From NCBI GenBank assembly GCA_031402955.1, contig JANNSS010000043.1, positions 746 through 64,745 on the forward strand: a stretch of 64,000 nt of DNA, written 5' to 3'. Below are positions 1 through 64,000 of the stretch, one piece after another. Origin of the DNA: Saprospiraceae bacterium (GTDB lineage: Bacteria; Bacteroidota; Bacteroidia; Chitinophagales; Saprospiraceae). The notes below the pieces were generated by a model. The model did no database searches. It saw only the letters and a program-made list of their open reading frames with translations, and was not told the origin of the DNA. Position numbers and translations under genes: made by a program. Positions within the stretch are counted from its first letter, which is position 1. The number at the start of each line of letters is the position of its first letter.

Positions 1-453
1 ATCAACACAGCTGATAACTTTAAGTCCCGGGCAGTTTGCCAACCAGGATTCAAACATCTGGCTGTGTTGCTGGGCTAACTGCCCTGCTGATCCACTTGGC
101 CCTCTGAAAACGATCGGGCAGGAAAAATTCCCTGCGGACTGTGAAAGGGTTTTCGCTGCATTATTGACAATCTGGTCAAATGCCAGGACCGCAAAATTCC
201 AGGTCATAAATTCCACAATAGGCCTCAACCCATTCATCGCTGCTCCAACCCCGATACCAGCAAATCCAAGCTCAGCTATAGGCGTGTCAATCACCCGCTT
301 AGGTCCAAACTCGTCAAGCATCCCTTTACTCACTTTATACGCGCCATTGTATTCGGCGACCTCCTCTCCCATTAAAAAGACAGTCTGATCCCTCCGCATT
401 TCCTCGATCATCCCTTCCCGAATAGCGTCTCTTAAGGTTAATTCTCTGGCCAT
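1..453 (-). CDS. pdhB: 2-oxoacid (pyruvate) dehydrogenase E1 beta subunit, first 151 codons; the 3' end runs off the window
   Basis: Not in the ORF track because it sits at the window edge. Minus-strand translation from the ATG at 453 gives [87 protein letters not shown]..., a canonical E1-beta N-terminus. Confidence 0.9.
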
Positions 454-478
454 GTATGTTGCATATTTTTTACGACCG

Positions 479-486
479 CAAAACTA
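479..486 (-). promoter_or_regulatory. -7 box TAGTTTTG for pdhB
   Basis: Exact match to the Bacteroidota sigma-A consensus TAnnTTTG, 26 nt upstream of the ATG. Confidence 0.5.
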
Positions 487-569
487 ACAAATCCTGACCA
501 CCCGAATAAAACGGCTTATGGAATAACTCATATTAGGGTTTTCATTCATATTATTAACTTTACATCATC

Positions 570-1433
570 TTGAAGACATTTGCATTTGCCTATACTCCCT
601 ATTACTGGCTAACAGTGACCAGCCTTGCTGTCCTACTTTTCCTCGGAGGTTTGTTTGCCAGTAGTTTCTGGTTTTCAGACCGTTGGGAAGATCTTTTTAA
701 AGAAAACATTGAATTCCTGGTGGAATGTGACCCAGGTATGGATGAAGCGAAATTGGTACCCCTGGAAAGCAGGTTGAGTGCTATAGAAGGCATCCGCGAT
801 CTCCGGTTTGTATCTGCCAACGATGCCATGAAAGTGATGCGGGAGGAACTTGGAGAGCTGGCTCTTCCTGATAGTATGGACAATCCATTCCGCGGGTCTT
901 TCAGATTCAAACTTGATCCATCAAAGGTCGACACTGCCTACGCACATGCGCTTGACAGGGAGTTATCTGGTATTGAGGGTGTCAGCGCATTTTATTACCC
1001 TGATGACTTATACAGCACGATCAGATCCAGACTTAAAAGTATCTCCCTGATCACAGGTGTATTTGCGGGAATTCTGATTCTCCTGATCCTAATCATGATC
1101 CATCACCAGATCAGGATGTATATCATGCAACATCGTTTTCACATACGGACGATGTCCCTGGTAGGGGCAACCCGCAGCTACATACGTAAGCCATTTATTA
1201 CGGAAGTCCTCAAGATGAGCAGTTTTTCAATATTGGTAGCTGCCATAGCCTACCTCACTACCCTTCTTTGGATTGGAAGTCTTGCCGGTCAATCTCTTTT
1301 TGCAACTAACCTCGATATGGTTATCCTTGGCATGGTATTCATTATCGCCCTCGGGATACTCATGTCTTTCTCTGCAGCATGGGCCGCTATCCAACGTTAT
1401 CTTGAATCTACGGATGCCCGGGATTTCATATAG
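570..1433 (+). CDS. ftsX: FtsX-like cell-division permease
   Basis: 287 aa with one N-terminal TM helix, an extracytoplasmic domain and three C-terminal TM helices, which is the FtsX layout. The start is TTG. Confidence 0.75.
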   Translation: MKTFAFAYTPYYWLTVTSLAVLLFLGGLFASSFWFSDRWEDLFKENIEFLVECDPGMDEAKLVPLESRLSAIEGIRDLRFVSANDAMKVMREELGELALPDSMDNPFRGSFRFKLDPSKVDTAYAHALDRELSGIEGVSAFYYPDDLYSTIRSRLKSISLITGVFAGILILLILIMIHHQIRMYIMQHRFHIRTMSLVGATRSYIRKPFITEVLKMSSFSILVAAIAYLTTLLWIGSLAGQSLFATNLDMVILGMVFIIALGILMSFSAAWAAIQRYLESTDARDFI

Positions 1434-1617
1434 CGTGAGAACGTGAGAGCGTGAGAGCGTGAGAGAGTGAGAGAGTGAGAGAGTGAGAGAGTGAGAGAGT
1501 GAGAGCGTGAGAGGTAAGAGAGTGAGAGGTAAGAGAGTGAGAGGTAAGAGAGTGAGAGGTAAGAGAGTGAGAGGTAAGAGAGTGAGAGGCAAGAGAGTAA
1601 GAGAGAAAGACGTGAGG
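1434..1617. repeat. Compound tandem repeat: 10 NGTGAGAG octamers followed by 15-mers AGTGAGAGGTAAGAG (about 5.5 copies)
   Basis: Read directly from the sequence. It starts 1 nt after the ftsX stop, and C occurs almost only at unit heads. Confidence 0.95.
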
Positions 1618-1646
1618 CCCTAAGCACTCTATGTATCATCAACAAA

Positions 1647-1688
1647 CTGCTTACTGAAAACTGATTACTGAACACTGCTCACTGCTAA
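1647..1688. repeat. Heptamer array CTGNNNA x6
   Basis: The units are CTGCTTA CTGAAAA CTGATTA CTGAACA CTGCTCA CTGCTAA. Confidence 0.9.
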
Positions 1689-1724
1689 CTTTTCATTTTC
1701 CGGTTGCTGAGCGTAGTCGAAGCA

Positions 1725-3143
1725 TCACTTTTCACTCTTCACTTTCATAACCTCTTCCATCACTGTTGCCAGATCTTCTCCGGCAATTTTCTTGACCAGG
1801 ATTTTTTTATCCTTGTCGAGGACAAAAATCTGAGGCGTGGTTTTTACATCGTAGATTACTTTATATCTGTTTCTCAGGTATTGGTCGGAAGCATTGACCC
1901 AAATGTCCATCCCTCTTTCTTTGATTGTACTCCAACAGGAAGAAATATCGGAACCTGTCTTGGTGCAGATCGCAAGCATTTCAACGCCTTTGTCTTTGTA
2001 GGCATTATAAAAATCGATGATAAACGGGATTGACTTTTTACAATGACCGCATTCAGGATCCCAGAAGAAGAGGACGGTATATTCAGCTTTGATGGAATGG
2101 ATAGTAATAGTTTCTCCGTTTTCCTTGTAGAAAGGCAGGTCTGGAGCAATTTTACCTATTAAAATCGGCCGAAGTGTTTCAGCTTGTGCAATGAGCTTAT
2201 CCAACTGTTCCTTGTCCATCCAGGTGGCTAGTCCTTTGGCATAATAGTGGTCCACAAGATGCACATAGGCGGCATCCATTCCCATCCGCTTTGATCGTGC
2301 GGATTCATTCAGAAAGTGTACGAGATAGTATTGAAATGCTTCAGGATTTTTATCCATTTTACTAAGCAGATAATCCATGGCGACAATCAGGCTATCCGGC
2401 AATTGATATGTCAGTTTCTGGAGATAGAAATCAATCTTCTGGTGTATCACGCCTGAACGCATCGTACGGGGATCATTCAGATCAAACTGGTCAAAATAAT
2501 GGGCCCTGAAATATTCATATTGTTTCTGCTTTCGATCAGCTTCTTCAAGGTCTTCATATGGGGGAACGTCTATTTCCTGATTGGCCCGAATCAGCATCGA
2601 TGTCATCGTTTTTGGATACTTTTTAATCTCCTCTGCCTGAATTTTGGCAACCTCTTCATCAATCACAGCCAACTCCGCCTTATAGGTGCCTGCATGGAGA
2701 GAATCTTCGCTCATCAATTTCTTCAGCTCGTCTGCACGGGGACGGCGTTCTTCAAGCTTCCGCAAATAATCGTAATAAATTTCATTTTCACTGCTCCCCT
2801 TGAATTTAGCGGATTTAACGATGTCATTCAGATCAACAGTAAGTGAGAACCGCTGCTGATCTGCTGCAACCAGCACATGCACAAACTTGTTATCCGGGGG
2901 AATCACCAGCAGATATACTCCGGGATTAAGAGGTTCATCACCTTCAAAGACAAACTTTCCCTGGTTCACCAGTGCTGTATCCTTGAGATATTGTGATTTA
3001 CCAAAATAATACCCAAGTTTAAGGGTATCCCCATCATAGTTCTGAAACTGAACCTCTATTCTGTATGCACCTTCAGGGTCGGTAGCCCATGCAGAAACGG
3101 AGAAAAGAAAATTAATAACAAACAAACTGATAATCAAGCGCAT
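1725..3143 (-). CDS. TlpA/ResA-like thiol-disulfide oxidoreductase (thioredoxin fold) with N-terminal extension
   Basis: 472 aa with a signal peptide. The C-terminal thioredoxin fold carries WDPECGHCKK (a CxxC motif). Confidence 0.8.
   Translation of the reverse strand: MRLIISLFVINFLFSVSAWATDPEGAYRIEVQFQNYDGDTLKLGYYFGKSQYLKDTALVNQGKFVFEGDEPLNPGVYLLVIPPDNKFVHVLVAADQQRFSLTVDLNDIVKSAKFKGSSENEIYYDYLRKLEERRPRADELKKLMSEDSLHAGTYKAELAVIDEEVAKIQAEEIKKYPKTMTSMLIRANQEIDVPPYEDLEEADRKQKQYEYFRAHYFDQFDLNDPRTMRSGVIHQKIDFYLQKLTYQLPDSLIVAMDYLLSKMDKNPEAFQYYLVHFLNESARSKRMGMDAAYVHLVDHYYAKGLATWMDKEQLDKLIAQAETLRPILIGKIAPDLPFYKENGETITIHSIKAEYTVLFFWDPECGHCKKSIPFIIDFYNAYKDKGVEMLAICTKTGSDISSCWSTIKERGMDIWVNASDQYLRNRYKVIYDVKTTPQIFVLDKDKKILVKKIAGEDLATVMEEVMKVKSEK
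1726..1746. repeat. Heptamer array CACTTTT CACTCTT CACTTTC, overlapping the last codons of the TlpA-like CDS
   Basis: It is the inverted twin of GTGAAAA ATGAAGA ATGAAAA at 61077. Confidence 0.8.
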
Positions 3144-3192
3144 AATTCCTTGTCTTTTTCGATACTGTCTTCTGGATATAACGGCAGTCCGT

Positions 3193-3200
3193 CAAAGTTA
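3193..3200 (-). promoter_or_regulatory. -7 box TAACTTTG for the TlpA-like gene
   Basis: Matches TAnnTTTG, 50 nt upstream of the ATG. Confidence 0.45.
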
Positions 3201-3315
3201 GGAACTCCGAGGAAATGAAGCTTACACCGGGATTGGCTTACTTCACAATATAACGTTAAAAGCGCTGGCTATCCTGCCCTGAATAAAGTCCTTAAACACA
3301 ACCCATTCCTCAATG

Positions 3316-3927
3316 CTATTCGCCGATGAGTTTTTTCTTCATGGCTGTAAACTCCTCTTCGGAGATCAGCCCTTCGCGCCTTAGTTCCGCCAGTTCTTTC
3401 AATTTATCCACCGTTTTCCCGGAAGTCTTAGCATCCGTGGCCTGTTCGGCAGCCTCACGCTTTCTTTCATTTTCGCGTTTTATCTGCTCCGCTACCTTCT
3501 TGCCCTTCTCAAATTTTTCATTGTACATTTTCTTCAATCTTTTCGGATCGAAATCAAGAAAAGTACCGCCGGTTTCGAAGTGTTTTTTGAATACTTCACC
3601 TAATGCAAAAGAGGATGCCCCTGATAAAACGGCCATAGTGACTCCGCCTATCACAGAGCCAATCCCCGGAATAAATTTGATCATAGCCTTTGCGCCCATT
3701 CTTGCGAGTCCGGAACCTGTCAGGCTGGTGATAATTGCTTTTCCTTCGGATTCCTTAAAATCCTGATCATACAGTTTGCACAACTGACGGATCATATCCA
3801 ATTGAATGCCACTCACGGCGAAAAAATCAACAATGGGAACGGGAATCAAACCTGCCCCCATCGACCATATAATGTGATTCTTTATGATCGTATCTGCGTG
3901 CCTTTCCTTTTCTGTTTTTTCTGACAT
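3316..3927 (-). CDS. DUF697 (YcjF-like) membrane protein fused to a C-terminal SHOCT domain
   Basis: 203 aa. It has a glycine-rich hydrophobic DUF697-like core (IIWSMGAGLIPVPIVDF...PGIGSVIGGVTMAV), a charged linker, and a tail LKELAELRREGLISEEEFTAMKKKLIG that is typical of SHOCT. Confidence 0.6.
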   Translation of the reverse strand: MSEKTEKERHADTIIKNHIIWSMGAGLIPVPIVDFFAVSGIQLDMIRQLCKLYDQDFKESEGKAIITSLTGSGLARMGAKAMIKFIPGIGSVIGGVTMAVLSGASSFALGEVFKKHFETGGTFLDFDPKRLKKMYNEKFEKGKKVAEQIKRENERKREAAEQATDAKTSGKTVDKLKELAELRREGLISEEEFTAMKKKLIGE

Positions 3928-4050
3928 ATCGTTTGTGCTGAATGTTTAGTTTGATTCATGCTCCCCGAATATCAGGGAATTTCGCGACTTAAGGATAGAT
4001 AATTTCGACTATCGAGCCACCCTACGCGATCAATACTTTTTATCCACGCT

Positions 4051-4095
4051 ATCAGGCGTCTGCAATCCACCAGACGCGGACTGCAGACGCCTGAT
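4051..4095 (-). terminator. Hairpin downstream of the A2M gene
   Basis: Perfect 14-bp inverted repeat ATCAGGCGTCTGCA / TGCAGACGCCTGAT with a 17-nt loop, 10 nt past the stop codon. Confidence 0.6.
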
Positions 4096-4104
4096 ATGCA
4101 GGAT

Positions 4105-7100
4105 TTAGTTTTTAGTCACTTGAACCCTATTACCCTGACTGTGGCTCCCAAACTCCGGCGCATACATACACTGCAACGTGGCCAGGCCTTCACTGTAGGC
4201 ACCTGCCTGAGCAACAGTCACAGGATACTCAATGACATATTTACCACGTGGCAGGTAATCAATAAAAAAATGAGTAGCGAGGTCACGGGTACTTTGATAA
4301 TAACCTAATCCACTAGCCCACCGGTATCCGCTTAGTACATCCATTGGTTCAAATCCTGAAGCTCTCAGATCTTTCAAATGGACAAATTCCATCGCCCTGT
4401 CCGTTTCGATGATTAGTCTGACTATTAATTTGTCACCAACTTTCAATGCCCTGAAGGGAGCAACTTCCGTTACCTCTCCCCGATCCGTATTATTGACGAT
4501 CAGTAATGAACGGGTCACCTTGAGCGGGTTATTGTCAAGTGTTGACTTGACTTTATCAATATCTTCCCAGTATTGCCAGTATGCACTTCCCCATGCTATA
4601 TGTGAATTTGGATTGCTTACCGTGACGGATGACCAGTCCGGTTTGATCTGATCTCCAGTCCAGGATTTTTTCACATAGCCGGTGCCGCCCTCTGCGGAGG
4701 TAGAACTACCTATCACCTCCTGCCCACCAAGTTTGACCTGGACTATCCCGACAGATTGCAACCATGTATCCGGATGAATCAGCAAAGCATAGATCGCAGA
4801 AGCAGTTGCCTTGGTTGTTTTCCATTGGGTAGTTTGCTTCTGCTTTAACAACCAGACCCTCAGTTCATCTATTTCTGCCTGTGGTACATCCATGTCCTGG
4901 AATAATTCAATCATCAGAGATTGTAACTCCACGGCTGCTTCATTCCATTGAAATCCCGGAGATAATTTCCAATAACGTCCGAGTTCTTCATGGACGATGG
5001 TTCGCTCGCGTAGTGAAGCAAGAATCTCCTTAGAAACATTCGCTTGCGGCCATGTCCTGAAACTTGCCAATGCGGCCAACCCCTGATCATATATGCCAAA
5101 CTGCAACCAGTACTTTTCAATCTGCGCCTGCAGGTAACTATTGATTTCATCCATTTGCGCAGGATGTTCAATGTTGGTATAGAATGAACGCGTATACAGA
5201 TAATGCAACTGCATGGAACTTATCTGAAGGTCACTCATTTTTAGTTTTCCCTTTGCCTCAAGTTTCTTCAGCTCATCATACCATTCCATCATTCGAGAAT
5301 CAATATAGGGCACAGCTTTCTGAATGATATCATTTCCATTACCGGCCGGTAGAGCAACACCCATCTTGTTTAAATGACCGAATCCTTCAAGTATATATTG
5401 TGTGATATACCAGTTGTCCCTGCCTCCGGGGAACCAGGCGAATCCTCCATTCGACATCTGCATCTGGCGTAATTGATCAAGAGATTGCTGACTTTCATTT
5501 CGCAATCTGTTTGTTTCAAATAAAAGTGCAATGTCCTTTTTCTGTTGGGATTCTCCCATAGCATCACGCACCCAGGGAGTTTCTTCAAGCAATGCTGATT
5601 TCAAGTCCTGGTTCTTTGACAAGTTACTGACCAGGGCATCATCACCTGTCGCATTCCACGCATTATATACCTGGCGTATAGCAGGATACTTTCCGGCGAT
5701 ATGGGAAGCAAGAGTATTAGCATACATCCTGCTGAAAATCTGCTCAGCACATTCATGTGGATACTCCATTAGGTAAGGCAAAGCCTGTACTGCATACCAG
5801 GCAGGTGATGTAGTCATTTCCACTACGTATTGATGGTTGATGGAGTTTGCAGACTTCTTGTCCAACATTGATTTGAAAACAAATGTCCTTGTCTCATTTG
5901 CTTTAATCGGCAGAGGTAATGTCTCTGTGATTAAAATACTGTTGCTGACTACAGGCAGGATTGATTCTTCACCATCTGAAAATGCTCCTGCTGATGCTGT
6001 GACCTGGTATTTGACAGGTCTCTTCCAACCTGAAGGAACATATAGTGTCCAAGCAAGGGGAGTACTTCCATTTTGCACTACTTGCAATGCCTGTTCAGTG
6101 GATTTCAAACCCCATGCAGCTGAAACATCTTCATCCGTAAAGGCATCGATGATCATTAGCTTTGATTTACCAGATATAGCTGTATTGGTCAGATTAGAGA
6201 CTTTAATCTGAAAAGCTATGGTATCGCCATCACGAAAAAATCGTGGAGGATTCGGGAATACCATCAATTGCTTTTGTGTAACTGCTTCGGCCTGAGCCAA
6301 TCCAAAGGCAAGGTCCTTCGTATGAGCCAGAGCCTGAAATTTCCATCGGGTTAAGCCTTCTTTCATTTTAAAAGAGAACGTCAACCTGCCTTGATCATCC
6401 GTATTGATCTGAGGATAAAAGAAAACCGTTTCATCAAGCACTGATCGTACAGGAGAAGGGGATATCAACTCATCAACAGATTCTTTTTTGCTATTATCTA
6501 CTTGATTCATTTGATCTGCCTCGCCGGGGGCCGCTCCTTCTTCCAATGCGGAAGGAGCTGGCATTTCTCCAGCTGAATATTGCCACCTATATTCTATATC
6601 TCCATCTTTATATCTTTTACCACCACGTACCATCGGATGATATCCACCTTCCGGATAATACCCATATTCATTGATGTCCCTGTATTGTCTTACCGGTATA
6701 TCCTGGTAGTTTTGTTCCCATGGATAAGCCAATCCCCAATAGTTAGCAGCAACTGGCTGAGTCCATTGAATTCCAATGCGTGATGATGTAGAAGGATATA
6801 AACTCATTTGCCATTGGTGCGGAACAAATGCATCCAGTGAAGCATCATACATACTCATCACCAACTCAGCCATGACTTTCTCCTGTTTCTGTCCTTCCAC
6901 AGTCAACGTCCATGTTTCTTCATCACCGGGCTCCATTTTATCACGCCAGGTCTTCAGATTTACTTTCAATTCTTTATTTGACCAGGGCACCTGTATCAAT
7001 TGCTGGTCTTTAAAGAACCGGTTGTTGTACGCCGTAAGATGATGCACATAGACACCTCCTCTGTCTTCCTCTGTCAACTTAATAAGGGGATCTGCAGTCA

Positions 7101-10100
7101 TTGGCAAGTTAAGCATGCTCCTTTTAGCAGGTGGGGTGCGGTGCTCTATCACCCTGATCATTTTGGGAGGTGCTACGATCCCAGTGAGCAAATCAAAATA
7201 AACAGTATTTCCTGGCTCGTATTTCTGATCTTTGAAATCTATCTGACTAACTTCAAAACCTGGCAACAACTGACCTTTGTCATATGCCATGATATATTGG
7301 TCCATCTTGAATTCATTGCCGGTGGCATCTTTCCAGGTCGAGCTAACTTTATAATATCCAGGAGCTGTAATCAGGGAAGAAAAATCCATGGTACCTGTAC
7401 CATCCACTACAAACGATTTCTTTCCAATTACTCTATCTACTGGCCAACCAGACATTTTTTCCCGCCCAGGCACAGCATAATCTGCAAACCTTGTTACATA
7501 ATCCTGCTCAGATAAGCTAAGTATATCCGGAGCTGTCCACAATCTGTTTCGTCGATTCTGCGCAGGTCCTTTTATTGCTGAAACTTCAACCTCTCCATTT
7601 ACTTTTACATCAGCACCATCAGTATTGGTGGCCATGACCTCAATTGACTCCAGTGCTTGCATTGAAACCCGTTCACGAAGACTGATATTGATCTCGTAAC
7701 CTTGTTGATTCAGTACAAGGAATTTCGTTGCTTCATGTGTTTCTCCAGTGATATCTGTCACTATAACAGTGATTTCAAACCTGTACATTAAGTCCGGATC
7801 TCCACCTGGCTTTCCCTTGGCAGGAAATGTGATAATGATGCCGCCATCCTCTTGCGTAAATAACTGACCTGTTGCCAGTACCTGTCGGTCATCATCTCCA
7901 GGCCAGAAACTTTTATAATAACCGTACCACCAAGGCCTGTAAGCAATACGCTCTACACGATATCCTGCTATAGCTCCTGCAACAGGACTGCCAGCATAAT
8001 CCTTGGCCATACCATTTACTGTAACATTTTCATTTAACCGGACTACTTGATTGAGTGTATCAAAAATGACCTCAAACTTTGGACGCTTATACTCCTCCAC
8101 ACGGAAATAATGTCTACCCGAGCCATAACTTGAGGAAATGGACATCTGACCTGTCAGACCTCCCGATGGAAGATCAACCTGTCCGAAAAAAGTACCGTAA
8201 GCATTGGTTGTTAATGACTGCTTTGAAACCACTTGTCCATTCGCGTCGTATAATACGACATCCACATTTTTATTGGTGACAATGGAGGGCAGACCCGACT
8301 TGTCAAAATCCAGTGCATAACCCTTGAAATAGAGTTTCTGACCAGGCCTGTAAATGGACCTGTCTGTAAAGAACAGTGTCGTAGGATTTGATTTGACACC
8401 TGCTGTATACCTATAAGAATAATAAGCATCATCCACATACAACTCATCCTCCCCTTTCGTGAGCCTGAGAGAAATACTCTTATTGTCATGCGCTGGAATC
8501 TGAATCCATCCGCTAGCATCACTGACCGCTTGACCGAGTTTCAGTTCCTCTTGCTTTCTGAGGCCTGCATTATATTCAAAAGAAATAAATTCAACCTTGA
8601 CATCCTTCATCGGCAGACCAGTGGATCTGTTGACCACCGCCGCTACTTCCCCTTGATCTTTATCATCCAGATACCAGTAGGCTAACTCGGATACAGTAAA
8701 CATTACTGTACCGGATGTAGCCGTATTGTTTGTGAAGTTTTCATGATCGGATATCAAGAGCGCATAGTGACCAACGGGTAAAGCAGGCACCGCAATTTCC
8801 GTAGAGTGTTGCTGGTGATCATTCCCTGAATCAAAAGTTTCCTTCCAATCCTTTCTGGAGGATAATTGATTTAATCTTCGTAAGACCTCCTCACCATCCC
8901 ATGCATCACCCCGCCATCTTCTGGGGGATTCCGGAAGCTTTACAATTTTAAAATACATGGATGAAAAATTCCGGTATTCCAACTGAGCTAACAATTCCTC
9001 ACCTGGCAGGCATATGGATTCGACACTGGCAGAAACCGACTTTTGTTCTATTTGTTGTATCAGGGTTTTGCATAATTGACTTCCATACGCATCAGGGAAT
9101 GTACGGATCGCACGTTCACAAATTTCCTTTGCCTCGTTATAAGCGTATCGCATTGAGGAATCCCGTTCTTCCCGCCATTGACTGCCTTGGTTGATCAATA
9201 ATTGAGCCCTGTAATAATCGATGAGCGTTGATTCAGGATTATCCTTGTGCTTCTTTGCCAGATTCATCAAGGCAGCCTGATACAATGAATCCTTATTGTC
9301 GATGAGGATATATTGATGCACAAACTGAAGCCGTTTTAGATCTGCGTCCAGTAAAGCTGATTCATGGGCGTCATCAGCGAGACGGAATGCGATAAGATCC
9401 TGAAACCAACTTAGCGCTAGCCAGGTTGATGATGTGCTGTCTGCTGTAGGGAAATTGTGTGCTGCAAAGGATATGGCCGGATTGAATGCATTTGGATCAG
9501 TCAACACAAAATCATAAGCAGGCTTAGTGAGGTATGATTCTGTTCCTGCATAAAAATCTAATGCACGATGCATTAGTATATCATATAAGGTTGGCCTTAG
9601 ATCATCTGTATTCTGTTCTTCTGTCAGCAAAGGAAGAAATGCTTTGACATCTGCAGTTTTTAATCCTTCCCATTGAACTGACTGTTTATAATGGGAATGA
9701 ATCTTATCTGTAAAATGGCGGATTCCCCATGTGCGGATATCAGGACCTGCGATTCCTCCGAATTCTGTGCGATTCTTCAATTCCCAAAGATGCGTTTGAA
9801 GATAGATCGTATACCAACGTGCCAACAGTGAATGCATAATTGATTTTGCCGGCTCAGGGAAGGACTTCAACTCGGCTTCCCCGCGCTCCAATGCCTTGAT
9901 AGCAGAGTCTTCCTCGAGCTGGGTGAGGTATCTGTTTTCGAATAAAGTGGCCTTGATGAGGTTGTTAGATTCAGAACCACTTAAAGCCAATTGTTTGATT
10001 TTCCTCACTTCTTCCAATGCTGAGGTCGCAAGGCCCTTCTGCTCAAGTGAATCAATGGATTTCCATAGTTTCTCCATTACCACAGGATCAACCATTGGTG

Positions 10101-10182
10101 GATTGGTGGCAGGAGCTGGCCTGGATTTGCAGGACAACAGAAACAAAATGGCAAATGCCATCGCAAATAATTGGTATTTCAT
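4105..10182 (-). CDS. Alpha-2-macroglobulin family lipoprotein with a putative thioester
   Basis: 2025 aa with the lipobox LFLLSC. The sequence YLMEYPHECAEQIFSR contains a CxEQ thioester motif (CAEQ at 5740-5751, in frame). MG-domain-like beta-rich repeats are present. Confidence 0.85.
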   Translation of the reverse strand: MKYQLFAMAFAILFLLSCKSRPAPATNPPMVDPVVMEKLWKSIDSLEQKGLATSALEEVRKIKQLALSGSESNNLIKATLFENRYLTQLEEDSAIKALERGEAELKSFPEPAKSIMHSLLARWYTIYLQTHLWELKNRTEFGGIAGPDIRTWGIRHFTDKIHSHYKQSVQWEGLKTADVKAFLPLLTEEQNTDDLRPTLYDILMHRALDFYAGTESYLTKPAYDFVLTDPNAFNPAISFAAHNFPTADSTSSTWLALSWFQDLIAFRLADDAHESALLDADLKRLQFVHQYILIDNKDSLYQAALMNLAKKHKDNPESTLIDYYRAQLLINQGSQWREERDSSMRYAYNEAKEICERAIRTFPDAYGSQLCKTLIQQIEQKSVSASVESICLPGEELLAQLEYRNFSSMYFKIVKLPESPRRWRGDAWDGEEVLRRLNQLSSRKDWKETFDSGNDHQQHSTEIAVPALPVGHYALLISDHENFTNNTATSGTVMFTVSELAYWYLDDKDQGEVAAVVNRSTGLPMKDVKVEFISFEYNAGLRKQEELKLGQAVSDASGWIQIPAHDNKSISLRLTKGEDELYVDDAYYSYRYTAGVKSNPTTLFFTDRSIYRPGQKLYFKGYALDFDKSGLPSIVTNKNVDVVLYDANGQVVSKQSLTTNAYGTFFGQVDLPSGGLTGQMSISSSYGSGRHYFRVEEYKRPKFEVIFDTLNQVVRLNENVTVNGMAKDYAGSPVAGAIAGYRVERIAYRPWWYGYYKSFWPGDDDRQVLATGQLFTQEDGGIIITFPAKGKPGGDPDLMYRFEITVIVTDITGETHEATKFLVLNQQGYEINISLRERVSMQALESIEVMATNTDGADVKVNGEVEVSAIKGPAQNRRNRLWTAPDILSLSEQDYVTRFADYAVPGREKMSGWPVDRVIGKKSFVVDGTGTMDFSSLITAPGYYKVSSTWKDATGNEFKMDQYIMAYDKGQLLPGFEVSQIDFKDQKYEPGNTVYFDLLTGIVAPPKMIRVIEHRTPPAKRSMLNLPMTADPLIKLTEEDRGGVYVHHLTAYNNRFFKDQQLIQVPWSNKELKVNLKTWRDKMEPGDEETWTLTVEGQKQEKVMAELVMSMYDASLDAFVPHQWQMSLYPSTSSRIGIQWTQPVAANYWGLAYPWEQNYQDIPVRQYRDINEYGYYPEGGYHPMVRGGKRYKDGDIEYRWQYSAGEMPAPSALEEGAAPGEADQMNQVDNSKKESVDELISPSPVRSVLDETVFFYPQINTDDQGRLTFSFKMKEGLTRWKFQALAHTKDLAFGLAQAEAVTQKQLMVFPNPPRFFRDGDTIAFQIKVSNLTNTAISGKSKLMIIDAFTDEDVSAAWGLKSTEQALQVVQNGSTPLAWTLYVPSGWKRPVKYQVTASAGAFSDGEESILPVVSNSILITETLPLPIKANETRTFVFKSMLDKKSANSINHQYVVEMTTSPAWYAVQALPYLMEYPHECAEQIFSRMYANTLASHIAGKYPAIRQVYNAWNATGDDALVSNLSKNQDLKSALLEETPWVRDAMGESQQKKDIALLFETNRLRNESQQSLDQLRQMQMSNGGFAWFPGGRDNWYITQYILEGFGHLNKMGVALPAGNGNDIIQKAVPYIDSRMMEWYDELKKLEAKGKLKMSDLQISSMQLHYLYTRSFYTNIEHPAQMDEINSYLQAQIEKYWLQFGIYDQGLAALASFRTWPQANVSKEILASLRERTIVHEELGRYWKLSPGFQWNEAAVELQSLMIELFQDMDVPQAEIDELRVWLLKQKQTTQWKTTKATASAIYALLIHPDTWLQSVGIVQVKLGGQEVIGSSTSAEGGTGYVKKSWTGDQIKPDWSSVTVSNPNSHIAWGSAYWQYWEDIDKVKSTLDNNPLKVTRSLLIVNNTDRGEVTEVAPFRALKVGDKLIVRLIIETDRAMEFVHLKDLRASGFEPMDVLSGYRWASGLGYYQSTRDLATHFFIDYLPRGKYVIEYPVTVAQAGAYSEGLATLQCMYAPEFGSHSQGNRVQVTKN

Positions 10183-10304
10183 AAGGTTTCATTATTTATA
10201 TTCAGATAGTAGATGCCTGAAAAGATAAAATTACAGAAGCGCAGTAACTCATTTAACGCTTTATTAACCGAAAGCGATATTGACTTTCACTAAAGCCAGA
10301 GCGC

Positions 10305-11303
10305 TCAGGGAATGTACCGGTCCGGCAAAACCTCAGCAGGCAAAGGCAAACCCTCTATAATGTGCGCTACCAACTGCTCCGCCCAGAATGGAGCAAGGCT
10401 GGTTCCTTTCGTTCCCATCCCATTGAAGATAAATTGACCGGGACGTCCAGCCAATGGTCCAATTAATGGACGCCTGTCATTAACTGTAGGTCTGACTCCT
10501 GCCATATGCTTCACGACCTCTATGCTGCCGGAGTATACTTTTTCAATGGATGCAAGTAATCGCTCTTTTCCTTCTTCTGAGGGTGAAGGATTTTCAGGCC
10601 AGGGATCATAATAACTCCCAATCCAGCACATTTCTGTATCCTTCAAGGGCATAATAAAGACTTCTTCTTTAATAACCTCCTTGATCCGCCAATCCGGCAT
10701 CTTCAGCAGAAGAGATTCTCCTTTATTTGGGATAACCCTTGCAGCAACAGATGGATCAATAGCTCCTGTCGCAAAAATTTTAATACCATCATAAAGCGTG
10801 TTGGTAGGATATGGTGAATCCATTTCTTCAAGTAATCCTTTTTCGGAGAGAAATCCCCTGACAGCATTGAGCCATCCAGGTGTATCTAACCTGTATCCAC
10901 CGGTCACTATTCCATAAGGACGGTTTAAGCCGTCGAGATTTCCGGACTTTTTATCTGAGATGTAATCTGCATATTCAGGATCATCAAGTCTCCTCTCCCA
11001 TGCGGTCTGCCCTTCCTGATGTGCTAAATACCTGACGATTTCGACAGGAAAGAAAAACTCACCCCCCAGCATATTTTCAGTCCAGCGATAAAACTCAAGT
11101 GCTTTAGAAACGAACTCATCTATACGCCATGCCTTCACATAACGTCTCCCTGTGATAGGTGCAATCAATCCGGAGGAAGCCATCGAAGCTTCTCCAACCT
11201 GAGAACACCCGATCAATTTAAAAGGAATATTCCTTCTGTAGAAAGTAAGTGCAAGTGTACATCCTGCAAGACCATGTCCAACAATCAATATTTTCTTATC
11301 CAT
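10305..11303 (-). CDS. FAD-dependent oxidoreductase (DAO family)
   Basis: 332 aa with an N-terminal Rossmann motif, KILIVGHGLAGCTLA. Confidence 0.75.
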   Translation of the reverse strand: MDKKILIVGHGLAGCTLALTFYRRNIPFKLIGCSQVGEASMASSGLIAPITGRRYVKAWRIDEFVSKALEFYRWTENMLGGEFFFPVEIVRYLAHQEGQTAWERRLDDPEYADYISDKKSGNLDGLNRPYGIVTGGYRLDTPGWLNAVRGFLSEKGLLEEMDSPYPTNTLYDGIKIFATGAIDPSVAARVIPNKGESLLLKMPDWRIKEVIKEEVFIMPLKDTEMCWIGSYYDPWPENPSPSEEGKERLLASIEKVYSGSIEVVKHMAGVRPTVNDRRPLIGPLAGRPGQFIFNGMGTKGTSLAPFWAEQLVAHIIEGLPLPAEVLPDRYIP

Positions 11304-11661
11304 CCGATTGTTGCAACGTTTCTTTTAATTTCCCGGGCAGTCCTGCCACTACCAGCCCGTATGAATGATCGATCAGATTAATCAGCATATCATTTGCCAG
11401 TCCATTTTCGAAGAAAACGGTATTCCAATGTTTCTTATTCATATGCCAACCTGGAACAATCACTCCGGGAAATTCCTCCCTGAGTTCTATGGCCCGCTCC
11501 GGATCACACTTGAGATTTACCTGAAACTCCTCTGCATCCAGACCTGTGAGCGCAAATGCTTTACCCATGACTTTATATACGAGGGTATCAGGGCCGAAAG
11601 GAAGGGTTTCTTCAACACCTTTAAGTTGTAAACAATATTTCCGGAAGGATTCAATATCCAT
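11296..11661 (-). CDS. MmcQ/YjbR family protein
   Basis: 121 aa. The sequence (FRKYCLQLKGVEETLPFGPDTLVYKVMGKAFA...HMNKKHWNTV) is typical of the YjbR fold. It overlaps the downstream gene by 8 nt. Confidence 0.7.
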   Translation of the reverse strand: MDIESFRKYCLQLKGVEETLPFGPDTLVYKVMGKAFALTGLDAEEFQVNLKCDPERAIELREEFPGVIVPGWHMNKKHWNTVFFENGLANDMLINLIDHSYGLVVAGLPGKLKETLQQSDG

Positions 11662-11663
11662 GC

Positions 11664-11981
11664 TTACATCAATCCGAATATTTTAGCATACTTCAGCATT
11701 TCACCCTGATTGGTAATTTTCACTTTGCCGGTCAGTACAGCCATCATTGGATTCAGGTCTCCGGAAGCAAGGCCCACAAAATTATTGCCGGATGCCCGTA
11801 CAACACATTTAGGTTCATCTATCAATCCCTCCGCTACCGTAACTTTTTGATCGGCTACATGGATTGTAAACTGACCGCCATTATCACCTTCCAAATCAAA
11901 GTGAAACACGGTTTCCAAACCTTCAATAGCAGTAGGGGAAACTTTTGATGGCAATGCAAAAAGGAATTCTCTTGAAGTCAT
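11664..11981 (-). CDS. SCP2 sterol-binding-domain protein
   Basis: The C-terminus LNPMMAVLTGKVKITNQGEMLKYAKIF is an SCP2 signature. The first ATG (MTSREF) is at 11981; the track start at 12044 is a TTG extension. Confidence 0.6.
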   Translation of the reverse strand: MTSREFLFALPSKVSPTAIEGLETVFHFDLEGDNGGQFTIHVADQKVTVAEGLIDEPKCVVRASGNNFVGLASGDLNPMMAVLTGKVKITNQGEMLKYAKIFGLM

Positions 11982-12249
11982 GAAATAGTAAATTAAATGT
12001 GAATATTGACCGACTGGAATCGAAATCCAAGCCTTCTGGTCCAAAGCTAAAACCTTAATTCCATTCAGAGCCCATTGCCTCGTTAAACAATAAAACTACT
12101 GGAAAGATTAAGCTATTTTCAAACTGGCTGGTAAGACTTGAGTATATGCCTTATCCGGTCAGGATTAAAACACTATCCTTGACAATAGCGCTCCAATGAA
12201 TGATTCTCTGAAAGATCAAGCCTGCAATGCCAAACCTGGTGTTACTTTT

Positions 12250-13194
12250 ATGGCTGTGGTCAATCGTCATTTACGCATCGTATTTATGGGTACTCCCGGT
12301 TTTGCGGTCGCTTCGCTTCAGTTTCTGATGGAGGCCGGATATCCGATTGCTGGTGTGGTCACGGCGCCTGATAAACCAGGAGGCAGAGGTATGAAGCAGA
12401 TGATTTCTTCTCCTGTCAAACAATTTGCAACAGCGCATGCACTGACCCTATTACAACCTTCCAATCTCAAATCAAAAGTATTTGTAGCTGAGTTAAAGGC
12501 GCTCCAGGCTGACCTACAGATTGTCGTGGCGTTCAGAATGCTTCCTGAAGTGATCTGGGCTATGCCCCCCAAAGGCACCATGAATCTCCATGGATCACTT
12601 CTTCCCGCATACAGGGGCGCTGCCCCTATTCACTGGGCCGTGATCCGCGGCGAAAAAATAACCGGAGTAACTACCTTTTTACTTCAGCATCAAATTGATA
12701 CAGGCCAGATTTTACTTCAAAATGAAATGCCGATACTGAAAGGTGATGATACAGGTAGCGTCCATGACCGGATGATGATGATCGGGGCCGGACTTGTGGT
12801 GGCTTCGGCAGACCTTATTACCATAGGCCAGTATCATCTGCATGACCAAGACGAAAGCAAAGTTAGTCATGCACCAAAAATCCATCATGAGGATGGGCAT
12901 ATCCACTGGGTATCAACGTCAGTAGATATCTATAATCTTATCCGTGGTATGTCAGCTTATCCAGGTGCCTGGACAGTGCTGGACGGACTAGAATGTAAAA
13001 TCTGGAAATCAATCATTTATTCTGCCGAAAACAATAAGAATCCCGGCAGTATGAGGATAGAAGGAAAATCTCTGATTGTACAGGCAATGGACGGTGAAAT
13101 TGAACTTTTGGAAATACAGATGGCTGGCAAGAAAAGGATGAGTGTCCCTGATTTTATAAACGGGTACAGAATTAAAAATTGGTTTTTGACATAA
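12250..13194 (+). CDS. fmt: Methionyl-tRNA formyltransferase
   Basis: Motifs LRIVFMGTPGFAV, APDKPGGRG and NLHGSLLPAYRGAAPI are present. ATG 12250 gives a normal N-terminus; the track ORF begins at 12196. Confidence 0.9.
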   Translation: MAVVNRHLRIVFMGTPGFAVASLQFLMEAGYPIAGVVTAPDKPGGRGMKQMISSPVKQFATAHALTLLQPSNLKSKVFVAELKALQADLQIVVAFRMLPEVIWAMPPKGTMNLHGSLLPAYRGAAPIHWAVIRGEKITGVTTFLLQHQIDTGQILLQNEMPILKGDDTGSVHDRMMMIGAGLVVASADLITIGQYHLHDQDESKVSHAPKIHHEDGHIHWVSTSVDIYNLIRGMSAYPGAWTVLDGLECKIWKSIIYSAENNKNPGSMRIEGKSLIVQAMDGEIELLEIQMAGKKRMSVPDFINGYRIKNWFLT

Positions 13195-13408
13195 ATTCAA
13201 AAGCCTTCCTGACTAACCGCTTTATCAATTCCACGTCAGGCAGAACTTCCGGACTCTCAGGCGCCAACTCTTCAACGTAGGTATTTTCCGGGATGGTATT
13301 ATTTCCTGGAAACTGAAGAGAATTAATATACGTAAAGCAAGCCAGACTCAGGCAAAACAGGGCAATAATGCCTGAAATCTTTACCGTATTCTTTTTAATT
13401 CTGACCAT
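13172..13408 (-). CDS. Small hypothetical membrane protein (78 aa)
   Basis: It has one TM helix (ISGIIALFCLSLACF) and its own TATATTTG box 65 nt upstream. Its 3' end overlaps the fmt 3' end by 23 nt. Confidence 0.35.
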   Translation of the reverse strand: MVRIKKNTVKISGIIALFCLSLACFTYINSLQFPGNNTIPENTYVEELAPESPEVLPDVELIKRLVRKAFEFMSKTNF

Positions 13409-13472
13409 GATTTGTTAATAAAACGTTTTTTCAAAAAAATAGTTACAACCGGGATAAACTTTTATTGCTATG

Positions 13473-13480
13473 CAAATATA
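13473..13480 (-). promoter_or_regulatory. -7 box TATATTTG for the small ORF 13172-13408
   Basis: Matches TAnnTTTG, 65 nt upstream of the ATG. Confidence 0.4.
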
Positions 13481-13583
13481 ACACTATACAACTCAGGACA
13501 AAACACTTTAATAATTCTTTAACCAAGAACCGTCCAACTGACATTTTACCCAAAACGCAGCGGAAGGAGATACCTGATTTGCA

Positions 13584-15125
13584 TTAAGGATGACCTTTTT
13601 GTCCCAGGGTTGCATAAGTTTCAAATATTCGTTTGGAAACAGGGTGGGTTGGATATCCAATAACGTCCGCGGCAGCCCCCATTTCCACTATTTTTCCCTG
13701 ATGAAGTACAAGGACCTGATCAGCTACTCCCCTGATAATCCGTTCGTCATGAGAAATAAAGATCAGCGCCAAACCCCGTTCCCGCATCAAACGGCGCAGC
13801 AACTCCACAATTCCGTCCCGGGTAGCTCCATCCAGAGAGGAGGTAGATTCATCACAAATTAAAACGGCTGGGTGCATAAGTAACGCACGGGCTATACTCA
13901 CCCGTAGACACTCACCTCCTGAAAGCTGACCAACTTTACGATCCAGGACTGACTCTTCCAAGCCTACTTCCTTAAGAACCTCTACTAGTGAATTACCCAC
14001 CTGCTTTCCGGAGAGGGTACTGATTACTTTTATTTCCTCCAGAATATCCCTGATAGAAATATATGGATGTAGTGATCCTCTGCCGTCCTGCATGACCAGC
14101 TGAACTTTTGATCTCAACTTTTTGATATGATTGAGTTTATGGAAATCTACTGCCTTTCCTTCAAGTATTACATGACCATGAGATGGTACAAATAGTCCTA
14201 CCAGGAGCTGGGCAAGTGTAGATTTTCCACTGCCAGATTCACCAACTATACCGAGGCAAGTTCCAAGCTGAAGCGTAAAATCCAACATACCTACCGTTGC
14301 TCCCTTTTTGTGCATCATTCCCCCAAATGAATGTGTATATTCCAATTGTTTCACCTCTAGTATAGGTGGTGCGCTTGGTGTCACATGACCCCGCGTGATT
14401 GTATGGAGTAAAGGAAAATCTGCATTGATTGGACTAATCTGTATTTCCCTGTCTGCGAGGTGCCGAACTACGGCTTCTTCATGGGTAATGCATAAGATAG
14501 CCATGTTATAGCGCGATTTCAGTAAAGCAAAAACATCGAGCAGTTCAACCTGGTTTATTTTATCAATCGCAGAAGTAGGTTCATCAGCAATGAGTAATTC
14601 GGGCCTGATGACAATTGCCATTGCTATCTGGCAACGCTGCAGCTGACCACCAGACAGTTGGTGTGGATAAGAGAACAAGAGTCTTTCAGTCTCATGAAGG
14701 CCAACTTCTTCCATTTTTATCCTTAGCTCCTTGTCAACGTCGGGATCGGCTCTTGCAGTGCGCTCCCTGATGATCATCAACATCTGGTCGCCCATGGTCA
14801 TAACCGGGTCAAAGGCACCGAAAATATCTTGTTGAATATACCCAATATGTGATCCCCTCAGATTACGCCAATGCCCGGCATCGTCAGGCAACTTCAATTC
14901 ATGCTTTGGGTCGGCTGACCATCGAATAATGCCATCATGCAATTTGATACCGGCAGGGAGGAGATTGAGGATCGCAAGGGCGATACTGGTTTTACCACTT
15001 CCGGAAGCACCGGTCAATGCCACGATTTCACCGCTGTTGACGTGGAAGGAAAGGTGATGAAAAATACTACCCTGCTCTGAGACCAGGGTTAAACCTTCTA
15101 CGTTTAGGATTGCTGAGGTCATCAT
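13584..15125 (-). CDS. ABC transporter ATP-binding protein with two fused NBDs (Dpp/Opp D-F-like)
   Basis: 513 aa with Walker A GASGSGKTS and GESGSGKST and signature motifs LSGGQLQR and LSGGECLR. No permease gene is adjacent. Confidence 0.85.
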   Translation of the reverse strand: MMTSAILNVEGLTLVSEQGSIFHHLSFHVNSGEIVALTGASGSGKTSIALAILNLLPAGIKLHDGIIRWSADPKHELKLPDDAGHWRNLRGSHIGYIQQDIFGAFDPVMTMGDQMLMIIRERTARADPDVDKELRIKMEEVGLHETERLLFSYPHQLSGGQLQRCQIAMAIVIRPELLIADEPTSAIDKINQVELLDVFALLKSRYNMAILCITHEEAVVRHLADREIQISPINADFPLLHTITRGHVTPSAPPILEVKQLEYTHSFGGMMHKKGATVGMLDFTLQLGTCLGIVGESGSGKSTLAQLLVGLFVPSHGHVILEGKAVDFHKLNHIKKLRSKVQLVMQDGRGSLHPYISIRDILEEIKVISTLSGKQVGNSLVEVLKEVGLEESVLDRKVGQLSGGECLRVSIARALLMHPAVLICDESTSSLDGATRDGIVELLRRLMRERGLALIFISHDERIIRGVADQVLVLHQGKIVEMGAAADVIGYPTHPVSKRIFETYATLGQKGHP

Positions 15126-15134
15126 GTAAAAATA

Positions 15135-15160
15135 GATTTGCCGGAGCGTACCGGCAAATC
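15135..15160 (-). terminator. Intrinsic terminator-like hairpin after the SPOR gene
   Basis: GATTTGCCGG-AGCGTA-CCGGCAAATC forms a perfect 10-bp stem. On the minus strand it is followed by TATTTTTAC. It ends only about 10 nt before the ABC ATPase ATG. Confidence 0.65.
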
Positions 15161-15232
15161 CATTTCATGGCATTATAACATTCTTATAGAAAAAAACCAG
15201 AATTCTCTCTGTGAATCAGACTACTTATCTGC

Positions 15233-16006
15233 TTAATCAGTCTCTTCAATAAGACCACCCCTGTCGACAACGACGGCGGCATCCTTATATCCTTTGGCTA
15301 TCACCAGATCACGGACTTTGGTGGCTTCCTTTTGGGTTTTAAATCCTCCAATCATCATGATCGTCCACTCTCCTTTGCGGTAAGACTCCAAGGGTCCATA
15401 CTGGTCAACATCACTGGTATTGAATCCACCGGGTTTGAGAAAAGAAGCAAGTCGTACTTTAAAATCTCCGGTTTCCTCGCTGGAGACAACTGGTTCTGGT
15501 GGGATTGACGCTTTAACTATCGGGGACGGAGTGACAGGAGCAGCTGTTTTTGTAATACCCTCCGGTTCGAAATCAGGCTGAATAGCCACGCCCTGTGGGG
15601 TATAGTTTTCAAGCCCTTTCTGGATGACAATAAAGGCATCCATCTTCCCTCTTTCTTTAGCCTTCAGCAGGACATTCTTTGCCTGATCCTGATTGTCATA
15701 AGGTCCGATTCTTACCTTGTACATTCCATTCTCTGTGTGGATATACACGGGCCCCAATTGTTCCCAGGAGCTAAGTGAACTCTTATCTGTAATAGGCCTG
15801 GAAGTGGCTGAAAGCTGAACTGCAAACTCCAGCTTGACAGGAACTTCCTGGCTAACCTTTTTATAGGTTGAAGGGTCCTGTTTGACATAAACCTTAACCA
15901 GGTCTGAATCAGATTTCGAGACTGTAGTCTGATAGGTCTGACTATGGCCCAGGGACAAGATTCCTGATGCAAACAGAAGTGAAATGGGTAAAAGTAGTTT
16001 CTTCAT
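15233..16006 (-). CDS. SPOR-domain protein (two SPOR repeats)
   Basis: 257 aa with a signal peptide. Two beta-alpha-beta SPOR-like modules are present (FAVQLSATS...YKVRIGPYDNQDQAKNVLLKAK and FKVRLASF...GGFKTQKEATKVRDLVIAKGY). Confidence 0.75.
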   Translation of the reverse strand: MKKLLLPISLLFASGILSLGHSQTYQTTVSKSDSDLVKVYVKQDPSTYKKVSQEVPVKLEFAVQLSATSRPITDKSSLSSWEQLGPVYIHTENGMYKVRIGPYDNQDQAKNVLLKAKERGKMDAFIVIQKGLENYTPQGVAIQPDFEPEGITKTAAPVTPSPIVKASIPPEPVVSSEETGDFKVRLASFLKPGGFNTSDVDQYGPLESYRKGEWTIMMIGGFKTQKEATKVRDLVIAKGYKDAAVVVDRGGLIEETD

Positions 16007-16261
16007 TGAGCTAGATATTAAAATAAAAACTTATGTAAAGATAAGTATTTTTCAATACAATACATATTATTTAAAAAAATAATATGTAAAATCGCCCATT
16101 CCCCGGGTTTTTTAACGGTTTTCATGGCTTGGTACCAATCTGTTTAAAAAAAGCTAATTGCGTCCAACTTGACACTCGGTGAGAAAACTTGGCTAAAGAA
16201 CCTGAGAGTTTCTATTTTTATCACTTCATCCGCAATTATTATCTACCAGAGCAACTCACAT

Positions 16262-19195
16262 ATGCGCATCTTTATTTCTACCTGCTTTTTTCTCCTGACA
16301 ACACTTACTGTGTTAAACTCCCAAAAACTGGACCATCGTTTAGGCTATGTCCTGATCCAGATAGAAAAAGGAACTTCCCCTAGTCAGGTATTTTCAGATA
16401 ATGCTTCAAGAATACTTGGAGACCTCTTCCAGGATCGCATTATTTCAAAACGCCTTGGCATATACCTGGTCAGATTTGATCACAGCCGGATACATGAAGG
16501 ACAACTTCTGAATCAGCTCAGGGCCGACAAAAATGTACGGACGGCACAATTTGACCACCTCCCTACCCTCAGAACTGAGCCGAATGATCCGCAGTTCTTT
16601 TCTCAATGGCAATGGCTCAATACCGGCCAGACTGGTGGCCAGATAGATGCTGATATTGATGCAGAAACAGCATGGAACTACACCCAGGGTGGCTTGACTG
16701 CTGCGGGTGACACGATTGTCGTGGCTATCATAGACGATGGCCTCGACTACACACATGAAGATATAGCAGCAAATGCATGGATCAATTACCACGAGATAGA
16801 TGGCAATAACTTCGATGATGACGGCAATGGTTACATTGACGATATCCGGGGATGGAATGCCTACAACGATACTCCGGAAATCTGGGGTGAAAATCATGGT
16901 TTAAATGTTGCCGGTATGATCGGTGCCACAGGCAATAACCAAATTGGGATATCCGGCATCAACTGGAATGTCAAGATCATGATGATCGTCGGGGGAACCC
17001 CTGAATCGGCTGCTATTGCATCTTATGCCTATGCCTTAGAGCAGCGTATTCAATATAATGAGAGCAATGGTGCAAAGGGTGCCTTTGTGGTTGCTACTAA
17101 TAGTTCATGGGGTGTTGATTTTGGACAACCGGCAGATGCCCCGTTATGGTGTGCTTTTTATGACACGCTGGGAGCCCACGGAATATTGAGTGCTGGAGCA
17201 ACGGCTAATTTAAATATTGATATCGATGCTAACGGGGATCTGCCAACAGCATGTCCTAGTGAATACCTACTGAGCGTTACAGCACTCAATCACAACAATG
17301 AACGAACATTTTCTGCCTTCGGACTTACTCAGGTTGATTTTGGAGCACCCGGGGAGGATATTTTTACCACCAACAGGAATAATGGCTATACCACGACGAG
17401 TGGCACCTCATTCGCATCACCGGTTGCCGCAGGCGTTGTAGCACTCCTGTATTCAGCGCCATGCCCTGGATTTGCGGACTTAATTCACACCAATCCTTCC
17501 GCTGCTGCCTTGTATGTGCGTGATCTGATGTTCCAGGGTGTAGATCCTATTGCAGGAATGGAGAGTACGATTCGTTTTGGTGGTGGTCTCAACGCAGGTA
17601 AAAGCATGGAACTCCTGATGTCCCTATGCTCCGATTGCCCTATTCCTTTTGCAGTTGAGGCTGATGTGTTATCTGACACAGAGGTCAACATCATCTGGAA
17701 CGCACTCGATACTGCAGACGCTATCAATGCCAGGTATAAACCAATTACTTCCACAGACTGGGATACGCTTTTTGATGTTTCACAACCGCTTGTGCTGGAC
17801 AATCTCTCCGGATGCACCGAATATGAAATTGAATTCGAAGCCATCTGCGCTGATACCTCCACAGGCTTTACAACCAATCACCATTTCAACACACTGGGCT
17901 GTTGCGAACTTCCATCCGGCATCACAACCTTTGCCGATGAATCCAGCATCCTGATTTTCTGGAATGGTATTTTTGCTGCAGAAGCTTATCTCGTTCAATG
18001 GCGTCCAGATTCCACCACTGAGTGGATTGAAGAAGTAACTCCTGATACTATTTACACTATCGGGCAACTGGAAGGATGTACGTACTATGAAGTCAGATTG
18101 CAAACAGATTGTGATACCAGCGCCTCTGGTTTTTCTGAAATCATCCGGATCAGAACTAAAGGTTGTGGCAGCTGTATTGATCTTGAATATTGTGCTTCTG
18201 CATCTGAAGATGCTTCTGAAGAGTTTATAGATTCTTTGATTCTGGGATCGCTGGTGAGCTATACAGGTGAAAATGGCGGATATCTTTTTGTTGATGATCT
18301 GGATCCAAATTATGAAGCTGGTGAATCCTATAATCTGTGGATACGTCCTGGGTTCAGCCCGGGAGATTCATTTGATGAAAAATTCAGAATATGGTTGGAT
18401 GCTAACCAGGATGGCAATTTTGAAGAAGATGAATTATTGCTGGATTCTCTCCTGCTTGCAGAAGATGGTTTTATCAGCAGCCAGTTGACGATACCTGCCG
18501 AAGCTTTGGAAGGCTCCACCCGAATGCGGGTCAGCATGGCTTTTTCCAATCCATTTTTTCCTACCAATCAGGAACCATGTGGCTTCATTGATTTCGGTGA
18601 GGTTGAGGATTACTGTGTTACAATCCTGAGAAACCCCGACCCTTGTCCGGAAGTTGATACTGTATATTTTGACGGGATCAACTTTACAAGTGCCTTTATG
18701 TACTGGCCTGAAACTGAAGGGGCGATCGCTTATACTTATCGCTGGCGTGAAGTTGGGACAATGGACTACACAGAACTTGCAACTATTGATACCACTGCGC
18801 TGATAGATGGTCTTGAAAAATGCAAAACGTATGAGGTGCAGATACGGACCGTGTGTTTGTCTGACACCACCAGTTATGGATTTAATTACTTGCTCGAATC
18901 TGATTGTGATGTTGCGGTTGAAGAAGTGAATCCATTATTAGCTTCTTTTCTCGTGTACCCTAATCCGGTGACAGAAAATGTTTCTATACAATTGCTGCCA
19001 ACAGAAACAGGAAATCATACGGTCTCTCTCTATACGATGCAAGGGCAGCAGGTTCAGCACAAAACCATCTTTGCAGAAAGAAGCATAAAATCCGAAATCA
19101 GATTTGATCAACTGGATGTATATCCAACTGGCCTTTATTTTATAGTTGTGGCCAAGGATGGTAAAACAGCAACGAAGAAATTAGTTAAACTCTAG
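16262..19195 (+). CDS. Secreted subtilisin-like S8 serine protease with a GEVED domain and a T9SS C-terminal sorting domain
   Basis: The catalytic triad contexts are VAIIDDGLD, NHGLNVAGMIGA and SGTSFASPVAAG. It also has FGEVEDYCV and three Cys-bracketed FN3-like modules. The tail VYPNPVTENVSIQL...GLYFIVVAKDGKTATKKLVKL matches a T9SS sorting domain. ATG 16262 precedes the signal peptide. Confidence 0.9.
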   Translation: MRIFISTCFFLLTTLTVLNSQKLDHRLGYVLIQIEKGTSPSQVFSDNASRILGDLFQDRIISKRLGIYLVRFDHSRIHEGQLLNQLRADKNVRTAQFDHLPTLRTEPNDPQFFSQWQWLNTGQTGGQIDADIDAETAWNYTQGGLTAAGDTIVVAIIDDGLDYTHEDIAANAWINYHEIDGNNFDDDGNGYIDDIRGWNAYNDTPEIWGENHGLNVAGMIGATGNNQIGISGINWNVKIMMIVGGTPESAAIASYAYALEQRIQYNESNGAKGAFVVATNSSWGVDFGQPADAPLWCAFYDTLGAHGILSAGATANLNIDIDANGDLPTACPSEYLLSVTALNHNNERTFSAFGLTQVDFGAPGEDIFTTNRNNGYTTTSGTSFASPVAAGVVALLYSAPCPGFADLIHTNPSAAALYVRDLMFQGVDPIAGMESTIRFGGGLNAGKSMELLMSLCSDCPIPFAVEADVLSDTEVNIIWNALDTADAINARYKPITSTDWDTLFDVSQPLVLDNLSGCTEYEIEFEAICADTSTGFTTNHHFNTLGCCELPSGITTFADESSILIFWNGIFAAEAYLVQWRPDSTTEWIEEVTPDTIYTIGQLEGCTYYEVRLQTDCDTSASGFSEIIRIRTKGCGSCIDLEYCASASEDASEEFIDSLILGSLVSYTGENGGYLFVDDLDPNYEAGESYNLWIRPGFSPGDSFDEKFRIWLDANQDGNFEEDELLLDSLLLAEDGFISSQLTIPAEALEGSTRMRVSMAFSNPFFPTNQEPCGFIDFGEVEDYCVTILRNPDPCPEVDTVYFDGINFTSAFMYWPETEGAIAYTYRWREVGTMDYTELATIDTTALIDGLEKCKTYEVQIRTVCLSDTTSYGFNYLLESDCDVAVEEVNPLLASFLVYPNPVTENVSIQLLPTETGNHTVSLYTMQGQQVQHKTIFAERSIKSEIRFDQLDVYPTGLYFIVVAKDGKTATKKLVKL

Positions 19196-19232
19196 AAAAA
19201 CAAACGAAGAGGGTTAAATAAAGTTTGTTTGT

Positions 19233-19281
19233 AAAATCCGTCAATAGTTCATTCTGTGAAGAGAAACTATTGACGGATTTT
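19233..19281. terminator. Bidirectional terminator hairpin between the convergent S8 protease and hbd genes
   Basis: Perfect 17-bp arms AAAATCCGTCAATAGTT / AACTATTGACGGATTTT, with flanking A and T runs. Confidence 0.8.
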
Positions 19282-19293
19282 TAACTTTAGGAT

Positions 19294-20199
19294 CTAACGA
19301 AAGTTTGGGCTAACTAATAACTGTTTGTCTCCAGGTGTATATATGTAAAATCCTTCACCGGATTTAACACCCAGCTTACCGGCTTGCACCATATTGACCA
19401 GCAATGGGCATGGGGCGTATTTAGGTTGTCCATAACCATCCTGTAATACGCGGGTAATCGCCAGGACAACATCCAGTCCTATAAAATCAGCTAGCTGAAG
19501 TGGGCCCATCGGATGTGCCATCCCAAGCTTCATCACGCTATCAATTTCTTCAACACCTGCGACACCTTCCCATAGGGCAATGATGGCTTCATTGATCATC
19601 GGGATTAATATGCGGTTTGCTACAAAGCCAGGATAATCATTAACGGTCACTGGTATCTTGTCAAGACTCCTTGACAAAGCTGTCACTGTCTCTGTTACCG
19701 TATCAGAAGTACTGTATCCCCTGATGATTTCCACGAGTTTCATCAAGGGAACGGGATTCATGAAATGCATACCGATGACACGATTCGGATGATCGGTGAC
19801 CGATGCAATCTTTGTAATAGAAATAGAACTGGTGTTTGTGGCCAGGATGGCCTCAGGCCTGCAAAACTCACTAAGCCCTTTGAATATTTTTAATTTGAGA
19901 TCTACATTTTCTGTAGCTGCTTCCACCACTAAAGTGGCCTCCTGCACACTTGCTTGAATTTCGGTGGAGGTTTTAATCCGCGCAAGTGTTTCATCTCTTT
20001 CCTGCTGAGATATTTTCTCTTTCCCCACCATCCTATCCAGATTCTTGCCGATGGTAGCGAGTCCCCGCGTCAATGCATCCGCGGATACATCAATCATCGT
20101 GACCTTGTAACCATATTGTGCAAAAATGTGGGTTATACCATTTCCCATGGTTCCGGCGCCAATGACCGAAACGATATGATCTTTTAAATTGTCTGACAT
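19294..20199 (-). CDS. hbd: 3-hydroxyacyl/3-hydroxybutyryl-CoA dehydrogenase
   Basis: 301 aa with NAD-binding motif VIGAGTMGNGI, and similarity to HBD along the full length. Confidence 0.85.
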   Translation of the reverse strand: MSDNLKDHIVSVIGAGTMGNGITHIFAQYGYKVTMIDVSADALTRGLATIGKNLDRMVGKEKISQQERDETLARIKTSTEIQASVQEATLVVEAATENVDLKLKIFKGLSEFCRPEAILATNTSSISITKIASVTDHPNRVIGMHFMNPVPLMKLVEIIRGYSTSDTVTETVTALSRSLDKIPVTVNDYPGFVANRILIPMINEAIIALWEGVAGVEEIDSVMKLGMAHPMGPLQLADFIGLDVVLAITRVLQDGYGQPKYAPCPLLVNMVQAGKLGVKSGEGFYIYTPGDKQLLVSPNFR

Positions 20200-20286
20200 A
20201 GGGACTAAATTAGAGAAATCCTGATTCCCAATGCAGCTTGATTGAAAGTCGAGAAGAAAATGTGATGGAAAAGAAGATAAAGCAGA

Positions 20287-21951
20287 CTACCAGCTACCGC
20301 CGCCACCGCCGCCGCTACCGCCGCCACTGAAACCACCACCGCCACCACCGCCGGATCCGCTACTGCTGGGTGCGCTGGTAAACGCAGAGCCAATACTATT
20401 GATCTCTGAAGGAAAACTCTCTGAAAATGTATTCCAGGATTGACCGAGGTAGGCTCCATGCATTCCGGGACTGCCATACCATGATGGTGGTTGGGTAAGG
20501 AGTCCTTCAAACTGATGATTCCATTGCTTGAGATAACCAAATGCCAGCGCAAAAGGCATCGTCTTGTCATAATAAAGCGGATCCTCTTTCATCAATCGCT
20601 CTATCACGGGTTTCTCGGCCTTTTTGACAAATTGTCTGAAGCCTTCGAGTTTCTGATATGTTTTATTTCCGTCAGGTGATCGCTTATTAAAACGGCTCGC
20701 AAAATAGAACAATAATAAACCAGTGGCCATCAACGCAATCCCATCCAGATTTTGTTGCGCAAAAACTGCAAACGCACCCCATCCTAAAGCACCAAGTCCA
20801 GCCAGCCCTGTCATGCATCCCATCGCTTTCTGGTCAGGCTCGTACCATCCTTGCTGCATAATCCATGCCTTTACGGATGCCTGGACACCTGACATATGCG
20901 TATGAAACTTATCCTTCAGATCAGCTAACTCAACCTGGTTTCCAGTAGCGAAAAGGGCATTAAAAAACTGCTTTTCAAATTCAAACAGCTCATTGCCCGC
21001 TTCCTTCAGTTTAAAAAAAGTGATATCACTTTTCCTGAGGAAACCTCCTTCCTTTGCTTCAAGGCGCAGATAGCCTTGATTGGCCAGATGGGGGATAAGG
21101 CATAGTACATCATTGCTATCAACACTGTGATCAACGAATCCACCAGCGATAGCCGGAGAGATTCCCTCTGGAGGAAAATACTCCGTCATGATAGTCTGGC
21201 GCCTATTCCTGGCAATATACCTGGCGAGAATCCCACCGAAAATGAAGAAGAAGGGTGCCAGCAGCAATCCATGCTTCTCAAGGAAAAATGACCAGGTGCT
21301 CATCTCTACAAAGGTGCCCTTGTCAAAATAGCATGCTACAGTCATGCCTTCTCCGGGCATCAATTTTCTAGTGACCTTTCCGTCAACGCTTCGAGACTGG
21401 ATTTGTAACTCAACATCCTGGGCTGTCGAACCTGCTGCACCGGTAGTTGCGCCCACCTTTTCCCGTGTAAGATTTACCTGCTCGGGAAAGGTCAGTCTAA
21501 AGGAAACATTTTCAATTTCGACCGGCCATTTGGTGCCCAGCAAGTCCCAGTAGAATTCAGTGTGTCCGTCCTCAAAGAAATTCAGCGGATTGACCACATG
21601 ATAATTTATCCTGTATACCTGGGTTCCTTCCACATAGGTATCAGCACTCCCTATTTTAATGAGGAGATTATAGTCCTCTTTAGACCTGGAAAACTTAAAT
21701 CCATCAACCCCGACATCTTTGATCAGCCTGTCTACCGCTTTCCCATTGATTACATCATGGTATGGTATAAATCGAAAAATACCATGTCGTTGCTCTGTAA
21801 ACCTCACCTCAATGGTTTCAACAAAATCAGCGGAACCATCGGCCGCAAAGGTTACAGCGATATCATACCGGGTAATGGTAAAATACTCTGCTTTGACCTG
21901 CGTGGCAAATAACCACAACGGCAGGATCAGCAGCAAAAGACGTTTTGTCAT
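20287..21951 (-). CDS. DUF2207 membrane protein with a Gly-rich C-terminal tail
   Basis: 554 aa with a signal peptide, an extracytoplasmic domain, TM helices and the tail SSGSGGGGGGGFSGGGSGGGGGGSW. It starts 4 nt downstream of lemA. Confidence 0.75.
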   Translation of the reverse strand: MTKRLLLLILPLWLFATQVKAEYFTITRYDIAVTFAADGSADFVETIEVRFTEQRHGIFRFIPYHDVINGKAVDRLIKDVGVDGFKFSRSKEDYNLLIKIGSADTYVEGTQVYRINYHVVNPLNFFEDGHTEFYWDLLGTKWPVEIENVSFRLTFPEQVNLTREKVGATTGAAGSTAQDVELQIQSRSVDGKVTRKLMPGEGMTVACYFDKGTFVEMSTWSFFLEKHGLLLAPFFFIFGGILARYIARNRRQTIMTEYFPPEGISPAIAGGFVDHSVDSNDVLCLIPHLANQGYLRLEAKEGGFLRKSDITFFKLKEAGNELFEFEKQFFNALFATGNQVELADLKDKFHTHMSGVQASVKAWIMQQGWYEPDQKAMGCMTGLAGLGALGWGAFAVFAQQNLDGIALMATGLLLFYFASRFNKRSPDGNKTYQKLEGFRQFVKKAEKPVIERLMKEDPLYYDKTMPFALAFGYLKQWNHQFEGLLTQPPSWYGSPGMHGAYLGQSWNTFSESFPSEINSIGSAFTSAPSSSGSGGGGGGGFSGGGSGGGGGGSW

Positions 21952-21955
21952 AGTC

Positions 21956-22504
21956 TCAGAACTGGACTTTTACATTTTGTGTTTCTGCTTCATCCACTTC
22001 GAAATATTCCATTCGGTGAAATCCAAACGGGCCTGCAATCAGGTTGCTTGGAAATACTTCAACAGCGTTGTTCATGTCACGGGCAGAAGCATTGTAATAC
22101 CGACGTGCACGCTGTATCCCTTCTTCAAGGCCAGTCAGTGTTGTCTGTAAATTGAGAAACTCCTGGTTTGCTTTAAGGTCAGGATAATTTTCTGCCAGTG
22201 CAAATACTGTCTTTAAAGCACCTGACAATTCAAGTTCAGCAGCACCTCCGTCTTTACCTCCGGCGGACATAGCCCTGCTCCTTAATTCAACAATCTTCTC
22301 AAGTGTTCCGCTTTCGTATTGTGTGTAGCCTTTGATAGTGTTCACCAGATTAGGAATCAGGTCATAACGTTGCTTCAAAAAAACATTTATTGATTTGAAC
22401 GCTTCTTCAGCTCCGTTGCGCATACGCACGAGCTTGTTATAGGTGCCCATCAGATAGAAACCGATGAGGACAGCAATAATCAATAAAATAAGTAGTACGG
22501 TCAT
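21956..22504 (-). CDS. lemA: LemA family protein
   Basis: 182 aa with an N-terminal TM helix and LemA-type helical repeats (YNKLVRMRN...RYYNASARDMNNAVEVFPSNLIA). Confidence 0.85.
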   Translation of the reverse strand: MTVLLILLIIAVLIGFYLMGTYNKLVRMRNGAEEAFKSINVFLKQRYDLIPNLVNTIKGYTQYESGTLEKIVELRSRAMSAGGKDGGAAELELSGALKTVFALAENYPDLKANQEFLNLQTTLTGLEEGIQRARRYYNASARDMNNAVEVFPSNLIAGPFGFHRMEYFEVDEAETQNVKVQF

Positions 22505-22529
22505 AGTGATTGAGTAGTCAGATTCAACT

Positions 22530-22537
22530 CAAATGTA
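22530..22537 (-). promoter_or_regulatory. -7 box TACATTTG for the lemA-DUF2207 operon
   Basis: Matches TAnnTTTG, 26 nt upstream of the ATG. Confidence 0.5.
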
Positions 22538-22708
22538 CTAAGGAGTTGGGGAACTACATAGATAATAGACGAAGCAGCCGGAGAATGCGATATAAGGGTT
22601 TTTCACGCGATTTTACGCTTACCGAATCCGACCATAGAGTGGCATTTGCAGCGCAGGCGACCCTATTTCATTAAGGAAAGACACATATTTAACTAATTTC
22701 ACCCCGGC

Positions 22709-23548
22709 ATGAATAAAACAATCCTTGTTGGGGATATCGGATCGACAAAATCAACCTGGGTGTATTCCTCAGACGTAAGTAAGGAATTACAACTTGAAGG
22801 TTATAATCCTGTCGTTCAGTCAGAAAATCAGGGAAATATCCTTTTTACATCCTTACTGACCAACATGAGGGACTCAGAAGTTTCAACTATCTGGTATTAT
22901 GGTGCAGGGATTATTGATTCCAGGCAAAGCCAGGTTATCGAGGACGGCTTGAAAAATATATTTCCCGACTGTATAATCCATGTTTCCTCTGATCTGATAG
23001 GTGCAGCTTTTGCTGCATGTGGAAATAACCCAGGTACTGTAGCTATTCTTGGCACCGGAAGCCATGCAGCTGGATGGGATGGTAAAAGAATTGTAAAACA
23101 AGCTGTTTCGCTGGGTTACCTCCTGGGAGATGAGGGTGGAGGATGTGATCTCGGAAAGGCGTTATTGCAGCATTACTTTTACAAAACGATGCCCGAGGTA
23201 ATCAGCAAAAACCTTGACGAAAGATTGCATGGGGACCGGAGCACGTTCCTGCGGGAACTCCAATCATCGGATAAGCCAAACCAGTTTCTGGCTGAATTTG
23301 CAAGATTTGCGGTTTTACATCAGGAGCACGAGTGGATACAGGATTTGGTTTCCGAAAGATTTAATGTTTTTATTAGCCAGCACGTGTTACCACTTCAACC
23401 AAAAGGGCATGTGCACGTAGTTGGTTCGATAGGCTGTATATTTGCCAGCTTAATTAAAAAAGAACTGGAAAAACACAGTTTGTCAGCAGGCACCTTTGTT
23501 AAGGATCCAGCGAGACGACTGTATGAAAGACACGCTGAACATGGATAA
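22709..23548 (+). CDS. BadF/BadG/BcrA/BcrD-type ATPase (N-acetylglucosamine-kinase-like)
   Basis: 279 aa with ASKHA motifs GDIGSTKS, LGTGS and GYLLGDEGGG. Confidence 0.7.
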   Translation: MNKTILVGDIGSTKSTWVYSSDVSKELQLEGYNPVVQSENQGNILFTSLLTNMRDSEVSTIWYYGAGIIDSRQSQVIEDGLKNIFPDCIIHVSSDLIGAAFAACGNNPGTVAILGTGSHAAGWDGKRIVKQAVSLGYLLGDEGGGCDLGKALLQHYFYKTMPEVISKNLDERLHGDRSTFLRELQSSDKPNQFLAEFARFAVLHQEHEWIQDLVSERFNVFISQHVLPLQPKGHVHVVGSIGCIFASLIKKELEKHSLSAGTFVKDPARRLYERHAEHG

Positions 23549-23549
23549 A

Positions 23550-24533
23550 ATGAAAACGGAAATCAGGCGACTTGCCGTCTATTCTTCAGGTGGAGATGCT
23601 CCTGGAATGAATGCTGCCATCAGGGCAGTAGTCAGGACGGCTTCCTATTACGATCTGCATGTATTTGGTATCTACAGAGGATACGAAGGGATGATTGATG
23701 GAGATATTGTCCGGCTTGATAAAGGGGATGTAGGTAATATCATCCATCGCGGGGGTACCATCCTAAAAACCGCACGTAGTGCACGATTCCGGACACCGGA
23801 AGGCCGTAAACTGGCACATGAAGCACTTGTAGCCAATGATATTGATGCTTTAATCGCGATTGGTGGGGACGGGACATTTACCGGTGGTAAAATATTCTTT
23901 GAAGAATATGGCATCCCGGTCATTGGTATTCCAGGCACGATTGATAACGATCTCTTTGGAACTGACTATACGATTGGTTTTGATACGGCAGTCAATACTG
24001 CTATTGAAGCTGTGGACAGAATCAGAGATACAGCAGATTCGCACAACAGATTATTTTTTGTTGAGGTGATGGGTAGAGACACCGGATATATTGCACTCAA
24101 CACAGGAATAGGAAGCGGTGCAGGAGCTATCCTGATTCCGGAATCGTCCATTGATGTTGAAACACTGATCAAGCATCTGGAAAAAACAGCCAAACGTCAA
24201 AAATTATTCTCCCTGATCATTGTGGCAGAAGGAAATGAAAACGGAAACGCACAGAAACTTGCCTCAGAGATCAGAGAAAGGTTTCCTGACTACGATCCGA
24301 AAGTCACCATTATCGGGCACTTACAGCGCGGTGGTGCCCCTTCGGCCCTGGACAGACTCATCGCCAGTAGAATGGGATTCAAAGCTGTTGAAGCCATCAT
24401 TGAAGGCCATACCAACAAGATGGTAGGTATTCAAAACAACCAGATGAAGCTGATCTCCTTTGAAGATGCCATTAACAAGAGCAAAGACATCGATAAGGAC
24501 TTGCTGAGGATGGCCGAAATCCTCTCTTTATAA
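23550..24533 (+). CDS. pfkA: ATP-dependent 6-phosphofructokinase
   Basis: Motifs SGGDAPGMNAAIRAVVR, IGGDGTFTG, PGTIDND and MGR are present. The start is ATG 23541 or 23550, directly abutting the upstream stop at 23548. Confidence 0.92.
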   Translation: MKTEIRRLAVYSSGGDAPGMNAAIRAVVRTASYYDLHVFGIYRGYEGMIDGDIVRLDKGDVGNIIHRGGTILKTARSARFRTPEGRKLAHEALVANDIDALIAIGGDGTFTGGKIFFEEYGIPVIGIPGTIDNDLFGTDYTIGFDTAVNTAIEAVDRIRDTADSHNRLFFVEVMGRDTGYIALNTGIGSGAGAILIPESSIDVETLIKHLEKTAKRQKLFSLIIVAEGNENGNAQKLASEIRERFPDYDPKVTIIGHLQRGGAPSALDRLIASRMGFKAVEAIIEGHTNKMVGIQNNQMKLISFEDAINKSKDIDKDLLRMAEILSL

Positions 24534-24538
24534 TAAGC

Positions 24539-24862
24539 GTGGAAATCTCATTCTTTTATATTCCCGTTGGCGATGAAGCTGAAGCAGCAGCCTTGGGAAA
24601 TCTTGCTTTAAAGAAAAAATTGGCTGCATGTACTAATATTTTCCCTGTTCAATCTGCATTTATGTGGGAGGGGGCCTTGCAGCAGGAACCTGAATTTATC
24701 CTTGTACTGAAAACCATGCCTCACAAGAAAAAAGCATTGCGCGAATTGCTGGAAAGCAACCACAGTTATGAAACGCCTTGCATATTGAGTTGGGACGCTG
24801 AAGTAAATGCAGCGTATGGAGCGTGGGTGGATCGTCAAGTAAAAGGAGACATCGGAACCTAA
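24539..24862 (+). CDS. cutA: Divalent-cation tolerance protein CutA
   Basis: 107 aa with a CutA1 fold signature (LAACTNIFPVQSAFMWEG...YETPCI). The start is GTG. Confidence 0.8.
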   Translation: MEISFFYIPVGDEAEAAALGNLALKKKLAACTNIFPVQSAFMWEGALQQEPEFILVLKTMPHKKKALRELLESNHSYETPCILSWDAEVNAAYGAWVDRQVKGDIGT

Positions 24863-24873
24863 TGCCTGGCTAA

Positions 24874-25972
24874 TTAATTATGTCCTGCATCTATGCTCTT
24901 GCTCCACATAAGATAGGCTTTAATAAATCCATTCAGGTCACCATTTAGTACCAGATCAGGATTGTGCACGGTGTGCTGGCTTCGGTGATCTTTGACCCTT
25001 CGGTCATCGAGCACATAACTTCGGATCTGGCTTCCCCATTCATTCTTTGTTTTTCCCGCTTCAACTTTATCCCGCTCGGCATTCTGTCTTTCAATTTCGC
25101 GCTCATACAACCTTGAACGTAGCATTTGCATTGCCTTGTCACGGTTCTGATGCTGCGATCGCTCCTGCTGACACTCAACTACAATTCCAGATGGCAAGTG
25201 GCGCACCCTTACTGCAGATTCAGTCTTGTTGACATGCTGGCCTCCCGCACCACTGGAGCGAAAAGTATCCCATTCAAGATCATCTGTTTTGATTTCAATC
25301 TTAATACTATCATCCACGAGCGGATGAACAAATACAGAAGAGAAAGAAGTCATTCGTTTACCCTGGGAATTGAAAGGACTCACGCGGACTAACCGGTGAA
25401 CGCCATTCTCACCCTTAAGCATTCCATAGGCGTATTCCCCATTGATTTCAATCTCCGCGCTTTTAATGCCGGCTACATCGCCATTCTGGCGATTCAACTC
25501 AGAGACTTTGTATCCATTCTTTTCAGCCCACATGACATACATGCGTAGCAACATTTCGGACCAGTCACAGCTTTCAGTTCCGCCGGCACCAGCATTTATC
25601 TCGAGGATACAGGACAACTCATCTTCCGGATGATTGAGCGTGCTCCTGAACTCAACATCGTCGACGATGTCAACTGCCTTTGCATAAGCTGCATCAAGCT
25701 CCACTTCGGTAGCTTCACCGGCATCAAAAAATTCCAATAGAACACCCAGGTCATCGATGACTTCTTCGATGGCTTTAAAATTTGAAATCCAGTGTTTGTG
25801 AGCTTTAATTTCTTTGAGTGCTAAGCCCGAGCGCTCTGCATCGGACCAGAAATCCGGGTCTAAGGTAAGTTGTTCCTTTTCCTCAAGTTGAAGTTTACGT
25901 CTTGCGACGTCAAAGATACCTCCCTAAAACTCCCACACGGGTCTTGAGATCTATAAACTGATCTACGGTCAT
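24874..25972 (-). CDS. prfB: Peptide chain release factor 2, requiring a programmed +1 frameshift
   Basis: The track ORF (24874-25737) carries SPF and GGQ motifs but lacks an N-terminus. ORF0 runs from ATG 25972 (MTVDQFIDLKTRVGVLGRYL) and ends at an in-frame TGA within CTT TGA C (25915-25909). Shifting +1 reads GAC and joins the main frame, giving 365 aa in total. Confidence 0.93.
25909..25925 (-). promoter_or_regulatory. prfB recoding signal: SD-like AGGGAGG, TAT spacer and CTTTGAC slippery/stop site
   Basis: The minus strand reads AGGGAGGTATCTTTGAC, nearly identical to the E. coli prfB signal AGGGGGTATCTTTGAC. Confidence 0.9.
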
Positions 25973-25990
25973 GATAATGGATTTAAAATG

Positions 25991-26010
25991 AGGGGGGCAA
26001 AAGCCCCCCT
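25991..26010 (-). terminator. GC-rich hairpin after the FKBP gene
   Basis: AGGGGGGC-AAAA-GCCCCCCT, 10 nt past the stop codon and just upstream of the prfB start. Confidence 0.65.
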
Positions 26011-26019
26011 ATTGGAAAT

Positions 26020-26913
26020 TTATTTTTCTAATTCAACATAGAATATTAAATCTGCATTTTCAGGGATGACCGGTGGTGATCCGGCTGCACCATATCCTAA
26101 GGAAGCAGGAATAAACAGTGTTGCTTTTGCTCCTTTGTTCAATAACATGATTCCTTCATCCCATCCCGGAATGACCTGGCCCATACCCAAAGGAAACTGG
26201 TAAGGTTGGCCTGCTTTGAATGATGTGTCAAACATCTTGGCATCAGCATCCAGCATACCATAATAATGAACAGAAACCTGGTCGCTTTTTGCAGGCTTGG
26301 TTCCTTCTTCACCAGCTTCATGGATGATGTAGCGAAGGCCTGAAGTTGTTGTTTGCATCTGGCTGGCTAAATCACCTTTCTTGTAAGCATCCCAGTTTGT
26401 CTTGGTTAATGCTTCAATTTCTGGTAACCTGTCGCGAACGACTTGTCTTACTTTCTCCTGTTCTTTTTGAGTAGAATCGGAATGTGCCTGGAACTGAGCT
26501 TCGTCCATGACATCAACGATACCTACACGATAGACGAGGGGCTCTGTAAATGCCTCAAAACCCGGAGGGAGCCTGTCAAAAGAGTCGATAGGGAAAAAGA
26601 AATGTAAACTGTCACCTTCATGCAAGGTGGCCATGATATCGACAAGAGCTTTAAGCTGACCGTAGCTCTTGTTGTCTTCCATAAGTTTCAGTACAGAAGG
26701 TTTGCCCATGGTTGCGGTGGTTTGCAGGATGGAGTCCTTTTGTGCCAATGCCATATTGAAGAAGACGTAACTATTGACCGGGATAGGATCGGACCCACCT
26801 TTACGGACAATCTGGTATTCGTAACCTGAATCCGCTTTGATTCGACGGCCTTCAGAAGCGCATCCTGCAATAAAGAGGACGCAGAGCAGAGAAAAGAAAA
26901 TGTTATTGTTCAT
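26020..26913 (-). CDS. FKBP-type peptidyl-prolyl isomerase lipoprotein
   Basis: 297 aa with the lipobox FIAGC. The C-terminal FKBP domain reads VSVHYYGMLDADAKMFDTSF...GMGQVIPGWDEGIMLL...IPASLGYG. Confidence 0.85.
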   Translation of the reverse strand: MNNNIFFSLLCVLFIAGCASEGRRIKADSGYEYQIVRKGGSDPIPVNSYVFFNMALAQKDSILQTTATMGKPSVLKLMEDNKSYGQLKALVDIMATLHEGDSLHFFFPIDSFDRLPPGFEAFTEPLVYRVGIVDVMDEAQFQAHSDSTQKEQEKVRQVVRDRLPEIEALTKTNWDAYKKGDLASQMQTTTSGLRYIIHEAGEEGTKPAKSDQVSVHYYGMLDADAKMFDTSFKAGQPYQFPLGMGQVIPGWDEGIMLLNKGAKATLFIPASLGYGAAGSPPVIPENADLIFYVELEK

Positions 26914-27910
26914 GTTGTAATTGATATGCGTTCATTGTTAGTGGAATAATCTCTTTAACCTTCGCCAGGGTTTCCTCCATGGAGGCCTTGAGCTGTCCTC
27001 CTGAGGCGTTCCTGTGTCCGCCTCCATTGAAATGGGTATGGCAGATCTCCTGGACATTGATGTTGCCTTTAGAGCGAAAAGACAGTTTTGTGACATTTTG
27101 CTGTTCAGAAACGAAAACAGCCATCTTCATGTTGCGGACCATCAGGATGTAGTTGACTATACCTTCCGTGTCCCCTCTTCCGATAGACCAGTTCTTGTAA
27201 TCATCCCTATCAAGCCAGATAATACCTGTCTGATATTCGGTCATCAGTTCCATGCGGTTTGCAAGACAATGGCCTAACAGCTTAAGTTGCTTTTCGGTCA
27301 TGCTATTGAACAGACGGATCTGTAATATATAATCATCCATCCCCATTCGCTTGAGGGCGGCAGCTATTTCAAAGACATGTGGATTGGTTGCGTACCGGAA
27401 AGAACCAGTGTCCATCAGTATGCCTGTATAGAGGGCTTCTGCAACATTCACATCAATGTATCCTTCAAGCTTGTTGTCCACCAGGAAATCATAGACAAGC
27501 TCTGCGGTGGAACTTGCTTCAGTTTTAGATAGGATATGATCCGCAAATGGTTCAGGATCGATATGGTGATCAATCAGAATTTTTACGGCACTGGATGCCA
27601 TCACATCTAATCCAAAACGGTCAATCCTGTCGAGTGAATTGAAATCGAGGCAAAAAATAATATCTGCTTTTTCAAAGGCAGCCATCGCCAGTTCAGGGTT
27701 CATTTCCCCTATAATTGCTTTATCCACTCCATGGAGGAAATTAAACAACGGTGGAAAGTCATTAGGCAACACCACGGTAACGGTATGAAGCAATTTGTGG
27801 AGTACGGCGGCAAGCGCGAGTGTGGAGCCCAGAGCATCTCCATCGGGATTCTTGTGGGTGACGATCACCACACGCGAAGGCTGCCGAATTAAATGGTATA
27901 CTGAATCCAC
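26903..27910 (-). CDS. nrnA: DHH/DHHA1 phosphoesterase (NrnA-like oligoribonuclease/pAp phosphatase)
   Basis: Motifs HKNPDGDALGS, DHH (LIDHHID) and GGGHRNASG are present. Confidence 0.8.
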   Translation of the reverse strand: MDSVYHLIRQPSRVVIVTHKNPDGDALGSTLALAAVLHKLLHTVTVVLPNDFPPLFNFLHGVDKAIIGEMNPELAMAAFEKADIIFCLDFNSLDRIDRFGLDVMASSAVKILIDHHIDPEPFADHILSKTEASSTAELVYDFLVDNKLEGYIDVNVAEALYTGILMDTGSFRYATNPHVFEIAAALKRMGMDDYILQIRLFNSMTEKQLKLLGHCLANRMELMTEYQTGIIWLDRDDYKNWSIGRGDTEGIVNYILMVRNMKMAVFVSEQQNVTKLSFRSKGNINVQEICHTHFNGGGHRNASGGQLKASMEETLAKVKEIIPLTMNAYQLQHEQ

Positions 27911-27975
27911 GTTTTAACTACTTGATTTTTTCAGGCCGCAAAGGTCTTATTTTATTATGATACGACCAAATATGC

Positions 27976-27983
27976 TAAATTTG
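27976..27983 (+). promoter_or_regulatory. -7 box TAAATTTG for ndk
   Basis: Matches TAnnTTTG, 39 nt upstream of the ATG. Confidence 0.5.
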
Positions 27984-28021
27984 CGCCCCATTCAGGCACA
28001 AAACAATACAATCCAACATAA

Positions 28022-28444
28022 ATGGCAAGTAATATAACTTTTACAATGATCAAACCTGATGCTGTTGCAGCAGGTCATATTGGCGCTATCCTGGCTCAAA
28101 TCAACAAAGCGGGCTTTACCATAGTAGCTATGAAATATACCAAACTTTCAGCCGAAAAGGCAGGTGAATTTTATGATGTCCACAAGGAAAGAGGCTTTTT
28201 CGGAGAGTTGGTTGACTTTATGTCTTCGGGGCCGATTGTTGCTGCTGTACTTGAAAAAGACAATGCAGTTGAAGATTTCAGAACCTTGATCGGAGCTACC
28301 GACCCCGCTAAAGCGGCACCTGGCACGATTCGCGCTTTATTCGCTAAAAATATAGGTGAGAATGCTGTCCACGGCTCAGATTCAGATGAAAATGCCCTAA
28401 TTGAGGCTTCATTTCATTTTTCAAGGATGGAAATGTTTCGATAA
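28022..28444 (+). CDS. ndk: Nucleoside-diphosphate kinase
   Basis: 140 aa with FTMIKPDAV and NAVHGSDS (active-site His). Confidence 0.95.
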
Positions 28445-28524
28445 GAATCCTTCCAAATCATCCCTTTTTTCAATATTTAGCTAGTTGTCCTTTACCAACA
28501 CCAGACAGTGTTAGTAGCGTTTCC

Positions 28525-29793
28525 CTAATGCTTATCCAGGTCACGAAAACGTTTCAAAAGCTCCTCAACATTCATATCCGGGGCGGTTTCTGTATAAGCT
28601 ATTTGACTGAGTTCGTTCGCCGCATGCTCAATGGGAACGTCAGGAAAAAAATGATCCCGCATATAATGTATATACCTGATCATCATAAAGGAATTGAAAT
28701 ACCTGAAAAATCGTCGACGGAAATTAGCATAGGTTGAGGTGTGCAATAAAATTTCCCGGCAATGGTCTGCAAAGTCAATTTGCTTTAGAAAGGAAATGAG
28801 GTCTGGATGTAGATTCAACTTAAGCAATCCGGCTTCAAACCTTTCGTCTTCATCGGATTGACTGAGCATTTTTCTTACTTCATCTGTTTGATGCAAGAGA
28901 GGTTTAATCAATCGGAAGACGATAAAATCTGCGGTCATCCATGCTGAATTACCAGGCAACAACTGCGACATTGCACGACCTGTTCCAAAGGGAACCCGAT
29001 CAGAAATTCTTGCGGATGGATAGACTGTCGTGTCTCTTATTTCTTCCAAACTATCTACCTCGATAAACTTCTGTAGAAAATAAAAGTCCTCCCCTGCCTG
29101 CCTTGTATTCATTCCGCCATGAGCAAGGTATCCCTGACGACGCACAGCCATTGACGAACCCACTGTCTGAAAAGCGAAAGGATGGCCGGCCCATCTCATC
29201 GCCTGGACGAGGTAACGCAAATGAAGCTCATATTGGATGATGGCATGCCTTTCATACTGTTCAAGGATATCCAGGTCATGTTGATAATAAATGGAAACTG
29301 CATGACAGGCAGGGTGAATTTGAAAATAATCATATACCTCCCTGAGATAATTTCGTGCTACCGTGCAATCACTATCAAGGCACAACATGATGCCTTCCTG
29401 GCTGAGTAATCGGGCTGCTTCATCCAATACCATTTTTCGGGCCCAACCTACTCCACCTTTTAGATCAGGTAAATCTTTCAGAAAAACAGGTCGGAACTTT
29501 AATTCTTCCTGTTGATGTGCGTTGATCCATACAATGGTCTCCAACCAGGTATTCTGATGAGAAACAACTTCGGCCTCAGTCATTCGGCTACTCATATTGA
29601 AAAGAAGGATCACTTCTACCTGAATTTGCGGCAATTCACACGCCAGGAGTGATTCCAGTGTAGTGATTAGGTCTGGCTCGGCATACACCGGAATACACAC
29701 TATCATGCCAGGAGAAGTCTCGCCTGCCTCCAGGTTAATTGGATACGTTTTATAACGGGCTGAATATTTCTGCCAGTGGATATCTTCAGGCAT
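28525..29793 (-). CDS. Glycosyltransferase family 2-like protein with a C-terminal extension
   Basis: 422 aa. The GT-A N-terminus reads VCIPVYAEPDLITTLESLLACE, with a DxD-like LDSDCTV. Confidence 0.6.
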   Translation of the reverse strand: MPEDIHWQKYSARYKTYPINLEAGETSPGMIVCIPVYAEPDLITTLESLLACELPQIQVEVILLFNMSSRMTEAEVVSHQNTWLETIVWINAHQQEELKFRPVFLKDLPDLKGGVGWARKMVLDEAARLLSQEGIMLCLDSDCTVARNYLREVYDYFQIHPACHAVSIYYQHDLDILEQYERHAIIQYELHLRYLVQAMRWAGHPFAFQTVGSSMAVRRQGYLAHGGMNTRQAGEDFYFLQKFIEVDSLEEIRDTTVYPSARISDRVPFGTGRAMSQLLPGNSAWMTADFIVFRLIKPLLHQTDEVRKMLSQSDEDERFEAGLLKLNLHPDLISFLKQIDFADHCREILLHTSTYANFRRRFFRYFNSFMMIRYIHYMRDHFFPDVPIEHAANELSQIAYTETAPDMNVEELLKRFRDLDKH

Positions 29794-29825
29794 CGTAGTT
29801 AACTTTGCATTTCAAGTGTAAGCCC

Positions 29826-30470
29826 ATGAATAGTTGCATCGCGGGGATCCAATATATACCTTCTATCGAATACTTTGCACATTGGCTGCATCACAGCCTG
29901 CTTACGATCGAACAACATGAACATTTTCAAAAGAGAACCTGGCGCAATAAAACAGCTATACTGAGTCCTGATGAACCATTGTACCTCACCATTCCCTTGC
30001 GGAAGGGTAAGCATCAGCAAAAGCTAATTTCAGACGTACGTATAGCTTATGATGAAGCATGGATCAATATACATCTCAGAAGTCTAAAAGCGGCGTATGG
30101 CAGGACTGCCTATTTCGATGAAGTCATCAGTGGATTTGAAGACATCCTGATGATCAAATATGAGCGGCTCTGGGATCTGAACATAAGCTGCCTTCAATAC
30201 ATTACAACCCTAATCGGCGGCAGATGGGATTTTGAACTAAGCAATACCTACCTACTTCAATATCCAATTGAAATCGTTGATCTCCGGGCAGGCGTTCCGG
30301 GAGGAGAAAGCTGGAAAAAAATGGTTGAGTTGCCATCTTACCAACAGATACAACGTCTTCATAAATCACATCTCCCAAACCTCAGTATCTTCGATGTACT
30401 TTGTCATCTCGGGCCTGAAACCAATAGTTATCTGGCCCGGTATGCCACCAAACTCTATGATAAGCCATGA
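29826..30470 (+). CDS. WbqC-like family protein
   Basis: The N-terminus IAGIQYIPSIEYFAHW...EHFQKRTWRNKTAILSPDEPLYLTIPL resembles the WbqC family (PF08889). The first ATG is at 29826, only 32 nt from the divergent GT2 start. Confidence 0.55.
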   Translation: MNSCIAGIQYIPSIEYFAHWLHHSLLTIEQHEHFQKRTWRNKTAILSPDEPLYLTIPLRKGKHQQKLISDVRIAYDEAWINIHLRSLKAAYGRTAYFDEVISGFEDILMIKYERLWDLNISCLQYITTLIGGRWDFELSNTYLLQYPIEIVDLRAGVPGGESWKKMVELPSYQQIQRLHKSHLPNLSIFDVLCHLGPETNSYLARYATKLYDKP

Positions 30471-32194
30471 TGAAGGTTATAGATGAGAAATTACAGGAAC
30501 AGAAAGGGGAACTGAAACATATACTTCAGCGACTTCAACAATTTACTCACCGCATTTCGCATGCGGAATCTGCCAGGATACTAGCGGATCTCAGGGACAG
30601 GATAGATGAGCCCTTCATGTTTGTGATCGTTGGTGAAGTAAAAGCAGGCAAAAGTTCTTTTATTAATGCCCTGCTAGGCGAACCTGATCTATGTGCCGTA
30701 GCTCCCTCTCCCATGACGGATACTATCCAGCAAATACTTTATGGGGAGGTAATGAAAACAGAAGAAGTCAGTCCGTACTTCAAGCGAATATTTCAACCGA
30801 GTGACATCTTAAAAGACATCGCCATCGTTGACACCCCTGGCACAAACACCATCATCGCTCATCACCAGGAAATCACAGAACGCTTTATTCCCGGTGCGGA
30901 TTTAATTGTCTTTGTATTTGAATCCAAAAACCCATACCGGCAATCTGCCTGGGATTTTTTTGATTTTATGCATGAAGAGTGGCACAAGAAAATCGTCTTT
31001 GTCCTGCAGCAAAAGGACCTGATGGAACTATCGGACCTTGAAATCAATAAAAAAGGAGTGATCGACTATGCTCATCAAAAGGGCATTAAGCAACCTATAG
31101 TCTTTGCAGTTTCCGCCAAAGAGGAATTAGCCGGTTACCATCAGCAAAGCGGGTTTGAACCTTTAAAGACGTTTATCCTTGATCAGGTAACTGGCGGTAA
31201 GGCGCAACAACACAAACTCATCAGCACTTCTGATACCGTCCTTAGTATTATAACCAAGCTGGAAAAGGGTCTGGAGGACCGGCAGTTACAACTCGATGCA
31301 GACGTTGCCTTCCGTCAGGATATCAAATGGACACTGACAGATCATGGTCAACAAGCAAAACACCAGGCAGACATCCTCATTGAAAATCTTATGGCTGCTT
31401 ATGACCGGGTTGCAGGGAAGTATGAAGATGAATTGAGTGATGCTATCTCTTTTTTCCCGGTATTGAAAAGATCAATCAGTGCTATATTCTCAAAATCCCA
31501 ATCCTTAAAGTCCTGGCTGGAAGCATTCACTCATCGGCTACAGGCTGATTTCGGCACTGGGATGCAGGAGAAGATTAATGATCGGGTTCTCGACCTCGCT
31601 GAAAGTATCCAGCAAATGGCCCATAATATTGATCTGCAAATCCGGAATAGTAAAACGATACTTGCCAATGATCATGAGATATTTTCCGAGATCGCCCAAA
31701 GAAGGCAAAATGTACTGAGGGAATTACGCGACGCATTTGACCAGTTTCTGAATCGAACTGAAAACTTTACGACAAAAGGCGTCGTGAACACGGATACACG
31801 TGTTGGCACCAATGTAGCAGCGGGCAGTGGTGTTGCCGTCGTAGGTATCATCCTGGCTGCAGTGACACAAGGAATGGTGTTTGACATCACAGGAGGTGTC
31901 CTTACTGCTTTAGGATTTCTCGTAGCTGGAGTCACGCTTGGCCTTCAGCGCGGGAAAGTAATGAAGCAGTACAGAAATGAGATGGAAAAAGGTCGTAAGA
32001 GGCTGCAAGAGGAACTTGCTGCCGAATTGTATGCTTATATCGAGACCTTAAAAACCAAAATGAATGATCATTTTACAAAATTTGACGAGCTCATTCAATT
32101 GGAAACAGCAGAATTATCAACACTTGTCCAGGGTTTGAAAAGCATTAAAACCGATCTGGAAAACATCCAAAAGGTAGTTTCAAGGGCCTTTTGA
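30467..32194 (+). CDS. Bacterial dynamin-like GTPase with a C-terminal membrane hairpin
   Basis: 575 aa with G1 GEVKAGKSS, G3 DTPGTN and G4-like QQKD. It has long coiled stalk segments and a Gly/Ala-rich hydrophobic paddle (VGTNVAAGSGVAVVGIILAAV...ALGFLVAGVTLGL). Its start overlaps the WbqC stop in ATGATGA. Confidence 0.7.
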   Translation: MMKVIDEKLQEQKGELKHILQRLQQFTHRISHAESARILADLRDRIDEPFMFVIVGEVKAGKSSFINALLGEPDLCAVAPSPMTDTIQQILYGEVMKTEEVSPYFKRIFQPSDILKDIAIVDTPGTNTIIAHHQEITERFIPGADLIVFVFESKNPYRQSAWDFFDFMHEEWHKKIVFVLQQKDLMELSDLEINKKGVIDYAHQKGIKQPIVFAVSAKEELAGYHQQSGFEPLKTFILDQVTGGKAQQHKLISTSDTVLSIITKLEKGLEDRQLQLDADVAFRQDIKWTLTDHGQQAKHQADILIENLMAAYDRVAGKYEDELSDAISFFPVLKRSISAIFSKSQSLKSWLEAFTHRLQADFGTGMQEKINDRVLDLAESIQQMAHNIDLQIRNSKTILANDHEIFSEIAQRRQNVLRELRDAFDQFLNRTENFTTKGVVNTDTRVGTNVAAGSGVAVVGIILAAVTQGMVFDITGGVLTALGFLVAGVTLGLQRGKVMKQYRNEMEKGRKRLQEELAAELYAYIETLKTKMNDHFTKFDELIQLETAELSTLVQGLKSIKTDLENIQKVVSRAF

Positions 32195-32266
32195 CCCCAG
32201 CTTCGGTGGTTGGCGTAGAGAATAGAAAAACGCTCTCCACGACGCTACATCCATCGGCTGGCTATG

Positions 32267-32398
32267 GCCGTTGCAGGAGCGCCGCACTAAGCGGAGTCAA
32301 AGTGTTTGCTCCTGCAACTATGAGGATTCCAATATAGTATCTCAATAGGAATTCCATTGGTTATCCATTTGGTTGCAGGAGCAAACTCCTGCAACGGC
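32267..32398. repeat. Nested palindromic element with 13-nt perfect inverted termini (GCCGTTGCAGGAG / CTCCTGCAACGGC) and four copies of GTTGCAGGAG(C)
   Basis: Hairpin 1 pairs 32270-32280 with 32308-32318. Hairpin 2 pairs 32372-32381 with 32386-32395 around a CAAA loop. Coordinates are corrected by +1 to match the ORF track. Confidence 0.85.
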
Positions 32399-32482
32399 AC
32401 CCCCTGATATTAGCCGGAATATTCCCGGGACACAGTTCATTCCTTGATTTTCCATGCTTTTACGGTTTAATGCAAGTTCATT

Positions 32483-32508
32483 TGTAACAAAAGTTCGCTT
32501 GTCACGTC
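32483..32508 (+). promoter_or_regulatory. Candidate ECF-type promoter TGTAAC-N16-CGTC, immediately upstream of the ECF sigma gene
   Basis: The -35-like AAC motif and -10-like CGTC are separated by a 16-nt spacer. CGTC ends 3 nt before ATG 32512, which would make the mRNA almost leaderless. Confidence 0.35.
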
Positions 32509-32511
32509 AAT

Positions 32512-33054
32512 ATGCCTGAAATGAATGCTGAACAATACGAAGCCGTATTTCATAAGATAAAAGACAAACTCTACAGGTATGCCTTTAGGTTTGTGAAAGA
32601 CAGCGAGTCTGCAGAAGATGTTGTTCAGGATGTCATGTACAAACTCTGGCAAAAACGGGACGAAGCAGATGGCATTGAAAATCTGGAAGCATGGTTGATG
32701 GTCCTCACCCGTAACAGATCACTTGATATGCTGCGGAAAATGAAGGATAATCATGTGAGTGTGGACGAGGCTTATACTGTCAGCGATAAAGCTCCGGTAG
32801 CCGATAAACTCATGGAAACTGCTGATCTGATGAGCCTTTTGATGTCATGTCTGAATCAACTACCAGAAAAACAACGCAGCATATTTCATCTGCGTGAAAT
32901 TGAGCAAATGACTTATGAAGAAATAGCCCAGCAGACAGGATTCAACCTGGATGATGTCAAGGTGAATCTCTTCAGGGCAAGAAAACACATACAGCGCATG
33001 GTCAGCAAGACCGACACTTTTGGACTCTATCAACACAATACAACTCATGGATAA
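32512..33054 (+). CDS. ECF-type RNA polymerase sigma factor
   Basis: 180 aa with region 2 (DVVQDVMYKLWQ) and region 4 (LPEKQRSIFHLREIEQMTYEEIA). Confidence 0.85.
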   Translation: MPEMNAEQYEAVFHKIKDKLYRYAFRFVKDSESAEDVVQDVMYKLWQKRDEADGIENLEAWLMVLTRNRSLDMLRKMKDNHVSVDEAYTVSDKAPVADKLMETADLMSLLMSCLNQLPEKQRSIFHLREIEQMTYEEIAQQTGFNLDDVKVNLFRARKHIQRMVSKTDTFGLYQHNTTHG

Positions 33055-33511
33055 TAACCTTCTTGAAAAATACTGGAATGCAGAAACTTCCTCACAGGAG
33101 GAGGAACAACTCCTTCAGCATCTGAAAGGATCCAACAGCCCGGAAGGTGCATATTTCAAGATGATCGTCGAAGCCCGCCAGCAAGAAAGTAAGCTAACTA
33201 TCGACGACATCAAGTCTTACAATCAAAGACAATTGCTTGCTACCTCCGGCCCGAAGGTCCTTCCACTATATCGCTGGATCGCCAGCGCAGCTGCTATTAT
33301 TGCTTTTGTTGCTGCTGGCATCGGACTCTGGAATTACAGCCAGCTAGCCACACAAAACACACAAATGGCTGAAACATTTGAAGACCCATACAAAGCTTAC
33401 GAAGAAGTTCGTGAAGCCCTGGCTTTTGTTTCCGCCAAATTAAACAAATCACAAGGCGACGCCATGCTCAATATCAAGAAGGCAGGCGAATATGCTGAAA
33501 TGTTTAAATAA
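33047..33511 (+). CDS. Putative anti-sigma/membrane protein of the ECF module
   Basis: The start MDNNLLEKYW overlaps the sigma stop in ATGGATAA. It has a single TM helix (IASAAAIIAFVAAGIGLW). The call rests on position only. Confidence 0.45.
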   Translation: MDNNLLEKYWNAETSSQEEEQLLQHLKGSNSPEGAYFKMIVEARQQESKLTIDDIKSYNQRQLLATSGPKVLPLYRWIASAAAIIAFVAAGIGLWNYSQLATQNTQMAETFEDPYKAYEEVREALAFVSAKLNKSQGDAMLNIKKAGEYAEMFK

Positions 33512-33545
33512 ATCAATTCGTCACTTTCATACAATTCATACTAAT

Positions 33546-34061
33546 ATGAAATCTATTTGCTTTTCTTTTTTAGCCGTGCTTTTCACGTCGCTGTCTTCCT
33601 TCGCACAGGAAGATGCCATCACCAAATACTTCAACAAGTATATGGATGATGAAAAATTCAGCGTAGTGTACATCAGTCCGAAAATGTTCAGCATGGTCTC
33701 TAAGATTGAGATCGAGGACATGGAACCGGAACTGCAGGAAGTCATTAAAAGCATGAAAGGGCTCCGGATCCTCCATACGGAGCAAAACGCCCTTCAGTAT
33801 TACAATGACGCGCTCAAAACCATCAATACCAGCGAATACGAATTGCTGCTGACGGCCAGAGGCGAAGGGGAAAATGTCAGGTTTATGGTCAAGGACAATG
33901 GCGACATCGTTGAGGAGTTGCTGATGATCGTTGGTGGCAGCGAAAATTTCGCCCTGCTAAGCTTTATCGGCAATATTGACCTCAAGAAGATTGGCAAACT
34001 TGCCAAGGCCCTGGATATTGACAATATGCAATACCTGGAAAACCTGGATAAAAAGAACTAA
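33546..34061 (+). CDS. DUF4252-like secreted protein
   Basis: After the signal peptide comes AITKYFNKYMDDEKFSVVYISPKMFSM, typical of DUF4252 proteins that follow ECF sigma genes in Bacteroidota. Confidence 0.6.
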   Translation: MKSICFSFLAVLFTSLSSFAQEDAITKYFNKYMDDEKFSVVYISPKMFSMVSKIEIEDMEPELQEVIKSMKGLRILHTEQNALQYYNDALKTINTSEYELLLTARGEGENVRFMVKDNGDIVEELLMIVGGSENFALLSFIGNIDLKKIGKLAKALDIDNMQYLENLDKKN

Positions 34062-34129
34062 ATTCACGGGACGTAAGTCTTTAACCTGATTTCTTCCTTA
34101 AGTTCCAATAAGCCTGGAACCCCAATAAG

Positions 34130-34162
34130 AAAAGCCATTCCGGATCACCTGGAATGGCTTTT
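34130..34162. terminator. Bidirectional terminator between the DUF4252 gene and rpoD
   Basis: 12-bp arms AAAAGCCATTCC / GGAATGGCTTTT. Confidence 0.75.
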
Positions 34163-34212
34163 ACCTTTATACTGAACTTGCTAACACAACACAGCCTGCT
34201 TATGGAACAGTG

Positions 34213-35082
34213 TTAAGCGCCAAGGTAGTTTTTAAGCAATTTACTTCTGCTGGCCGACCTGAGTTTATTAATGGCTTTGTCCTTAATCTGACGCACGCGC
34301 TCGCGGGTAAGTCCAAAGCGATCTCCGATATCCTCCAGAGACAAAGGGTGTTCTACACCGATGCCAAAATATAATTTGATGACATCGGCCTGACGATCAG
34401 TGAGTGTACCTAAAGAACGGTCAATTTCTCTTCGAAGTGATTCAAGATATTCAAGGCCTGCATCGGTACCGGGTGTATTTGGGTTCTCCAGTACATCCAG
34501 CAATGAGTTGTCTTCTCCATCTACAAATGGTGCATCCATGGATACGTGACGGGCAGCAACACCAAGGGTGGTTTCAACCTCATCAGCTGATATTTCCAGT
34601 ATGGTAGCAAGTTCTTCGGAAGATGGTTCACGTTCAAACTCCTGCTCAAGTTGTGAGAAAGCTCTGTTGATCTTGTTAAGCGAACCTACCTTATTGAGGG
34701 GTAAACGTACAATCCTGGATTGCTCAGCTAATGCCTGGAGGATCGATTGACGAATCCACCAAACGGCATAGGAGATAAACTTGAATCCTCTGGTTTCGTC
34801 AAATCGTTGAGCAGCCTTGATAAGTCCGAGGTTTCCTTCATTGATAAGGTCACTGAGGGAGAGGCCTTGATTCTGATATTGCTTGGCAACAGAAACGACA
34901 AACCTGAGGTTTGCCTTCGTCAGCGTTTCGAGAGCGATCTGGTCACCCTGCTTGATTTTTTTAGCAAGATCAACTTCCTTTTCAGGCGTCAAGAGATCAA
35001 CCTTCCCGATTTCCTGAAGGTATTTTTCAAGGGACTGACTCTCCCTGTTTGTAATTGATTTTGTGATCTTAAGCTGCCTCAT
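34213..35082 (-). CDS. rpoD: Primary RNA polymerase sigma factor (short Bacteroidota type)
   Basis: 289 aa with region 2 ([13 protein letters not shown]), region 4 ([14 protein letters not shown]...[19 protein letters not shown]) and the N-terminus [15 protein letters not shown]. Confidence 0.92.
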
Positions 35083-35164
35083 GGCATAGAATTAATTAAA
35101 ATGTTCTGGTCAAAGGAGGAGACAAAAAACGTTCCTAAAACTAATGATGTCTCCAAAAGAGGCG

Positions 35165-35172
35165 CAAAAGTA
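35165..35172 (-). promoter_or_regulatory. -7 box TACTTTTG for rpoD
   Basis: Matches TAnnTTTG, 83 nt upstream of the ATG. Confidence 0.5.
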
Positions 35173-35404
35173 CGTTTTTATGTCGTCCCATCCATTTATT
35201 TTCTTTTTAATGGCCTCATTTTACCATACTTGCAGATTATTTCCTGAAAGCCAGTGAAGCAAAGCGGGATGGTCTTCATGACAGAAACATAATGTCCTTA
35301 GAGGAAAAAAAGTTCAATTGTTTGTAATATTCAGGAATTCTGTTTTATTTACGCCCAACTGGATGCAGAAGACCCTCAAAAGGGCTCTCAATCAATTTAA
35401 ACTT

Positions 35405-35782
35405 ATGAAGCGAATACCTGTAGATCTCGAATATATCTTTAAAGCCTCGCCGGCGATATTGTACAAGTTTCTGACCACACCTGCATGTCTGGTGAGGTGG
35501 TTTTGTGATGGCGTTGATATCAACGGAGACGTCTACACGTTTTCCTGGGATGGCAGTGAAGAGAATGCTGAAGTGGTGGATGACATTGAGGAAGAAAGAC
35601 TTCGCTTCAAATGGGAAGGTGCTCCCCGCCATGAATACCTTGAATTTAGGATGTACCTCTCCCCTGTTACGGAAGAAACCGTTCTTGAGATTACTGACTT
35701 CGCCAATGAAAAGGAAGTTGATGACCTGAAGAGGTTATGGGATAGCCAGATTAAGAATTTACGTCAGGAAACCGGAGGATAA
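35405..35782 (+). CDS. START/AHSA1-like (SRPBCC) domain protein
   Basis: About 125 aa (IFKASPAILYKFLTTPACLVRWF...). The start is chosen at MKRIPV; the track ORF extends upstream to 35318. Confidence 0.55.
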   Translation: MKRIPVDLEYIFKASPAILYKFLTTPACLVRWFCDGVDINGDVYTFSWDGSEENAEVVDDIEEERLRFKWEGAPRHEYLEFRMYLSPVTEETVLEITDFANEKEVDDLKRLWDSQIKNLRQETGG

Positions 35783-35789
35783 CCCATAA

Positions 35790-35894
35790 GTCAGCATTCT
35801 TCAGTCAGCAGTCAGCAGTCTACAGTCAGCAGTCTACAGTCAGCAGTCAGCACTCTTCAGTCGGCAGTCTACAGCCAGAGGTACACTGTCTTCT
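35790..35894. repeat. Heptamer array, 15 units (GTCAGCA x6, GTCTACA x3 and variants)
   Basis: Strict 7-nt register, read directly from the sequence. It begins 8 nt after a stop codon. Confidence 0.95.
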
Positions 35895-35933
35895 AAAATT
35901 TAATGTGGCGAAATGAACTTCTTCGAAATACAT

Positions 35934-35961
35934 TTCACAATTCACCACTCACCACTAAAAC
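35934..35961. repeat. Heptamer array TTCACAA TTCACCA CTCACCA CTAAAAC
   Basis: It runs into the stop codon of the fnr-like gene (35955-35957). Confidence 0.8.
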
Positions 35962-36962
35962 CCATCAATCCCCGTCACTGTCGTATACTTAAACGACAAT
36001 TTCTGATCGGGATGGATATACCTGAATGCCGCCTGACACATCATGGTAGCCTCGTGAAACCCACAAAGGATTAGTTTGAGTTTTCCTGGATAAGTATTGA
36101 TATCTCCGATGGCAAAGATTCCATCCACATTCGTACTGCAATCATGAGGATCCACTACAATCGCATTCTTATCCAGTCCGAGTCCCCAATCTGAGATCGG
36201 GCCTAGCTTTGGCGTCAAACCAAATAACGGAATGAAGAAATCTGCTTCTTGAGTGATTTTTTCTTCCTTCACTTCAATGACGACAGCCTGCAGACCATCA
36301 GTCCCTATGACCTTCACTACACTGGCATCTGTGATCAACTTCACCTTGCCGTGACTCACTAACTCTAATACCTTATCAACTGAATCTGGTGCCCCTCTGA
36401 AACTGGATCTCCGATGGACAAGCGTTATCTTACTTCCAAGCGCAGCCAATTCAATCGTCCAATCCAATGCGGAATCTCCGCCTCCTGCGATCACTACATT
36501 TTTGTCTTTATAATGGATAGGGTTTTTGACAAAATAGTCAACCCCATTACCTTCAAATTTTTCAATTCCATCAATCGGCGGTTTACGTGGCTCAAAACAG
36601 CCTAATCCTCCTGCGATGGCGATCACCCCTGATTCGATGACAGTACCGTCATGGCCGGTTGTTCTGAACGAACCATCTTCCAGTTTTTCAATCTTTTGAG
36701 CTATTTCACCCAGGGTGAAGGTTGGCTTAAAGGGCTCTATTTGTTTCCTGAGATTGTCTACCAGGTCACTGGCCAGGATCATCGGGCACCCGGGAATATC
36801 GTATATGGGCTTTTTCGGATAGATTTCTGTCAGTTGTCCTCCAACCTGAGGAAGGACATCGATCAGATGGCATCTCATCTTCAGTAAACCCGCTTCAAAA
36901 ACTGCAAAAAGCCCAACAGGCCCCGCACCTATGATCAGTATATCTGTTTTTATCACCCCCAT
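35955..36962 (-). CDS. Thioredoxin-reductase-like ferredoxin-NADP+ reductase
   Basis: 335 aa with DILIIGAGPVGLFA, GGGDSALDW and no CxxC redox-active pair, which is the YumC-type pattern. Confidence 0.8.
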   Translation of the reverse strand: MGVIKTDILIIGAGPVGLFAVFEAGLLKMRCHLIDVLPQVGGQLTEIYPKKPIYDIPGCPMILASDLVDNLRKQIEPFKPTFTLGEIAQKIEKLEDGSFRTTGHDGTVIESGVIAIAGGLGCFEPRKPPIDGIEKFEGNGVDYFVKNPIHYKDKNVVIAGGGDSALDWTIELAALGSKITLVHRRSSFRGAPDSVDKVLELVSHGKVKLITDASVVKVIGTDGLQAVVIEVKEEKITQEADFFIPLFGLTPKLGPISDWGLGLDKNAIVVDPHDCSTNVDGIFAIGDINTYPGKLKLILCGFHEATMMCQAAFRYIHPDQKLSFKYTTVTGIDGF

Positions 36963-36979
36963 AATCTGAATTGAGGGTG

Positions 36980-36987
36980 CAAAGGTA
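36980..36987 (-). promoter_or_regulatory. -7 box TACCTTTG for the fnr-like gene
   Basis: Matches TAnnTTTG, 18 nt upstream of the ATG. Confidence 0.5.
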
Positions 36988-37063
36988 AAGGAGTAGCCGA
37001 AAAAACAGCCATGGAAATGATATTCAGTCCAAATGTGGTGGTGATACTAGAAAAATTGAAGGC

Positions 37064-38047
37064 TTACTGACAATCTCTTCCTCCCCTTATGATGTAGGAA
37101 TCCCCTTCTTTAATCAACTTGGCATTGATACTTGCAGCTACGGCAGTCAGTACAGAACTGATTTCAGGCTTTTTAAAGGTCAGTGGTACATTGATCCTGC
37201 AATTCCTGGAAGCTTCATTTTCAATGATAATATGCTGTTCATCAAAATAAGCAGAAATGTCTTCAACAACTCCAGACAAAGGCATTCCTACAAAGCGTAG
37301 TTGGTTGGTACGCCATGCATTCACATTGGGGGATGGATTGGCAATGATTTCCATTGTTTCATCCTTAAATACAGCCGCCTCACCTTCCGTGAGTGCAACA
37401 GCTACCGTGGAATCTTCCTGGGAGGAAAAAATAATCTTACCACTATTGACAAAAATATGGGTCTGCTCAGGGCTCTCCCAAATATTGAAGGAAGTTCCAA
37501 CAACTTCAGTTATGGTTTGGGCTGTCGCTATAGTAAACGGTCGCTTTGGATCAGGAGTTACTTCAAAAAAGGCTTCCCCTTTCAACTCCACACGCCTTGT
37601 TTTGCCTCTAAATGGATAAGCAACTATTTCTGATCCTTTATTGAGATAAATCTTAGTTCCATCCTTGAGTATCACCGGGTCACTTCCAGCCTGATCAAAA
37701 GTATAGGTTACAGGGACTCCGTTGCTGAAAAACAAGGTATATGTGCCGATCATAAGGATCGCAGCGGCAGCAACAGACCAGACCAGCATTCTCTTGGTGA
37801 TCAGTCGTGGTGGCTGTGATTGTTGCATAGAATCAGAAAAACGGTTCCAACCTGCTTCTACATCCCAATCCAAGACTTTTGGACCATTTTGAAAATCCCA
37901 TATCCTGGTGGCAGCCTGGAGAACAGACTTCAGGTTTTCGTCCGCCGATATCTCTTGTTCAAATACCTCACGCTCATTGCCTGTCATCTCCCCTGAGAGA
38001 TACCGGCCAATTCTTGCATCAATTGATTGTTTCATATTCTGCTCCAT
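37064..38047 (-). CDS. FecR-family anti-sigma factor
   Basis: 327 aa with an N-terminal cytoplasmic segment, one TM helix and a FecR domain (LKDGTKIYLNKGSEI...GEAFFEV). It lies 18 nt downstream of an ECF sigma gene. Confidence 0.75.
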   Translation of the reverse strand: MEQNMKQSIDARIGRYLSGEMTGNEREVFEQEISADENLKSVLQAATRIWDFQNGPKVLDWDVEAGWNRFSDSMQQSQPPRLITKRMLVWSVAAAAILMIGTYTLFFSNGVPVTYTFDQAGSDPVILKDGTKIYLNKGSEIVAYPFRGKTRRVELKGEAFFEVTPDPKRPFTIATAQTITEVVGTSFNIWESPEQTHIFVNSGKIIFSSQEDSTVAVALTEGEAAVFKDETMEIIANPSPNVNAWRTNQLRFVGMPLSGVVEDISAYFDEQHIIIENEASRNCRINVPLTFKKPEISSVLTAVAASINAKLIKEGDSYIIRGGRDCQ

Positions 38048-38065
38048 TAGACACTAATAAATGAA

Positions 38066-38575
38066 TTAACCCCCATGTCCGGCTATAGCAAGGCGAAGAA
38101 GTTTCAATGCTTTTCCTATTTGATTTTCAACAGTTTTGACAGAAATACCTAAATGTTTTGCTACTTCCGCGTAGGACATTTCTTCCTGGCGGTTGAGCTG
38201 GAATACCATCCGGCACTTCTCCGGGAGGGCTTCAATTGCAGCGTCAAGTGCTAATTTTAATTCAGCGGCTTCCATGCGCTGGATGGCATCTGCCTGATGT
38301 CCGGCAAACACGGGGTCAAATTCGGTGGTGGGTTCAAGCTCTTCCCATGCATGCTTCTTAGTATCCCGGATATAATTTAATGACCTGGTGACAGCCATTC
38401 TCCGGAGGTAGGCCGGAACCGATGTATGGATATGCAACTGATCTCTTTTGATCCATAGCTCTGCAAAGATCTCCTGGGCAATATCTTCCGTTTTAGTCCG
38501 GTCACGCACATACGTGTGTATGACGTTACAGACAAAAGCGTAATGTTGCTTGAACAATTGTTCAACAGAATCCAT
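38066..38575 (-). CDS. ECF-type RNA polymerase sigma factor
   Basis: It has region 2 (DIAQEIFAELW) and region 4 (LPEKCRMVFQLNRQEEMSYAEVA). The start is ATG at 38575 (MDSVEQLF). Confidence 0.85.
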   Translation of the reverse strand: MDSVEQLFKQHYAFVCNVIHTYVRDRTKTEDIAQEIFAELWIKRDQLHIHTSVPAYLRRMAVTRSLNYIRDTKKHAWEELEPTTEFDPVFAGHQADAIQRMEAAELKLALDAAIEALPEKCRMVFQLNRQEEMSYAEVAKHLGISVKTVENQIGKALKLLRLAIAGHGG

Positions 38576-38650
38576 TTGATTAATTGGCTTAGTGGTTTTG
38601 CTGAGCAGTAAAAATCGCAATAATACCTATACCTGCATGCAGATGATTGG

Positions 38651-38658
38651 TAAATTTG
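38651..38658 (+). promoter_or_regulatory. -7 box TAAATTTG for the lipoprotein gene
   Basis: Matches TAnnTTTG, 48 nt upstream of the ATG. Confidence 0.45.
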
Positions 38659-38705
38659 TAGACATTACTACATTTAATCTCGATAATCGTACAAAATCAT
38701 ACAAA

Positions 38706-39488
38706 ATGAAAAATATCATCATGTTATTCAGTCTTCTGCTTGTCCTGTCAAGTTGTAAGAATCAATCCGGTCAGGATGCAGCAGCAGATTCAACAACTTT
38801 TGATTCAACAAAAACCAAGTATACCCTGACTCCTTTCAGCACCTCAAAGGACTTTCCAGATGCCAGCCTGAAAGCTATGGCCTATACGGACGGGACCTTC
38901 TCTACAGTGATTTCCGGCTCTAGTTACAAATTAGGTGAACAGACCCCAGATGCTACTCAAAAGAGTTGTGCTAACAGCAAAGAAGGTCAGCATCTTCATC
39001 TGATCGTAGATACCGAACCCTATGTGGCCAAATATGAGTCCTCATTTACCCATGAAATTCCAGATGGAGAGCATTATCTGCTTTGTTTCTTGTCCAGATC
39101 ATATCATGAGAGCCTTAAAACTCCAACTGCCTATAAAGCCGTAAAAGCTAGTGTGGCCGGAAAGAGTATTACCAATATGGCTGATATCAAAGAGCCTATG
39201 CTGTTTTACAGCCGGCCTAAAGGACTATATACCGGTGAGGACACCGAAAAGGTAATGCTTGACTATTACCTTGTCAATGCAAGCAATGCAGGCTTTAAAG
39301 TAGAAGCAGACATCAATGGTGAAAAACATATCCTGGACAAATGGGAACCCTATTATATTGAGGGTCTGCCTGATGGTGACAATACTATTAAGCTTAGCCT
39401 TATTGATTCTACCGGCCAACTGGTCAATGTGCCGCTCAACCCTGTTTCCAGAACCTTTAAAATTGAAAAAACACCTGCAGCGAATTAA
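38706..39488 (+). CDS. Hypothetical lipoprotein
   Basis: It has the lipobox LVLSSC after MKNIIMLFSLL and a TAAATTTG box 48 nt upstream. No family could be recognised by eye. Confidence 0.5.
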   Translation: MKNIIMLFSLLLVLSSCKNQSGQDAAADSTTFDSTKTKYTLTPFSTSKDFPDASLKAMAYTDGTFSTVISGSSYKLGEQTPDATQKSCANSKEGQHLHLIVDTEPYVAKYESSFTHEIPDGEHYLLCFLSRSYHESLKTPTAYKAVKASVAGKSITNMADIKEPMLFYSRPKGLYTGEDTEKVMLDYYLVNASNAGFKVEADINGEKHILDKWEPYYIEGLPDGDNTIKLSLIDSTGQLVNVPLNPVSRTFKIEKTPAAN

Positions 39489-39490
39489 AG

Positions 39491-39514
39491 AAAAATTATC
39501 TTTGCCGTCCGTTT
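39491..39514 (+). promoter_or_regulatory. tRNA-His promoter: AAAAATTATCTTTG (-7 box TATCTTTG) plus the CCGTCCGTTT box
   Basis: The 14-mer TTTGCCGTCCGTTT is identical to the one upstream of tRNA-Gly. Confidence 0.6.
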
Positions 39515-39544
39515 TACGTTTTTAACAAGCCAAAAACGGTATAC

Positions 39545-39619
39545 GGTGGCTATAGCTCAGTAGGTTAGAGCGCTAGATTGTGGTTCTGGAGGTCGTGGGT
39601 TCGAGACCCTCTAGCCACC
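39545..39619 (+). tRNA. tRNA-His (anticodon GTG) with an encoded G-1
   Basis: It folds as a cloverleaf: G-1 plus acceptor GTGGCTA/TAGCCAC, D arm GCTC...GAGC, anticodon stem CTAGA/TCTGG with loop TTGTGGT, and T loop TTCGAGA. There is one U-U mismatch in the T stem and no encoded CCA. Confidence 0.85.
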
Positions 39620-39626
39620 CTTCCTT

Positions 39627-39660
39627 AAAAGCCTGTTTACCATGGTAGACAGGCTTTTTT
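39627..39660. terminator. Terminator after tRNA-His, shared with the convergent folC
   Basis: Arms AAAAGCCTGT...ACAGGCTTTT followed by a T6 run. The T-tract overlaps the folC stop codon. Confidence 0.8.
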
Positions 39661-40975
39661 ATTTCATTTCCCTTGAAATACCTGTCAGAAAATCACCAAC
39701 CACATAGCTGCTGCCACCCACAAATACCAGGTCCGCTTTATCTGCAGCTTTTAATGCCTTGTGATAGGCCTCCATTACACTCTTAAAAGACACTCCTTGA
39801 AGTCCAAGGTCACTGCCTGCTGACGCTACTTCCCCTGCAGGTTTTGCTCTTGGAATGTCAGGAGCACACCAATAATATTGGCCATCCTTTGGAAATAACG
39901 CCAATATATTGATGATGTCTTTATCGGAGACAAAGCCAAGGACAAAATGCCTTCTTTGCACAGGTTGCTCGAGTAAATCAGGCAACATAGCTATCATCCC
40001 ATGATGGTTATGTGCAGCATCGGTTATCACAAGTGGCTTTTGCTGAATCACCATCCATCTCCCGATCATATTGGTGGAGATTTTCACATTAGCCAGACCT
40101 TTCTTTATCTCCCGGTCTGATATAGTCATGGCCGGGTAATACTGGTTCCATCGGCAAAAACATTCGAGTACAGTCCTGACATTCTGCAACTGGTATGGAC
40201 CTGTAAGATCCGTTGCAAGGCCATTCAACCACTCCGCATCCCGAGTACGGACATTTAAAATCTGTTTTGTAAAAGTTTTTTGTGTTTGTTCGACAAGGAG
40301 GTGTTTCGAAGCAAAATGGATAGGCGCTTTTTCCTTTAAAGCTTTGTTTTTAAAGACCGGTGCTGTTTCGCGTTGCCATTCTCCGATGATCACAGGAACT
40401 CCATGCTTAATGATGCCGGCTTTCTCGAAGGCAATTTCAGGAAGTGTATTTCCGAGCATTTTCATGTGATCAAAACCAATATTGGTAATCACGGAAATGA
40501 GAGGCGTAATGATATTCGTAGAGTCCAATCTACCACCCAAGCCAGTTTCGATAACCGCGATGTCGATTTTTTCTCTTCTGAAAAAATCAAAGGCCATGGC
40601 CAATGTGATTTCAAAAAAAGAAGGCTGAATGGCTGTCCACTTCTCCTTAAATTCTTCGACAAAATGCACTACATCCTTTTCCCCGATCATCTGTCCATTG
40701 ACTTTTATCCGCTCCCGGAAATCAATATAATGAGGTGAGGTATACAAACCAACTTTTTTACCTGAGGCCTGTAGCACGGAAGCGATCATATGCGAGGTAC
40801 TGCCTTTGCCATTTGTCCCTGCTATGTGAACAGCAGGGTATGTGGTATAAGGCTGATCCAGCATTTCGCACAACAGCCTGATATTGGTAAGATCCTTCTT
40901 GATGGCTGCATCCCCTACCCGCTGGAACATGGGGAGCGAGGAAAACAGAAAATCAATCGTTTGTCGGTAGTTCAT
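39659..40975 (-). CDS. folC: Folylpolyglutamate synthase / dihydrofolate synthase
   Basis: 438 aa with HIAGTNGKGST and the Mur ligase family layout. Confidence 0.9.
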   Translation of the reverse strand: MNYRQTIDFLFSSLPMFQRVGDAAIKKDLTNIRLLCEMLDQPYTTYPAVHIAGTNGKGSTSHMIASVLQASGKKVGLYTSPHYIDFRERIKVNGQMIGEKDVVHFVEEFKEKWTAIQPSFFEITLAMAFDFFRREKIDIAVIETGLGGRLDSTNIITPLISVITNIGFDHMKMLGNTLPEIAFEKAGIIKHGVPVIIGEWQRETAPVFKNKALKEKAPIHFASKHLLVEQTQKTFTKQILNVRTRDAEWLNGLATDLTGPYQLQNVRTVLECFCRWNQYYPAMTISDREIKKGLANVKISTNMIGRWMVIQQKPLVITDAAHNHHGMIAMLPDLLEQPVQRRHFVLGFVSDKDIINILALFPKDGQYYWCAPDIPRAKPAGEVASAGSDLGLQGVSFKSVMEAYHKALKAADKADLVFVGGSSYVVGDFLTGISREMK

Positions 40976-41044
40976 GATTTGCTATTGAAGCGTGTTGAAT
41001 CCCGATTACAGGTTTTATTTACCTTCGTGTTAAATACATGCACT

Positions 41045-42667
41045 ATGAAACTGATTTGCCTTTGTCTGCTTTCCGGATTGTTATTCATTTCCTGCAAAGA
41101 AAACACTAATCCTTCAGGTACACTATCTGAAGAAACGATACGCAGGCACATCATCAACCTTTCATCTGATGAATTTCAAGGTCGCAAACCATTTACGGAA
41201 GGTGAAGAAAAAACGCTGGCGTATCTACAGGAAGAAATAGAGAAAATCGGTCTCAAGCCAGGAAACGGTGAATCCTTTACACAGGATGTGCCTATGATAG
41301 AAATCTCAGGCCATCCCTCCGAAACAATGGAACTCACCGGAACTAAGAATGTTTCGCTGAAACTGAGAGATCAATATGTTGCATTCACACAAAGGCCAGT
41401 CGGAGAAATCAATCTTGCGGGATCTGAACTTGTTTTCTGCGGATATGGGATTGTCGCACCGGAGTATGGATGGAATGACTATGCCAGTCTTGATATGAAA
41501 GGAAAAACGGCATTAGTACTCGTCAATGATCCAGGGTTAGGCGGTGAGGACAGCACCTTTTTCAAAGGCAATACTATGACCTATTATGGGCGTTGGACCT
41601 ACAAATATGAAGAAGCGGCAAGGCAAGGTGCAGCTGCTATCATGATCATCCATGAAACCACAATGGCTGGTTATCCTTGGGCTGTCGTCCAGGGAGCAGG
41701 AAGCGGTGCAAAACTTAATCTAAAATCGCTTGGTTATACTCCGTGCGAATTGCAAGGTTGGATTTCCCTGGATGCCGCAAAAGAAATATTCAGTTCAGCG
41801 GGACTTGATCTCAGGGAATCCATGATGGCTGCCCGAAAGCCAGGCTTCAAAGCACAACCTCTTCCATACACAGTGGGTGCAAGTATCAAGAATGACATCA
41901 GGGAAAATGTGTCAAAAAATGTCATCGCTATGATTCCAGGCACTGATCAAAAAGATGAATACATTCTTTTCTCTGCACATTGGGATCACCTTGGCATCGG
42001 TGCGGTCGTGGATGGAGACTCCATCTACAACGGAGCAAGAGATAATGCATCAGGTACCGCTACCCTTTTGGGTATAGCAGAGGCCATGGCAAAATCAGGA
42101 CCAATCAAACGAAGCATTGTATTCCTATGGGTTACGGCTGAGGAGCAGGGACTTCTCGGCTCAGCGTATTATGCTGCCAATCCTGTTTTTCCACCTGCTA
42201 AAACGGTCGCTAATCTGAATATAGACGGCATGGCCAGTTATGGTGAAATGAATGACCTCAGTGTGATTGGGTTTGGACAAAGTGAACTAGAATCCTACGC
42301 AGCACGATGGGCTGAAAAACAAAACAGATACATTCTCCCTGACCAGGAACCTGAAAAAGGATATTTCTTCAGATCCGATCATTTCAATTTCGCCAAAATT
42401 GGTATACCCGCATTATATGCCGAAGGTGGTTTTGATCACCGGATCAAAGGAAAAGAATATGCCAAAGAAAAATCAGATGAATACCGGACTACCGCTTATC
42501 ATTTGCCTAATGATGAATATGAAGCTGAAACTTTTGAGCTAGGGGGAATTATGCAGGATGCTGAACTTTATTTGAACGTGGCAACCGAATTGGGAAATAA
42601 CCAGGATTGGCCAAAATGGAAACCGGGTTCGGAATTTAAAGCTATCAGGGAACCAGGTAATGAATAA
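41045..42667 (+). CDS. M28-family aminopeptidase lipoprotein with a PA domain
   Basis: The start MKLICLCLLSGLLFISC is followed by FSAHWDHLG, DNASGTA and VTAEEQGLLGS metal-ligand motifs. The track ORF start at 40790 is an artefactual extension into folC. Confidence 0.8.
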   Translation: MKLICLCLLSGLLFISCKENTNPSGTLSEETIRRHIINLSSDEFQGRKPFTEGEEKTLAYLQEEIEKIGLKPGNGESFTQDVPMIEISGHPSETMELTGTKNVSLKLRDQYVAFTQRPVGEINLAGSELVFCGYGIVAPEYGWNDYASLDMKGKTALVLVNDPGLGGEDSTFFKGNTMTYYGRWTYKYEEAARQGAAAIMIIHETTMAGYPWAVVQGAGSGAKLNLKSLGYTPCELQGWISLDAAKEIFSSAGLDLRESMMAARKPGFKAQPLPYTVGASIKNDIRENVSKNVIAMIPGTDQKDEYILFSAHWDHLGIGAVVDGDSIYNGARDNASGTATLLGIAEAMAKSGPIKRSIVFLWVTAEEQGLLGSAYYAANPVFPPAKTVANLNIDGMASYGEMNDLSVIGFGQSELESYAARWAEKQNRYILPDQEPEKGYFFRSDHFNFAKIGIPALYAEGGFDHRIKGKEYAKEKSDEYRTTAYHLPNDEYEAETFELGGIMQDAELYLNVATELGNNQDWPKWKPGSEFKAIREPGNE

Positions 42668-42706
42668 AAGACAGGCATCCTGAAAGCTCAGGAAATGTAG
42701 CAAACC

Positions 42707-43561
42707 CTATTTGATATTTAAAGACTCCAATTGGTATACCATCAATGGAATTGACTGCTGGTATGACATTTCCTTTGCTCTGTTTTTTTCAAATATTTCG
42801 TCAAACCAGCTGCGTCGTTGGGATAGGATCGCCAGCAAGTCAATTTTCTTTTCCAACATGCATGCTTCCAGGCCTGCATTGATATCTTTATTGACAACAC
42901 AGTGGCAGGTCATTTTTTTATCCTGCTGCCATGGTTCAAAGAATTTTTTCAACTGTTCCTGACCTTCCCCATTGGATGTGGTGTCAACGTGAATCACATG
43001 CAAATGGCTACCCATGATATCCCGAAACTTTCTCAACGCTTCGATGAGCACCGCATCATCTTTGCTTAAATTGGTAGCTACACCTATGTGGTCAATGAGG
43101 CCATCAAATTGTGCGTCTGTAGGAACCACAATGACAGGACAATGCGCCTCCTCCATCACCTTGCCTGAAATGGTTCCAAAAAAGAAGGCTTCCATCATTC
43201 CCGCACCGGTAGCCCCCATGACGATGAGGTCAGCTTTGTTTTTATTGGCAGTCCGTAATATGGCGGAGACAGGCGCACCTTCTTCCAGTACATGAACCAT
43301 CGGCACATGGTAGTAGCCATTTTCCGTTGCAATATCCCGGAGTACTGGAATCTCGTCTTCATAATTTTCGAACTCCTCCAGGTCTATAGAATCATAGACT
43401 TCCCTCAGCACCCCTGGCAGGTTGAAATCGCTGATATCGGGTTTGTCGAAAGCATGTAATGTAATGACTGAGGCGCCCAGGTGGTCTGCTATCTGTAAAG
43501 CAAAGATGAACGCATTTTCCGCCGTGTCGGAGAAGTCCGTCGGATAAAGAATTTTTTTCAT
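42707..43561 (-). CDS. Tandem universal stress protein (UspA) domains
   Basis: The start is MKKILYPTDFSDTAENAF. Two Usp modules are present, one carrying the VMGATGAG ATP-binding motif. Confidence 0.8.
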   Translation of the reverse strand: MKKILYPTDFSDTAENAFIFALQIADHLGASVITLHAFDKPDISDFNLPGVLREVYDSIDLEEFENYEDEIPVLRDIATENGYYHVPMVHVLEEGAPVSAILRTANKNKADLIVMGATGAGMMEAFFFGTISGKVMEEAHCPVIVVPTDAQFDGLIDHIGVATNLSKDDAVLIEALRKFRDIMGSHLHVIHVDTTSNGEGQEQLKKFFEPWQQDKKMTCHCVVNKDINAGLEACMLEKKIDLLAILSQRRSWFDEIFEKNRAKEMSYQQSIPLMVYQLESLNIK

Positions 43562-43724
43562 TAATGGTTTTCCATTTTCAAAACAAAAGGCTTCAAACGA
43601 GTGTAATGAGATTGCTAAAATAGTATAAAGAGATGATACACCAAATAAAACCATTTCCCGGCACTCCTTCAACCCCAAATCTCCGGAATACGGTCGATCC
43701 TTTTAAAAAAAGTAATTTTATCCC

Positions 43725-45626
43725 ATGTTAAAATCCGGAATTATCTTTTGTCTGGCAGCGTCTATCATATTGCTTGGTTTAACCTCGCCCGTGAATCCTC
43801 CTGGTCCACGGGGTGGGCCTGTTCCTTTAAACCAAAAAGTCGCTCATTCATCCCATTGCAGTGGATGTCATGGCTTAGATGAAACAGGAAAGGCGCTTGT
43901 TGACTCAGATGGAAATGATGTCAGTATTTTTGATGACTGGCAGATCAGTATGATGGGATTGTCCGCACGGGACCCTTTCTGGAGGGCTACCATGGCACAT
44001 GAGGTCAACTTATATCCATCCGCGAAACAAGCCATCGAAAGCACCTGTCTAAAATGTCATGCGCCCCTTGGGAGTTTTGAAGCAACCCGTAACAACCAAC
44101 CCTACTCATACGAAATCATGCTTGGGGATAGCCTTGGATTAGATGGAGTATCTTGCAGTGCATGTCATCAACAACCAGCTGCCGGGTTAGGTGCGGGATT
44201 TTCCGGCAACTACACCCTGGATACCAACCGACTGATGTATGGCCATTATCCTAATCCCTTTAAGGGGCCAATGCAAATCTACGTAGGCTTTGAACCAGAA
44301 TTTTCTGACCATATCTATTCGAGCGGAGTATGTGCCAGCTGCCATACGCTGATCACAGAGACACTTCAGCCTGATGGCACACCTTCAGGTGATTTTTTTG
44401 TCGAGCAGGCTACGTATCATGAATGGCTCAATTCAATCTACCCGGCTCAGGGTAAAGAATGTCAGACCTGCCATATGCCGTTCATCAACGATGCGGTCAT
44501 CATTGCGACTGATTTTGCGGCTTTAGAACCAAGAGAACCATACGGGTTGCATCAGTTTTTCGGCGCTAATACTGCCATGCTAGACCTGATGAACGCTAAT
44601 AAAGAAAATCTAAATCTCCCTTCAGGCGAAAGCAGCCACGCCTGGACTGAATCTATAAACAATAACAGGATCAGCCTTTCAAATGCAGCCGTATTCAGTG
44701 TGCCTTCCCTCTATATCGCTGATGACACGTTGTTTTTATCTCTCACCGTAAAAAACAAAACCGGACACAAACTACCTTCCGGGTATCCAAGCAGATTAGC
44801 CTGGATAGAGATCCATCTCAAAGAAAGTACGTCCCAGGACCCATTTTATTCAAACGGTGCATTAGATGCTGAAGGTAACATTGCAGGCAGAGACCATCCT
44901 TTTGAGCCACATCACCAGGTGTCCAGATCCGAGGATGATGTGCAAATTTATGAAATGGTCATGTCTGACCTGGGAGGCCATCTCACGACTCGTCTGAACG
45001 CAGCCTTTAAGCCTTTAAAGGACAACAGGCTGCTACCAACAGGATTTAGGGTGGACCATGCAGTGTTTGATACGGTTGCTACCTGGGGCAATGTTAACGA
45101 GGATCCTGATTTCACTACCGAAAGCAATAACGGATTGGATAGAATTGAATACAGAATTCCGTTGAGTGGAAAAACAGGATTAGCAGATCTTTCCGTTTCA
45201 CTTCGGTATCAGACCTTACCGGCCCGATGGATGGCTGATTTGTTTAGTAACGACACAGTTGAGCAAGTTGCTCAGTTCAAATCTATGTATCAGGGCTATG
45301 AAGGTTTCAATGAAGTGATCAATCAAATTACAATTGACAGTATTGATCTTTCAACCACCGCGGTCAGTCCGATTGAATCCATTTCCATCTTCACACTCTC
45401 CCCAAACCCGGTGACCAACAGAAAAATTCACATAAGCCTTTCAGCGCTTTACGATTCAAGAAATAGCCTGCATTATCGGATCATCGATCTGAATGGAATG
45501 CTTATCCAGGAAGGCTCAATGGATGAAAACATTGAACTGAATATGAGGATTACAGCAGCAGTCTACTACTTCGCGCTATTTGATCAAAACCGCCAGGTGT
45601 GTATAAAACCTTTTGTGATCCTATAA
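43725..45626 (+). CDS. Secreted pentaheme c-type cytochrome with a T9SS C-terminal sorting domain
   Basis: 633 aa with a signal peptide. Five CxxCH motifs are present (CSGCH, CLKCH, CSACH, CASCH, CQTCH), along with GHKLPSGYPSR. The tail LSPNPVTNRKIHISL...YRIIDLNGMLIQEG...VYYFALFD...IKPFVIL matches a T9SS sorting domain. Confidence 0.75.
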   Translation: MLKSGIIFCLAASIILLGLTSPVNPPGPRGGPVPLNQKVAHSSHCSGCHGLDETGKALVDSDGNDVSIFDDWQISMMGLSARDPFWRATMAHEVNLYPSAKQAIESTCLKCHAPLGSFEATRNNQPYSYEIMLGDSLGLDGVSCSACHQQPAAGLGAGFSGNYTLDTNRLMYGHYPNPFKGPMQIYVGFEPEFSDHIYSSGVCASCHTLITETLQPDGTPSGDFFVEQATYHEWLNSIYPAQGKECQTCHMPFINDAVIIATDFAALEPREPYGLHQFFGANTAMLDLMNANKENLNLPSGESSHAWTESINNNRISLSNAAVFSVPSLYIADDTLFLSLTVKNKTGHKLPSGYPSRLAWIEIHLKESTSQDPFYSNGALDAEGNIAGRDHPFEPHHQVSRSEDDVQIYEMVMSDLGGHLTTRLNAAFKPLKDNRLLPTGFRVDHAVFDTVATWGNVNEDPDFTTESNNGLDRIEYRIPLSGKTGLADLSVSLRYQTLPARWMADLFSNDTVEQVAQFKSMYQGYEGFNEVINQITIDSIDLSTTAVSPIESISIFTLSPNPVTNRKIHISLSALYDSRNSLHYRIIDLNGMLIQEGSMDENIELNMRITAAVYYFALFDQNRQVCIKPFVIL

Positions 45627-48458
45627 GCGGATAATTTTTTGAGTATACTTTTGCCCATTGTTATTTATGCTGATCAGATAAACTCCGGGAGGATATGCTG
45701 ACAGATCAATTTGTATCGCATTGTTTTCAGGAGCGATATCATGCTGAACCAGAACACGCACACCATCCATCCGTAAAATTTCTACATCACAGGATCCTTC
45801 TGTTTTCATCTTTAATTGAATGAGCCCATCTGTTGGATTAGGGGTAACTATGAATACCTGCTCTTTATCAGTTGGTTGGTTCGTTGCTGTACCCAGATCG
45901 ATAACTGCAGTAGCCGGAACAAAGTCAGTAAAACATTCTTTATCCAATGTTGAAATTTTCCAGTCGTAGAAATAATAGTAGAAATCTTCTCCGAATGTAG
46001 AATTGTAGATAGACACGACACTCTGGATTTCATATGGATAAACCACATTCTCCGATGACCTCCATAGGTATGGACTATTTGTCCCAAAATTCTGATTATT
46101 GATATCTGTGTTTGTAGTCATTGTATAACTACCCACCTGAAGCTCTATCTCCAGGTCAATCACTGTCAACCCTGGTTGGAGATCCAACTGGTACTCAAAA
46201 AAGAAATTCAGTCCGTTATTGATATCGATGCTCCTTGTGCCTGCTGAATCTGTAAACACTGTAATCTGATGAAGGATGATTGGCTCCAGAACATCAAACA
46301 ACTGGCCTCCATTGACAAAGGCGGCGTTATACTTCGTTAAGCCTTCGTGCTGTGCCGGCCCTAACTGGAAATCCCCTCCTTCAATGAGTGCGGCATTACG
46401 GGCATAGATAGTCACGGTATCTGTAAGATTGTCGAGTTGAATACTATTTCCACTACCTATTTGGAGATTACCAAATGGATCAGAAAACCAATTAACATGA
46501 TCTCCGGTGGAGGCTAGCACAGCTGATTCCCCCGGCAAGAAAGTATCATTTGTTGTCACGGGTGGCTCAGGAATAAGGAATTCAAGTTGGACGGTATCTG
46601 ATTCCTGTAACTTACAATAACCTTCAACTTGGGCAAAATACTCACCGGTTGTTGTTGCATTAATAGTCTGTGTAGTTTCTCCTGTTGACCACGCGTATGA
46701 AAAAGCTGAGGGCAGGCTAAGGAGCACAGACTCTCCATCACATAATTGAGGATCAGAAATGTACGTAATCGATGGTCGTATCGTGTCAGGATCCAATCCA
46801 ACTTCAAGTGGGGATGTACGTAAAATGCATCCATCCAACCCAGTAAGCGTTGCAAAATAGAGCCCCTCCTCTCTGATAATAATAGAATCAGCAGATGTAC
46901 CATCACTCCATTCTATAAGAGATAACGCTGAATCCATGTGAATGATGATGGAGTCATCTTCGCAGAGTACAACTAAAGGCTCCAGGATGTCCAGTGGTTG
47001 TTTCCAACATCCGCCTCTTGTGAGGGACCAGGTTTTGTCGGTTTCGAGCTGGTTGTATTGCTCTCTTGTGCCATCAGGCCATCTTATGATCAGACTGTCA
47101 TAAGTGGTTTGATCGCCAAGGCCAAAAATAATACTATGTCCACTAGACACGCCATACTGCTCCCCTCCGCGTACTTCCCTGACCTGAATACCCCATGATC
47201 CATAGAGACTAGCCGTTGCCCCGATGGCAGAAGGATTACCTGCAGTATCCTTGAGGTTCATCCCCAGGTAATGGTTATCATTTTTATCGTTCAGAAACAA
47301 GATATCCTCACGTAACGCATCGGGATTGTTGAAAGGAATAACTCTCGATGCGTATACATCGGTAAATCCATCCCTGTTGAGGTCCCCTAATGCGAAGGTT
47401 CCAAAAACCACATTGCTAAAAGGATTCGTTTTTGTAAACGTCTTATCCCCGTTATTATGATAATAATCCAGGCGGTCACCACTCACGAGAATATCCTGGA
47501 ACCCGTCATTATCAAAATCTCTCAGCAAACCTTGCAACGGTACGCCCCCAATGTTCAGACCAGTGGTTGAGGTGATATTGATAAATGTATCGTTGTTGAT
47601 ATTTTCATACAATTCGCTGATGACATCGTGCTGCGTTTTAAACAGATCCATGTCGCCGTCATTATCAATGTCCCCAAAATCCGCGGTCCAGGTCTGACGT
47701 CCGTCAGCCAGACCATAATTGGCGGCATCTTCAGTGTAATTTCCTGAACCGTCATTGACAAAAAGCACATCAATCCTTCTTGGATCTAAAGGACTGTTGA
47801 CCCCCTGGCGGCATTTAGCGATATAAAAGTCGCTGTCCCCGTCCATGTCAAAGTCTGTATACACTGAACCATAGTTCCCCGAATTGTCGGATGGAGGTAC
47901 AGTTACAAAATTAAACAGGTCCTGCTCTACAAGCGTGCCGGTCCCGTCGTTCATCAATGTATAATTCAATCCATTGTCATTGAGCATCACCACATCAACC
48001 CAGCCATCGTGATTAAAATCCCCGGCTGAAGCGCCCTGCGAAAAGAAGGGTGTCACTACGATATGTGTCAGTGTGAAGGAATAAGTATAAGGATTACTGT
48101 ACAGCACCTTGACTCTGTCATAAGACCCTACTGCCAGGATATCATTGGCCCCGTCATTGTTGAAATCCGCAATACAGATATCATTTTGCTCAGCGTTATC
48201 GATGGTCACCGGCACCTCATACCGCACAAATGGCCGGGAAGGTTCCGGGGTCTGGTATTGAATAAAAAGCCGCGACCCGAAATTGAGCGTGACAATATCA
48301 TCCAGCCCATCGCCATTCATGTCTGCTATACCTACGGGAACGGCACTGTGCTGATCTTTTTCTGCTAGCAAATCATTTCGATTTGCAAACTGAGCCTGGC
48401 CAGACAAAGTGGTCACAGCAAAGGAAAGAAGCAGGATTGGTAAAAAACGTGCCTTCAT
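45621..48458 (-). CDS. FG-GAP/VCBS repeat plus ASPIC/UnbV (CRTAC1-like) protein with a T9SS C-terminal sorting domain
   Basis: 945 aa. It has repeated DxNxDGxxD loops (DFNNDGANDIL, DFNHDGWVDVV, DIDNDGDMDLF and others), the UnbV-like segment GGEQYGVSSGHSIIFGLG...IIRWPDGT, and the tail TPNPTDGLIQLKM...GVYLISINNNGQKYTQKIIRL. Confidence 0.8.
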   Translation of the reverse strand: MKARFLPILLLSFAVTTLSGQAQFANRNDLLAEKDQHSAVPVGIADMNGDGLDDIVTLNFGSRLFIQYQTPEPSRPFVRYEVPVTIDNAEQNDICIADFNNDGANDILAVGSYDRVKVLYSNPYTYSFTLTHIVVTPFFSQGASAGDFNHDGWVDVVMLNDNGLNYTLMNDGTGTLVEQDLFNFVTVPPSDNSGNYGSVYTDFDMDGDSDFYIAKCRQGVNSPLDPRRIDVLFVNDGSGNYTEDAANYGLADGRQTWTADFGDIDNDGDMDLFKTQHDVISELYENINNDTFINITSTTGLNIGGVPLQGLLRDFDNDGFQDILVSGDRLDYYHNNGDKTFTKTNPFSNVVFGTFALGDLNRDGFTDVYASRVIPFNNPDALREDILFLNDKNDNHYLGMNLKDTAGNPSAIGATASLYGSWGIQVREVRGGEQYGVSSGHSIIFGLGDQTTYDSLIIRWPDGTREQYNQLETDKTWSLTRGGCWKQPLDILEPLVVLCEDDSIIIHMDSALSLIEWSDGTSADSIIIREEGLYFATLTGLDGCILRTSPLEVGLDPDTIRPSITYISDPQLCDGESVLLSLPSAFSYAWSTGETTQTINATTTGEYFAQVEGYCKLQESDTVQLEFLIPEPPVTTNDTFLPGESAVLASTGDHVNWFSDPFGNLQIGSGNSIQLDNLTDTVTIYARNAALIEGGDFQLGPAQHEGLTKYNAAFVNGGQLFDVLEPIILHQITVFTDSAGTRSIDINNGLNFFFEYQLDLQPGLTVIDLEIELQVGSYTMTTNTDINNQNFGTNSPYLWRSSENVVYPYEIQSVVSIYNSTFGEDFYYYFYDWKISTLDKECFTDFVPATAVIDLGTATNQPTDKEQVFIVTPNPTDGLIQLKMKTEGSCDVEILRMDGVRVLVQHDIAPENNAIQIDLSAYPPGVYLISINNNGQKYTQKIIRL

Positions 48459-48639
48459 AAGGGTCTGATTTATGGTATTGAATACCAGACAAATGTAACA
48501 ATCCCAATTAAATCGGTCATTTCAAATTATGTCGTTCAACCGACACCTCTGGATCCTGATCAACTGGCAGGCTTTCCAGATAACCAGAATATGACCTCCA
48601 TACCCTGAATGTGACAAACAAATATTTACTTTGCCCCTG

Positions 48640-49458
48640 ATGAGCAGAAGTTATACAGCAACACAATATCTGTCTCACTTTTTCAGATCTAAACGATGGG
48701 ATTCTTTTCATTCTCCCTTCCTTTTCAGTTTATTCACTTATTGCAGCGATGACCGGATTTCACATCCATTTTTTGGAAGCATCGAGCGGAAACGGAGGGA
48801 ATTGCTTCACTCCAAAGAAGTCATTGAGAAGCATGATTTTGGCGCAGGCACTTCCTATCATCAGATTAAAAATAAGGACTCTATCTCCAGGATCGCCAGG
48901 TATGCCGTGAGTCTACCTTTTCAATGCAGATTTTTGTATCGACTTGGTGTCTTTACAAAATCCAGAGAAATTGTTGAGCTTGGTACTTCACTTGGCATAT
49001 CCTCCGCTTATCTTGGAATAGCTAATTCAAATTCAAGAGTTGATACTGTAGAAGGCGATCCTGAAATTGCGAAAGTGGCTCGCAAGGTCTTTGACGAGTT
49101 AAGGATAGATAATATTCATCTTCACAACACATCATTTGACATTTTTATAGCAAATGGGTTGCCTGGTGATAAGCGAATCGATCTTCTATTCCTGGACGGT
49201 CATCATACCTCAGTTGCCTTGTGGAAATACTACCATGCTATGAAGCCATACATGTCTGATCAAACAATCATTATCGTTGATGATATATACTGGTCGGCCG
49301 ACATGACAGATGGTTGGAAAAAACTAATTGCATTGCCTGAAGTAACGCAGAGTGTGGATTGCTTTCACTTCGGTTTACTTTTTTTTAAACCTGATTTCCT
49401 CAACCGCGAAAATCATTGCATCCGTCTTCCATTGCTGGGTTTGCTTACAGGAGGTTGA
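48640..49458 (+). CDS. Class I SAM-dependent (O-)methyltransferase
   Basis: It has motif I VELGTSLGISSAYLG and the sequence DLLFLDGHH. The start is ATG at 48640. Confidence 0.65.
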   Translation: MSRSYTATQYLSHFFRSKRWDSFHSPFLFSLFTYCSDDRISHPFFGSIERKRRELLHSKEVIEKHDFGAGTSYHQIKNKDSISRIARYAVSLPFQCRFLYRLGVFTKSREIVELGTSLGISSAYLGIANSNSRVDTVEGDPEIAKVARKVFDELRIDNIHLHNTSFDIFIANGLPGDKRIDLLFLDGHHTSVALWKYYHAMKPYMSDQTIIIVDDIYWSADMTDGWKKLIALPEVTQSVDCFHFGLLFFKPDFLNRENHCIRLPLLGLLTGG

Positions 49459-49464
49459 AAAGGA

Positions 49465-50016
49465 CTAACCTTCGGTTACCGGTGGGTTTATAGCTGTCAG
49501 GCTTTGCACATTAAAGCCAATTTTGGCTGTGGCCTGATCATCATCATCGAAATCTTCCCATTGCGTAATCTCTTTGATAAATTCCTCCATGTGCCGAAGT
49601 AAAAAAGGTGATTTAATTTCTTCCGGCCTGTAAATGGAAATGACCTTTGGCGGGCGCGGCTCGCCAAAGCCTTCGATGAATGGATAGACAATCATCACTT
49701 GCACTTTGCCATTATACAATTGCTGGTAAACCAGTGAACCATTGGTCTTGATCAATGGCTTATGCAATTTATCATTAATCACCTCGGCAATACCGCTTTC
49801 TTCCGTACCCAGAGAGAGGATGATATACTCCAGATGTCTGACCTTATCCGTAGCCTCGATGGTGCCTTGCAGACCTGACACTTTTACCATGGCTTCTAAT
49901 TCGCTGATAATCAAATTTTTAAGATCCAAAGTCCATCGTTCGCGATACGTTTTGGTATTGTTGAGGACACTTTGGTACCGTTGTACTTTGCTGATCAAGC
50001 CATTAAACTCATCCAT
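49465..50016 (-). CDS. Hypothetical protein
   Basis: 183-aa ORF with an acidic C-terminus (WEDFDDDDQ). I could not recognise a family. Confidence 0.4.
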   Translation of the reverse strand: MDEFNGLISKVQRYQSVLNNTKTYRERWTLDLKNLIISELEAMVKVSGLQGTIEATDKVRHLEYIILSLGTEESGIAEVINDKLHKPLIKTNGSLVYQQLYNGKVQVMIVYPFIEGFGEPRPPKVISIYRPEEIKSPFLLRHMEEFIKEITQWEDFDDDDQATAKIGFNVQSLTAINPPVTEG

Positions 50017-50119
50017 TTGCTTTCCAATTTGGCGTTAAATATAAACCCTCTTGACAGGAATCCATCTGGATCATCTGCCTTTCCGATTTCCAATTGCTTT
50101 TGTAACACCATTCAATCTC

Positions 50120-50127
50120 TATCTTTG
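50120..50127 (+). promoter_or_regulatory. -7 box TATCTTTG for the fused E1 gene
   Basis: Matches TAnnTTTG and ends 10 nt before ATG 50137, implying a very short leader or none. Confidence 0.5.
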
Positions 50128-50136
50128 GCATCCGTC

Positions 50137-52227
50137 ATGGCAAAGGAAAAAAACAAGAAAAAAGATAAAGTAAGGACCGTCAGCTGGTCTGAGATACTGG
50201 AGAAGGCCTTTGGTCATATGGCTACAGCAAAGGCAATGACTGATCTATTTGAGGCTAATTTCAAAGAAGTGTCAAAGTATGTGCACGCTACATCGAGAGG
50301 TCATGAATCCATCCAGATTGCCCTGGGGATGCAATTGACCCCTGATGACTGGTTGTCAGCATATTACAGAGATGACGCGATGATGCTTTCCATTGGAATA
50401 CAACCATACGAACTAATGCTTCAGCTTCTGGCAAAGAAGGATGATCCCTTTTCCGGAGGAAGAGCGTATTACTGTCATCCAAGTCTTAAGGATGACGATA
50501 AACCAAAAATCCCACATCAGTCTTCTGCCACCGGCATGCAGGCGATTCCCACGACAGGAATAGCTATGGGAATAGCCTACCAGGAACATCGCAAACTAGG
50601 TCACTGGAAAAAACCACCTGTTGTAGTTTGCTCACTGGGTGATGCCTCCGTGACGGAGGGTGAAGTTGCGGAAGCCTTTCAAATGGCTGCCTTGAAAAAA
50701 CTACCTATCCTCTATCTGATACAAGATAATGAATGGGATATTTCTGCCAATGCTAAAGAAACGAGGGCAATGAATGCTGCTGAATATGCTATGGGCTTTA
50801 AAGGCATTGAGACCCGGAGCATAGACGGGACGGATTTCAAACTCTGCTATGACACATTACATGAAGTAATCGGTCTTATCCGAAAAGAACGCAGACCATT
50901 TCTGGTGCATGCTAAAGTTCCATTGCTCAACCATCATACTTCAGGTGTGCGCATGGAATGGTACCGGGATGATCTTGAAGAAGACAGGCAGCAGGATCCT
51001 TATCCCAAACTGATCAGCACTATGCTATCCGAAGGATGGTCCGCTTTGCAACTCAAACGAATAGAAACCAAGGCGATTGAAACTGTTGCAGCAGACTTTG
51101 AAAAAGCGCGAAATGCAGCCGACCCGGTACCTGCGGACCTCTACACACATGCCTTTGCCCCAACTCCAATAACAACTGAAGTCGGTATCAGACAACCCGA
51201 AGGTGCAGAAGTAAAAGTAATGGTAGATAGTGCCCTGATCGCCATTGAAGAACTCATGCGTAAGCATCCTGAATGTCTTCTGTATGGCCAGGATGTTGGT
51301 AGTCGTCTCGGAGGTGTGTTCCGGGAAGCCGCTACGCTTGCACAAAAATTTGGCGACGATCGTGTATTCAATACACCTATTCAGGAAGCTTTTATTGTCG
51401 GATCAACCGTAGGAATGTCTGCGGTTGGTTTAAAACCAATTGTGGAAGTGCAATTTGCAGATTACATATGGCCTGGATTGAATCAACTATTTACCGAAGT
51501 CAGCCGATCATGTTATTTGTCAAATGGTAAATGGCCTGTGAGTATGATCCTGCGCGTCCCGATTGGAGCTTATGGTAGCGGCGGGCCTTATCATTCCTCA
51601 AGTGTTGAAACAGTTGTCTGCAACATCAAAGGATTGAAAGTGGTCTATCCAAGCAACGGAGCAGATTTGAAAGGATTGATGAAGGCTGCATATTATGATC
51701 CTAATCCCGTTGTGATTTTCGAACATAAGGGGCTTTACTGGAGTAAAGTGGCTAATACAGAAACGGCTAAATGTCCATTGCCTGATGAAGCTTATTTGGT
51801 TCCATTGGGTGTAGGACGCATTGTCATAGAAGCAAATCAGGAAAAGATTGCCCAGGGAGAGGCGCTTTGCATTGTTACCTATGGGATGGGGGTGCATTGG
51901 GCGCTGAAAGCTGCCAACGAATTTGAAGGGCGAATCACTATCCTGGATCTGAGAAGTCTCGTACCATTGGATGAACAATTAATCTACAAAACGGTCAGGG
52001 AACATGGCCGTTGTCTTGTTGTCACTGAAGATACCGTTTCCAATTCATTTGCCCAGACGATCGCGGCACGTATTCAGGAGCATTGCTGGACTTCGCTTGA
52101 CGCACCTGTGATAACAATTGGGTCGACAGATATGCCTGCTGTCCCTTTGAATGTAGTATTGGAAAAAGAGATGATCCTCTCCGTTGGTAAAGTGATCGAA
52201 TCGATGAGGGCTATTTTGGAATACTAA
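50137..52227 (+). CDS. Fused alpha/beta E1 component of a 2-oxoacid (branched-chain type) dehydrogenase
   Basis: 696 aa from MAKEKNKKKDK. The TPP-binding alpha part (GDASVTEGEVAEAF...QDNEWDIS) is followed by a beta part (FNTPIQEAFIVGSTVGMS...). A TATCTTTG box lies 10 nt upstream of the ATG. Confidence 0.85.
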   Translation: MAKEKNKKKDKVRTVSWSEILEKAFGHMATAKAMTDLFEANFKEVSKYVHATSRGHESIQIALGMQLTPDDWLSAYYRDDAMMLSIGIQPYELMLQLLAKKDDPFSGGRAYYCHPSLKDDDKPKIPHQSSATGMQAIPTTGIAMGIAYQEHRKLGHWKKPPVVVCSLGDASVTEGEVAEAFQMAALKKLPILYLIQDNEWDISANAKETRAMNAAEYAMGFKGIETRSIDGTDFKLCYDTLHEVIGLIRKERRPFLVHAKVPLLNHHTSGVRMEWYRDDLEEDRQQDPYPKLISTMLSEGWSALQLKRIETKAIETVAADFEKARNAADPVPADLYTHAFAPTPITTEVGIRQPEGAEVKVMVDSALIAIEELMRKHPECLLYGQDVGSRLGGVFREAATLAQKFGDDRVFNTPIQEAFIVGSTVGMSAVGLKPIVEVQFADYIWPGLNQLFTEVSRSCYLSNGKWPVSMILRVPIGAYGSGGPYHSSSVETVVCNIKGLKVVYPSNGADLKGLMKAAYYDPNPVVIFEHKGLYWSKVANTETAKCPLPDEAYLVPLGVGRIVIEANQEKIAQGEALCIVTYGMGVHWALKAANEFEGRITILDLRSLVPLDEQLIYKTVREHGRCLVVTEDTVSNSFAQTIAARIQEHCWTSLDAPVITIGSTDMPAVPLNVVLEKEMILSVGKVIESMRAILEY

Positions 52228-52250
52228 TTGAAAAATTAGTGATTGTCATC

Positions 52251-52580
52251 TTAGACTGAAAAACTTTCTCCACATGCACATGTACGTGATGCATTGGGAT
52301 TGCTGAAGTAGAATCCTTTCCCTTCAAGTCCTCCTGAAAATTCAAGAATCGTATTATGTACATAAAGGAAACTGCGGAGGTCAGTGACCATACGGACGCC
52401 TTTATCCTCAAATACCTGGTCACTTGGCTTGAGGTCGTTGTCAAAATCAAGCTTGTAGGAAAGGCCTGAACAACCACCACTGGTGACACTCACGCGCACA
52501 AAATAATCGGTCAGTGATTTGTTCTCACTGCCCAGGACTTCGAGAATCCTTTCTTTCGCACTATCAGCAACAAACAACAC
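52251..52580 (-). CDS. iscA: Iron-sulfur cluster insertion protein (HesB/IscA/ErpA family)
   Basis: 109 aa with GGCSGLSY and the C-terminal motif CACGESF. The start is GTG. Confidence 0.85.
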   Translation of the reverse strand: MLFVADSAKERILEVLGSENKSLTDYFVRVSVTSGGCSGLSYKLDFDNDLKPSDQVFEDKGVRMVTDLRSFLYVHNTILEFSGGLEGKGFYFSNPNASRTCACGESFSV

Positions 52581-52745
52581 TATAATTTCATGATTTAATG
52601 ATTAATTAAAATCCTTAAAAAGTATGATTTAATGATTACGATTCTACCCTCTTTAAATGATTCGATGAACCGAAATCATATCTTGCTCCAAGGAATTGCA
52701 AAGATAACAACATCCCGCGTGGAATAGTTTACTATACTTTCCCTT

Positions 52746-53948
52746 TCAGGAAACATCAATTCCTTGCTTAAACATTTGCCAGACAGGACTTTGTGCCCGT
52801 TCTGCTTCTACAGCTTCAACAAAGATCATGGCTGCACTTTCGATCTCAGCCAACGTGGTAGGAACGCCCAGACTGATTCTGAATGAACTTTTCGCCTCTG
52901 CCGGGGTCAGTCCCATGGCGAGAAGAACATGGGAAGGTTCCGGATTTGCAGAACTACAGGCTGAGCCGGATGAAATAGCCAGATTACTTCTGAATCGAGA
53001 CATAACTGCCTGGCTATCCACAAAACGAACCTTAAGATTTGATACGGTGTGCAAACGGTCATAAACATGACCGTTGACGTCGACTTCTTCCAAGGAGGTA
53101 AGAATAGTTTTCTCAAATTGATCACGATGTTGATGGATACGATCCCTGTCGAGAAGAAGGTGCTTTTTTCGTAGAGCACTCGCCGTGCCTAAACCAACAA
53201 TACCTGGTACATTTAAAGTGCCGGACCTATACCCTCTTTCATGGCCTCCTCCGTGGATCAGCGCAGCAGGCTTCACTTTGATGGATGGGTTAATGTATAA
53301 TGCTCCAACACCTTTTGGCCCATACATTTTATGCGCGGAAATGGTCAGTATGTCAACAGGAATATGGGAAATATCTATATCAATTTTACCAGCAGCCTGA
53401 GTTGCATCACAGATCAAAGGCACGCCGGCCTGATGACAAATAAATCCTATTTCTCTTATATCCTGTAAAACTCCGGTTTCATTATTGGCCCACATGACGA
53501 TCACCATGATGGTATCATTTCTGATAGCATTCCTAAGCTGTTCTGTATCCAGGCTCCCATTTATATCAACCGGCAAAATTGAAATCTCATAGCCTTTACG
53601 GTTAAGCCAGTCAACAGTATCTAGAACTGCGTGATGTTCAGTGGCAACAGTGATAATGTGTTTACCAATATGGTGTGAAGTTTCTGCGAGACCTTTGATA
53701 GCCATATTAAGTCCTTCTGTGGAGCCAGAAGTAAAAATGATAGATTTTGAATCTGTGTGTAAAAGATCAGCAACCTGACTTCGGGCTATCTCCACAGCTT
53801 CGCTCGCTTGCCAGCCATAGGCATGTGAACGGCTTGCCGGATTTCCGAAATACCGGGTAAACCAAGGCAGCATTGACTCCAGAACCCTTGCATCAACAGG
53901 CGTGGTAGCATGATAATCAAGATAAACAGGCGTTTGCGGTAAACTCAT
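52746..53948 (-). CDS. iscS: Cysteine desulfurase (NifS/IscS class)
   Basis: 400 aa with VYLDYHATTP, SAHKMYGPKG (the PLP lysine) and SSGSACSS (the catalytic Cys loop). Confidence 0.88.
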   Translation of the reverse strand: MSLPQTPVYLDYHATTPVDARVLESMLPWFTRYFGNPASRSHAYGWQASEAVEIARSQVADLLHTDSKSIIFTSGSTEGLNMAIKGLAETSHHIGKHIITVATEHHAVLDTVDWLNRKGYEISILPVDINGSLDTEQLRNAIRNDTIMVIVMWANNETGVLQDIREIGFICHQAGVPLICDATQAAGKIDIDISHIPVDILTISAHKMYGPKGVGALYINPSIKVKPAALIHGGGHERGYRSGTLNVPGIVGLGTASALRKKHLLLDRDRIHQHRDQFEKTILTSLEEVDVNGHVYDRLHTVSNLKVRFVDSQAVMSRFRSNLAISSGSACSSANPEPSHVLLAMGLTPAEAKSSFRISLGVPTTLAEIESAAMIFVEAVEAERAQSPVWQMFKQGIDVS

Positions 53949-54044
53949 TCTATAAAGATACCACTTTGAAAAAAAGAAATTCTAAAGGCTAAAGGAAACG
54001 TACTTTTCCATCTTTCACTGGTATTGCCTAATATTGTCCACGTC

Positions 54045-55121
54045 ATGAAGAAGTGGGCATATACATTTGAAGCTGTTTCGAAAGAACAATGGATCAGGCA
54101 GATCGAATCAGACCTGAGAAAGAAAACTGTTGCATCACTGCAATCGGAATGGTGGACTGGCGAACCGTTGATACCATTGTTGCATCGGGATGATGTCAGC
54201 GATGAACCCATTTGCCTACCTGCCACTTTATTCACTCAGCCTCCAATCATTGCAGATTGGATTTCAACTTCTGGTCAGGAGACGTCTTCCATCAATCAAA
54301 AAATACTCGATTCGCTCCGGCAGGATACCCGGTCGCTTATTCTTTACTCGGCGGATGCTTCAGCCTGGTTCAACGAAGAGTGGTTCAAAGGTGTATTCAG
54401 GGATTTGATTACTGTATCTTTTGAGATTGAGCATTTTAAGGAAAATACATTCCGGTTGCTGGAAACAATTGGGCCAAACGATCTCCTGCGAATAAATCGA
54501 GAAGCGTCTTCTCCATCACTTGGAAAACTGCTTACACAAACTGATCAGGATATTTCTAAACTTGGTTCAGTCCGCTTTATTTACCAGATTGAATCCTCAG
54601 GCATATGGGACGTGAACACTGCTGCGGTTTTAAACAGGATTGTTGCAGATTTGGGTGATTGGGCAAAGCATGGATTTCAACCTGCTGCTTTTCTTGAGCA
54701 ATGCATTCTGTCACTTGAAGCTGATAAAACGTACTTCAAACAAATTATCCAGACCAGAGTGCTTCATCTGGTATGGCAAAATCTTAAAGCAAATGTTATT
54801 CAGGAGGCCAGTGAAATCCCTGACCAATACCTTGAATGCCATATTTATGAATCTGCACAAGAGTCCCCTGACCATTTCCTGATCAGGGCAGCTATGTCTG
54901 GACTTGCCGCGTCTCTTGCAGGGTCTCATGCCCTCTGCTTCCACCATTCTTTCATGGAAGACACCCCTGATATGTACATGCGGATTGACCGGAATATCCA
55001 CCATTTGCTGCAATTGGAGAGTTTGATGTACAAAGGAGAAGATCCCCTCTCCGGAGCATATAGCATCGATTACTATACCAGGTCGTGGACTCAAAAAATC
55101 TGGGACGCACTTCGTTTGTAA
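54045..55121 (+). CDS. Methylmalonyl-CoA mutase small-subunit-like protein (barrel domain only, no B12-binding domain)
   Basis: About 358 aa. The N-terminal EQWIRQIESDL... and C-terminal LIRAAMSGLAASLAGSHAL...DPLSGAYSIDYYT align by eye with the MutA N-domain. Confidence 0.6.
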   Translation: MKKWAYTFEAVSKEQWIRQIESDLRKKTVASLQSEWWTGEPLIPLLHRDDVSDEPICLPATLFTQPPIIADWISTSGQETSSINQKILDSLRQDTRSLILYSADASAWFNEEWFKGVFRDLITVSFEIEHFKENTFRLLETIGPNDLLRINREASSPSLGKLLTQTDQDISKLGSVRFIYQIESSGIWDVNTAAVLNRIVADLGDWAKHGFQPAAFLEQCILSLEADKTYFKQIIQTRVLHLVWQNLKANVIQEASEIPDQYLECHIYESAQESPDHFLIRAAMSGLAASLAGSHALCFHHSFMEDTPDMYMRIDRNIHHLLQLESLMYKGEDPLSGAYSIDYYTRSWTQKIWDALRL

Positions 55122-55357
55122 AAATAAAAGGTGGGCGGTTGGATGTATTGAATTTCTGCCACTTTGGCGATGATTCACTAAAATAGAGTCCGCCCACCTC
55201 TGTGATATACTCTATGAAACAAATAAACCCGCTTTATCTTGCCCGGGCTATTAAAGAAGCGTTAAGGTGGTCTGAGCACCCCATTAACACTTTAACTTAA
55301 GGATTTTAACATTTTATATCATTGGTTATCAGACAACTATAATGCATAAAATAATCA

Positions 55358-55365
55358 TATATTTG
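55358..55365 (+). promoter_or_regulatory. -7 box TATATTTG for meaB
   Basis: Matches TAnnTTTG, 30 nt upstream of the ATG. Confidence 0.5.
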
Positions 55366-55394
55366 TCTGCTACTTTTACTGGCGCTTAGTTTCA

Positions 55395-56414
55395 ATGGAC
55401 CGAAGTATCAACACACTGTTTGAAAAAATGATCCTTGGAGACCGGGTTGCTCTCGGGCAGGCCATGACCCTGGTGGAAAGTGAGCTTGCCGGGGACCGGA
55501 ATCGGGCGATTGATCTTTTGATATTGTGCGAAGAAAAGCTTCGCGTTTATGACCCTTCCATTCGCTTTGCTATAAGTGGAGCACCAGGTGTCGGAAAAAG
55601 CACCCTTATCGAGGCTCTGGGCCTTAAAGCAATTTCAAAAGGACATAAAGTAGGTGTCATCACAATAGACCCAACCAGTTCATTAAGCCATGGAAGTATT
55701 CTTGGTGATAAGTCAAGAATGTCAGGTTTATCTACCTCTCCATCAGCATTTATCAGATCGAGCCCTGCCGGTTCTGTATTGGGCGGAATGGGGCGCAGAA
55801 GCTATGAAATGATTACCCTGCTTGCTGCAGTTGGTTACGACCTTATTTTTATAGAGACGGTGGGCGTTGGCCAATCAGAACACACCGCGTGGCAATTTAC
55901 CGATGGCTTTATTCTGGTCGTACAACCTGGAGGAGGTGATGAATTGCAAGGCATCAAAAGGGGCATAACTGAGCTGGCAGATATAGTGATTGTCAACAAG
56001 GCGGATGGTGCATTTGCTACATTAGCTGGCCTATCCAAACAACAATATCAAAATGCACTACATTATTTTTCTCCCCTTCGACCTGGATGGGAGCCGAAAA
56101 TCACAACCTGTTCTGCCCAGGAAGGAACGGGGATAGACAATGTTTTGGACATTATTCGTTTATATCGGGATATTCGTCACCAGCATACCTCTCTGACGGA
56201 GGAACGGAAGCGCCAGGAAACTTTCTGGCTAAACTGGTCCTTAGGGATTACAGCAAACCAACTCCTGATGAATCATCCGGTTGTCAAGGGGAAACTCAAA
56301 GATGCCTTTAGCACCTCTGACCCTGTATCTGTGTCCGTCTTTAAAACGGCTTTCGAAATTGAGATCCTGATGAAAATACTAATTGATCCATCAAACCTTA
56401 AATCTGAATCCTGA
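55395..56414 (+). CDS. meaB: Methylmalonyl-CoA mutase-associated G3E GTPase MeaB/ArgK
   Basis: 339 aa with GAPGVGKSTLIE, ETVGVGQSE and VNKADG. Confidence 0.88.
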   Translation: MDRSINTLFEKMILGDRVALGQAMTLVESELAGDRNRAIDLLILCEEKLRVYDPSIRFAISGAPGVGKSTLIEALGLKAISKGHKVGVITIDPTSSLSHGSILGDKSRMSGLSTSPSAFIRSSPAGSVLGGMGRRSYEMITLLAAVGYDLIFIETVGVGQSEHTAWQFTDGFILVVQPGGGDELQGIKRGITELADIVIVNKADGAFATLAGLSKQQYQNALHYFSPLRPGWEPKITTCSAQEGTGIDNVLDIIRLYRDIRHQHTSLTEERKRQETFWLNWSLGITANQLLMNHPVVKGKLKDAFSTSDPVSVSVFKTAFEIEILMKILIDPSNLKSES

Positions 56415-56421
56415 ACCGCGT

Positions 56422-58143
56422 ATGAAGTTTTATGTGTTTTTCATACTTTCCATCTTCTTGATGTCCATGGCAGAACATGCCGGAAAATATCCAGTCAGTG
56501 AATTCAATTCACCAGTTAACCGCGATTTTAAATTATCAGGCACCTTTGGAGAACTCAGGACAAACCACTTTCATGCCGGTCTTGATATAAAATCTGAAAA
56601 TGGAATATCCGGTGATCCGGTCTACGCCACCCATGAAGGCTTCATCAGTCGGATCCGGGTAGAAGAATATGGTTATGGAAATGTACTTTACCTGGAACAT
56701 CCGAATGGATTTACAAGTGTGTACGCTCACCTTAACAATTTTTCGCCGGAGATAGAGGCTTATGTAAAGCAGGAACAATACAAAGCAGAAACTTTTAAAA
56801 TCGACCTTGCGCCTGGTAAAGAAAAATTTCCTGTAGCTCGTCTCCAGCAAATAGCAAACATGGGAAATAGCGGCTATTCATTCGGACCCCACCTGCATTT
56901 TGAAATCAGACACACCAAAGATCAGACGCCTGTCAATCCACTCCATTTCGGTTTAAATATTGCCGATAAAAGAGCACCTGTAGTACAACAACTAATTGTT
57001 TATGAATACAATGAAAATGGCAGGGTAACCAATTCAAAAGTGATTCAACCGATATACCAGTCAGCTGGCAAATACACGTTTGACACTCCTGTTGAACTTT
57101 CCTCTTCAAAAGTTTCCTTTGGTATACGCGCCTATGATATGCAGGATGGAGGAACAAATCAGAATGGCATCTACAGTATCCAATGCAAGGTGGATGATGA
57201 TCCCTCTTTTGCGTTTGCGATGGATGAAATACCTTTTGAACAGTCAAGATATCTGAATGCCCACATTGACTACCGACGGAAAATAAATGAGAACAGATTC
57301 TTTCACCGTTGTCATCCGCTGGAAGGAAATAAACTTCCGATCTACTATACTGGTGTGGACAAAGGCATGATCTACCTGAATGCAGAACAACCCCGAAAAA
57401 TTTCTTTGTCTGTAGCTGATTTCAATGGCAATATTTCAACTGTTACACTTGAAGTTGTCAGAGACATGAGCCTGCTTCCAAAAATGCCATCGATTCCGCT
57501 TTATCAAACTTTGGCAGAACCCGATCAAGTGAGTATTGTATCAAAAAAAGGGATACAGGTTGTATGGCCCAAAGGTTCGTTTTATGAAAAGACTCCGCTG
57601 AACATCGAAGTCATTCCTTCCGATGGCTTGGGTTGTTACAGCCCCCATTTTGCTATTACCCCAACGGATGCGCCCGTTCATTATTATTACGAAATCAATA
57701 TCGAAGGACTCGATGTCCCTGCCGCTTTGCGCGACAAAGCCTTCATCGCGCGATGTGAACCAAATGGCAGCATAGCCAACTGCGGAGCCACATGGATTGG
57801 AAATAATCTCAGCACAGGTGTCAGGGTCATCAGCACCTATACCATTATGGTTGATACGATAGCTCCAAAGATTTCAATCCTTCACTTTGGTCCTAAAATG
57901 ACCGGATGGAAAAGAATGGCGTTCAAGATCTCTGATAATTTCAGTACCAAAGATCGCGGACGTGATTTACTATATGATGCATGGGTTGACGGGCGATGGA
58001 TCCTAATGTCACTGGATGGAAAATCCAGCACGCTTACACATGAATTCGATGGACAAATTCAGCCTGGTGAACACCTACTTGTCATTAAAGTAACCGATGA
58101 CAGAGGTAATGAAGCGGTACTCGAAAAATCGTTTACCTTGTAA
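56422..58143 (+). CDS. M23-family metallopeptidase with a large C-terminal extension
   Basis: It has HFHAGLDIK and GNSGYSFGPHLHFEIR. The start is at MKFYVFFILSIF. Confidence 0.85.
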   Translation: MKFYVFFILSIFLMSMAEHAGKYPVSEFNSPVNRDFKLSGTFGELRTNHFHAGLDIKSENGISGDPVYATHEGFISRIRVEEYGYGNVLYLEHPNGFTSVYAHLNNFSPEIEAYVKQEQYKAETFKIDLAPGKEKFPVARLQQIANMGNSGYSFGPHLHFEIRHTKDQTPVNPLHFGLNIADKRAPVVQQLIVYEYNENGRVTNSKVIQPIYQSAGKYTFDTPVELSSSKVSFGIRAYDMQDGGTNQNGIYSIQCKVDDDPSFAFAMDEIPFEQSRYLNAHIDYRRKINENRFFHRCHPLEGNKLPIYYTGVDKGMIYLNAEQPRKISLSVADFNGNISTVTLEVVRDMSLLPKMPSIPLYQTLAEPDQVSIVSKKGIQVVWPKGSFYEKTPLNIEVIPSDGLGCYSPHFAITPTDAPVHYYYEINIEGLDVPAALRDKAFIARCEPNGSIANCGATWIGNNLSTGVRVISTYTIMVDTIAPKISILHFGPKMTGWKRMAFKISDNFSTKDRGRDLLYDAWVDGRWILMSLDGKSSTLTHEFDGQIQPGEHLLVIKVTDDRGNEAVLEKSFTL

Positions 58144-58151
58144 AAAAATTA

Positions 58152-58649
58152 ATGCTCATGCGCCGGACATGGACCTCCCGCTGGAAGGCCGGACAAACAG
58201 CTCCAACTTTTAAGGCATTACTTCATGATGGTTCAGAATTAACCACAGCAAAACTTCAGGGCAAAAAGTTTATTCTTTTTTTCTATAATCATGATGGTTC
58301 AGAGACCTGCACGAAGGAAGCTTGCAATATCAGGGACCATTACAGCCAATTAAGACAACTCGGCTATGCCGTCTATGGCGTCAGCGAGGATAGTCAGAAA
58401 AAACACCAGAAGTTTATTTCAAAATTCGAACTACCCTACCCGCTCATCACAGACGATGAAAATCAATTGGCAAAGCTTTTTGATATCTATGGGGAGAAGG
58501 AGTTTATGGGGCGCATTAGTGACGCCGTACATCGCACTACATTTGTCATTGGTGAACATGGTGTCATTGAAAGTGTCATTCACCCCGTCGACTCTGCCAA
58601 TCATTATGTACAAATTTTAGAATCACTCAACCTGCCTGATACCAAATGA
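58152..58649 (+). CDS. bcp: Bcp-type peroxiredoxin-like protein with a divergent active-site motif
   Basis: It has a thioredoxin fold. FYNHDGSETCTKEAC replaces the canonical FYPKDxTPGCTxEAC. Confidence 0.7.
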   Translation: MLMRRTWTSRWKAGQTAPTFKALLHDGSELTTAKLQGKKFILFFYNHDGSETCTKEACNIRDHYSQLRQLGYAVYGVSEDSQKKHQKFISKFELPYPLITDDENQLAKLFDIYGEKEFMGRISDAVHRTTFVIGEHGVIESVIHPVDSANHYVQILESLNLPDTK

Positions 58650-59488
58650 ACACCAATTCAGGAAATTTACTAATCACGGCGGATGACTTGTTGCAGATAA
58701 CAGGTAGTCCCGATCTCGTCATTCTGGATTGCAGGTACACTCTCGCTGATGTCCACAAGGGCAGAAGAGATTACCTGCAAGAACATATTCCTGGCGCTTA
58801 CTTTATGGATGTGGAACAGGATCTTTCTTCACCTGTGATGAAAGGGGTGACAGGACGCCATCCACTACCGGATCCTGCAGTACTAACCTATGCATTGAGA
58901 GCAACCGGTTTAAATCCATCCAGCAAAGTGGTGGTCTATGACCAGGCGAATGGCATGGCTGCTTCGAGGGCATGGTGGCTACTCCTCTGGCTCGGACATG
59001 AAAATGTTATGGTATTGGACGGTGGATTCAATAGTTGGAAAGCAAAAGAATTCCCACTGGATAATCAATGGCCACCTCCCACGAAAGGAACGTTTGAATT
59101 TAGTGTGAATCATTCCTTGACCATTGACAAGATTGACGTTGCTAATGGTAAAGAGAAGATTATTGATAGCAGGGACTACATACGGTATACCGGAGAGGCT
59201 GAGCCTATTGATCCTGTCGCTGGTCATATTCCGGGGGCATTTTGCATACCATTTGCAGACAACACGGACTCAAATGGCTTTTGGAAAAGCCTTGGTTTCC
59301 TTCAGCAAAAATTCCAAGGGATAGATTCTGATGACGAAAAACCACCGGTCTTCTATTGTGGTTCCGGCATCAGTGCCTGTCATAATATCCTTGCCTACAA
59401 AATGGCCACTGGCAAGAATGCCAGATTATACCCGGGAAGCTGGAGTGAATGGATCAATTATTATCCAGCCGTTACAGGCCATTCATAA
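58646..59488 (+). CDS. sseA: Two-domain rhodanese sulfurtransferase (3-mercaptopyruvate type)
   Basis: 280 aa with the active-site loop CGSGISACH. An ATGA overlap links it to the bcp stop. Confidence 0.8.
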   Translation: MNTNSGNLLITADDLLQITGSPDLVILDCRYTLADVHKGRRDYLQEHIPGAYFMDVEQDLSSPVMKGVTGRHPLPDPAVLTYALRATGLNPSSKVVVYDQANGMAASRAWWLLLWLGHENVMVLDGGFNSWKAKEFPLDNQWPPPTKGTFEFSVNHSLTIDKIDVANGKEKIIDSRDYIRYTGEAEPIDPVAGHIPGAFCIPFADNTDSNGFWKSLGFLQQKFQGIDSDDEKPPVFYCGSGISACHNILAYKMATGKNARLYPGSWSEWINYYPAVTGHS

Positions 59489-59618
59489 TATAGATCTCTG
59501 ATATCAGATCCTGTCAGTAGCGCACACCTGATTTAGGCATTAAACTGGTAAAGGGTACAAACAGGTACTACCCATCGGACTTTACACAATTAATCCCCTG
59601 TTCCACCGTCGATTTTTA

Positions 59619-59626
59619 TATTTTTG
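59619..59626 (+). promoter_or_regulatory. -7 box TATTTTTG for the SpeA-like gene
   Basis: Matches TAnnTTTG, 44 nt upstream of the ATG. Confidence 0.45.
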
Positions 59627-59669
59627 ACCCGGCCGGTTGTCATATATCCCCGGCTGCTTTAACCGGAGA

Positions 59670-61073
59670 ATGAAGAACAGCTATTTTGACCTCATTCAGC
59701 AGACGTATTATTTCCCTCAGGAAGGGTTTGACCTGCACAATGGAGATTTAAGTTTTCATGGTATTTCCCTTAAATACCTGATTGACAAGTATGGAACGCC
59801 TTTCAAACTGACCTATCTGCCCAAGATCGGAGACCAGATCAAAAAGGCTAAGAACTGGTTTAACCGTTCGATGAAAAACCAGCATTACCAAGGAAAATAC
59901 CGGTATTGTTACTGCACAAAATGCTGTCACTTCAGTCACGTCATCAAAAAGGCTCTGGAATATGACGTTGACCTGGAAACGTCTTCTGCATTTGACATCG
60001 ACCTCATCATCAGCCTATACCGAAGCGGTGATATTGACCGGAGTATCAACCTGATCCATAACGGATATAAAACTGACAGATATCTTGATGGTATAGCCCA
60101 CCTGCATGAAATGGGGTTTGAAAACTCCATTCCTGTTCTGGACAATACCAACGAGTTGGATCCACTCCTCGAACGTATAAAAGGTAATCTGAAAGTGGGC
60201 ATCCGCGTTGCCATTGAGCAGGAGCCTCAATCTGCGTACTACACTTCCAGATTAGGTATCCGACCAACTGAAGTCATTAAATATTATAAAGAAAAAATAG
60301 CTCGTAAAAAACGAGTGCAGGTTACGATGCTCCATCTTTTTGTAGATACCGGCATTCGAGATACTTTGTATTACTGGGGCGAGTTTAAAAAAGCGCTGAA
60401 GATATTTGCAGAACTAAAAAAAATCTGTCCAACCCTCACCGCTATCAATATTGGTGGAGGCTTTCCGATCAGTAACAACTTGTCGTTTGAATACGATTAC
60501 AAATACATGGTGGATGAGATCATCAGCAATATCAAAGCTACCTGTGACCAGGAAGGTATAGAACATCCGGATATCTACACCGAATTTGGAAAATATACTG
60601 TTGGCGAAAGTGGCGCAACCATCTTCACGGTCCTCGAACAGAAACAACAAAATGATTCAGAGTTGTGGTATCTTATTGACAATAGCCTGATGAATACCAT
60701 TCCTGATTCCTGGGGACTCAATGAACGCTTTATCCTTTTACCAGTCAATAAGTGGAATAATGATTTTGCGCGTGTCCATATCGGCGGGATCAGTTGTGAT
60801 CATTCAGATTATTACAACTTTGAGGATCTCAATCAACAGGTCTTCCTGCCCACGTATAAAAGTGATGATCCTGAGCCCCTCTATATTGGTTTTTTTCATA
60901 CAGGCGCATACCAGGATGCCATCAGTGGATATGGTGGAATAAAACATTGCCTGATACCTTCACCACAGCATATCCTTGTTGACCGCGATGAAAAGGGAAA
61001 TTTCATTGATACCCTCTGGCGTCCGGAGCAAAGACCGAATGAGATGTTACAGATTCTCGGCTATGATACTTGA
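59670..61073 (+). CDS. Fold-type III PLP-dependent decarboxylase, short arginine-decarboxylase-like
   Basis: 467 aa from MKNSYFDL. It has a PLP-Lys context YCYCTKC, the Gly loop NIGGGFPI and the substrate loop GISCDHSD. Confidence 0.7.
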   Translation: MKNSYFDLIQQTYYFPQEGFDLHNGDLSFHGISLKYLIDKYGTPFKLTYLPKIGDQIKKAKNWFNRSMKNQHYQGKYRYCYCTKCCHFSHVIKKALEYDVDLETSSAFDIDLIISLYRSGDIDRSINLIHNGYKTDRYLDGIAHLHEMGFENSIPVLDNTNELDPLLERIKGNLKVGIRVAIEQEPQSAYYTSRLGIRPTEVIKYYKEKIARKKRVQVTMLHLFVDTGIRDTLYYWGEFKKALKIFAELKKICPTLTAINIGGGFPISNNLSFEYDYKYMVDEIISNIKATCDQEGIEHPDIYTEFGKYTVGESGATIFTVLEQKQQNDSELWYLIDNSLMNTIPDSWGLNERFILLPVNKWNNDFARVHIGGISCDHSDYYNFEDLNQQVFLPTYKSDDPEPLYIGFFHTGAYQDAISGYGGIKHCLIPSPQHILVDRDEKGNFIDTLWRPEQRPNEMLQILGYDT

Positions 61074-61076
61074 TAA

Positions 61077-61104
61077 GTGAAAAATGAAGAATGAAAAGTA
61101 AAAA
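61077..61104. repeat. Heptamer array GTGAAAA ATGAAGA ATGAAAA GTAAAAA
   Basis: It starts 3 nt after the stop of the SpeA-like gene. Confidence 0.85.
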
Positions 61105-61183
61105 ATGCGTTTTCATTACTTAAGGTTCATGCCTCACAAATTTGAATTCACAATCCAAGCTTCGACTCCGCTCAGGACAAGCA

Positions 61184-61218
61184 ACACTGACAACTCACAA
61201 TTCACAACTGACAAAAAA
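61184..61218. repeat. Heptamer array ACACTGA CAACTCA CAATTCA CAACTGA CAAAAAA, abutting the ATG of the DHS-like gene
   Basis: Read directly from the sequence. The segment CACAATTCAC is shared with 35936-35945. Confidence 0.85.
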
Positions 61219-62192
61219 TGAGTAATAAACCAATATCTGATTTCATCCTACATCATTACAGGCACTTCAATGCAGCAGCTTTGGTAGATGCAGCGAAAGG
61301 ATACGTTGCACATCTCGATGAAGGAGGTAAAATGATGATTACGCTCGCAGGCGCTATGAGTACAGCCGAGCTGGGTCTCAGTCTGGCGGAGATGATCCGT
61401 CAGGACAAGGTAAGTATCATCACTTGTACAGGTGCCAACCTGGAAGAAGATATCATGAACCTTGTGGCCCACAGCCATTATAAGCGTGTCCCGAATTACC
61501 GTGATCTGAGTCCGCAGGATGAATGGGACTTGCTTGAAAATCATTACAACCGCGTAACCGATACCTGTATACCTGAAGAAGAAGCTTTCAGGAGGTTGCA
61601 AAAACATATTTATAAACTCTGGAAAGATGCTGACACAAATGGCGAACGATACTTTCCACATGAGTTTATGTACAAAATGCTACTCAGTGGTGTACTGGAC
61701 GAGTACTTTGAAATTGATCCGAAGAATAGCTGGATGATGGCGGCTGCGCAAAAGCAAATTCCTATTGTTGTTCCAGGATGGGAGGATAGCACGATGGGCA
61801 ATATTTTTGCATCCTATGTCATCAAAGGAGATATCAAGGCAGTGACGATGAAAAGTGGTATTGAGTACATGGTGTGGCTCGCAGATTGGTACCGACACAA
61901 TTCCGGTGGTAAAGGTGTAGGTTTCTTTCAAATCGGTGGTGGTATAGCCGGAGATTTTCCGATTTGTGTTGTTCCGATGATGTACCAGGACCTTGAATGG
62001 CATGATGTACCTTTCTGGAGTTATTTTTGTCAGATTTCAGATTCTACAACTTCCTATGGCTCCTATTCAGGTGCTGTTCCGAATGAAAAAATAACCTGGG
62101 GCAAACTGGATATTCACACACCTAAGTTTATAGTTGAATCAGATGCTACGATTGTGGCACCATTGATCTTCGCTTACATTCTTGGTTGGTAG
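61218..62192 (+). CDS. Deoxyhypusine synthase-like protein
   Basis: 324 aa with DHS family similarity along the full length (TLAGAMSTAELG, TCTGANLEEDI, VPGWEDSTMGN). Confidence 0.8.
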   Translation: MSNKPISDFILHHYRHFNAAALVDAAKGYVAHLDEGGKMMITLAGAMSTAELGLSLAEMIRQDKVSIITCTGANLEEDIMNLVAHSHYKRVPNYRDLSPQDEWDLLENHYNRVTDTCIPEEEAFRRLQKHIYKLWKDADTNGERYFPHEFMYKMLLSGVLDEYFEIDPKNSWMMAAAQKQIPIVVPGWEDSTMGNIFASYVIKGDIKAVTMKSGIEYMVWLADWYRHNSGGKGVGFFQIGGGIAGDFPICVVPMMYQDLEWHDVPFWSYFCQISDSTTSYGSYSGAVPNEKITWGKLDIHTPKFIVESDATIVAPLIFAYILGW

Positions 62193-62201
62193 ATGGGGAA
62201 A

Positions 62202-62227
62202 GGCTTAGGGGCTTAGGAGCTTAGAAG
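62202..62227. repeat. Octamer array GGCTTAGG GGCTTAGG AGCTTAGA AG
   Basis: It starts 10 nt after the stop of the DHS-like gene. Confidence 0.85.
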
Positions 62228-62511
62228 TTTAAATGATCTAAGAGGGATAAAAGGAGCAAAGGATGAATGGAGCAAGAGGATAGTTAAACTGCGGCTATGT
62301 GACTCCTGCTACAAACGATAACTCTTTTGGTGGAATCTTCGATCTCCGTAAAAAGAAATATGGGGGATTCAAACCCTTAAATTCTTAAGAGGCGACATGA
62401 AGGAGAAAAGTGAACAAAGGGAAAATTTAACTGCGCCTCTGCGTCTCTGCGCGAAAATAAATACGGAGAACTTTAATACTTTAGTACTCATTGCGGGAGT
62501 AAACTCAGCAA

Positions 62512-63081
62512 TTAAAGTTCGATAAAATTCCTAATCATTGTTTTGCCATCCGGGGTGAGGATAGATTCCGGATGAAACTGCACACCATGTGTGGAATGCG
62601 ACATATGCCGGCAAGCCATAATATTCCCAAACTGGTCTGTTGCTGTGATCAATAATGGGTCAGGAAGAAAGTCCGGATCACAAACCCAGCTATGATACCT
62701 GCCTGCTAAAAAAGGATTTGAGATGCCTTTAAAAACAACATCATCCGAATCGATCATACTGACCATGGAGGAAACACCGTGTTGAACAACTGGCAGGTTG
62801 AAAAGTCTTCCACCAAAAGCTTCATAAATAGCCTGTAATCCAAGACAAATTCCCAGGATGGGTACTTTTCCTGAATAATGATTGATGACAGGAATTATTT
62901 TTCCGGCTTTTGCGGGTAAACCAGGCCCTGGGGAAATGACAATCTTTTCAAACGAATCAAGATCCTTCAATTCGAAAGCGTCATTTTTAAAGATGGTCAG
63001 TCTGACCCCAACCTGTTCTTTTATGTATTGAGCCAGATTGTAGGTAAAGGAATCATAATTATCCATGAGCACAATCTCCAT
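62512..63081 (-). CDS. trpG: Glutamine amidotransferase subunit of anthranilate/aminodeoxychorismate synthase
   Basis: 189 aa with GICLGLQ (nucleophile Cys) and FHPES. No trpE or pabB is adjacent. Confidence 0.88.
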   Translation of the reverse strand: MEIVLMDNYDSFTYNLAQYIKEQVGVRLTIFKNDAFELKDLDSFEKIVISPGPGLPAKAGKIIPVINHYSGKVPILGICLGLQAIYEAFGGRLFNLPVVQHGVSSMVSMIDSDDVVFKGISNPFLAGRYHSWVCDPDFLPDPLLITATDQFGNIMACRHMSHSTHGVQFHPESILTPDGKTMIRNFIEL

Positions 63082-63224
63082 ACTTGTTTCTGATCTTTAA
63101 CAATCCAGCTGTAACCATCTTATAATGAATGCTATATCTATAAGGGCTTCAGTCTGAGATTCTTTTACATATTAATCGTTACAGACAAAGATTATTCAAT
63201 TTTACCGCTTGAAAATGAAAAAAT

Positions 63225-63250
63225 AAAAATTGTATATTTGCCGTCCGTTT
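63225..63250 (+). promoter_or_regulatory. tRNA-Gly promoter: AAAAATTGTATATTTG (-7 box TATATTTG) plus the CCGTCCGTTT box
   Basis: It shares the same 14-mer TTTGCCGTCCGTTT as the tRNA-His promoter. A TTG lies 21 nt upstream of the -7 box. Confidence 0.6.
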
Positions 63251-63254
63251 AGAT

Positions 63255-63330
<76 letters not shown>

Positions 63331-63333
63331 CAA

Positions 63334-63361
63334 AAAAGCCCTGGATTTCTCCGGGGCTTTT
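63334..63361. terminator. Terminator after tRNA-Gly, shared with the convergent lpxH-like gene
   Basis: Arms AAAAGCCCTGG-ATTTCT-CCGGGGCTTTT (one G-U pair) followed by a T-rich run. Confidence 0.8.
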
Positions 63362-63377
63362 TCTTTTTTACTTTCCT

Positions 63378-64000
63378 TTATTCTCTTTCTTTTTCCAGTT
63401 TAGAATGTGGAAATATGTACTGATCATCTTCCAACTTGGTCAGGATTTCTTCCAGTCCTGGATCTTCATGGACGCCATATCTAAATAACTTCCAGTGCCC
63501 ATTGAGATACTCAAGGGATGTCATATTTTCTACCCAGTCACCTGAATTCATATACATAATGCTACCCTCTTCACTGGTGACCTGTTCGATGCAGGGTTGG
63601 TGGATATGACCGCAAATGACCACATCTACTCCCTTTTTCAGACCCATACGGATTGATTGTTTTTCAAAATCGCTCACAAACTTCACAGCGTGCTTTACGG
63701 ATCTCTTCACCCGGTGTGCAAAGGAAATCCTGGACATGCCGAAACTAACCCTCCAGCGATTGATCCATGCATTGATACGGATAAGCCAATCATAGCCCTT
63801 TCCACCTAATGAAGCGAGAAAAGGGGAAATCAGCACACTGGCATCGAAGACGTCTCCGTGAAAGAACCAATGGGTCTTGTTCTGAATCCTCAACTCCAGC
63901 TGGTGTCTCAATCGGATATTACCCAAATCCAGAGCATTAAATCGCCGGAGTATGTCATCATGATTACCCGTAAGGTAGTAGACAATGGTTCCGGAATTGG
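63378..64000 (-). CDS. lpxH: LpxH-like metallophosphoesterase (UDP-2,3-diacylglucosamine diphosphatase family); the 5' end is off the window
   Basis: The frame stays open to the window edge upstream of the track start. It translates as ...VYYLTGNHDDILRRF... plus FHGDVFD and CGHIHQP, which are calcineurin-like motifs. Confidence 0.7.
   Translation of the reverse strand, partial: NSGTIVYYLTGNHDDILRRFNALDLGNIRLRHQLELRIQNKTHWFFHGDVFDASVLISPFLASLGGKGYDWLIRINAWINRWRVSFGMSRISFAHRVKRSVKHAVKFVSDFEKQSIRMGLKKGVDVVICGHIHQPCIEQVTSEEGSIMYMNSGDWVENMTSLEYLNGHWKLFRYGVHEDPGLEEILTKLEDDQYIFPHSKLEKERE

Follow-up and report, generated by a model that had tools for sequence, protein, structure and literature searches.

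Heptamer arrays at a convergent gene junction of a Saprospiraceae bacterium are probably slippage-born microsatellites of a known bacterial kind

The stop codons of two convergent genes in a Saprospiraceae bacterium are separated by a spacer with two arrays of tandem heptanucleotides, and the question raised by this locus is whether such arrays are an element peculiar to the Bacteroidota and whether they have a function at the junction. For decades, intergenic heptamers have been on record from cyanobacteria, Xanthomonas, Beggiatoaceae, and a small number of Bacteroidetes, yet no function for them is accepted. Heptamers are the most over-represented SSR class, for which a proposed polymerase-slippage origin is cited, and relatives with identical gene neighbours have shorter, repeat-free spacers (Rehm 2015, PMC4692102; MacGregor 2015, PMC4679880). 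The locus was analysed in a 64-kb stretch of DNA (64,000 nucleotides; hereafter the window), and the features are collected in Table 1.

Table 1. Genes, spacer segments, and tandem arrays of the target locus and of the rest of the window
Feature	Coordinates	Strand	Evidence or remark
START_2 / AHSA1-like gene	35318..35782	+	ORF list; Pfam PF19569, E = 3.8e-28
Array 1: 15 tandem heptamers, core unit GTCAGCA (minus strand ACTGCTG)	35790..35894		sequence and TRF
Unique A/T-rich mid-spacer	35895..35933		accounts for the greater part of a weak AU-rich hairpin (about 35908-35938)
Array 2: TTCACAA TTCACCA CTCACCA and degenerate unit CTAAAAC	35934..35961		sequence; TRF 35942-35956
Pyr_redox_2 / FNR-like gene	35955..36962	-	Pfam PF07992, E = 9.6e-27
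Period-8/15 array (GTGAGAGn; GTGAGAGGTAAGAGA)	1434..1617		directly 3' of FtsX-like stop; TRF 1435-1605, scores 230 and 209
Heptamers ACTGCTT ACTGAAA ACTGATT ACTGAAC ACTGCTC ACTGCTA	1644..1688	+	TRF 1644-1684 (7/14)
Three TCACnnn heptamers (+ strand)	1725..1746	-	encode final 7 codons (MKVKSEK*) of thioredoxin-like gene 1725-3143
Purine-rich short heptamer array (TGAAAAA type, no C)	61077..61104	+	TRF 61078-61107, score 39
CA-rich, G-poor short heptamers ACTGACA ACTCACA ATTCACA	61184..61217	+	TRF 61186-61214, score 37; G 6%
Two purine-rich period-8 arrays (GGCTTAGG; AAGAGGATAAAAGGAGC)	62202..62282	+	TRF (62202-62224), orientation table

Array 1 began 7 nt past the TAA stop codon of the START_2 gene, and both arrays were found as listed in a preliminary description of this DNA, with 15 back-to-back, contiguous heptamers in the first. 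These units were GTCAGCA (six), GTCTACA (three), TTCTTCA, CTCTTCA, GTCGGCA, GCCAGAG, GTACACT, and GTCTTCT. Within the first 12 units, positions 2, 3, 6, and 7 were invariant and positions 1, 4, and 5 were variable. TRF reported the segment 35789–35869 with a period of 7 and 11.6 copies, in addition to a higher-order period of 35 nt (scores 85 and 138). The degenerate unit of array 2, CTAAAAC, included the TAG stop codon (35955–35957, minus strand) of the convergent FNR-like gene. This gene encoded a pyridine-nucleotide disulphide oxidoreductase of the thioredoxin-reductase-like ferredoxin-NADP reductase type, and its orthologues in Saprospiraceae had protein identities of up to 81%. One terminator-like hairpin was observed at 35979–35998, within the 3′ end of the same gene.

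When the window was compared over 4.9 kb with a metagenome contig (L001), no substitutions were found, and each of the 21 gap columns was located within arrays 1 and 2. In this contig and in a second one (L002), which likewise matched the window over 4.9 kb free of substitutions, array 1 was two units shorter (−14 nt) and one GTCTACA was replaced by GTCGGCA, and array 2 contained one additional CACCACT unit (+7 nt), in agreement with the copy-number variation that the preliminary description had predicted. The comparison showed that the arrays gain, lose, and swap whole units far faster than their flanks gain substitutions. Because the changes were of whole units, their cause would be replication slippage or unequal exchange, and the higher-order periods of 35 nt and 21 nt in the arrays point to multi-unit duplication. 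An assembly artefact was rejected, since two separate metagenome assemblies, besides the window, contained the arrays. No further START_2 alleles were obtained by exact-protein look-up beyond the contig already matched.

In relatives whose protein identities were 81, 76, and 68%, the FNR/START junction had array-free spacers of 17, 8, and −4 nt, respectively. A coding reading was rejected because a period of 7 and the 7- and 14-nt indels between strains shift the frame, and because the arrays are placed after stop codons; the earlier assignment to a non-coding, STRR-like tandem heptamer class, with coding excluded by the period of 7, was upheld. At the FNR–ferredoxin junction of other Saprospiraceae, the spacer was either at most 18 nt long (two loci overlapping) or contained independently acquired arrays with unrelated units. 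The target arrays are of recent origin and arose within a former convergent junction of at most about 17 nt.

Period-7 or period-8 arrays were present in five spacers of the window, and the recurrence that had been claimed was thereby found by TRF in four spacers besides the target. The array at 1644–1688 had a unit family in common with the minus strand of array 1. The pattern ACTGnnnACTGnnnACTG had nine matches in the window, compared with 0.00 expected, and all of them were in these two arrays. In addition, two 6-nt unit variants were shared by the arrays at 1646–1684 and 35802–35847; therefore, unit families are reused between loci. Two unit families were found at more than one window locus by pattern searches, and such reuse is not predicted by pure local slippage.

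The array at 61077–61104 directly followed the stop codon of an arginine/ornithine decarboxylase-like gene, and that at 61184–61217, which belonged to the TCACnnn family, ended at the ATG of a deoxyhypusine-synthase-like gene; both arrays (TRF starts 61078 and 61186) were individually weak, with scores of 37–39. The arrays at 62202–62282 were located 3′ of the stop codon of the deoxyhypusine-synthase-like gene, for whose protein exact-protein look-up gave no record. A metagenome contig (L084) obtained by exact look-up of the FtsX protein ended 28 nt inside the array at 1434–1617, and a 92-residue ORF at 1397–1675 was dropped, since it was produced by the array itself. The earlier statement that every array abuts a stop or start codon was corrected, as those at 1644–1688, 62240–62282, and 62431–62452 adjoin no codon. 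The heptamers at 1725–1746, previously taken for a spacer array, were instead located within the last codons of a gene.

The intergenic DNA of the window and of 80 related Bacteroidota loci, 163 kb in total, served as the survey sample, with dinucleotide shuffles as the null for array counts and crude longest-ORF calls as the genes of the related loci. Strong period-7 arrays numbered 33, compared with 0.6 in the shuffles, and period-8 arrays numbered 12, compared with 0.3, while periods 5, 6, and 9–12 were near the null. This sharp preference for 7- and 8-nt units is left unexplained by slippage alone. The density was 0.95 arrays per kb of intergenic DNA in the Flavobacterium loci and 0.31 in the Saprospiraceae loci, and GTCAGCA arrays were found in at least 120 metagenome contigs with GC contents of 35–72%. 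These results showed an array class that is patchy yet widespread in Bacteroidota and other phyla, and not a lineage-specific one as previously supposed. The units were wholly different between arrays and between genomes. Across 127 (GTCAGCA)n arrays, identity was 0.62–0.81 at all unit positions with no specially conserved position, so that the conserved unit head and drifting unit tail described earlier are not general.

The arrays were located close to gene ends, with a median relative position of 0.10 compared with 0.5 expected (KS p = 1e-21), and they occurred in 3 of 138 divergent spacers compared with 58 of 523 spacers of other types (p = 4.5e-4). The latter depletion bears on the possibility of a contingency locus, in which the unit number switches or tunes a neighbouring gene as in SSR phase variation. 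Otherwise identical strains do differ in unit number. However, the target arrays are flanked by 3′ ends on both sides, outside promoters and 5′ coding regions, the neighbouring START_2 and FNR-like genes are of housekeeping type rather than surface or restriction genes, and divergent, promoter-bearing spacers are poor in arrays. Phase variation was rejected for the locus on its position between the stops of convergent genes, and a negative conclusion was likewise reached for Xanthomonas and Nostoc (Rehm 2015, PMC4692102); the probability of a contingency locus is next to nil.

A strand rule was observed in the composition of the arrays. On the sense strand, arrays within 25 nt past a stop codon were purine-rich, and G exceeded C in 34 of 43 (10% C, 25% G). 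Arrays before a start codon were A-rich, and C exceeded G in 39 of 42; they were without NTG in 81% of cases on the sense strand, compared with 26% on the antisense strand. The C-rich arrays adjoined co-directional starts, within 25 nt upstream and often at 2–15 nt. The G−C background of array-free spacers (−0.036 and −0.005) was far weaker than the rule in the arrays, which hints at more than passive tolerance. Replication-strand bias was rejected as the source of the rule, since the two ends of one spacer show opposite skews. A bias from the ORF caller swallowing NTG-containing arrays was also rejected; nine arrays were in called N-termini, and the result was unchanged. Array 1 was compositionally neutral on the plus strand (30% C, 22% G, 17 YC dimers) and formed an exception to the post-stop rule. 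Array 2 (35934–35954) contained 0% G on the plus strand, and its complement, the sense strand for the FNR-like gene, was G-rich.

The preliminary description had recognised in several arrays the composition of Rho rut sites. According to this reading, the arrays are Rho-loading pads whose unstructured, C-rich, and G-poor RNA with spaced YC dimers stops untranslated read-through or antisense transcripts, and the START transcript would here be halted before or within the antisense of the FNR-like gene. Like rut sites, the plus-strand RNA of the spacer (35783–35954) contained more C than G (28% and 17%) and regular YC dimers (26, compared with 7 on the minus strand, where G exceeded C), and it was less folded than its own shuffles (z = +0.85). 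Its strongest C>G window of 78 nt spanned array 2, and the minus strand of the array at 1434–1617 contained 47% C and 4% G with 59 YC dimers. It follows from the strand rule that a transcript running into a gene, at whichever end, bears the C-rich version of an array. Furthermore, the earlier claim that arrays sit where other convergent junctions carry hairpin terminators agreed with the survey, in which a strong hairpin outside the arrays was found in 11% of array-bearing convergent spacers (n = 9, with shorter non-array sequence) compared with 51% of array-free ones.

However, the G content was 17–22%, the 22% of array 1 being high for a rut site, and the RNA of the gene preceding an array is C-poor, which is the opposite of a rut site. 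The C-rich arrays stand shortly before co-directional starts, where termination would be polar, and the same junction in close relatives works with at most 17 nt and no array. Cyanobacteria are not known to possess Rho. The strand rule is equally reported in Nostoc, a cyanobacterium (PMC4692102). The composition behind stop codons runs counter to a rut site for the gene that an array follows, whereas the oncoming transcript may have a rut-like one. As a general rule the rut-site idea is not supported, and Rho-loading pads are an unlikely explanation of the target arrays.

A structural element was also considered. In this reading, a hairpin formed by the two arrays, or by one array with its flank, would end or stabilise the convergent transcripts. 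Of 25 array pairs that share a spacer in related loci, about 10 were inverted complements exceeding all 100 shuffles (for example, L023 2176–2263, L036 7708–7805, and L018 4749–4877), which suggests selection, or a mechanism, for pairing. The weak hairpin between arrays 1 and 2 is consistent with a structural role as well. It formed best in the minus-strand RNA, but neither strand of the spacer had significant structure by folding (z = −1.6 for the minus strand). No complementary array pairs were found among those tested in the window; the pair at 35790 and 35934 was left out because array 2 was below the score cut-off, and by inspection GTCAGCA has no complementarity with TTCACCA or CTCACCA.

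A scan of 35783–35954 gave no terminator-like site or consensus promoter, and an intrinsic terminator, which would be a G+C-rich stem-loop followed by a U run, was rejected on this ground. The best 45-nt hairpin of the spacer had −10.4 kcal/mol, compared with −21 kcal/mol at the junctions at 19236 and 34130, where the hairpins reported earlier (the first at 19233) proved to be real. The other two sites reported with them, 39627 and 63334, were just 3′ of tRNA genes according to Rfam. The Rfam covariance models matched only two tRNAs in the whole window, with no structured-RNA match at the arrays. A structural element at the target locus is highly improbable.

Alternatively, the arrays could be periodic platforms on which a single-strand nucleic-acid-binding protein, or one subunit of an oligomer, occupies each heptamer and tunes RNA stability, antitermination, or translation. 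Candidates would be ribosomal protein S1, a cold-shock-domain protein, and ring proteins that, like HutP and TRAP, recognise spaced short motifs. The four invariant positions in the first 12 units of array 1 are consistent with such a platform, although confinement of the variation to three positions is expected by chance in about 1 in 5 cases by a rough estimate. A 7-nt period would match single-strand binding rather than the helical repeat of DNA. Three units of array 1 (GTCTTCT, TTCTTCA, and CTCTTCA) are similar to the heptamer consensus of CspB, GTCTTTG/T (PMC1904285), and S1, Csp, or CsrA were raised for the TAACTGA repeats, with one Csp per heptamer (MacGregor 2015). However, no unit position was favoured across the (GTCAGCA)n arrays, the units differ wholly between arrays and genomes, and the orthologous junction of relatives is array-free. 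The A-rich pre-start and purine-rich post-stop arrays differ from the pyrimidine-rich CspB ligands, and cold-shock-protein binding was rejected as a general reading on the composition of the class. A periodic binding platform is very unlikely.

Among known repeat systems, the GGGAATC heptamers of Xanthomonas and the GGGGAYT heptamers of Nostoc are strongly intergenic and lie 0–50 bp from gene ends. Past stops, the G-rich strand of these repeats is the coding one, and ahead of starts it is the non-coding one. They are scarce between divergent genes, and some form inverted pairs; their length and sequence vary among close relatives, and no function was found (Rehm 2015, PMC4692102). The placement, the strand rule, and the depletion in divergent spacers measured here were like those of these repeats. 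Unlike their G-tract, G-quadruplex-capable units, GTCAGCA, TTCACCA, and GTGAGAGn are without G-tracts and come from another phylum. Moreover, most of the repeats of Rehm have the same flanking genes in two Xanthomonas species, whereas the junction of the nearest relatives here was array-free.

Direct repeats of TAACTGA are reported from Beggiatoaceae, Cyanobacteria, and five Bacteroidetes, namely Flexibacter litoralis, Gramella forsetii, Aequorivita, Paludibacter, and Elizabethkingia (MacGregor 2015, PMC4679880), and the preliminary statement that no equivalent was described for Bacteroidota was wrong. They are intergenic and near start or stop codons, other heptamers occur in the same spacers, contigs break inside them, and one set in F. 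litoralis is located just past a stop in the reversed form TCAGTTA (PMC4679880). Like this set, GTCAGCA was reverse-oriented just past a stop. The minus strand of array 1 reads ACTGCTG, and the units TTACTGA, AAACTGA, and ACTGATT at 1646–1684 are one mismatch from TAACTGA. No exact TAACTGA doublet was seen, and the direct repeat that defines that family was thus lacking. MacGregor (2015, PMC4679880) concentrated on one unit and prefers an explanation by horizontal spread and by the binding of a regulator upstream of starts. In contrast, many units were found here, the target is between two 3′ ends, and the evidence favours a repeated local origin.

Three tandem heptanucleotides are reported for Calothrix PCC 7601, as cited in Rehm 2015 (PMC4692102). 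Like the cyanobacterial STRR sequences, the arrays here are non-coding tandem heptanucleotides at many dispersed loci, and each genome has a small number of related unit families. Unlike them, the arrays, as sampled in 64 kb of the genome, are from a different phylum, have more unit diversity, and include period-8 arrays. The host is a Saprospiraceae bacterium, and the units are other than those of STRR1–3. One STRR unit, given as CAACAGT, differs at a single base from CAGCAGT, a rotated form of GTCAGCA. The LSSR class of Mrazek and co-workers (2007), as summarised in PMC4679880 and PMC4692102, has units of 5–11 nt that are repeated for longer than chance, with heptamers commonest, a patchy phylogeny, and a proposed polymerase-slippage origin; it is a statistical class without a mechanism. 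The list of genomes richest in 5–11-nt repeats, as it is given by MacGregor (PMC4679880), names no Bacteroidota. Like this class, the arrays here were head-to-tail and above chance, and they were polymorphic in unit number between close strains. A CRISPR array was rejected, since the 7-nt units are contiguous and without spacers, compared with CRISPR repeats of 24–48 nt. The arrays are an already described kind of bacterial microsatellite and not a new Bacteroidota-specific element.

The target arrays are probably, though by no means certainly, non-coding microsatellites of the STRR/LSSR type that were born by slippage and are tolerated, in one orientation, in promoter-free spacers. Such arrays may arise anywhere, and selection on the transcribed RNA would set where they survive, namely in promoter-free spacers adjoining the 3′ end of a gene. 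The orientation kept before a start codon would be the one giving G-free, start-codon-free, and unstructured RNA, and that kept behind a stop codon would be the one giving C-poor and stop-rich RNA. At the target locus, the arrays would most likely be 3′-UTR filler that spaces the convergent genes 172 nt apart. They would need no dedicated function there, and effects on termination would be a by-product.

It is also conceivable, though quite unlikely, that the strand rule is a cross-phylum gene-boundary signal, by which a polymerase entering a gene first makes G-poor, C/A-rich, and unstructured RNA. If true, this signal would act on polymerases that enter in sense at the 5′ end as well as on those that enter in antisense at the 3′ end, and its RNA would be a periodic loading pad for Rho where present, or else for S1 or a cold-shock protein. 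The bound factor would serve transcription–translation coupling at starts and silence antisense or convergent read-through at 3′ ends, and each inverted array pair would represent both sides of a single boundary. Translation initiation in Bacteroidota is not known to rely on Shine-Dalgarno pairing; therefore, the pads could be a main determinant of start-site use.

The locus is a clean natural experiment, in which one convergent junction can be compared among relatives that have the arrays and relatives that lack them, and strains with no other difference over 4.9 kb are distinguished by their unit number. In practice, the arrays disrupt short-read assemblies and generate spurious ORFs, and they are usable directly as strain-typing markers. 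The array class is common in Saprospiraceae and commoner still in Flavobacterium, a genus with genetic tools. Its placement and strand rule match those reported in two other phyla, and divergent, promoter-bearing spacers are avoided. Since the arrays are abundant in the tractable Flavobacterium, follow a shared rule, and avoid divergent spacers, it becomes testable whether they are functional or slippage debris.

Two heptamer arrays lay in the spacer between the START_2 gene and the convergent FNR-like gene, array 1 with the core unit GTCAGCA and the shorter array 2. The sequence of array 1 was exactly the series of 15 heptamers listed in the preliminary description, and Tandem Repeats Finder resolved 35789-35869 into 11.6 copies of period 7 with a 35-nt higher-order period. 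The program also recovered five other arrays named there. The heptamers at 1725-1746, which had been taken for a spacer array, proved to be the last seven codons of the minus-strand gene 1725-3143; three TCACnnn units encoded MKVKSEK*, the C-terminal end of a thioredoxin-like protein. It seems that this coding end either took in an array or gave rise to one. Three window arrays touched no codon, so that the abutment of every array on a stop or start codon did not hold. In a pattern search, ACTGCTn and ACTGAAn units were common to the array at 1646-1684 and the minus strand of array 1, and TCACnnn was common to the arrays at 1725, 35935 and 61188. A 92-aa minus-strand ORF (1397-1675) was due solely to one open frame of the period-8 array at 1434-1617; such arrays can give rise to spurious gene calls.

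Arrays and other features of the window
Feature	Position	Strand	Description	Source
START_2-domain gene	35318-35782	+	TAA stop 7 nt before array 1	
Array 1	35790-35894		15 contiguous heptamers	sequence read directly
Array 2	35934-35961		TTCACAA TTCACCA CTCACCA CTAAAAC	sequence read directly
Pyr_redox_2 gene, thioredoxin-reductase-like FNR type	35955-36962	minus	convergent; TAG stop inside last unit of array 2	
Terminator-like palindromic hairpin	35979-35998	that of the oncoming START transcript	TGTCGTATACTTAAACGACA then ATTTCTGATC, within 3' coding end of FNR-like gene	
Array	1435-1605		period 8/15	Tandem Repeats Finder
Array	1644-1684			Tandem Repeats Finder
Array	61078-61107		individually weak	Tandem Repeats Finder
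Array	61186-61214		individually weak	Tandem Repeats Finder
Array	62202-62224			Tandem Repeats Finder
tRNA gene	39546-39619	+		
tRNA gene	63255-63327	+		
CCG / CCGCCGCCACCG repeat	20296-20352		period 3, 9 or 12, in overlap of minus-strand ORFs 20205-20570 and 20287-21951; most likely Gly- or Pro-rich coding sequence; not related to the heptamer class	
CTTTTT-type repeat	63357-63395		CT-rich, 95% pyrimidine on + strand, overlapping stop-codon end of minus-strand ORF 63378-63926	

Intergenic arrays were counted with Tandem Repeats Finder in the window and 80 loci around FNR-like orthologues (1.376 Mb, 163 kb intergenic; crude gene calls by greedy selection of the longest ORFs) and compared with ten dinucleotide-preserving shuffles. 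At scores of at least 30, the counts were 66 against a shuffle mean of 8.1 for period 7, 42 against 10.4 for period 8, 19 against 1.2 for period 14 and 12 against 0.8 for period 16; at scores of at least 40, they were 33 against 0.6, 12 against 0.3, 16 against 1.0 and 12 against 0.8, respectively. Periods 5, 6 and 9-12 stayed near the null in the same intergenic DNA. The class thus exists beyond chance and is specific to units of 7 and 8 nt, and its description as STRR-like held.

Strong period-7/14 arrays had a density of 0.43 per kb of intergenic DNA in the window. The density was 0.31 in Saprospiraceae and Lewinellaceae (at least one strong period-7/8 array in 13/34 loci), 0.95 in Flavobacterium (7/7), 0.21 in other Flavobacteriales (6/21) and 0 in Cytophagales and relatives (0/6). 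An exact scan matched GTCAGCAGTCAGCAGTC in at least 120 metagenome contigs. Among the matches listed, contigs with (GTCAGCA)n had a G+C content of 35-72% and arrays of up to 225 nt, or about 30 units; given this G+C span, the unit builds arrays in unrelated organisms. Among listed contigs of at most 55% GC, GTCAGCA stood on the sense strand behind a stop 13 times versus 4, as in the window.

TAACTGA heptamer repeats were reported from Beggiatoaceae, Cyanobacteria and five Bacteroidetes, in spacers that also held other heptamer repeats, with relatives lacking repeats and contigs broken within them (MacGregor 2015, PMC4679880). The array at 1646-1684 (TTACTGA AAACTGA ...) differed from TAACTGA by one mismatch, and a comparable assembly break was seen in contig SRR20217205_11862065, which carried an identical FtsX-like gene and broke off 28 nt inside the array at 1434-1617. 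Intergenic GGGAATC / GGGGAYT heptamers occur in Xanthomonas and Nostoc (Rehm et al. 2015, PMC4692102), and a 2007 survey, as cited in PMC4679880 and PMC4692102, found heptamers to be the most over-represented simple repeats and proposed polymerase slippage. The arrays thus belong to an already known class of repeats; neither lineage specificity, given the denser Flavobacterium loci and the metagenome arrays, nor novelty for Bacteroidota, given MacGregor's five Bacteroidetes, could be upheld.

Placement and strand were measured on the window and related loci. Arrays clustered at spacer edges, with a median relative position of 0.10 versus 0.5 at random (KS p = 1e-21). When all spacers of 40-600 nt in the window and the loci around FNR-like orthologues were compared, period-7/8 arrays were found in 3/138 divergent (promoter-bearing), 49/427 tandem and 9/96 convergent spacers (Fisher p = 4.5e-4). 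Of the arrays lying at most 25 nt behind a stop, 34/43 had G>C on the sense strand of that gene (39% A, 10% C, 25% G and 27% T); of those at most 25 nt ahead of a start, 39/42 had C>G (44% A, 24% C, 6% G and 26% T). Pre-start arrays were free of ATG/GTG/TTG in 81% on the sense strand versus 26% on the antisense strand. Array-free spacers had almost no such G/C skew, and the rule held after a check for ORF-caller bias. Replication-strand bias was rejected as its source, since within a single spacer the skew at one end was opposite to that at the other.

About 10 of 25 array pairs sharing a spacer in related loci were inverted complements beyond all 100 shuffles. In these loci, the G-rich arm followed a stop and the C-rich arm ended at the next start (L023 2176-2263; L036 7708-7805; L018 4749-4877 and 9768-9973; L052 16431-16503; L009 5506-5648); from their complementarity, such a spacer could fold whole as one long repeat-built hairpin. 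In the Lewinellaceae locus L018, a perfect (GAGGAAT) x18.9 array (15395-15526) started at a gene's stop codon, each unit with TGA and a Shine-Dalgarno-like GAGG, and a degenerate complementary array (CTCATCC) lay 64 nt beyond, at the convergent gene's stop. The Xanthomonas and Nostoc heptamers, for which Rehm et al. (PMC4692102) identified no function, have the same placement, strand rule, divergent-spacer depletion and some inverted pairs. The present measurements carry this known pattern over to Bacteroidota; the pattern itself is not new.

That arrays 1 and 2 themselves form a hairpin or terminator is highly improbable. None of the tested window pairs was inverted-complementary, and the units of the pair 35790 / 35934, which fell under the score cut-off, were not complementary by eye. 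A terminator scan found no terminator-like site in the target spacer, and neither its + strand RNA (z = +0.85) nor its minus-strand RNA (z = -1.6) folded significantly. The heptamer arrays matched no known RNA family. A periodic platform for a protein would fit the locally invariant unit positions, and GTCTTCT and TTCTTCA resemble the heptamer consensus of CspB, GTCTTTG/T (PMC1904285). However, among the matches listed, 127 arrays had no conserved unit core, with an identity of 0.62-0.81 whatever the position, and the class composition does not fit, which leaves this reading improbable.

The main rival, doubtful as it is, would have the arrays serve as Rho rut sites on the oncoming rather than the proximal transcript. 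The START transcript of the target spacer was moderately rut-like (C 28%, G 17%; 26 YC dimers, compared with 7 on the opposite strand) and unstructured, with its strongest C>G window over array 2, and the minus strand of 1434-1617 was extreme (C 47%, G 4%). A strong hairpin outside the arrays was also rarer in array-bearing convergent spacers (11%, n = 9, versus 51%). Near-perfect 14-bp hairpins of about -21 kcal/mol stood at the array-free convergent junctions 19236-19278 and 34130-34162 and look like bidirectional intrinsic terminators; two further hairpin sites of the preliminary description, 39627 and 63334, lay directly after tRNA genes. As a general rule, however, the rut proposal of that description was not supported: arrays directly after a gene were C-poor on that gene's transcript (10% C), and C-rich arrays directly preceded start codons of co-directional genes. 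Nostoc follows the same strand rule, although Rho is not known from cyanobacteria. An array is also needless at this junction in close relatives, with spacers of 17, 8 and -4 nt.

These relatives, uncultured Saprospiraceae, were the closest genome matches of the FNR-like protein (81, 76 and 68% identity), and their orthologous FNR / START junctions were array-free; the spacer in the window measured 172 nt. An identical FNR-like protein was encoded by the metagenome contigs L001 (SRR20217205) and L002 (SRR20217196). Over 4.9 kb, these differed from the window by 0 substitutions and 21 gap columns, all within arrays 1 and 2: array 1 was two units shorter and had GTCGGCA in place of one GTCTACA unit, and array 2 had one CACCACT unit more. 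Whole-unit change in the arrays therefore far outpaces point mutation in the flanks, and the predicted copy-number variation was seen in both arrays. Phase variation is extremely unlikely, as the arrays are placed between two 3' ends. In other Saprospiraceae, a ferredoxin-like gene comes after the FNR-like gene. That junction was at most 18 nt in some genomes, overlapped in two loci, and held very different units in L023 (ATATGAA / TTCATAT), L009 (TTTGAAAA) and L018 (GGGTGAG and CACTAAA). Because orthologous junctions were array-free or had different units, arrays originate repeatedly and locally and are short-lived at the scale of genera. They are recent and repeatedly independent in origin.

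The arrays are probably slippage-born repeats that selection would tolerate only in promoter-free spacers and only in the orientation yielding harmless RNA. Before a start codon, this would be a G-free, start-codon-free, unstructured leader; after a stop codon, a C-poor, stop-rich trailer. Such a leader should matter in Bacteroidota, a phylum not known to use Shine-Dalgarno selection. At the target locus, the arrays would be 3'-UTR filler that enlarged a tiny convergent junction roughly ten-fold. Slippage and tolerance do not account for the sharp 7/8-nt preference, for the inverted pairs or for so strong a strand rule. The target locus is ordinary for its class, and the class itself is an old question. 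The comparison of junctions with and without arrays, the strain polymorphism and the high array density of Flavobacterium, a genus with genetic tools, make the function of the class testable.

Follow-up and report, generated by a model that had tools for sequence, protein, structure and literature searches.

A stretch of 64,000 nucleotides (the window) from an uncultured Saprospiraceae MAG of freshwater-sediment origin encodes a protein whose sequence identifies it as a real pentaheme c-type cytochrome and whose tail is, very probably, a genuine type-A T9SS C-terminal sorting domain (CTD), although it scores below the curated thresholds. The cytochrome gene adjoins a gene for a CRTAC1-like propeller protein, and this cytochrome-propeller pair recurs in many uncultured Bacteroidota; its conservation tells more about the cytochrome locus than any other feature does. 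We lean slightly towards the overall reading that the protein is a T9SS-exported cytochrome of pentaheme cap and Ig-like stem ("PHC") fold, which serves as an electron relay working with its propeller partner. The two genes and their parts are as follows (positions are those of the window).

43725..45626, + strand: gene for the pentaheme c-type cytochrome with T9SS CTD (P0001; ORF of 633 aa)
43725..43790, + strand: putative Sec signal peptide, residues 1 to about 22 (sequence, alignment, model helix 2-19)
43830..44624, + strand: alpha-helical five-heme cap, residues about 36-300 (invariant Cys/His, Cytochrome_C7, Foldseek match to 5ze8)
43857-43871, 44046-44060, 44154-44168, 44331-44345 and 44460-44474, + strand: CxxCH motifs
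44637..45368, + strand: Ig-like beta-sandwich stem with conserved insertion, residues about 305-548 (secondary structure, loop alignment)
45381..45623, + strand: very probable type-A T9SS C-terminal sorting domain, residues 553-633 (profile matches)
45621..48458, - strand: partner gene, CRTAC1-like protein of 945 aa (Pfam, TIGR04183, model, adjacency)
47019-48458, - strand: FG-GAP propeller and UnbV_ASPIC of the partner, residues 1 to about 480
45864-47018, - strand: Cys-rich Ig-like repeats and beta domain of the partner
45624-45863, - strand: T9SS CTD of the partner

The cytochrome consists of an N-terminal hydrophobic signal, a pentaheme region, a beta-rich domain of about 250 aa (the original prediction had allowed it roughly 300) and an 80-aa C-terminal tail. 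The protein starts with MLK and continues with 16 hydrophobic residues (SGIIFCLAASIILLGL), a run of signal-peptide length, so that the signal peptide proposed at the outset stands as a putative assignment; the same N-terminal pattern is conserved across the aligned homologs. Within the clade of the window cytochrome the alignment shows no canonical AxA cleavage site, and xxA|FH sites are clear in more distant relatives. The five CxxCH motifs announced for the first ~250 residues were recovered between positions 45 and 250 (CSGCH 45-49, CLKCH 108-112, CSACH 144-148, CASCH 203-207, and CQTCH 246-250), and none of their ten Cys or five His varies in any of the 39 aligned homologs, which share 37-76% identity; from residue frequencies, a protein of this length would be expected to contain about 0.002 such motifs by chance. 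The Pfam model Cytochrome_C7 is matched at 26.7 bits, above its cut-off of 24.8. With CxxCH motifs, a putative export signal and heme-c maturation genes in the genome, heme attachment is predicted. Invariant throughout the family are also five candidate distal ligands (M77, H232, H276, H348, and H396), which, as judged from their conservation, would suffice to give each of the five hemes a sixth ligand, as well as two further methionines, M183 and M285; loop 169-192 is conserved yet modeled with low confidence. NrfA nitrite reductase (PF02335) was considered and rejected, all five motifs being CxxCH and the score reaching 12.3 bits for a cut-off of 24.1.

Fold comparisons place the protein, as modeled, in the PHC fold, that is, a five-heme helical domain followed by an Ig-like sandwich with a conserved loop. 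The best Foldseek match of the cytochrome model is 5ze8 (E 4.3e-13, TM 0.67 on the target, 17% identity), which was otherwise reached only with the family profile, as a direct PDB sequence search with the protein returned nothing useful. The stem carries the invariant loop G347-H-K-x-P-S-G-x-P-x-R357 (nt 44763-44795), along with invariant H396 and K432-D-N-R435. At this loop, of the form H-x-x-P-x-G-x-P-x-R, the family profile matches both 5ze8 and MccSep, aligning GHKLPSGYPSR of the window protein to PHAMPTGAPFR of 5ze8 and to MccSep 9wt8.

The tail required closer scrutiny. Within its 80 aa it bears PNP (560-562), DLNG, VYY and, shortly before the terminus, a Lys, the pattern which had been said to be common to the S8 protease and FG-GAP protein tails of the window and which is indeed found there, in Por_Secre_tail domains scoring 41.6 bits in the S8 protease (16169-19195), another CTD carrier, and 40.4 bits in the propeller protein. 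The curated models leave the cytochrome itself below threshold, with 24.1 bits for a cut-off of 27 with PF18962 and 12.3 for 23 with TIGR04183, an outcome that the original prediction had set beforehand as a refutation. Nevertheless, the PF18962 match covers profile positions 3-75 of 75 and residues 560-632 of 633, the extreme C-terminus, and independent profiles uphold the type-A assignment. When an HMM was trained on the tails of 146 other cargo proteins from this genome, the cytochrome being excluded, it recognized residues 544-632 of the cytochrome with 35.3 bits (i-E 1e-10), and in the reverse direction an HMM of the cytochrome-family tail alone retrieves the C-termini of about 146 other ORFs in this genome. 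Among the cytochrome relatives, 29/39 match PF18962 at E<=0.01 (best 8e-12), the orthologs P0107 and P0113 exceed the TIGR04183 cut-off with 29.3 and 39.1 bits, and the family profile matches the solved CTDs 8h97, 8glk_D, 8glj_D and gingipain R2. The extreme C-terminal ~70-80 aa are thus homologous to cargo tails of the genome itself; in addition, P560, N561, P562 and G591 never vary in the alignment, where conservation of G612 reaches at least 90%, and the model predicts a sandwich of seven beta-strands across 556-632 (pLDDT 75-92). The tail is kept in 108/108 full-length near homologs, down to 37% identity, which is not expected of a useless 80-aa appendage.

The genome has the machinery that export of a heme protein by this route would call for. 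The T9SS core is present, with SprA (2304 bits), PorU (1080 bits) and PorV (464 bits), the latter encoded directly downstream of porU. A heme-c maturation system, which the original prediction had asked for, was also found, as three PF01578 matches above the cut-off that include a 1036-aa CcsBA-like and an 899-aa CcmF-like ORF. Given the CTD, heme-c maturation and SprA/PorU/PorV, surface display or release, as initially suggested, is the most economical reading, still one predicted from sequence, and we consider it likely that the cytochrome is actually exported through the T9SS. It was also claimed that such an arrangement is not a recognised trait of Bacteroidota, which is partly out of date, since secreted multiheme cytochromes have already been predicted in activated-sludge Bacteroidota, with no T9SS link being made there (PMC11495043). 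A literature search retrieved no paper linking T9SS to multiheme or c-type cytochromes or to electron transfer, and none describing the cytochrome-propeller pair or its function.

The cytochrome family is large, with more than 4,898 homologs; in the species-genome collection, a motif search confirmed relatives for 599 of the 600 matches listed. The best 80 matching species loci all belong to Bacteroidota and are titled mostly Saprospiraceae and Flavobacteriales. Among 138 five-heme representatives of the family, 94 lack the CTD, 36 of which are lipoprotein-like, so that the core function of the family would be independent of T9SS. Only one of these 94, P0213, has an alternative C-terminal signal of the type looked for (a hydrophobic helix plus a basic tail). 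The possibility that relatives devoid of the CTD are confined to T9SS-free genomes was refuted by the presence of SprA in all 18 genomes examined, five of which contain copies without the CTD; in these five, such copies adjoin a cytochrome c fused to a beta-barrel (MetA-like). In three separate representative clusters the pentaheme module is fused to GSDH (PF07995), C-terminal to the PQQ-type propeller; one such fusion, P0197, comes from Phycisphaerae.

The partner gene is convergent with the cytochrome gene, their stop codons overlapping by 6 nt. Its product is matched by FG-GAP_3 (98.8 bits), UnbV_ASPIC (52.6), Ig_7 (27.8) and Por_Secre_tail (40.4), as well as by TIGR04183 (46.3 bits), and contains FG-GAP Ca-binding motifs in addition to the UnbV_ASPIC domain; the model (pLDDT 85) has murine CRTAC1 (9etn_A) as its top fold match (E 1.4e-21). 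The original prediction makes no mention of the conserved pairing. A propeller relative, 33-93% identical to the window propeller, lies within 5 kb of the cytochrome in 41 of the 80 best-matching species loci, in convergent, divergent or co-directional orientation, whereas only about 2% adjacency is expected by chance given that the six other propeller paralogs of the genome are at most 28% identical to the window propeller. Adjacency is clustered on the cytochrome family tree (11 changes, versus 27 in shuffles), and in the clade of the window protein the partner was found in 12/14 rows, the flanks of the other two being too short to tell. Loci of relatives without a propeller neighbor are heterogeneous (RecF, DsbD, PLD and others) and were considered uninformative. 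A CTD-like tail is present on all 31 partner ORFs tabulated from the paired loci, and the 28 of them included in an alignment share an invariant PNP (873-875). Because the genes are convergent in the clade of the window, cytochrome and propeller would not be co-transcribed there; it is nonetheless quite probable that the two are functionally coupled. No RNA sequencing run covering the region was found. We know of no redox chemistry in CRTAC1-type propellers and of no cofactor in a CRTAC1-like FG-GAP protein such as this partner.

As to its role, the cytochrome most likely relays electrons instead of converting a substrate as an enzyme, as suggested by the five invariant candidate ligands and by the relatives fused to PQQ-type sugar dehydrogenase propellers, in which the heme domain could be expected to serve as the exit for electrons. 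Alternatively, the protein might be exported and itself catalytic, a surface or secreted redox enzyme such as a peroxidase or an enzyme reducing some small inorganic or organic oxidant, whose active site would combine one heme with the invariant Ig-domain loop GHKxPSGYPSR, the equivalent MccSep loop carrying the catalytic selenocysteine. Outside the heme motifs, the best-conserved motif of the family does fall in family profile positions 335-377, which align to 9wt8_A 306-348; this stretch would include U325 only if chain and paper numbering coincide, and since 9wt8 was unmatched in a PDB search with P0113, the equivalent of U325 is placed only approximately within the loop. The core five-heme arrangement is moreover common to catalytic multiheme enzymes (10.1101/2025.11.18.688581), and the additional invariant M183 and M285 and the conserved low-confidence loop 169-192 could be read in the same sense. 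However, the alignment of 39 homologs shows no invariant Cys other than those of the CxxCH motifs, which excludes chemistry of the MccSep type (His/Cys plus Sec/Cys), the presence of five CxxCH and no CxxCK excludes an NrfA-type site, and the invariant His and Met would suffice for six-coordination of all hemes. We therefore regard an enzymatic role as improbable.

An equally improbable alternative is that the cytochrome is confined to the periplasm, its CTD being tolerated but unused, or the heme-loaded protein being a poor T9SS substrate. The T. tepidum cytochrome c552 and MccSep are both periplasmic (10.1101/2025.11.18.688581; for c552, Chen et al. 2019, as cited in PMC11976967), the window CTD falls under both curated thresholds and two thirds of the family representatives have no CTD. 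On the other hand, full retention of the tail among the 108 near homologs, with its PNP and Gly positions invariant, and the clear CTD of the conserved partner count against a purely periplasmic protein. That the closest characterized relatives, 5ZE8 and MccSep, are periplasmic is an observation which counts against export.

The original prediction drew an analogy with extracellular electron transfer in Shewanella and Geobacter, which would make the cytochrome a terminal reductase, the outer end of a respiratory chain leading to Fe(III)/Mn(IV), humics or electrodes. The freshwater-sediment origin and a genome unusually rich in multiheme cytochromes are in line with such a role; the genome encodes a 23-heme protein, a hexaheme lipoprotein adjoining a DUF5777 beta-barrel and a protein of about 60 hemes whose gene is divided between contigs C47 and C155. 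The weak similarity that Pfam detects to domains II/IV of MtrC/MtrF and the MetA-like barrel fusions adjoining CTD-less relatives point the same way. The locus lends the analogy no support, however, as no porin or periplasmic cytochrome is adjacent to the gene or linked to it in the CTD-bearing loci examined, where the conserved neighbor is the CRTAC1-like propeller, and as the closest structural relatives (5ZE8 and ExtKL/MccSep) are soluble periplasmic proteins. Furthermore, the MtrC and OmcA models score far under their cut-offs (22.3 vs 30 and 10.1 vs 209), a family-tail HMM search of the genome found no CTD on its other multiheme genes, and the best 80 species loci come exclusively from Bacteroidota, chiefly Saprospiraceae and Flavobacteriales, which are generally regarded as aerobic heterotrophs. 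A terminal reductase is as unlikely as the two preceding alternatives.

If the cytochrome is instead an exported relay, the apoprotein would be exported by the Sec system, and its hemes would be attached in the periplasm by the CcsBA-type system II whose genes are present. The folded holoprotein would then be recognized via its type-A CTD and moved over the outer membrane by SprA, PorV and PorU, after which the CTD would be removed and the cytochrome either released or anchored at the surface. Outside the cell it would probably work with the likewise T9SS-tagged CRTAC1-like propeller-on-a-stalk. We extend this only tentatively to the broader proposal, itself rather doubtful, that T9SS exports fully assembled multiheme cytochromes and that pentaheme cytochrome and propeller form a self-contained surface oxidoreductase in many Bacteroidia (Saprospiraceae, Chitinophagales, and Flavobacteriales). 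For surface multiheme cytochromes, the known ways out of the cell are type II secretion and porin-cytochrome complexes; the T9SS route would, if true, constitute an additional export pathway for holo-cytochromes, and both this route and the redox module would be ones not described for any cytochrome. It would also imply redox chemistry outside the cells of abundant polymer-degrading Bacteroidota of sediment, soil, wastewater and freshwater, and provide a first functional context for bacterial CRTAC1 homologs. The coupling to the propeller, together with the PQQ-propeller fusions, leads to a testable "propeller plus heme relay" hypothesis for two large uncharacterized families, and the module could matter for extracellular sugar or polymer oxidation, metal or humic interaction, or the handling of reactive oxygen.

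Several known systems resemble the pair in part. PHC-fold members include 5ZE8, ExtKL and Gsu2801 (PMC11976967), the first of which is the low-potential pentaheme cytochrome c552 of Thermochromatium tepidum (Chen et al. 2019, as cited in PMC11976967). In 5ZE8, as in the window protein, a helical domain bearing five c-type hemes precedes an Ig-like beta-sandwich with the H-x-x-P-x-G-x-P-x-R loop. 5ZE8 is, however, a soluble, periplasmic protein of 385-435 aa with no CTD and no assigned function, whereas in the window protein the stem is far larger, with a conserved insertion at residues about 380-470, and is followed by a T9SS tail; the window family also has an invariant Met (SMM, M77) where 5ZE8 has a His (SMH), which suggests one His/Met heme. 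ExtKL/MccSep of Geobacter sulfurreducens (PDB 9WT8, NF040886) shares the pentaheme cap and the Ig-like stem, as well as a conserved Ig-domain loop that comes near a heme. MccSep is a periplasmic homotetrameric polysulfide reductase with a heme-ligating Cys (C239, distal to heme 2) and a Sec/Cys (U325) (10.1101/2025.11.18.688581). The NF040886 model gives 22-39 bits on relatives of the cytochrome (best P0113, 38.7 bits, E 4.5e-10); membership was rejected for the window protein, which has no catalytic Cys/Sec and scores 8.9 bits for a cut-off of 250, and its family differs from MccSep in targeting signal and in partner.

MtrC, OmcA and MtrF of Shewanella are likewise c-type cytochromes with several hemes whose destination is the outer surface of the outer membrane, but they have ten hemes, a four-domain fold, type II export as lipoproteins and docking to the MtrAB porin-cytochrome, none of which applies to the window protein. 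A weak local match to PF22113 (MtrC/MtrF domains II/IV; 22.3 bits, relatives up to E 5e-8) is below the cut-off of 30, and with five hemes and 10.1 bits on TIGR03507 (cut-off 209.3) the protein was not assigned to the MtrC/OmcA decahemes. In the fungal AA12 PQQ pyranose dehydrogenase, electrons leave the extracellular beta-propeller through the AA8 cytochrome domain. Such quinohemoprotein or cytochrome-domain dehydrogenases offer a functional analogy, through the pentaheme-module relatives fused to GSDH-type PQQ propellers; unlike theirs, the window propeller is of the FG-GAP type, a separate polypeptide and without detectable similarity to GSDH. An hhalign comparison of the partner with a GSDH-pentaheme fusion gave no homology between the FG-GAP and GSDH propellers. 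Finally, murine/human CRTAC1 (PDB 9ETN) superposes on the N-terminal 530 aa of the partner (TM 0.68, rmsd 4.5 A), whereas only the bacterial protein has Ig-like repeats rich in Cys, similar to the GhpA grappling hook of Aureispira (itself T9SS-dependent), as well as another beta domain, a T9SS CTD and genetic coupling to a cytochrome.

The open reading frame at window positions 43725-45626 (+) encodes a product of 633 aa, and its five heme motifs and C-terminal tail pattern are exactly as the original prediction had described them. The features of the protein and of the surrounding window are the following.

Cytochrome N-terminus: short and basic, then a hydrophobic run, 16 residues
Cytochrome residues 45-49, 108-112, 144-148, 203-207 and 246-250: CxxCH motifs
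Cytochrome C-terminal part: beta-rich region after the hemes, then an 80-aa tail bearing PNP, DLNG, VYY and K
Window 4105-10182 (-): bacterial alpha-2-macroglobulin, 2025 aa
Window 16169-19195 (+): S8 protease, 1008 aa, with fn3, GEVED and a T9SS C-terminal sorting domain (CTD)
Window 42707-43678 (-): tandem universal stress protein gene, divergently upstream of the cytochrome
Window 45621-48458 (-): convergent neighbor of the cytochrome, a propeller protein of 945 aa with FG-GAP repeats, UnbV_ASPIC, Ig_7 and a clear CTD

Across the 39 aligned homologs (A1; identity 37-76%), all five CxxCH motifs are invariant, as are H232, H276, H348, H396, M77, M183 and M285, the loop G347-H-K-x-P-S-G-x-P-x-R357, and the stretches K432-D-N-R435 and P560-N-P562. 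The universal stress protein gene keeps its position in the near relatives L014, L015 and L017; its translation probably begins at the internal MKKILYPTDF, which would give about 285 aa.

Taken alone, the cytochrome tail falls below both curated type-A CTD models, with 24.1 bits where PF18962 requires 27 and 12.3 bits where TIGR04183 requires 23, an outcome that the original prediction had formally named as its refutation. Its claim that this tail type is common to the S8 protease and the FG-GAP protein of the window held (Por_Secre_tail, 41.6 and 40.4 bits, respectively). The PF18962 match on the cytochrome spans all but the first two of the 75 profile positions (3-75) and stops one residue before the C-terminus; the same model is matched by 29 of 39 relatives at E ≤ 0.01 (best 8e-12), and TIGR04183 is passed by the orthologs P0107 (29.3 bits) and P0113 (39.1 bits). 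An HMM built only from the last ~80 alignment columns of the cytochrome family, searched against the window's genome, retrieves about 146 other ORFs, nearly all at their extreme C-termini. Reciprocally, an HMM built from these 146 unrelated cargo tails, the cytochrome being excluded, gives the cytochrome tail 35.3 bits (residues 544-632, i-E 1e-10) and finds it in all 108 full-length near homologs. The family profile also matches solved CTDs (beta-agarase 8h97, 8glk_D, 8glj_D, gingipain R2 and mirolase), and the AlphaFold model places seven strands at 556-632 (pLDDT 75-92). Because the relatives' model matches, the two-way tail HMMs, the solved CTDs and the predicted strands all agree, we take the tail to be a true type-A CTD that has diverged somewhat and is under purifying selection.

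The genome, assembled from a freshwater-sediment metagenome (4.49 Mb, 385 contigs, 97% complete), contains both prerequisites that had been named for such a protein: three PF01578 heme-c assembly matches, one of them a 1036-aa CcsBA-like ORF, and the T9SS genes SprA (2304 bits), PorU (1080 bits) and PorV (464 bits), the last immediately downstream of porU. In the light of the CTD and of this machinery, T9SS export of the cytochrome is likely, and this half of the earlier interpretation stands; the other half, extracellular respiration, is not supported by the locus. A purely periplasmic cytochrome, with which the sub-threshold scores of the tail would agree and its retention in all 108 full-length near homologs would not, appears improbable.

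A search of a library clustered at 50% identity with the cytochrome core (residues 37-552) yields 510 representative clusters (E ≤ 1e-30). Among the top 150 clusters, a CTD is present in 44 of 138 five-heme representatives and absent from 94, of which 36 have a lipobox-like N-terminus. Scanning the species-genome collection for the motif gave at least 599 relatives (599 of the 600 matches listed were confirmed), and 28 of 401 genomes of the phylum sample contain one. The best 80 of these relatives, nearly all from MAGs, are Bacteroidota throughout (Saprospiraceae, Chitinophagales, Flavobacteriales and Lewinellaceae), except for one record, L144 (CAZGBP010000022.1), titled "uncultured Bifidobacteriaceae bacterium". 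It bears a Bacteroidota cytochrome-propeller pair and adjoins a Chitinophagaceae MAG (L142) in the tree with very short branches; the contig was probably mis-binned or mislabelled. In a CTD-less clade whose five genomes (L065-L069) belong to other classes of the phylum, a fusion of a monoheme cytochrome c with a MetA-like outer-membrane barrel lies immediately upstream on the same strand (e.g., L065:6789-7985; Phenol_MetA_deg 18.2 bits, below cut-off). Because these genomes also encode SprA, the presence of the CTD does not simply track that of the T9SS. CTD status goes with the kind of partner instead: the propeller with the CTD form, and the barrel-cytochrome with the CTD-less form.

Murine CRTAC1 (9etn_A) and the model of the propeller partner (pLDDT 85) superpose with E 1.4e-21 and TM 0.68, and the partner's Cys-rich Ig-like repeats (residues ~481-865, window 45864-47018 (-)) resemble fragments of the Aureispira grappling-hook protein GhpA (Foldseek E 1e-15 to 1e-9), so that the predicted structure resembles a stalked propeller head. 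The stop codons of the two convergent genes overlap by 6 nt (window 45621-45626), which leaves no room for separate terminators. In 41 of 80 loci, each from a different species (6 of 30 in a smaller first sample), the cytochrome gene has a propeller relative no more than 5 kb away, 33-93% identical to the window's copy and in convergent, co-directional downstream or divergent upstream arrangement; 9 of 9 close-clade members with enough flank have it. With only six further propeller paralogs in the window's genome, each at most 28% identical, the chance of such adjacency is about 2%. On a tree of 105 cytochrome family members, adjacency is clustered: it requires 11 changes, where shuffles average 27.3 (0 of 500 as low). 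The window's clade has the partner in 12 of 14 rows, the other 2 being uninformative, and no propeller partner occurs in the clade drawn from the phylum's other classes. Each of the 31 partner ORFs that were tabulated for these loci has a CTD-like tail at its end, and PNP 873-875 is invariant in an alignment of 28 partner sequences, built from tabulated ORFs plus the window's copy. Adjacency that is kept while gene orientation changes argues for functional coupling of the pair rather than shared operon history.

The window's genome (G000; C, contigs) is rich in multiheme proteins, among them a ~60-heme gene, a 23-heme protein, a hexaheme lipoprotein, a heptaheme fragment and a six-CxxCH ORF. 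The main loci, with the only other T9SS-tagged heme-motif protein, are listed here.

G000:C47:28674-33837 (10 CxxCH) and C155:16-9555 (53 CxxCH): giant multiheme gene split by a contig break, the two ORFs having roughly 40 aa in common at the joint; L003 covers C155:7327-10941
Upstream of the giant gene: 23-CxxCH protein, FAD/2x[4Fe-4S] oxidoreductase, membrane protein
Downstream of the giant gene: 565-aa barrel-like protein without Pfam match, lipoprotein, 1036-aa CcsBA-like ORF
G000:C53:7661-9715: hexaheme lipoprotein with a GPxGPxGP collagen-like run, adjoining a DUF5777 membrane beta-barrel (237 bits)
G000:C371:15073-15870: choice-of-anchor V protein with one CxxCH (CSECH); domain 90.4 bits (cut-off 42), TIGR04183 24.7 (cut-off 23)

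The hexaheme lipoprotein and its barrel may form a porin-cytochrome pair, and the six-CxxCH ORF on C278 may, from gene order, belong to an alternative complex III cluster. Because none of these other multiheme proteins carries a CTD or is linked to the cytochrome gene in this genome, respiratory extracellular electron transfer is possible for the organism and unsupported here, and nothing in the locus points to a route of electron supply. It is accordingly unlikely that the cytochrome is a terminal respiratory reductase, although the heme-rich gene content would suit one.

Three separate representative clusters (P0197, P0213 and P0231), one named from Phycisphaerae, encode a GSDH-type PQQ sugar dehydrogenase propeller with the pentaheme module fused C-terminally; P0213 also has an F5/8-type C carbohydrate-binding domain, and its C-terminus consists of a hydrophobic helix and then an Arg-rich tail. 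These fusions suggest that the module serves a dehydrogenase as electron outlet. Our best explanation, with moderate confidence, is that the cytochrome would be a PHC-type pentaheme electron relay sent out by the T9SS, working with a co-exported CRTAC1-like propeller.

The cytochrome model (pLDDT 79.7) has a single convincing PDB match, a low-potential cytochrome c552 with five hemes from Thermochromatium tepidum (5ZE8; E 4.3e-13, TM 0.67 on target, 17% identity). The family profile pairs its most conserved non-heme loop, GHKLPSGYPSR, with PHAMPTGAPFR in 5ZE8; the loop also aligns, weakly, with MccSep (9WT8), a multiheme selenoprotein from Geobacter. Relatives score up to 38.7 bits with the NCBIfam ExtKL model. 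The published description of this architecture is a helical cap with five hemes that sits on an Ig-like stem, and a PHC family with ExtKL, Gsu2801 and 5ZE8 has been proposed (PMC11976967). The family has an invariant SMM where 5ZE8 carries SMH, and the SMM Met with H232, H276, H348 and H396 provides five candidate distal ligands, consistent with five six-coordinate hemes, one of them putatively His/Met. MccSep is a periplasmic polysulfide reductase defined by a heme 2 Cys ligand and a Sec/Cys on the Ig-domain loop (bioRxiv 10.1101/2025.11.18.688581); because alignment A1 contains no invariant Cys beyond the heme motifs, we rejected this identity. That the cytochrome is itself a catalytic surface enzyme, as its loop might suggest by likeness to MccSep, is doubtful beside the putative full set of heme ligands. 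NrfA was rejected because all five motifs are CxxCH, and the cytochrome lies far below the cut-offs of the MtrC and OmcA models.

Our literature search found no paper with both T9SS and multiheme terms, and none tying type IX secretion to cytochrome export. Secreted multiheme cytochromes, giant ones included, have been predicted in activated-sludge Bacteroidota with the T9SS unmentioned (PMC11495043), so the trait, originally held not to be a recognised one in Bacteroidota, was partly anticipated, its export route and propeller pairing were not, and the cytochrome has a known fold, whereas both its likely export route and its partner are undescribed.
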